Shown: piece after piece, positions 1-8,999 of the stretch
How positions within the stretch are numbered: position 1 is the stretch's first letter
How the letters are laid out: each line of letters starts with the position of its first letter
IMG/VR virus record: IMGVR_UViG_2693429524_000011
Source of the DNA: a virus
Lineage: Duplodnaviria > Heunggongvirae > Uroviricota > Caudoviricetes
DNA: 8,999 nt
Reading direction: 5' to 3' (one strand)
Made by a program: the position numbers and the translations under genes
Notes under the pieces: model-generated
Databases searched by the model: none
What the model was told of the DNA's origin: nothing
What the model saw: the letters and a program-made list of their open reading frames with translations, nothing else

Positions 1-7417: not shown

Positions 7418-7558
7418 TTACTCAAAAAAAAGCGACGAGAAAATCAGCATCAACGAACAATAAGCGCCAATACGTGATAACAAATGGCAGCCATATTTAT
7501 CTGCAGTATAAGCAATGGACAGGATAACCACACCAGAAACCGTCAGCATAAAATCCAT
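7418..7558 (-). CDS. Candidate 44-aa hydrophobic small protein (not in the ORF track, which omits ORFs under 60 aa)
   Basis: Hand translation of the minus strand from ATG at 7558: MDFMLTVSGVVILSIAYTADKYGCHLLSRIGAYCSLMLIFSSLFFE*, with stop at plus 7418-7420. GGGGAAG lies about 7 nt upstream of the ATG. It has two hydrophobic stretches and sits in an AT-rich intergenic region. Confidence 0.35.
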   Translation of the reverse strand: MDFMLTVSGVVILSIAYTADKYGCHLLSRIGAYCSLMLIFSSLFFE

Positions 7559-8203
7559 TTGAACTTCCCCGGACAAAATCGACTCATCTAAAGATTTACA
7601 GCTCTTTTTATTATCAATATGTTAAAAGTAAAATAAACAGATGTTCAATAACACGAATACAAAAACGTGCTGAAATTCAATGAATCCATTTCTGTGTCAT
7701 CAATTAATAGTGATAAACATCCGGCTTCTTCCACCATCGCACCGGACAGGCGGCTATGAGGGGACAACGCCGCGCTCCGTTAACGCGGTAAACCCCGGTG
7801 TGTATCGTTTTTGATTATCCCCGCACACTCGCGCAGAAGGAATTCCCCGTCGGGCTACGGTCATGGTTAATGCGGGAATACGGCGACGATACAGCGCATA
7901 ATGTGTCAGGCTTGAATACCTTTATCCGTTAAAAGGGATATCAGTTAAGTTATCCCGTGTAGGGTATAAGCCATTGTCGAGACCACTCATTGAATGGCCT
8001 CTGCAATAACCGATGTCTTTCCATCAGTCCGCCACCACAAAGAATCTTTTTTGCCTTAAGGCTGGAGCTTCATCTTTCAGTGGCTGCCAGTGTTATTTCC
8101 CCACTTACTGGCTTGGGTTGTTTCGCTGTACTGCCGTAACTGGTTGCCAAGAATAAATTCTGGTTTCATTATCAAGCCCACCCGTAGATAGGCTTTGTCA
8201 TGG

Positions 8204-8491
8204 CTACTTCTTCAGAAATGATTCGATGAATTCACGTCGGGGATGACGATAGTTCAGAATATCTTCTGGCATCCTCATAAAGCGGTTGTTGCCGTCTTTG
8301 GCAGTAACAAAACAGCTGTGAACTCCGCAGACATCCGTTTTTATTGTGTCGCTATACTCAAAAAGCAACTGAGCCATCTTCTCTTGCCATTCTGGCGGCA
8401 TAGCCTCCATGAATACTCGCGGCATCACGCAGAACGGCGCATGCGTAAGACCAAACCACAGTTGCAGGTCTTTACGATATTCTTCATCCAT
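8204..8491 (-). CDS. Hypothetical 95-aa prophage cargo protein with a possible His/Cys metal-binding motif
   Basis: ORF-track protein MDEEYRKDLQLWFGLTHAPFCVMPRVFMEAMPPEWQEKMAQLLFEYSDTIKTDVCGVHSCFVTAKDGNNRFMRMPEDILNYRHPRREFIESFLKK. It is in late-operon orientation between the Rz remnant and cos, with a weak AAAGG Shine-Dalgarno. Contains H17, C21 and C55-x2-H58-x-C60. I do not recognise the family. Confidence 0.55.
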   Translation of the reverse strand: MDEEYRKDLQLWFGLTHAPFCVMPRVFMEAMPPEWQEKMAQLLFEYSDTIKTDVCGVHSCFVTAKDGNNRFMRMPEDILNYRHPRREFIESFLKK

Positions 8492-8509
8492 CGTCTTTAC
8501 CTTTGTTGC

Positions 8510-8535
8510 AATAAAAAGCCCCGCGAATGCGAGGC
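8510..8535 (-). terminator. Candidate intrinsic terminator on the minus strand, downstream of the Rz remnant
   Basis: Minus-strand RNA GCCUCGC-AUUC-GCGGGGC followed by UUUUUAUU: a 7-bp stem with one G-U pair and a 4-nt loop. The plus-strand equivalent has a C-A mismatch and no U-tract, so the signal is strand-specific. Confidence 0.45.
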
Positions 8536-8709
8536 TAAATCCTGGTATTTGTAATGACTGGCTCTTATCTCAACGCAGCCCCTTACCGCGCGCAAGATGC
8601 TCAATATCAAGCATCAGCAATGAGATGTTTAATCTGGATTCACTCCAGAAGTGTTCACCACCCTGTCTACAGAGCCAGATGTGAAGAATGATAAGTAAAA
8701 TTATCGCTA

Positions 8710-8875
8710 TCATCGAAGGCATTGCGTCCTGATGTATTCCTGAAGCGTTCTCAGTGCTGTTTGGTCGCTGATGATTCCGTCCCGGATACCGAGAACGTTT
8801 CGTCCAGCAACTGGAGAGAGTTCGACGGTGGCATCATTGCCCATGCCGGAGGCGCTGGAGGCTTCGGCTGAGGAT
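8710..8875 (-). pseudogene. Rz: C-terminal fragment of the Rz i-spanin, truncated at its 5' side by the IS insertion
   Basis: Minus-strand translation from the IS boundary: SSAEASSASGMGNDATVELSPVAGRNVLGIRDGIISDQTALRTLQEYIRTQCLR*. It resembles the lambda Rz C-terminus (...RLITMQKQLEGTQKYINEQCR*). Stop at plus 8710-8712. Confidence 0.7.
8751..8875 (-). pseudogene. Rz1: C-terminal fragment of the Rz1 o-spanin, embedded in Rz in the +1 frame; signal peptide and lipobox missing
   Basis: Minus-strand +1-frame translation PQPKPPAPPAWAMMPPSNSLQLLDETFSVSGTESSATKQH*, proline-rich like the lambda Rz1 stretch ...CVKPPPPPAWIMQPPPDWQ.... Stop at plus 8751-8753. Confidence 0.6.
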
Positions 8876-8999
8876 TGAACCGCCCCGGAAATCCTGGAGA
8901 CTAAACTCCCTGAGAAAGAGGTAAACAGGATGACTAAAAATACTCGTTTTTCCCCCGAAGTCCGTCAGCGGGCGATTCGTATGGTTCTGGAAAGTCAGG
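8876..8999 (+). mobile_element. Left end of an IS3-family insertion sequence (IS629/IS1203-like); continues past the window end
   Basis: Terminal sequence TGAACCGCCCCGGAAATCCTGGAGACTAAACTCCCTGAGAAAGAGGTAAACAGG precedes the orfA start; this matches my memory of the IS629 left inverted repeat region. The element abuts the truncated Rz/Rz1. Confidence 0.8.
8930..8999 (+). CDS. IS3-family transposase OrfA, N-terminal 23 codons (partial)
   Basis: Translation MTKNTRFSPEVRQRAIRMVLESQ... from ATG at 8930, with GAGG about 10 nt upstream. Recognised as the IS629/IS1203 OrfA N-terminus. Confidence 0.8.
   Translation, partial: MTKNTRFSPEVRQRAIRMVLESQ

Follow-up and report, generated by a model that had tools for sequence, protein, structure and literature searches.

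The minus-strand open reading frame at positions 7418-7558 of the window, by which we mean the whole 8,999-nt stretch of DNA analysed here, is an already known, annotated hypothetical gene of E. coli lambdoid prophages, and on balance we incline to read it as a genuine, translated gene for a two-helix inner-membrane microprotein, carried as a moron-like accessory unit. The first-pass annotation had proposed a translated small membrane peptide at this site. That proposal finds support of moderate strength in the annotation of the gene, in published ribosome profiling, in two predicted helices, in an excess of synonymous changes and in better conservation than that of the adjacent spacer.

The open reading frame is a known hypothetical gene restricted to E. 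coli prophages

The ORF translates to MDFMLTVSGVVILSIAYTADKYGCHLLSRIGAYCSLMLIFSSLFFE, followed by a TAA stop, and has a length of 46 aa (141 nt with the stop); its coordinates, strand and sequence had been given correctly, and its length had been given as 44 aa. Use of an alternative TTG start at 7576 would yield a 52-aa product. The window is 100% identical to NZ_CP148401.1, in which the ORF is annotated by PGAP as WP_000347013.1, "hypothetical protein", and the same protein is annotated in EDL933, in O157:H7 SS17 and in S88. At the protein level the ORF is also 100% identical to ECs_1538 (NP_309565.1) of prophage Sp6 in E. coli O157:H7 Sakai, which occupies 1,561,112-1,561,252 on the plus strand of NC_002695.2 (1,560,971-1,561,111 in BA000007.2). 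The exact 46-aa sequence occurs on at least 1000 contigs and has an uncharacterised UniRef entry, A0A066T8Z3_ECOLX. With the same amino-acid sequence and the same position in a lambdoid prophage, the flagged ORF belongs to the ECs1538/WP_000347013.1 cluster. The ORF had been called unlisted because of a length cutoff in the first ORF track; this holds for that track, and both RefSeq (WP_000347013.1) and the Sakai annotation (ECs_1538) list the gene. The cutoff concealed a gene that standard annotation calls, and short ORFs that appear to be unlisted should be checked against RefSeq before a discovery is claimed. A full-text literature search returned no paper on WP_000347013, ECs1538, NP_309565 or the peptide by name.

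Among 5426 complete E. coli genomes, 734 contain the 261-nt region of the ORF, at 788 sites, and in 619 of the 734 it is at least 99% identical; the hosts include O157:H7, O104:H4 and the extraintestinal strain S88. Only 2 of 50,697 phage records contain it. A metagenome scan added 58 loci, nearly all of them identical, the useful variants being L090 and L137. For comparisons we used four lineages: the window type, L090, and two B types, namely L003 (strain SHP24) and L137. The ORFs of the B types diverge from that of the window at 17-18% of their bases.

Searches for homologues were carried out at several depths. Neither a scan with peptide patterns nor one with a degenerate DNA pattern for the conserved core matched any of 185,579 species-representative genomes. 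A word-based search of 5.8 billion proteins yielded nothing beyond fragments and near-identical entries from E. coli. When 1.84 billion representatives were searched exhaustively with a profile, the matches were the ORF's own cluster, fragments and spurious repetitive translations (P0028, P0029, P0033 and P0034), with no remote homologue. The peptide has no family match in Pfam, NCBIfam, PHROGs or PADLOC at E values up to 1, the toxin and holin families in these collections included. Judged from these searches, the ORF is an orphan restricted to E. coli prophages.

The gene lies in late-operon orientation within an inserted AT-rich cassette

The window represents an E. coli lambdoid prophage that is defective. 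Its minus-strand genes are arranged as in the late operon of lambda: a lysis-gene remnant interrupted by IS1203, two small hypothetical genes, the flagged ORF, cos, Nu1 (6174-6719) and terminase A (4274-6199), the last of which is deletion-fused to the C-terminus of gpL and followed by gpK and gpI. The flagged ORF is co-directional with this operon (Rz, ORF, terminase), and it is ylcI that is encoded against this direction; the first-pass annotation had missed the late-operon orientation of the ORF. We surveyed the context of 143 ORF-containing loci from annotated-genome, viral and metagenome collections. In most of these the ORF is downstream of Rz on the same strand, and a convergent ylcI follows it in 137 of the 138 informative loci, L090 being the exception. 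The ORF accompanies two packaging modules, either lambda Nu1/A or HNH plus an HK97-like terminase.

Together with the spacer towards ylcI and its promoter region, the ORF forms an AT-rich cassette of 427 bp (7286-7712) with a GC content of 36.8%; the window as a whole has 53.3% and the terminase genes have 54%. In alignments with the lambda-like phage ev207 and with a DLP12-like prophage, the cassette is absent and ylcI leads straight into the GC-rich block preceding bor/iss. As these alignments show, the 427-bp AT-rich stretch is an insertion between ylcI and the block upstream of bor/iss.

Since the ORF is encoded in the same orientation as the lysis cassette and after it, with Rz upstream in most loci, and its product is a small peptide with two predicted transmembrane helices, it could in principle be a lysis-timing factor, either an antiholin or a modulator of the holin, expressed from the late transcript and acting on the class II holin encoded upstream. 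We consider such a role most unlikely. The holin-endolysin-spanin block does not include the ORF, which is separated from it by the GC-rich block, many otherwise similar prophages do without the cassette, and prophages of this kind already carry a complete set of holin (class II), endolysin and spanin genes upstream. In the window itself the lysis cassette has been destroyed by IS1203 while the ORF is still intact. Furthermore, the peptide has no holin family match and no charged hydrophilic C-terminus (it ends ...SSLFFE), and in uninduced cells the ORF has more RNA than the late genes, as described below.

The convergent neighbour, the YlcI/YnfO (DUF3950) gene at 7100-7285 on the plus strand, is assigned by Pfam (E = 9e-19) and NF041551 and also has a weak match to a HicB-like DNA-binding domain (E = 0.012); its product is probably a ribbon-helix-helix DNA-binding protein. 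Among titles and abstracts on YlcI, YnfO and DUF3950 we found no functional study. The 3′ ends of the two genes are 132 bp apart, in agreement with the convergent arrangement and the distance of about 130 bp reported in the first-pass annotation. The same annotation had speculated about a toxin/regulator pairing. In a toxin/regulator or toxin/antitoxin pair the DUF3950 protein would neutralise or repress the peptide, and both the near-constant presence of ylcI downstream of the ORF and the weak HicB-like match would fit such an arrangement. However, the genes are convergent and not co-transcribed, as the genes of a type II operon would be, and their occurrence is unequal: 4184 genomes contain ylcI-like DNA, at a total of 9564 sites, as against 788 sites in 734 genomes for the ORF, a difference of about 12-fold in sites, and locus L090 has the ORF without ylcI. 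PADLOC returned no match, and no operator-like repeat is common to the two promoter regions; the short matches between them are at chance level and are not conserved in the B-type copies. The pairing is therefore unsupported, and we regard it as extremely unlikely. The linkage of the two genes can be attributed to their lying 132 bp apart within one recombining module.

The spacer between the two 3′ ends (7286-7417) is poorly conserved and contains only a weak palindrome (7290-7304). No convincing intrinsic terminator was found after the ORF within these 132 bp, and no terminator was predicted for ECs1538 in a published analysis (Hücker et al. 2017, PMC5597208). With so short a spacer and no good terminator between the 3′ ends, overlapping convergent transcription appears a more plausible link between the ORF and ylcI than a toxin/antitoxin relationship. 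A related case may be ybcW-ylcI in the K-12 prophage DLP12, which is listed as a convergent excludon (PMC12288877). As with the flagged ORF, a small gene converges on ylcI, the likeness being one of gene arrangement. In the DLP12 map ybcW presumably runs in the late-operon direction and occupies the same position as the flagged ORF.

The product is predicted to be a two-helix inner-membrane protein

The length of the ORF is by itself no evidence for a gene, as an ORF of this size is expected by chance. When the 1.5-kb gene-poor stretch was subjected to dinucleotide shuffling, 97% of the shuffled sequences contained an ATG-initiated ORF of 46 codons or more, with an average of 3.5 per sequence; for the local 411 nt the proportion was 41%. 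A product as hydrophobic as this one (GRAVY 1.11) is less common: among random ORFs, it was seen in 0.9% of those derived from the wider region and in 5% of the local ones. T makes up 44% of the coding strand; this favours hydrophobic codons, and hydrophobic ORFs thus arise readily.

The two hydrophobic segments described in the first-pass annotation are present: they are seen in the Kyte-Doolittle profile of the 46-aa peptide, and AlphaFold2 predicts a two-helix hairpin with helices at residues 2-22 and 24-44 (mean pLDDT 72). K21 and R29 are located in the loop connecting the predicted helices which, by the positive-inside rule, would face the cytoplasm. PredictProtein placed ECs1538 in the inner membrane with 2 transmembrane helices (Hücker et al. 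2017, PMC5597208). On the strength of these predictions, the product of the ORF is probably a small two-helix inner-membrane protein.

Published Sakai data reveal ribosome footprints and elevated RNA in the uninduced lysogen

Translation of the identical ORF can be assessed in published strand-specific RNA-seq and Ribo-seq data for strain Sakai, in which ECs1538 is one of 250 "short annotated genes" and genes with a coverage of at least 0.5 and an RCV of at least 0.25 are classed as translated (Hücker et al. 2017, PMC5597208). In LB, ECs1538 had an RNA RPKM of 57.6, a footprint RPKM of 26.1, an RCV of 0.46 and a coverage of 0.98, values that lie above both thresholds. The corresponding values were 32.7, 7.3, 0.23 and 0.81 in the BHI control, and 2.1, 0.6, 0.29 and 0.13 under cold and salt stress (PMC5597208). 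Since there is one copy of the region per O157 genome, the reads map uniquely. Ribosome profiling had been proposed in the first-pass annotation as a check on the ORF, and the published footprints, which cover 98% of it in LB, provide the occupancy in question. The Ribo-seq support is nevertheless thin: the RCV is below the mean of 1.55 for short annotated genes, the BHI figures derive from mean counts of 7 and 4 reads, and hundreds of unannotated ORFs meet identical thresholds (PMC5597208).

The late genes upstream of the ORF had much lower RNA levels in uninduced Sakai, with RPKM values of 10.1 for ECs1536 and 3.0 for ECs1537 (PMC5597208), which points to a separate promoter for the ORF in the uninduced lysogen. 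The best candidate is a sigma-70-like site, TTGAAC-18 nt-TAACAT, at 7619-7648 on the minus strand, the top-scoring minus-strand site in our scan. From its position we infer that transcription begins near 7612, which would leave a 5′ UTR of about 54 nt. The -10 box of this site is identical in the 18%-diverged B-type copies. The promoter predicted for ECs1538 with BPROM in the published analysis is a different one, located 248 bp upstream (LDF 8.0; PMC5597208). On the opposite strand, promoter scans returned a second promoter-like site, TTTACA-17 nt-TATGTT, at 7595-7623 (plus strand). The -10 boxes of the two sites overlap and create a bidirectional promoter-like core. The core overlaps a 35-nt run (approximately 7598-7632) in which the window, PPyecE and SHP24 do not differ, and in which L090 and L137 have one change each.

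Translation initiation would be directed by a Shine-Dalgarno-like sequence, GGGGAAG, at 7564-7570 (minus strand), as the first-pass annotation had noted. It ends 5 nt before the ATG, and the duplex between its GGGG and the anti-SD has an energy of -5.7 kcal/mol. The sequence is preserved in L003 and L090 and is weaker in L137 (-3.1). For ECs1538, the published prediction is an SD 4 nt upstream with a value of -3.6 (PMC5597208).

A divergent, overlapping promoter-like core within the best-conserved 35 nt is an arrangement that a type I toxin-antitoxin locus could have, with a membrane-damaging peptide silenced by an antisense RNA that starts from the 7595-7623 site and covers the 5′ leader. The peptide has a fitting size and hydrophobicity (46 aa, below 60 aa, and GRAVY 1.11), and Hok/Gef loci are found elsewhere in prophages of this kind. 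Several results argue against such a locus. If the mRNA starts near 7612, a plus-strand RNA from about 7630 would not overlap it, and overlap would need a start far upstream. There is no plus-strand terminator, and neither the opposite-strand RNA (z = +0.84) nor the mRNA leader with the ORF (z = -0.24) has an unusual fold. An Rfam search with E values up to 1 returned only noise and no antitoxin RNA, and Pfam and NCBIfam gave no match, any Hok, Ldr, TisB and Ibs models therein included. The peptide is predicted to form two short helices and not the usual single transmembrane helix, and footprints in unstressed growth argue against a tightly silenced toxin and, indirectly, against strong toxicity. 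A type I locus is thus very unlikely in our estimation. The family suggested in the first-pass annotation, a type I toxin or a holin-like modulator, is not borne out: the peptide matches no such family, it has footprints in unstressed LB, and a lysis set is already present. The GC-rich block was also folded as a consensus of 4 sequences, among which there were no compensatory pairs.

Sequence comparisons indicate moderate constraint on the ORF

The first-pass annotation held that the ORF, and not just the DNA, should be conserved in related prophages, and that frameshifts or stops in this frame in relatives would speak against it. The ORF is intact in all four lineages, the B-type product being MGLMLT(I/V)AGVIVLFIACNADKYGYPLLSRIGAYCALILIFSSLFF. 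Between A and B types the Nei-Gojobori dN/dS was 0.23-0.31, compared to 0.55-1.7 in the remaining five frames. A neutral simulation of the single pair of window and L003, run with the observed transition:transversion ratio of 3:1, did not reject neutrality: the ORF with its start codon was retained with P = 0.46, and 13 or fewer amino-acid differences were obtained with P = 0.24. When changes were pooled over the 10 distinct ORF sequences, 17 were synonymous and 16 non-synonymous, a modestly significant excess over the neutral synonymous fraction of 0.25-0.32 (P = 0.001-0.017) that reflects modest purifying selection. The skew among codon positions (9, 6, 15) was not significant (P = 0.12).

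Alignment of the window with L003 allowed the ORF to be compared with its surroundings. The ORF is 82% identical, with a single gap opening in the terminal T-tract and no internal indel, and ylcI is likewise 82% identical with 1 gap opening. The spacer between the 3′ ends is 66% identical with 5 gap openings, and the ORF is better conserved than this spacer both in L003 (Fisher P = 0.003) and in L137 (P = 0.0003). The AT-rich upstream region, 140 nt of non-coding DNA, is 79% identical with 0 gap openings; since its conservation is close to that of the ORF, part of the constraint may be exerted at the level of DNA or RNA. The 3′ end of the ORF contains a T8 homopolymer (7424-7431, minus strand), and T9 and T10 variants alter the C-terminus (...FFE, ...FF, ...FFFLSKLY). 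Taken together, the comparisons indicate moderate constraint on the ORF that is partly at the protein level. Conservation of the reading frame itself has on its side the difference from the spacer and the pooled synonymous excess, and against it the similarly conserved upstream DNA and the non-significant single-pair simulation. With respect to frameshifts, the frame is kept in every lineage compared, but rare frameshifted variants occur and the C-terminus varies with the T-tract.

These data also bear on whether the ORF is incidental or a proto-gene, within a cassette that is kept for another reason, such as its promoter, or that hitchhikes with a recently spread module; the footprints would then represent low-level pervasive translation. 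Chance alone would be expected to produce an ORF of such size, and neither the 1.84 billion representative proteins nor the 185,579 species genomes include a homologue of this orphan. With 619 of the 734 genomes at least 99% identical, conservation is mostly recent ancestry; the single-pair simulation is non-significant, the non-coding DNA upstream is as conserved as the ORF, the C-terminus varies via the T-tract and the read counts are low. Conversely, the pooled data contain a synonymous excess, no internal indel has arisen across 18% divergence as against 5 in the adjacent spacer, the start codon and SD are kept in three of the four lineages, and footprints extend over 98% of the ORF in LB. 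We therefore treat an incidental ORF as a real but somewhat unlikely possibility, and retain the reading of a translated membrane microprotein gene.

Proposed mode of action and comparison with known systems

For a translated, moron-like microprotein gene, we envisage the following course of events. In the lysogen the gene would be transcribed at a low level from its own promoter, probably the TTGAAC-18-TAACAT core located about 55 nt upstream. During lytic growth the late transcript, antiterminated by Q, would additionally read through into it, as is suggested by the position of the ORF between Rz and cos/terminase and by its orientation, which is that of the late operon. The 46-residue peptide would fold as a hairpin of two hydrophobic helices and would presumably insert into the inner membrane, where it could act on a host or phage inner-membrane component, for example by blocking DNA entry or by modulating a membrane protein. 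Our guess is that a role of this kind, an interaction at the membrane, is to be favoured over a toxin role.

A bolder version of events has the ORF as a young, E. coli-restricted orphan that originated de novo in an AT-rich prophage cassette and was spread by recombination to approximately 13% of complete genomes. It would give the lysogen an advantage at the level of the membrane, either by superinfection exclusion or as a new two-helix type I-like toxin, and would be tied to ylcI by convergent overlapping transcription from the bidirectional promoter. We think it improbable that all of this applies. ECs1538 is one among many uncharacterised prophage microproteins; it is an ordinary finding of low novelty, and there is no sign here of a new kind of system.

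The closest known counterpart is ECs1538 in Sakai Sp6, which shares with the window the order of Rz, the GC-rich block, the ORF and then the convergent ylcI and the terminase genes. Only the backbone differs: Sp6 has HNH and an HK97-like terminase, whereas the window has lambda Nu1/A and is defective, with its terminase gene fused to the C-terminus of gpL and its lysis genes cut by IS1203.

The type I toxins Hok/Gef, Ldr, TisB, Ibs and ShoB resemble the ORF product in being shorter than 60 aa, very hydrophobic and prophage-borne. Unlike these toxins, the product has no family match, is predicted to have two short helices instead of one transmembrane helix, and has footprints in normal growth. 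Class II holins and pinholins, such as S21 of phage 21 (68-71 aa, two transmembrane domains), are likewise small proteins with two hydrophobic helices that are encoded in the phage late region. The ORF product, however, is at least 20 residues shorter and has no charged C-terminal tail and no dual-start motif, and the ORF is positioned after Rz and not before the endolysin gene.

A further comparison is with morons, which are transcribed independently and have been inserted among the conserved genes of a phage (PMC3594210). Like a moron, the ORF cassette interrupts an order of genes that are direct neighbours in related phages, and it has a deviant, AT-rich composition. A promoter-like sequence of its own, the conserved sigma-70-like site at 7648-7619, and a higher RNA level in the lysogen than that of the flanking late genes (published RPKM 57.6 versus 3-10) may be further points of likeness, as may the predicted membrane targeting of the product. 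Described morons include lambda bor and HK97 gp15. Unlike morons, the cassette has no recognisable transcription terminator of its own, the ORF is co-oriented with the late operon, and its product has no sequence similarity to any described moron product. Should the peptide be shown to exclude phages or to alter the envelope, it would be a small addition to the functions of morons and to the young orphan genes. Its insertion, deviant composition and probably independent expression, taken together, fit the moron pattern.

The prophage remnant and its small ORFs

The window holds a defective prophage. Directly after its terminase large-subunit gene (4274-6199, minus strand) comes minor tail protein L, of which only a C-terminal piece is present (region 4042-6199); gpK (3293-4036) and gpI (2754-3395) come next. 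From this order, a deletion has removed the head genes and most of the tail genes. In the source genome, the lysis cassette is broken by IS1203 just outside the window.

Besides the 46-aa small-protein gene ECs1538, the window has a second small hydrophobic ORF, which encodes 50 aa (MPSMIAIILLIILHIWLCRQGG...; 8570-8722, minus strand) and adjoins a truncated lysis-protein remnant. This ORF carries a hypothetical-protein annotation (WP_053878044.1), and its PHROG match is phrog_11822 (E = 2e-37). A 95-aa ORF (8204-8491, minus strand) matches only the C-terminal part of phrog_3527 (positions 139-230 of 233) and may therefore be a truncated gene; just 5′ of it, on the same strand, we observed a strong terminator-like hairpin (8536-8517).

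ylcI and the 3′ end of ECs1538

The product of ylcI, the YlcI/YnfO (DUF3950) gene at 7100-7285 (plus strand) that is convergent with ECs1538, has a weak match (E = 0.012) to a HicB-like PHROG, in the DNA-binding portion of that family, and its sequence pattern, NIRFP... with two helices after it, looks like a ribbon-helix-helix fold. In the lambda-like phage ev207, ylcI is shortened to 44 aa. About 60 nt 5′ of the gene, between cos/Nu1 and ylcI, lies a 12-nt inverted repeat with a 17-nt spacer (7002-7042; AATATGACGCAG / CTGCGTCAAATT), which may serve as an operator or have a role in packaging.

The sole locus without ylcI after ECs1538 is on a metagenome contig (OBWF01002647.1), where unrelated DNA begins about 90 nt past the ECs1538 stop codon; this locus encodes an intermediate protein variant (S14F, C24Y, L36V, E46D). 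The 3′ end of ECs1538 contains a T8 homopolymer (7424-7431) that is replaced by T9 or T10 in some genomes, so that the C-terminus reads FFE, FF or FFFLSKLY depending on tract length. These differences could represent slippage-prone variation or sequencing error.

The promoter-like core and the adjoining GC-rich block

Two sigma-70-like promoter sites lie on opposite strands at 7596-7648; their -10 boxes overlap (TAACAT / TATGTT), and their inferred starts are separated by ~18 bp. Within the AT-rich cassette, conservation between the window and SHP24, a strain with a diverged copy, is highest in a 35-nt run (about 7598-7632), which this bidirectional promoter-like core overlaps.

Beside the cassette lies a GC-rich block (7713-7900, 57% GC) that is 87% identical between the diverged prophage types. 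Of 5426 E. coli genomes, 4144 carry the block, at 10,812 sites in total, 692 of them plasmid-borne. It contains no conserved ORF (the window has TAG where relatives have TGG), an Rfam search returned no match, and there were no compensatory pairs across four sequences. The window lacks bor/iss beside the block. In lambda-like and DLP12-like prophages, the block sits between ylcI and bor/iss, and it is therefore probably the bor/iss upstream region.

Follow-up and report, generated by a model that had tools for sequence, protein, structure and literature searches.

A module of about 180 nucleotides, at positions 7720–7899 of the 8,999-nucleotide stretch of phage DNA analysed here (the window), very probably specifies a conserved structured RNA read in the sense of the late operon, from the minus strand of the window. 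Comparison of its copies argues firmly that the sequence evolves so as to preserve a three-part fold: the 5′ part is a long, bent hairpin, the middle hairpin varies, and the 3′ part is a hairpin whose conserved loop is purine-rich. The parts are as follows, helices being given as their two strands in window positions.

7720–7899, minus strand (late-operon sense): the whole conserved module, about 180 nt, delimited by conservation, BLAST edges and the covariance model.
7750–7752, minus strand: 3′ strand of H1, a 3-bp closing helix pairing with 7895–7897; 95.6% paired.
7802–7892, minus strand: the 5′ domain, a long bent hairpin whose helices are 98–100% canonical in 46 representatives.
7886–7892 / 7802–7808, minus strand: H2, 7 bp, within the 5′ domain.
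7809–7815, minus strand: 3′ strand of the asymmetric internal loop that separates H2 from H3 (…AAUCAAAAAC…), unpaired in the consensus and corresponding to a ‘T-run’ in the preliminary description.
7866–7880 / 7816–7828, minus strand: H3, 13 bp (11+2), containing pairing 3 of the preliminary description.
7855–7860 / 7830–7836, minus strand: H4, within the 5′ domain.
7852–7854 / 7845–7847, minus strand: H5, apical, within the 5′ domain.
7760–7796, minus strand: H6 (GGG 7794–7796 / CCC 7760–7762), which encloses the middle hairpin; 98.5% paired.
7770–7788, minus strand: the variable middle hairpin H7/H8 (7784–7788 / 7770–7774), equivalent to pairing 2.
7750–7773, minus strand: pairing 1 (7769–7773 / 7750–7754), a possible alternative conformer; 89.7% paired.
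7719–7747, minus strand: the 3′ hairpin P1/H9 (7741–7747 / 7719–7725), with two-sided changes in 5 of 7 pairs.

The module is discrete, with sharp boundaries, and is found in many otherwise unrelated flanking contexts. Across 98 unique copies the per-column conservation, about 0.45 in the flank, exceeds 0.9 from 7720 onwards and drops again after 7899, and the edges of BLAST matches fall at these two points in about 400 phage records; the covariance model, R1, scores 217.6 bits at the module on the minus strand of the window. An earlier extent of 7735–7895 had thus caught a real feature but fell short of the true unit. Copies are carried by phage lambda (46,862–47,036), by the K-12 prophage DLP12 and by EHEC Sakai (one at 1,946,750–1,946,938), and the module is present, without annotation, in 3,009 of 5,426 complete E. 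coli genomes, with up to 10 copies per genome in pathogenic E. coli. Its range is essentially that of phages of Escherichia, Shigella and Salmonella, with a median pairwise identity of 81%; a scan of genome contigs for a wider taxonomy returned only Escherichia plus three probable contaminant contigs, and a viral scan with lambda-type copies yielded just 13 further unique sequences.

In the copies examined the module always lies past the lysis cassette and ahead of the packaging genes. A census of 136 copies found Rz on the 5′ side in 61 and otherwise Rha, Ant or bor, while the 3′ side carried antisense morons or, directly, the small terminase gene; in the Sakai prophages Sp9, Sp10 and Sp12 the module begins 5 nt past the Rz stop codon. 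The module moves as an independent unit, whatever its neighbours or terminase type. No conserved promoter was found ahead of it, either by comparing the flanks of the 98 unique copies or by a promoter scan of the window, and a terminator scan of the window called none following it.

Taken as a single sequence, the island would attract little attention. The GC content is 0.54–0.59 across 7700–7899 and 0.27–0.28 immediately to the left, so that the GC-rich block in an AT-rich interval reported previously is real, and the ORF list of the window holds none of at least 45 aa over it, again as reported. The letters of the three pairings are also correct: gcggc 7750–7754 with gccgc 7769–7773 (pairing 1), ccgcg 7770–7774 with cgcgg 7784–7788 (pairing 2), and tatccccgca 7816–7825 with tgcgggaata 7871–7880 (pairing 3), which is complementary at 9 of 10 positions around a 45-nt spacer. 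However, no feature of the island in the single sequence rises above chance. The 10-nt repeat of pairing 3 is one of seven comparable inverted repeats within 750 nt. The folding with RNAfold that had been proposed as a check was computed for the window copy, but gave z-scores no better than chance for 7735–7895 (+0.68 on the plus strand, −0.94 on the minus strand); for the entire module they were −0.85 in the window copy, −1.07 in the lambda copy and +0.19 in the ES18 copy. Thermodynamic stability is therefore unremarkable and not usable as evidence for a structured RNA, and the reality of the feature follows from comparison with other copies alone.

In a consensus fold of 46 representatives, 97.2% of 2,138 cells in 47 pairs are canonical. 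The base pairs are kept through compensatory and wobble-intermediate changes, at levels above shuffled and slid controls. Two-sided changes occur in 15 of the 47 pairs (4.0±1.4 in shuffles, none of 500 reaching 15), which speaks to the covariation check proposed earlier, although these are raw counts of cells in a recombining, shallow set, made on the same alignment from which the 47-pair structure was derived. As recombination shuffles the module, the cells do not represent independent events. There are 40 further pair types (32.5±1.5 in shuffles, 0/500) and the covariation score is 0.141 (0.104 in shuffles, 0/500); on all five measures none of the 500 shuffles equalled the fold, and controls with a slid register were 34–61% paired with scores of at most 0.066. 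Paired columns show 2.6 times less variation than unpaired ones.

Support also comes from an independent clade. Model R1 was built without lambda-type copies, yet lambda scores 112 bits (E 1.5e-33) and DLP12 scores 111 bits in a search with it; in both, the 5′ hairpin is retained via a G-C flip in H3 and the P1/H9 hairpin is present, with the middle domain remodelled. A lambda homologue near bor with compensatory changes had been suggested earlier; it is borne out by the copy at 46,862–47,036, in which CCCGCAU/GUGCGGG becomes CCCGGAU/GUCCGGG.

Within the 5′ domain, series of U-A, U-G and C-G occur at several pairs (for example 7891–7803 and 7877–7819), and the single-sequence fold of the window copy reproduces the domain. 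Pairing 3 is a real helix, part of H3, with changes on both sides. The H2/H3 internal loop (5 nt/7 nt) is flanked by helices that are 98–99% canonical, and conservation at 7809–7815 is 0.97–1.00 in the 98 unique copies, most of which were gathered with a pattern that already fixes 7811–7815; the variants are AAUCAAUAAC in ES18 and UUAAAAC in lambda. Lambda-type copies keep this domain, and in L030 it occurs by itself, so the hairpin domains are separable. Pairing 2 is likewise a real helix, H7/H8, in which 5 of 5 pairs show two-sided changes (CCGCG/CGCGG; CAGC/GCUG in ES18; UCUC/GAGA in the 933W type). Variants of P1/H9 include GUCCGGU/ACCGGAC, CCUG/CAGG and UCGA/UCGA, with wobble pairs on the minus strand only, and its loop of 15 nt (7726–7740; 15–17 nt across copies) carries a conserved GGAAGAA(A), GGAAGAAG in the window copy. 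H6 and H1 are less well supported, as variation in H6 is one-sided (G-C to G-U) and H1 shows just one two-sided change. The small structured RNA first suspected at this site is thus upheld, with its fold kept across the 46 representatives.

The mutually exclusive hairpins proposed in the preliminary description fare unevenly. Pairing 1 excludes H1, H6 and H7/H8 and appears in the minimum-energy fold of the window copy, but it depends on essentially one flipping pair, C-G (19) to G-C (12), and 13 of 500 shuffles reach its covariation score. It is at most a weak alternative to the well-supported pairing 2. By eye, no pseudoknot between the P1 loop (GGAAGAAA) and the pyrimidine bulge (UUCCUU/CUCCU) was consistent across clades, and the same was true of SD/anti-SD sequestration, an IHF site (AATCAAAAACGAT), a PhoP half-site (GGTTTA) and a boxB-like apical loop.

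It could be argued that the constraint acts on DNA, the module being either a conserved ‘linker’ that favours homologous recombination among mosaic modules or a site bound by a protein. The sharp boundaries, the unrelated flanks, the recombinant haplotypes inside the module and the long near-invariant runs (TTGATTAT…GCACACTC), which could be binding sites, would all suit such a role. However, pairing is kept by two-sided changes in five helices, paired columns are more constrained than unpaired ones, and the excess of G·U over A·C is specific to one strand, for which there is no DNA-level explanation. We consider this reading very unlikely.

Least probable of all, to the point of being nearly negligible, is that the module encodes a small protein, and we conclude that it is not coding. 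Annotators do call ORFs of 37–81 aa over it, one set of which forms PHROG 6954, an ‘Rz-like spanin’; in the 933W clade the late-sense ORF gives a match to phrog_6954 (E 1.3e-50), and one late-sense frame stays open in 31 of 82 copies. Yet the calls disagree in strand and frame, no frame is open in more than those 31 copies, and the positions of starts and stops are not conserved, with an AUG in 17 of 46 representatives. Frame-breaking indels of 1, 2, 7, 10, 16 and 17 nt occur, variable sites fall evenly on the codon positions (25/23/27, p = 0.85: no 3-periodicity), and a Pfam search of the ORFs over the module gave no match. PHROG 6954 itself consists of near-identical gene calls from Stx phages.

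The strand of the RNA can be read from the wobble pairs. Cells with G·U outnumber those with A·C by 192 to 16 on the minus strand, a ratio of 12 to 1, and we therefore place the RNA on the window minus strand, the sense strand of the late operon. RNAalifold agrees, giving −25 to −36 kcal/mol with default parameters and −87 with ribosum on the minus strand; on the plus strand it gives −12.9 kcal/mol with 17 mostly invariant pairs and no compensatory change. Read on that strand, the same helices would be about 89% canonical. The plus strand assumed in the preliminary description is disfavoured on both counts, and a plus-strand RNA was rejected as the main reading on account of the near absence of a fold there.

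The setting of the module nevertheless offers several hosts for an RNA antisense to the late operon, such as a 3′-UTR element, attenuator or sRNA of morons expressed in the lysogen (YbcV/lambdap78, YlcI, ECs1967-like), or a 5′ leader of bor. An antisense-oriented gene adjoins the module in about 68 of the 136 copies; the gap is about 2 nt for DUF1398/YbcV-type genes, about 18 nt for YlcI and about 86 nt for one type of hypothetical gene. In lambda, DLP12 and 933W-type phages the bor start lies about 110 nt beyond the module on the plus strand. ES18-type copies have two adjacent C·A pairs in H3 on the minus strand, which are U·G on the other, and strong Hfq-CRAC peaks lie close by on the plus strand. 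Against this stand the 12 to 1 wobble asymmetry and the plus-strand RNAalifold result, the promoter and terminator scans, which call none, and the many copies without such a neighbour, the bor side of the window included.

The Hfq peaks require closer consideration. EcOnc10, EcOnc11 and EcOnc12 are Hfq-bound prophage RNAs of EHEC Sakai (Tree et al., 2014; PMC4104026). Like the module they are found in Sp12, Sp10 and Sp9, in the same gap between lysis and terminase genes and within 70 nt of it; unlike the module they are on the opposite strand, outside it, on the terminator/3′ UTR of the antisense moron ECs_1967/1788/2255. Peak positions were corrected by +138 for the offset between NC_002695.1 and.2 (+137 to +146, calibrated with AgvB), after which the three peaks lie 19–67 nt outside the module; in L136, for instance, the corrected peak is at 2658–2706 and the module at 2451–2639 on the opposite strand. 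We had entertained EcOnc11 as lying inside the module, and rejected this when the mirrored Sp12 copy disagreed and the correction placed all three peaks outside. In Sp10 the antisense transcription from the adjoining moron ends at its own intrinsic terminator just ahead of the module, and the moron flank that carries EcOnc10–12 is absent from the window. Altogether, a functional RNA on the plus strand appears unlikely.

The attenuator layout that had been proposed is not supported either. The T-run placed at about 7806–7813 after hairpin 2 does include five T at 7808–7812, but this run starts 19 nt past the hairpin and so is not a terminator tail; on the functional strand it is a near-invariant A-rich internal loop. 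The terminator scan called none at 7770–7813 on either strand. As for a sensing device, a 10-codon mini-ORF at the 5′ end is not conserved, being absent from lambda and ES18, and there is no regulated gene right downstream, the downstream gene and its distance varying among copies.

The module matches no Rfam 15 family, the IsrK, Esr41, riboswitch and ribozyme models included, and no described prophage sRNA. An Rfam 15 cmscan of the whole window, on both strands with E up to 1, gave no match at 7720–7899 and only two sub-threshold matches to miRNA models elsewhere (6738–6805); the same cmscan does find AgvB and STnc100 at their own Sakai loci, and the AgvB, AsxR and STnc100 models do not match the window. 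Searches of the literature on borD/ybcV, on RNA structure in the late operon and on RNase III with the late transcript yielded nothing on the module and no mapping of RNA ends at the locus. AgvB/AsxR, Pas, STnc100, StxS/6S, PreS/LPR1 and svsR are, like the module, non-coding RNAs at conserved slots of lambdoid prophages, but their slots are the moron site after P_R′ or the Q-holin region, the ea10-ral interval and the 3′ end of cI, and they are short, mostly Hfq-dependent, primary or terminated transcripts. Identity with svsR, Pas, AgvB/AsxR or PreS/LPR1/LPR2/6S was rejected, since all are at other prophage slots. A further parallel is offered by the orphan ‘motif’ families of Rfam, which likewise owe their definition solely to conservation, covariation and a consistent genomic neighbourhood; the module differs in not being in Rfam 15, in its narrow taxonomy and in its presence in the best-studied phage.

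What the RNA does can be approached from its position. In lambda, late transcription starts at P_R′, passes S-R-Rz and cos and continues into the head genes. As the resulting transcript spans the locus, the RNA would be made only in lytic growth, as an internal segment of mRNA. We envisage the module as a structured RNA domain inside the Q-antiterminated P_R′ late transcript of lambdoid phages, placed where the lysis cassette gives way to the variable moron region, with cos and the terminase genes beyond; there it might govern, in cis, how the late mRNA is processed and how stable it is. H2 stacked on H3 across the asymmetric internal loop would resemble the RNase III sites of T7 type, and the duplex indeed comprises about two helical turns interrupted by an internal loop, as in such sites. 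Cleavage there, or a block to 3′-exonucleases, would separate the lysis-gene message from the largely untranslated, antisense-overlapping stretch downstream, and this separation would set the relative lifetimes of lysis and morphogenesis mRNA. The cis-acting processing or stability element is put forward tentatively, as a minority expectation; structured RNA and mechanism taken together, the whole explanation has somewhat less than an even chance of being right.

The RNase III hairpins of T7 (R1.1-type), the lambda N-leader and sib are, like the module, irregular hairpins between gene blocks, kept as a cassette and without a promoter or terminator of their own. The module has three times their size, includes two more hairpins and many unpaired bases that hardly vary, and has no sequence similarity to them; the likeness is an analogy, and cleavage here a prediction. 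In about half of the copies the module abuts the stop codon of a gene in antisense orientation, an arrangement that would suit a role on the other strand too. That so many unpaired nucleotides are nearly invariant suggests a more specific function than blocking an exonuclease, and it is possible, though doubtful, that this RNA of about 180 nt, carried by lambda and most lambdoid prophages of E. coli and made only in lytic growth, has conserved junctions and loops that bind a specific host or phage factor or catalyse or direct a specific cleavage, coupling lysis and packaging.

Two other roles for a late-sense RNA deserve discussion. The module might be cut from the late transcript and act in trans as a stable ncRNA that sequesters or guides a protein, or pairs via the P1 loop or the A-rich internal loop. 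Its near-invariant unpaired nucleotides (AAUCAAAAAC, CACACC and the GGAAGAA(A) loop) exceed the needs of an exonuclease block, and its mobility as a unit and its number of copies per genome fit such a role. On the other hand it has no promoter or terminator of its own, its flanks are not conserved, no conserved complementarity to a target was found, and neither the Hfq-bound RNAs listed for EHEC nor those highlighted in the lambda RIL-seq study include it. We would put this at roughly one chance in a handful. Alternatively, the RNA might act in cis to modify the transcription or translation machinery, as a put-like or anti-Rho element over the Rz-terminase stretch or as a leader controlling the next sense gene. 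It sits where translation of the late message stops; the RNA that follows, on the way to the terminase genes, is mostly untranslated for up to about 2 kb and overlaps genes in antisense orientation. The hairpin domains of the module are separable. However, the next sense gene and its distance vary widely (terS about 113 nt away in 933W types; more than 1 kb in the window and lambda), no pairing able to mask a Shine-Dalgarno sequence proved to be conserved, and the Q-modified polymerase is already terminator-resistant. The put RNAs of HK022, cis-acting antiterminators that act while being transcribed, are also structured RNAs in a lambdoid operon, with two adjacent stem-loops and conserved unpaired bases, but they are about 70 nt long and lie just downstream of the early promoters of a phage without N; this position sets them apart from a module in mid-operon, after the lysis genes. 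An action on the machinery thus seems improbable, if slightly less so than an RNA on the plus strand.

The stretch of lambda between Rz/bor and cos has been treated as dispensable filler with a few morons. A covariation-supported fold in this stretch would, if true, mean that a regulatory or processing signal has gone unnoticed in the late transcript, one common to phages with unrelated lysis and packaging modules, Stx phages and the K-12 prophage among them, and present in more than half of complete E. coli genomes. For annotators, the fold is a reason to drop the contradictory small ORFs over the module, and for prophage finders the module is a marker of the lysis-to-packaging junction. Should it prove to be a lytic-only RNA that binds or cleaves through its conserved junctions and loops, it would represent a new class of RNA in the best-studied virus.

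Within the window, the GC-rich island, confirmed by base composition, falls in a module whose limits are unusually sharp. A sensitive BLAST search matched 7700–7920 to 398 phage records at 75–96% identity, and in nearly all of them the match starts at 7719/7720 and stops at 7898/7899 or slightly past it. Per-column conservation rises from about 0.45 to more than 0.9 at exactly 7720 and falls past 7899, and thus the unit is a 180-nucleotide module, its flanks being unrelated and mosaic. The window matches the E. coli Z1323CEC0019 chromosome (NZ_CP148401.1) at 100% identity and is a defective lambdoid prophage in reverse orientation, so its late genes lie on the minus strand. A deletion has removed every head gene and most of the tail genes, the large terminase gene abutting a truncated tail gene L. 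The features, in phage order, are:

~8710–8930 (to 8999 with the IS): lysis-gene remnant, the first feature, with an IS1203 insertion at ~8930
Between this remnant and the unannotated gap: small hypothetical genes
7559–8203: unannotated gap containing the module
7418–7558, minus strand: hypothetical gene, 46 aa
7100–7285, plus strand: ylcI/ynfO, antisense to the late operon
~6900: cos, placed by alignment with the lambda end junction
6174–6719: Nu1-type small terminase gene, start codon at 6719
4042–6199 region: large terminase gene, then the deletion into truncated tail gene L

Two neighbouring elements are distinct from the module. The near-perfect inverted repeat at 6738–6805, between cos (~6900) and the Nu1 start (6719), gives weak Rfam miRNA-precursor scores (E 0.09 and 0.9). 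It can be aligned with the left end of lambda and most likely represents inverted terminase-binding repeats of the cosB type rather than an RNA gene. Immediately 5′ of the module in the late sense, 7921–8210 is a second mosaic block, 92–97% shared with the right ends of phages such as mEp234, HK140, HK446, Kapi1 and SEN22, whose matches stop short of the module. It holds an imperfect 19-nucleotide inverted repeat at 7922–7969, and ORF calls here disagree between records.

The module carries a conserved RNA fold, read in the late sense, where the lysis genes meet the packaging genes. Its elements, in late-sense order, are:

7895–7897 / 7750–7752, minus strand: closing helix H1, 3 bp, weak
7886–7892 / 7802–7808, minus strand: helix H2 of a long bent hairpin
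Between H2 and H3, minus strand: asymmetric internal loop, 3′ side near-invariant AAUCAAAAAC
7866–7880 / 7816–7828, minus strand: helix H3, followed by H4 and apical H5
7784–7788 / 7770–7774, minus strand: variable middle hairpin, enclosed by GGG/CCC (H6)
7741–7747 / 7719–7725, minus strand: 3′ hairpin P1, with a large loop carrying conserved GGAAGAA(A), in the window copy GGAAGAAG

In a six-sequence alignment the arms of one hairpin co-vary (TCCGG…CCGGA, CTCGA…TCGAG, TCCTG…CAGGA) and those of a second change jointly (CCGCG…CGCGG, CAGC…GCTG, TCTC…GAGA). The minus-strand consensus fold has 47 pairs in nine helices, and 97.2% of its 2,138 cells are canonical among 46 representatives less than 97% identical. 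Two-sided changes occur at 15 pairs (4.0 ± 1.4 in shuffles), further pair types number 40 (32.5 ± 1.5) and the covariation score is 0.141 (0.104), values that none of 500 shuffles reached; slid-register controls were 34–61% paired, with scores of at most 0.066. Variation is 2.6 times lower at paired than at unpaired columns. Several pairs run through U-A / U-G / C-G series, as RNA helices would give; a role as a linker or binding site at the DNA level is very unlikely.

By cell, the pairs comprise 1,886 Watson-Crick, 192 G·U, 16 A·C and 44 other combinations, and an exhaustive pair scan found that the non-Watson-Crick cells of covarying helices are A·C on the plus strand, that is, G·U on the minus strand. 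This excess of wobbles favours the minus strand and speaks against a plus-strand function linked to the antisense morons or bor, as does RNAalifold on the plus strand of 82 unique copies, which was nearly empty (−12.9 kcal/mol, 17 mostly invariant pairs, no compensatory changes). The main minority evidence on the other side comes from the phage ES18 copy (L005, 80–268) and the similar L114, where H3 has two neighbouring C·A mismatches in the late sense that would be U·G on the opposite strand. We regard a plus-strand function as decidedly unlikely. The minimum-energy fold of ES18 does not reproduce the consensus.

The preliminary description was correct in its observation and partly right, partly wrong in its interpretation. 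Its coordinates all hold, an inverted-repeat search recovers its long-range repeat, and comparison of module copies bears out a structured RNA, although the covarying helices belong to the minus strand and not to the strand it assumed. The arms at 7816–7825 and 7871–7880 are the core of H3, and the proposed hairpin 7770–7774/7784–7788 is the middle hairpin. The attenuator-like layout does not survive: no terminator is called, and the T-run, which begins 19 nucleotides past the hairpin, is an A-rich internal loop of the minus-strand RNA taken from the wrong strand. Mutual exclusivity is only modestly backed: 7750–7754/7769–7773 competes with H1, H6 and the middle hairpin and is 89.7% paired, but a single pair switches from C-G to G-C, and 13 of the 500 shuffles attain its covariation score. 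The minimum-energy fold of the window copy contains it. The suggested RNAfold check gave z-scores of +0.68 (plus) and −0.94 (minus), unremarkable for a single sequence, and six further inverted repeats of comparable quality lie within 750 nucleotides.

Coding potential was rejected: the best frame is open in 31 of 82 copies, with frame-breaking indels common; variable sites fall 25/23/27 by codon position (p = 0.85); AUG is present in just 17 of the 46 representatives; and annotators' ORFs differ in strand and frame. The module ORFs have no Pfam match, and PHROG membership is confined to a 933W-clade ORF, in a PHROG of near-identical gene calls. A small protein is extremely improbable.

No Rfam match was found at the module when the window was scanned. 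Known phage RNAs map elsewhere: svsR sits within cI, the Q/P_R′ moron site holds Pas and AgvB/AsxR, PreS/LPR1 occupies the ea10–ral interval, and LPR2 and 6S are close to P_R′. Very strong Hfq peaks, EcOnc10, 11 and 12, have been described in Sakai prophages Sp12, Sp10 and Sp9 (Tree et al., 2014; PMC4104026). At its raw published coordinates EcOnc11 lies inside the module on the antisense strand, but the mirrored Sp12 copy disagrees. Calibration on AgvB (Rfam match 1,941,920–1,941,981, published 1,941,783–1,941,835) gives a genome-version offset of +137 to +146, in agreement with the +138 demanded by the Sp12 mirror geometry; the published coordinates are about +138 off NC_002695.2 in this chromosome part. 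Offset-corrected, the peaks lie 19–67 nucleotides outside the module and were rejected as its RNA. They coincide with the 3′ UTR and intrinsic terminator of ECs_1967/1788/2255, an antisense moron (2640–2810 in the Sp10 comparison sequence L136; also in Sp9 and Sp12), and the ECs_1967 terminator halts antisense transcription just before the module. Literature searches returned nothing on the module, though an earlier description elsewhere is possible; it looks like an RNA motif not yet catalogued, a conserved structured element of phage mRNA.

In a census of 136 copies, the late-sense 5′ side is the end of the lysis cassette, with Rz in 61 and, in the others, Rha, Ant, small genes or bor, which is antisense; in Sp9, Sp10 and Sp12 the module begins 5 nucleotides past the Rz stop codon. 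The 3′ neighbour varies: it may be an antisense moron (DUF1398/YbcV, YlcI, ECs1967-like), often abutting the module, a small sense ORF or, with nothing in between, the small terminase gene. At least four unrelated terminase kinds accompany the module (lambda Nu1, 933W-type, Sp10 HNH-associated and Chlobot type; the ES18 terminase genes lie outside the sequence examined and are not in this tally) and the lysis genes also vary, which makes the module an independent unit within the late operon. It is all that the window shares with Sp10 (7726–7899, 90.9% identity).

From established lambda biology, we infer that the module RNA arises inside the Q-antiterminated P_R′ transcript, as an internal segment of it. 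The flanks are unconserved and hold no conserved promoter ahead of the module, a promoter scan called none, and no terminator follows. We tentatively suggest a cis-acting processing and stability element: H2 and H3 together make a duplex of about 20 bp interrupted by an internal loop, which resembles the RNase III sites of phages, and a cut or a block to exonucleases at this point would detach the translated lysis segment from a long stretch downstream, mostly untranslated and overlapping antisense genes. The unpaired nucleotides that barely vary, together with the unexceptional thermodynamic stability, tell against any simple stabiliser. A trans-acting or protein-binding RNA freed from the late transcript is conceivable but doubtful, and a put-like, anti-Rho or translational element is unlikely.

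An IMG/VR pattern scan returned 129 copies, 98 of them unique. Of 5,426 complete E. coli genomes, 3,009 carry the module, at 7,431 places and up to 10 per genome, with no RefSeq annotation at these sites. In a set of 185,579 species-representative genomes, only Escherichia and three probable contaminant contigs had the core pattern; BLAST finds the module in Salmonella phages ES18 and SPN3UB. One contig (L014, UViG_3300045988_154548) carries two cores about 950 nucleotides apart (5118–5143 and 6068–6093) that differ in P1 region sequence.

The preliminary description was also right that lambda has a homologous region with compensatory changes. A covariance model of the module, R1, built without lambda-type sequences, matches lambda at 46,862–47,036 (plus strand, 112 bits, E 1.5e-33), between bor and lambdap78, and K-12 DLP12 at 579,003–579,178, between borD and ybcV; it also finds a remnant of about 50 nucleotides next to ydfO in the K-12 cryptic prophage Qin (L135, 5464–5514; 19.4 bits, E 7e-5). 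In the lambda-type clade (87 copies, 13 unique) P1 and the 5′ hairpin persist, the latter showing a G-C flip within H3, whereas the middle domain is remodelled. The domains are separable, since L030 (UViG_2757320581_000006) carries the 5′ hairpin alone, about 25 nucleotides ahead of a lambda-like cosQ/cosN. The module is present in lambda itself, very widespread and directly testable.

What the first reader, a model, noticed from the sequence alone, without database searches (positions are those of the whole stretch)
8204..8491. 95-aa orphan protein with an H-x3-C ... C-x2-H-x-C motif
The ORF is in late-operon orientation, immediately after a strand-specific terminator. It has no family I can name and contains a compact set of potential metal ligands (H17, C21, C55, H58, C60). 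It could be a small zinc-binding regulator, or an anti-defence or host-takeover factor, as is typical of cargo at this position.
Basis: inference. Interest (0 to 1): 0.5.

Follow-up and report, generated by a model that had tools for sequence, protein, structure and literature searches.

The report
Uncharacterised phage accessory gene, not zinc-binding
The 95-codon ORF is a real, strongly conserved accessory gene of a defective lambda-like prophage and belongs to a large unnamed family of phage proteins, but the histidines and cysteines that suggested zinc binding are not conserved in relatives, and its function remains unknown.

Summary
The ORF (window 8204-8491, minus strand, 95 aa) and its H17/C21/C55/H58/C60 pattern exist as described, just downstream of an intrinsic terminator, in late-operon orientation. 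It is a genuine gene: median dN/dS is 0.07, and 72 of 5426 complete E. coli genomes carry it. It is not an orphan. It matches PHROG 3527 (E=6.6e-55), and a profile search finds 1383 cluster representatives in phages of Proteobacteria, none named or in Pfam. The zinc idea fails: the five positions match the query in only 8-27% of 297 family members, 200 have no Cys/His at any of them, and 123 domains have no cysteine. The real signature is WFGLS...PRV...MPxEWQ...NYRHP. The AlphaFold model (pLDDT 79) has no significant match among solved structures. The protein is soluble, mildly acidic and not transmembrane. The domain is always C-terminal, either alone or behind many unrelated N-terminal extensions. 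In enterobacterial phages it is a 314-bp cassette fixed after the lysis genes, ahead of four different packaging modules, and it swaps with a Rha-family gene between identical flanks. My best guess, which is inferred, is a dispensable docking domain acting on a conserved partner during lytic growth. Interest is modest.

The parts
8204..8491 (-). ORF95 coding sequence (95 codons plus TAG stop); RefSeq WP_000343114.1 'hypothetical protein'. It consists entirely of one uncharacterised phage domain (PHROG 3527).
8499..8503 (-). Shine-Dalgarno-like AAGGT; the GG lies 8 nt upstream of the ATG.
   Evidence: read directly from the sequence
8510..8536 (-). Intrinsic-terminator-like hairpin (8 pairs, 6 G-C, 4-nt loop) followed by TTTTTATT. 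It is shared with more than 2000 E. coli genomes whether or not ORF95 follows it.
8193..8506 (-). Mosaic cassette carrying ORF95: a 15-nt leader, the ORF and an 11-nt trailer. A Rha-family gene replaces it between the same flanks in E. coli 1344_LBHALD.
8570..8722 (-). Conserved 50-aa ORF with a TM-like N-terminus that overlaps the end of Rz. In related phages it ends a constant 82 nt upstream of ORF95. It is context, not shown to be functionally linked.
8710..8817 (-). Remnant of the Rz-type spanin ('lysis protein', N-terminus missing), truncated by the IS1203 insertion.
6174..6719 (-). Nu1-type small terminase subunit, the next late-operon module downstream. In other phages carrying ORF95, three other packaging modules take its place.

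Best explanation
SHOWN: ORF95 is an intact, translatable gene of a defective lambdoid prophage and is under strong purifying selection. It encodes a soluble, mildly acidic 11.5-kDa protein (pI 5.9). The protein is a single copy of a widespread, unnamed phage domain with the signature L-W-x-W-F-G-L-S ... P-R-V-x-M ... M-P-x-E-W-Q ... L-L-x-E-Y ... In enterobacterial temperate phages the gene is a 314-bp cassette placed directly after the terminator that follows the lysis genes. It has no recognisable promoter or terminator of its own. It is dispensable, being present in 1.3% of complete E. coli genomes although the flanking terminator occurs in more than 2000, and a Rha-family gene replaces it between identical flanks.

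INFERRED: the gene is transcribed only as part of the Q-antiterminated late transcript that reads through the upstream terminator, so the protein is made late in lytic growth and not in the lysogen. In this prophage, IS1203 lies between it and the late promoter, which probably reduces or abolishes expression.

INFERRED, weakest step: the domain is always C-terminal, occurs alone or behind dozens of unrelated N-terminal extensions, and its invariant residues are mostly core hydrophobics plus a small polar cluster (R25, Q36, N80, Y81, R82, H83). From this I suggest it is a docking or binding module that recognises one conserved partner, either a host or phage protein or a nucleic acid. The stand-alone form would then act by occupying or modulating that partner as a non-essential fitness, host-takeover or anti-defence factor.
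Confidence: 0.4

Rival explanations
1. Small zinc-binding regulator: H17/C21 and C55/H58/C60 coordinate a structural zinc ion, and the protein acts as a zinc-finger-type regulator.
For: The five residues are present in the window protein. C21, C55, H58 and C60 are kept in most close enterobacterial homologues at 73% identity or more, so a clade-specific site is not formally excluded.
Against: Family-wide conservation at these positions is 8-27%. Of 297 members, 200 have no Cys/His at any of the five positions, and 123 domains lack cysteine altogether. H17 varies even among close relatives (H/Y/R/N), and the 95%-identical P0001 has C60F. No zinc-finger or HNH Pfam family matches. The domain evidently folds without these residues in most members.
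Confidence: 0.04
2. Anti-defence or host-takeover effector: the domain binds and inhibits a conserved host protein, such as an immune sensor or a housekeeping hub. This is a specific version of the best explanation.
For: The gene is small, mildly acidic, dispensable and patchily distributed in a variable cargo slot. In metagenomic phages it lies in accessory regions that also hold Lar restriction alleviation, Tad6 and DNA methyltransferases. It is restricted to phages and prophages.
Against: No known anti-defence family matches and no fold match exists. The neighbours are inconsistent and mostly unannotated. Late-operon expression in lambdoids comes after the time when most incoming-DNA defences act. 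Nothing has been tested experimentally.
Confidence: 0.2
3. DNA-packaging accessory factor that acts with terminase, analogous in position to the HNH endonuclease found upstream of the small terminase gene in HK97-like phages.
For: The gene lies immediately upstream of TerS in Vibrio phages ValSw3-3 and Seahorse. It is the last late-operon gene before the packaging module in many enterobacterial loci and lies 1.3-2.4 kb upstream of TerS in several distant loci.
Against: It occurs with at least four unrelated packaging modules while staying at a fixed offset from the lysis module. Most prophages with the same terminases lack it. In other phages it sits in early or replication regions, or divergently inside head modules. 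There is no HNH or nuclease signature.
Confidence: 0.07
4. Lysis-associated protein (lysis timing, a spanin or holin modulator, or a membrane protein), suggested by its tight linkage to the 3' end of the lysis cassette and by the 'TMD' notes in the Sasha and Solent phage records.
For: A constant 222-nt offset from Rz and 82-nt offset from the 50-aa ORF in every >=96%-identical enterobacterial locus with a recognised upstream flank. Phage records annotate a TMD at residues 10-29 or 'putative transmembrane protein'.
Against: The hydrophobic stretch is far below TM threshold in every family member and has an invariant Pro-Arg in its middle. There is no signal peptide or lipobox. The same lysis cassette and terminator occur without the gene in more than 2000 genomes. 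Distant members are not next to lysis genes.
Confidence: 0.05

Closest known systems
PHROG 3527 (with PHROGs 33008 and 10794): catalogued phage protein families of unknown function
   Same: A full-length match of ORF95 to the C-terminal ~92 positions of the PHROG 3527 profile (E=6.6e-55), with weaker matches to the C-terminal parts of the other two. The longer family members I retrieved match the same profile region.
   Different: The PHROG profiles are 178-233 positions long because they include N-terminal extensions that ORF95 lacks. The PHROG entries carry no annotation, so membership says nothing about function.
Rha-family phage regulatory protein (Pfam Phage_pRha), occupying the same late-operon slot in P22-like and lambdoid prophages
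   Same: It occupies exactly the same genomic slot. In E. coli 1344_LBHALD a Rha-family gene sits between the same upstream terminator flank and the same downstream flank as ORF95. Both are dispensable late-operon cargo.
   Different: There is no sequence similarity (BLASTP E=0.61). Rha is 172 aa and its cassette has a longer leader. Any functional analogy is unproven.
HK97 gp74-type HNH endonuclease upstream of the terminase genes (from my own knowledge of the literature)
   Same: It is a small protein encoded just before the packaging genes, and its His/Cys content superficially recalls an HNH or zinc motif.
   Different: There is no HNH motif, no conserved His/Cys and no Pfam HNH match. ORF95 is not tied to any one terminase type.
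Modular lambdoid accessory proteins such as the DUF551 and Ead/Ea22-like families (architecture analogy, from my own knowledge; DUF551 genes are annotated in this same prophage)
   Same: A short conserved domain combined with highly variable, often repeat-containing partner segments, encoded among small non-essential genes. An Ead/Ea22-like neighbour (below Pfam's threshold) lies next to a distant family member.
   Different: No sequence relationship was detected, and those families are also functionally uncharacterised, so the analogy gives no mechanism.

Membership tests
Zinc-finger / zinc-ribbon / HNH-type metal-binding proteins | A set of three or four Cys/His metal ligands conserved across homologues | tested here: not met
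   The five candidate positions are conserved in 8-27% of 297 members; 200 members have none as Cys/His, and 123 domains have no Cys (alignments).
Zinc-finger / zinc-ribbon / HNH-type metal-binding proteins | A sequence match to a curated metal-binding family model | tested here: not met
   No Pfam hit for ORF95 at E<=1. No zinc-finger or HNH family among marginal hits for 48 diverse members. NCBIfam gives nothing.
Zinc-finger / zinc-ribbon / HNH-type metal-binding proteins | Bound metal ion in the purified protein | not testable with these tools
   This needs ICP-MS or a colorimetric zinc assay on recombinant protein.
PHROG 3527 (uncharacterised phage family) | A significant match to the family HMM | tested here: met
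   E=6.6e-55, 187.5 bits, residues 1-95 against profile positions 139-230 of 233.
Moron (independently transcribed insertion in a phage operon, in the sense of Hendrix and colleagues) | Presence/absence or replacement polymorphism between genes that are otherwise adjacent in related phages | tested here: met
   A 314-bp cassette between flanks shared with a Rha-carrying prophage. The terminator flank is in more than 2000 genomes but the ORF in only 72.
Moron (independently transcribed insertion in a phage operon, in the sense of Hendrix and colleagues) | Its own promoter and its own downstream terminator | tested here: not met
   There is no sigma-70-like site in the 25 nt between the terminator and the ATG, or elsewhere upstream on the minus strand within the scanned region, and no terminator-like site just downstream of the stop codon. 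This was a consensus scan only, so weak promoters could be missed.
Membrane / lysis proteins (holin, antiholin, spanin) | A transmembrane segment, signal peptide or lipobox | tested here: not met
   The maximum 19-residue Kyte-Doolittle mean is 0.95 for ORF95, the family median is 0.92, and no member reaches 1.6. An invariant P24-R25 lies inside the hydrophobic stretch.
Rha family (Phage_pRha) | Sequence similarity to Rha proteins | tested here: not met
   BLASTP E=0.61 against the Rha-family protein in the same slot, and no Pfam Phage_pRha hit.
Known anti-phage defence system components (PADLOC) | A match to a defence-protein HMM | tested here: not met
   No PADLOC hit for ORF95 or for three long family members at E<=1.

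The most novel reading that the evidence does not exclude
The WFGLS...PRV...MPxEWQ...NYRHP domain is a previously undescribed fold that phages of Proteobacteria use as a universal C-terminal docking module for one conserved host hub protein or nucleic-acid structure. The many unrelated N-terminal heads would be effectors delivered to that hub, and stand-alone copies such as ORF95 would be competitive inhibitors, for example of a host immune or DNA-transaction factor.
Probability: 0.15. Interest if true: 0.65.

Novelty: new member of a known kind. Interest (0 to 1): 0.3.

Why it matters
As posed, a possible small zinc-binding regulator, the finding does not hold, and that alone saves follow-up effort. 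What remains is a typical but clean example of phage 'dark matter'. The domain has more than a thousand cluster-level relatives, strong purifying selection, a sharp sequence signature, no Pfam entry, no name in any source and no detectable structural relative. It sits in a precisely delimited swap slot of well-studied lambdoid and P22-like phages that are easy to manipulate genetically, such as HF4s. If its partner were identified, hundreds of modular phage proteins that share this C-terminal domain could be annotated. There are many such uncharacterised PHROG families, so the interest is modest.

Tried and rejected
1. Zinc or HNH motif: rejected on conservation and the absence of family matches.
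2. Truncated gene: the PHROG 3527 match covers only the C-terminal 40% of the profile, which suggested a 5'-truncated fragment. I rejected this because most relatives are stand-alone proteins of 90-115 aa, the median N-terminal overhang is 10 aa, and the ORF has its own RBS.
3. Function from fusion partners: twenty long forms gave no convincing Pfam domain; the only hit above Pfam's cutoff was an NlpC/P60 N-terminus in P0072. Their N-termini match only PHROGs of unknown function, and 54 of the 68 long extensions match no other.
4. MazG-like nucleotide pyrophosphohydrolase link: the N-terminus of P0111 looked MazG-like to me, and an upstream neighbour in L009 has a weak dGTP_diPhyd_N hit. PDB phmmer and Pfam gave no support, so I dropped it.
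6. Transmembrane protein, as annotated in the Sasha and Solent phage records: rejected.
7. Homology to the Rha gene in the same slot: rejected.
8. Conserved gene neighbour as a functional clue: seven metagenomic look-ups, seven annotated phage regions and 80 viral loci showed no consistent partner beyond the lysis-to-packaging junction position in enterobacterial phages.
9. Literature: no paper mentions the accession, the PHROG id or the HF4s protein. The HF4s, epsilon34 and phage L genome papers do not discuss this gene.
10. Rfam: no known RNA anywhere in the window.
11. The AFDB Foldseek library was unavailable.

Full report
**Where the window comes from**

- an IS1203 element (its transposase gene starts at 8930 on the plus strand), which has removed the endolysin and most of Rz
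- an Rz remnant (8710-8817)
- a 50-aa ORF (8570-8722)
- a terminator-like hairpin (8536-8517, then TTTTTATT)
- ORF95 (8491-8204)
- about 600 bp with no annotated gene
- a 46-aa hypothetical gene
- a YlcI/YnfO gene on the plus strand (7100-7285)
- Nu1 (6719-6174)
- the large terminase (6199-4274), which abuts a C-terminal fragment of tail protein L, then K, I and J

The ORF is on the minus strand, has 95 codons, and contains H17, C21, C55, H58 and C60 as stated. The hairpin was picked up by the terminator scan. The 86-nt region that includes it (8485-8570, minus strand) folds at -22.4 kcal/mol, z = -3.1 against shuffles. An AAGG Shine-Dalgarno lies 8 nt before the ATG.

**It is a real gene**

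I extracted the homologous ORFs from 80 viral contigs. They gave 25 distinct DNA sequences besides the window's own. Nei-Gojobori dN/dS has a median of 0.07 over the 160 pairs with dS above 0.1, and ranges from 0.02 to 0.26. The exact protein is on 432 public contigs and is called 'hypothetical protein' everywhere. It is present, always full length and chromosomal, in 72 of 5426 complete E. coli genomes, including O55:H7 RM12579 and O104:H4 2009EL-2071.

**It is not an orphan, but it has no name**

- Pfam, NCBIfam and PADLOC give nothing.
- Scanning 48 diverse members one by one against Pfam at E<=1 gives no consistent family.
- PHROG 3527 matches at E=6.6e-55, and PHROGs 33008 and 10794 match more weakly. 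All three are of unknown function, and all match through the C-terminal part of their profiles.
- A word-indexed search found 43 close relatives, mostly 95-105 aa, in Enterobacterales.
- A full HMMER profile search of 1.84 billion representatives found 1383 proteins at E<=1e-3 and 397 at E<=1e-10.
- A second profile search found 1021 proteins at E<=1e-5, none of which has a Pfam domain or an informative name.
- tblastn finds the domain in sequenced phages of Escherichia (HF4s, 98%), Klebsiella, Salmonella, Cronobacter, Vibrio, Pseudomonas, Stenotrophomonas, Acinetobacter and Brevundimonas.

**The zinc-binding interpretation fails**

Among close relatives H17 already varies (H/Y/R/N), and the 95%-identical cluster representative has Phe at position 60. 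I aligned 297 family members to a family HMM. The table shows how often the query residue is kept at each proposed ligand position.

| Position | Query residue kept | Most common alternative |
|---|---|---|
| H17 | 8% | Tyr 62%, Arg 27% |
| C21 | 15% | Leu 66% |
| C55 | 9% | Asp 35% |
| H58 | 27% of the 135 sequences with a residue (gap in 162) | His is the most common residue where one is present; Asp 12% next |
| C60 | 19% | Thr 47% |

Two hundred members have no Cys or His at any of the five positions, and 123 domains contain no cysteine at all. The positions that are conserved are L9, W12, F13, G14, L15, S16, P24, R25 (100%), V26, M28, M31, P32, W35, Q36, M39, A40, L42, L43, E45, Y46, V62, P75, N80, Y81, R82, H83 (79%) and P84. 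That is a hydrophobic core plus a small polar cluster.

**Physical character and fold**

The protein is 11.5 kDa with pI 5.9. The median net charge of the domain across the family is -1. Two phage records annotate the hydrophobic stretch at residues 9-31 as a transmembrane segment. Its best 19-residue Kyte-Doolittle mean is only 0.95, no family member reaches 1.6, and the stretch contains the invariant Pro-Arg. The protein is therefore soluble.

An AlphaFold2 model built on 29 close sequences was poor (pLDDT 58). With 48 diverse sequences it reached pLDDT 79.4 and pTM 0.59: short helices, one long helix at 33-49, a small beta-hairpin and a C-terminal helix. Results of the fold searches:
- Foldseek against the PDB had a best E-value of 3.
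- A profile search of PDB sequences found nothing meaningful.
- In BFVD the only real matches (three at E<=0.001, five at probability 1.00) are uncharacterised family members, three of them named as from Caulobacter phages or a Myoviridae metagenome.
- The AFDB library was not available.

**Architecture**

In 296 retrieved proteins the domain is essentially always C-terminal: the median C-terminal overhang is 3 aa and the 90th percentile is 17 aa. The median N-terminal overhang is 10 aa. Sixty-eight proteins have N-terminal extensions of 50-392 aa. These are very diverse: 54 match no other extension, and the largest cluster has eight repeat-rich proteins. One protein is a tandem duplication of the domain.

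The extensions have no convincing Pfam domain and match only PHROGs of unknown function. One extension (P0060) is homologous to a separate gene that lies two ORFs upstream of a family member in locus L097 (E=8e-14). At least some fusions therefore join neighbouring accessory genes.

**Genomic position**

In enterobacterial temperate phages the position is strikingly regular. In every >=96%-identical locus where a seed protein recognised the upstream flank, the gene follows the lysis cassette at a fixed offset: Rz ends 222 nt upstream and the 50-aa ORF 82 nt upstream, all on the same strand. Many loci at 70-90% identity show the same lysis-then-packaging order. The downstream packaging module is one of at least four kinds (HF4s annotation):
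- lambda Nu1/A
- DUF1441 plus a different TerL
- P22-like Gp49/TerS/PBSX-type TerL
- a Seahorse-like TerS

A three-way DNA alignment shows that the upstream flank, up to and including the terminator T-run, is shared with prophages that lack the gene. The downstream flank (CCTATCTACGGGTGGGC...) resumes 11 nt after the stop codon. In E. coli 1344_LBHALD a Rha-family gene lies between exactly these two flanks. The cassette is therefore window 8193-8506, 314 bp, and contains only an RBS and the ORF. The Rha-family protein and ORF95 are unrelated in sequence. The terminator flank is found in more than 2000 E. coli genomes, but the ORF in only 72.

Outside this group the context varies:
- directly upstream of TerS in two Vibrio phages
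- first gene of a small divergent operon inside the head module of the Sasha and Carvaje phages
- the C-terminus of a 344-aa protein in the early region of Pseudomonas phage Psp6
- in metagenomic phages, among small unannotated genes near Lar, GapR and DUF6378, glycosyltransferases and Tad6, PDDEXK/AAA_24/ParB-methylase/PolA, or ERF and YqaJ
- between replication/RuvC-like genes (identified only by my reading of the translations) and TerS/TerL in distant relatives

The neighbours there have no Pfam domain apart from one Ead/Ea22-like hit below Pfam's threshold. No neighbour is conserved across the family.

**Expression (inferred)**

No sigma-70-like site lies between the terminator and the ATG, and no terminator follows the gene. 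It is therefore not a classical self-contained moron. The simplest reading is that it is transcribed only by Q-modified polymerase reading through the upstream terminator. The phage L genome paper notes that such intra-operon terminators are common in lambdoid late operons and that their roles are unknown (PMC8022706). In this particular prophage IS1203 lies between the gene and the late promoter, and the prophage has lost its head genes and most tail genes. The gene is probably poorly expressed or silent here, even though its sequence is intact.

**What it most likely does**

Nothing here gives a function. The gene is dispensable and swappable, it is found only in phages and prophages, and the domain is always C-terminal behind interchangeable heads. 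The invariant residues look like a folded core plus one small polar patch, and there is no conserved acidic catalytic residue. On that basis I favour a binding or docking module that recognises one conserved partner. The stand-alone form would modulate that partner during lytic growth. An anti-defence or host-takeover role is one specific version of this.

This is inference, and I give the whole statement a confidence of 0.4. The confidence is high for the parts that are shown and low for the mechanism. The rivals (a clade-specific zinc site, a packaging accessory and a lysis modulator) each have specific evidence against them, listed in the rival explanations.

**Verdict**

The metal-ligand interpretation is refuted. 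The 'cargo in a variable late-operon slot' idea is supported. The gene is a member of a catalogued but wholly uncharacterised phage family. Interest is modest (0.3).

Noticed in passing
window 8570-8722 (minus strand): A 50-aa ORF (RefSeq WP_053878044.1, hypothetical) with a TM-like N-terminus (19-residue Kyte-Doolittle mean 2.07) overlaps the 3' end of Rz. It precedes the terminator in more than 2000 E. coli genomes and ends a constant 82 nt upstream of ORF95 in related phages. Its function is unknown. It lies downstream of Rz, not embedded in it as Rz1 normally is.
   Followed up: partly
window 4042-6199 (minus strand): The large terminase gene (4274-6199) directly abuts a C-terminal fragment of minor tail protein L (4042-4269). 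This implies one deletion that removed the portal, head and most tail genes, so the prophage is defective.
   Followed up: partly
window ~8820-8999 and beyond (L001 11231-12444): An IS1203 (IS3-family) element is inserted in the lysis cassette. It truncates Rz and a DUF1327 gene and removes the endolysin, and it separates ORF95 from the late promoter region.
   Followed up: partly
window 7577-8192: About 600 bp between ORF95 and the next annotated minus-strand gene has no annotated feature and no ORF longer than 52 aa on the late-operon strand. It is conserved at about 96% identity in many E. coli prophages. Rfam finds nothing there.
   Followed up: no
window 7100-7285 (plus strand): A YlcI/YnfO-family (DUF3950) gene lies on the strand opposite to the late operon, between ORF95 and Nu1, as in the K-12 cryptic prophages DLP12 and Qin (the comparison is from my own knowledge).
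   Followed up: no
L097 4659-5021, compared with protein P0060: A separate 120-aa ORF two genes upstream of a family member is homologous (E=8e-14) to the N-terminal half of P0060, in which it is fused to the ORF95-type domain. This is a fusion/neighbour link between two unknown families.
   Followed up: partly
protein P0049 (198 aa, metagenomic): It contains two tandem copies of the ORF95-type domain (residues 15-102 and 106-197).
   Followed up: no
L003 (Salmonella phage Sasha gp32) and the Salmonella phage Solent record: The deposited annotations call the homologue a transmembrane protein ('TMD 10-29'). Hydropathy analysis of the whole family does not support this.
   Followed up: yes
window 312-1763 (plus strand): A 483-aa ORF lies antisense to the tail-tip protein J gene. 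It is almost certainly a spurious antisense reading frame, not a gene.
   Followed up: no
L097, L087, L085 and several long family proteins (P0141, P0156, P0185): Short motifs such as 'ETPATDAF(L/M)AEVRAQG' and 'ERAAFEAW...ALAQPSP' recur in several different small accessory proteins of the same phage regions. This suggests shuffling of sub-domain modules among these genes.
   Followed up: no

Follow-up and report, generated by a model that had tools for sequence, protein, structure and literature searches.

A defective lambdoid prophage very probably underwent an IS-associated deletion in its lysis cassette, and the last 290 bases of the window, by which we mean the whole stretch of viral DNA analysed here (8,999 bp), hold the left junction of that deletion. 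In the window, the left end of an IS629-group element abuts the 3' remnants of the nested spanin genes Rz and Rz1 (Table 1). In a complete sister genome, E. coli Z1323CEC0019 (NZ_CP148401.1; chicken, South Korea), the opposite end of the element abuts a truncated ydfR gene, no target-site duplication (TSD) is present and a segment that includes the endolysin gene is missing. The first-pass annotation of this DNA named the players correctly but described the event incompletely: it was a deletion, which took the endolysin gene as well, and no plain insertion.

The window is the entire draft contig CYFD01000096.1 of assembly GCA_001284405.1. Its left edge lies inside the tail-fibre gene J and its right edge 124 bp into the multi-copy element. 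Both edges are repeat-induced assembly breaks, and edges of this kind are the usual break points of short-read assemblies. A search of 5,426 complete E. coli genomes, the set used for all of the complete-genome counts given below, recovered the IS/Rz junction in one record only, that of Z1323CEC0019, which is 100% identical to the window over positions 8500–8999 (500 bp) and 99.8% identical over positions 615–8999. The differences amount to 15 substitutions and one 96-nt in-frame indel in J, and the two are therefore close relatives but different strains. The locus of NZ_CP148401.1 is denoted L001 (L001 coordinate = window + 1501); L005 denotes the PEC41 locus, L006 that of EPSSH018 and L007 that of O111:H- 95NR1 (NZ_CP021339.1). 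A literature search on Z1323CEC0019, CYFD01 and JADICZ01 returned nothing useful.

An assembly artefact, in which an IS end and the Rz remnant had been misjoined at the edge of a short-read contig, would be in keeping with a draft contig that terminates in a multi-copy repeat, but the identical 500 bp junction in an independent complete genome and the complementary junction in a third assembly (see below) leave this explanation a negligible probability.

Table 1. Features of the window referred to in the text (window coordinates).
Feature	Position	Strand	Details
Terminase A-'L fusion	4042..4276	-	terminase stop 4274-4276; last 75 codons of L 4042-4269; joint ~4257/4258
Small phage ORF, intact, 50 aa	8570..8722	-	phrog_11822, full length, E=2e-37
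Rz (i-spanin) 3' remnant	8710..8875	-	stop 8710-8712; 54 codons 8713-8874; 1 nt of a split codon at 8875
Rz1 (o-spanin) 3' remnant, nested in Rz +1 frame	8751..8875	-	stop 8751-8753; 40 codons 8754-8873
IS629-group IS (IS1203 isoform, IS3 family), first 124 bp	8876..8999	+	100% identical to L001 10377-10500
Left terminal inverted repeat (IRL)	8876..8900	+	TGAACCGCCCCGG; from alignment of the two IS ends
IS orfA start, first 23 codons	8930..8999	+	ATG at 8930; translation MTKNTRFSPEVRQRAIRMVLESQ

The element and the spanin remnants

From position 8876, the first base of the element, the window reads TGAACCGCCCCGGAAATCCTGGAG..., which is the left IS end, and a GAGG Shine–Dalgarno sequence for orfA is found at 8918–8921. 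Comparison of the IRL (8876–8888, TGAACCGCCCCGG) with the right terminal repeat (IRR) in L001 gives a perfect match over 13 of 13 positions and 22 matches over the first 25. The window carries just 23 codons of orfA and the complete orfA/orfB structure was read in Z1323CEC0019, where the full element occupies L001 10377–11686 (1,310 bp) and encodes OrfA (108 aa; Pfam HTH_Tnp_1) and, in the -1 frame, OrfB (296 aa; rve and HTH_21, with 316 bits to NCBIfam transpos_IS3). RefSeq annotates it as an 'IS3-like element IS1203 family transposase' with a programmed frameshift. Many copies that carry the IS1203 family annotation, in O157:H7, O111 and other genomes, match it at 100% identity over all 1,310 bp. 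We take the isoform name from the RefSeq annotation and from PMC3271280, which classes IS1203 among the isoforms of IS629.

The element thus named shares with the IS629/IS1203 elements of EHEC and Shigella (IS150 type) its length of 1,310 bp and its TGAACCGCCCCGG terminal repeats, as well as an orfA (HTH_Tnp_1) and an orfB (rve, DDE) in the -1 frame that are linked by a programmed frameshift; its transposase (WP_171877072.1) is common to O111:H- 95NR1. It departs from the norm of this group in that the copy described here has no 3 bp TSD. Since this absence follows from the deletion of flanking DNA, it does not count against the identity of the element.

On the other side of the boundary, the minus-strand frame starting from 8874 translates to SSAEASSASGMGNDATVELSPVAGRNVLGIRDGIISDQTALRTLQEYIRTQCLR followed by a stop, which is the tail of Rz, and the +1 frame starting from 8873 translates to PQPKPPAPPAWAMMPPSNSLQLLDETFSVSGTESSATKQH followed by a stop, which is the tail of Rz1. 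The latter contains the proline-rich mature part of the protein (PQPKPPAPPAW...) in the +1 frame of Rz. The third minus-strand frame meets a stop after 13 codons. The Rz and Rz1 fragments stay open precisely up to 8875, and neither is a chance match: the 54-aa Rz fragment aligns with positions 76–125 of the 126 in Pfam Phage_lysis (PF03245; E=6e-8, 33.4 bits against a cut-off of 25.4; the intact Rz of the relative L005 scores 100.8 bits), and the 40-aa Rz1 fragment aligns with positions 10–41 of the 41 in Pfam Rz1 (PF06085; E=4e-16, 58.9 bits against a cut-off of 27.9).

The intact proteins of L005 define what has been lost. Rz is 155 aa long there, with an N-terminal hydrophobic segment (VSRVAAIIYALVICIIVCLSWAV), and 51 of the 54 residues of the remnant are identical to its C-terminus. 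Rz1 comprises 68 aa, begins with MRKLKMMLFGASLIMVVGC and has the signal peptide and lipobox MRKLKMMLFGASLIMVVG/C (...LIMVVG/C). By this comparison the window Rz is without 101 N-terminal residues, the transmembrane anchor among them, and the window Rz1 is without 28, namely the signal peptide, the lipobox cysteine and nine residues of the mature protein. The Rz copy in the window is a pseudogene that provides no functional i-spanin member, and the surviving Rz and Rz1 tails would be devoid of membrane-targeting signals. RefSeq labels the Rz remnant in NZ_CP148401.1 'lysis protein, incomplete, missing N-terminus'. These data bear out much of what the first-pass annotation had claimed for this region: an IS629-like identity, with the qualification that RefSeq calls the identical copy IS1203, an IS629 isoform (PMC3271280); a boundary at 8875/8876; an IS629-type OrfA start; Rz and embedded Rz1 frames that run open to the boundary; and, by reference to the intact L005 proteins, loss of the Rz transmembrane segment and of the Rz1 signal peptide and lipobox.

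The intact 50-aa phage ORF directly downstream of Rz (Table 1) overlaps the final 13 nt of Rz and is annotated in L001, L002 and L005. Its preservation indicates an undisturbed prophage leftward of the scar. Two further reading frames over the remnant, one on the plus strand at 8722–8871 (49 aa, TTG start) and one at 8710–8844 (44 aa, ATG start), were rejected as by-products of the Rz remnant and are not genes.

The far side of the element and the missing segment

In L001, the right end of the element adjoins the first 187 nt (62 codons) of ydfR (Pfam DUF1327, E=5e-31), a remnant that RefSeq labels 'DUF1327, missing C-terminus', and beyond it lie an intact class II holin gene and then four tRNA genes. 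The late operon accordingly reads holin, ydfR', IS (antisense), 'Rz/'Rz1. The sequence flanking the element is ...GAGGAT-IS-GTCTGA... (right side GTCTGATG...), and there is no 3 bp TSD around it in L001 (GAT on the left versus GTC on the right). As a control, a simple insertion of the same element in the ydfR gene of EPSSH018 (L006) has the duplication GTA/GTA. A third assembly, GCA_017594445.1, possesses the same right junction (3,429 bp at 100% identity to L001), which makes the scar a trait inherited within a small lineage. The window itself ends 124 bp into the element; the right-hand junction of its own genome, which is probably the one seen in Z1323CEC0019, is taken from these relatives.

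The ydfR remnant gives rise to a chimeric reading frame. At L001 11267–11873 (minus strand), ydfR' reads through the right IS end to yield a 140-aa product composed of 62 aa of YdfR and 78 aa of IS antisense. The fusion proteins predicted for the assembly of the window (99–107 aa, full length 140 aa) had no exact match in the protein collection, and the one such fusion returned by a homology search was a 98-aa partial protein from a different assembly, which has been deposited as 'DUF1327 domain-containing protein, partial'. Read-through ORFs of this kind have entered protein databases: among the 1,087 proteins that the homology search recovered (E<=1e-10), hundreds appear to be unrelated genes that carry the same IS-end tail.

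The first-pass annotation had described the spanin genes as truncated by insertion of the element, and had suggested a search beyond 8999 for the other IS end, a TSD and the 5' parts of Rz, R and S. When this search was carried out in Z1323CEC0019, S was present, but R, the 5' parts of Rz/Rz1 and the TSD were not: the other IS end abuts ydfR' and approximately 1 kb is gone. A simple insertion into intact Rz/Rz1, which would place the 5' parts of Rz/Rz1, R and S directly past the element and leave a 3 bp duplication, is compatible with the window taken alone, as the contig ends inside the element, and IS629-type insertions with a TSD do exist in lysis cassettes (L006 being an example). We nevertheless regard it as very unlikely. 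The sole complete genome with the junction has ydfR' on the opposite side and no TSD, the right IS end adjoining the 5' part of Rz was found at this site in none of the 5,426 genomes, and the third assembly has the matching ydfR'-IS junction at 100% identity.

Relatives that retain the missing DNA were identified by searching all of the complete genomes with a query consisting of 1.2 kb from each flank joined together, and the uninterrupted, collinear relatives recovered in this way allow the extent of the loss to be estimated. In PEC41 (L005), the left flank extends to position 2260 and the right flank resumes at 3320, such that 1,059 bp are missing from L001. Relative to PEC41 these comprise 302 nt from the 5' end of Rz, including the start of Rz1, the entire 534-nt lysozyme gene (rrrQ) and 164 nt from the 3' end of ydfR. 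With the arrangement found in SLK172 the missing segment would measure about 1,015 bp. The resulting size of ~1.0–1.06 kb is an estimate, since the best relatives of the left and the right flank are different mosaics. The deletion without the element was found in none of the 5,426 genomes. Exact ancestral or reciprocal junctions, searched for as two hypothetical junction sequences, were likewise found in none of the 5,426, and the hits to these queries at >=80% coverage (290 and 10) proved to be joined pieces derived from IS copies at other nearby positions.

A chimeric origin was also considered, in which recombination between IS copies residing in two lambdoid prophages, by inversion or large deletion, would have produced the arrangement with no local deletion of 1 kb, the Rz side and the holin side then stemming from different prophages. 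The host genome offers material for such an event: Z1323CEC0019 is very rich in the element, with at least 40 IS pieces, and harbours several lambdoid prophages, the terminase/L query matching in nine places. The best relatives of the left and right flanks differ, and rearrangements mediated by IS elements and prophages are well known in EHEC. Against this, the flanks are collinear and in the same orientation in uninterrupted relatives, where they lie 1,059 bp apart, the genes on either side of the element keep to the canonical late-operon order on a single strand and, with regard to an inversion, the reciprocal junction (ydfR 3' part, IS left/right, Rz 5' part) occurs in none of the complete genomes, the sister included. 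Because of this collinearity and the lack of a reciprocal junction, recombination between prophages is less likely than a local deletion and in our view improbable, with a large direct deletion spanning two prophages as its formally possible variant.

[quoted passage not shown] Both IS ends are intact and the 3 bp duplication is lacking, and it follows that a second IS-dependent step would have taken place after a first insertion. In the sequence of events that we propose, the element would initially have inserted at one of the two sites, and the second step would then have created the scar, leaving the left IS end joined to the final 165 nt of Rz, in which the Rz1 tail is nested, and the right end joined to the initial 187 nt of ydfR. 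One candidate for this step is an 'adjacent deletion', in which the transposase directs one IS end against a site close by on the same molecule; it would belong to the class stimulated by IEE in EHEC. Alternatively, a second copy could have inserted nearby, and the two direct IS copies could then have undergone homologous recombination. The scar fits both routes alike, and the involvement of IEE is a possibility. IS629 is documented to cause gene inactivation and deletions next to the element that range from a few nucleotides to >40 kb, in EHEC the IEE protein enhances these adjacent deletions, and 62% of the IS629 copies of O157 are located in prophages (PMC3271280, PMC9943667, bioRxiv 10.1101/2023.06.07.543989). 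The iee gene is expected in >30% of assemblies (PMC9943667).

Precedents, recurrence and host background

Lysis cassettes of the lambda type have the order S-R-Rz/Rz1, and a variant with the order holin-ydfR-rrrQ-Rz occurs in E. coli prophages, as in the Qin-like prophages. The uninterrupted relatives L003, L004 and L005 match this variant, with a class II holin, DUF1327/YdfR, a lysozyme and Rz with embedded Rz1. In contrast, just the holin gene is intact in the cassette described here; ydfR breaks off after codon 62, no endolysin gene is present and only the C-terminal tails of Rz/Rz1 are left. A prophage that keeps its holin and has neither an endolysin nor a functional spanin would probably not achieve proper lysis of its host.

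Retention of the intact class II holin, the upstream regulatory region and the four-tRNA cluster, when the endolysin, spanin and virion genes have been removed, might be taken to reflect selection for a domesticated holin-only module rather than neutral decay, a reading to which we assign little credence. Were it correct, such a module could serve, for example, in non-lytic protein release or in abortive killing on induction, and IS629-mediated deletion would be a tool of domestication. The tRNA cluster (Gly, Thr, Lys, Ile; L001 12386–12695, minus strand) is situated just upstream of the holin gene, is also found in relatives and has stayed intact while the lysis and morphogenesis genes decayed.

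Scars of this type have precedents. IS629-associated deletions and the immobilization of prophages in E. coli O157 have been described by Ooka et al. (2009) and Kusumoto et al. (2011; IEE), as cited in PMC3271280 and PMC9943667. The present case is like the O157 deletions in that an IS629-type element resides in a prophage with its ends intact, the adjacent DNA is gone and phage genes are inactivated. It differs in that the nearest genome is a chicken isolate. A closer structural parallel is found in O111:H- 95NR1 (L007 2441–4041), in which the same element abuts truncated Rz and Rz1 genes ~12 bp from the equivalent position. That scar likewise has no TSD and is accompanied by a deletion on the other side, but it has the opposite polarity, so that the 5' parts of Rz/Rz1 are retained, its other flank is the tccP2/espV effector region and its Rz allele is just 83% identical to that of the window. 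It is an independent event, and it suggests that the Rz/Rz1 region is a recurrent breakpoint for elements of the IS629 group. Simple insertion into ydfR is exemplified by EPSSH018, and about 290 genomes have an insertion of the element close to the holin, ydfR and lysozyme genes, with O157:H7 strains among the ten matches listed. The presence of IS629/IS1203 in lysis cassettes is thus recurrent.

The scar is an ordinary and well-known kind of prophage decay, and RefSeq already has it as pseudogenes beside an IS1203 transposase. It adds one further case of IS629/IS1203 disabling a lambdoid prophage. A prophage-disabling role has already been proposed for IS elements in EHEC genomes. The case carries a practical lesson for draft assemblies: contigs that end ~100–130 bp into an IS element should not be taken for simple insertions, given that such an edge here conceals a deletion of ~1 kb and the loss of the endolysin gene.

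The first-pass annotation had further taken IS629 as a hint of a pathogenic lineage, and the distribution of the element makes this a weak indication. Sequences of this element are found in 4,253 of the 5,426 complete genomes and are near-full-length in 3,043 (56%), on chromosomes as well as plasmids and in isolates from humans, cattle and poultry, and the genome nearest to the window is that of a chicken isolate. With the element in 56% of complete genomes, its presence alone is not diagnostic of pathotype. Z1323CEC0019, with its 40 or more IS pieces, is an unusually IS-rich genome; few records reach 40, and many of those at or near this number among the matches listed are O157:H7 or O111 strains. 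Only this very high copy number resembles the state of EHEC-type genomes.

A second lesion and other features of the prophage

A second defect is located between the terminase and the tail genes. The large subunit of terminase A is intact (641 aa; window 4274–6199). Past its stop codon the sequence continues for ~16 nt into gene W and then enters the remnant of tail gene L (Table 1), such that the gene order on the contig is GpA, a Phage_tail_L fragment, K, I and J. The portal, protease, capsid, tail-tube and tape-measure genes are absent from the prophage, which has lost all of its head genes and most of its tail genes. RefSeq calls the L remnant 'minor tail protein L, missing N-terminus', and it aligns with only the C-terminal part of the PHROG minor tail protein. 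Other genomes match this region only from window position 4258 onward (4258–4520). The full A-'L junction was detected in one of the 5,426 complete genomes, again Z1323CEC0019, and no IS element is present at it.

The first-pass annotation had presented the IS scar as a second, independent inactivating event and as a sign of stepwise domestication. The A-'L joint shows that a second lesion does exist. The A-'L and IS junctions are private to the same lineage (one genome each), and neither an order of events nor a stepwise spread can therefore be derived from them. The loss of the head and tail genes, together with the lesion in the lysis cassette, would probably leave the prophage unable either to lyse its host properly or to make particles. 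Prophage predictors should not score such a doubly crippled prophage, which lacks endolysin and spanin as well as head and tail genes, as inducible or intact. The private junctions at 8875/8876 and ~4257/4258 are usable as lineage markers.

Two minor observations concern other genes of the window. At 615–627 (gene J, minus strand; L001 2033–2126), the window gpJ is shorter than that of Z1323CEC0019 by 96 nt (32 codons, in frame). The edges of this indel are marked by an imperfect direct repeat of ~13 nt; an origin from a tandem repeat was considered and discarded, as no tandem repeat was found. The indel could be a real length polymorphism of the tail tip protein or a collapse in the short-read assembly. 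At 8204–8491 (minus strand), the window encodes a 95-aa hypothetical protein that matches phrog_3527 only over its C-terminal ~92 positions (139–230 of 233). The same short form is annotated in the uninterrupted relatives L002 and L005, and it may represent an older, widespread truncation or a stand-alone domain.
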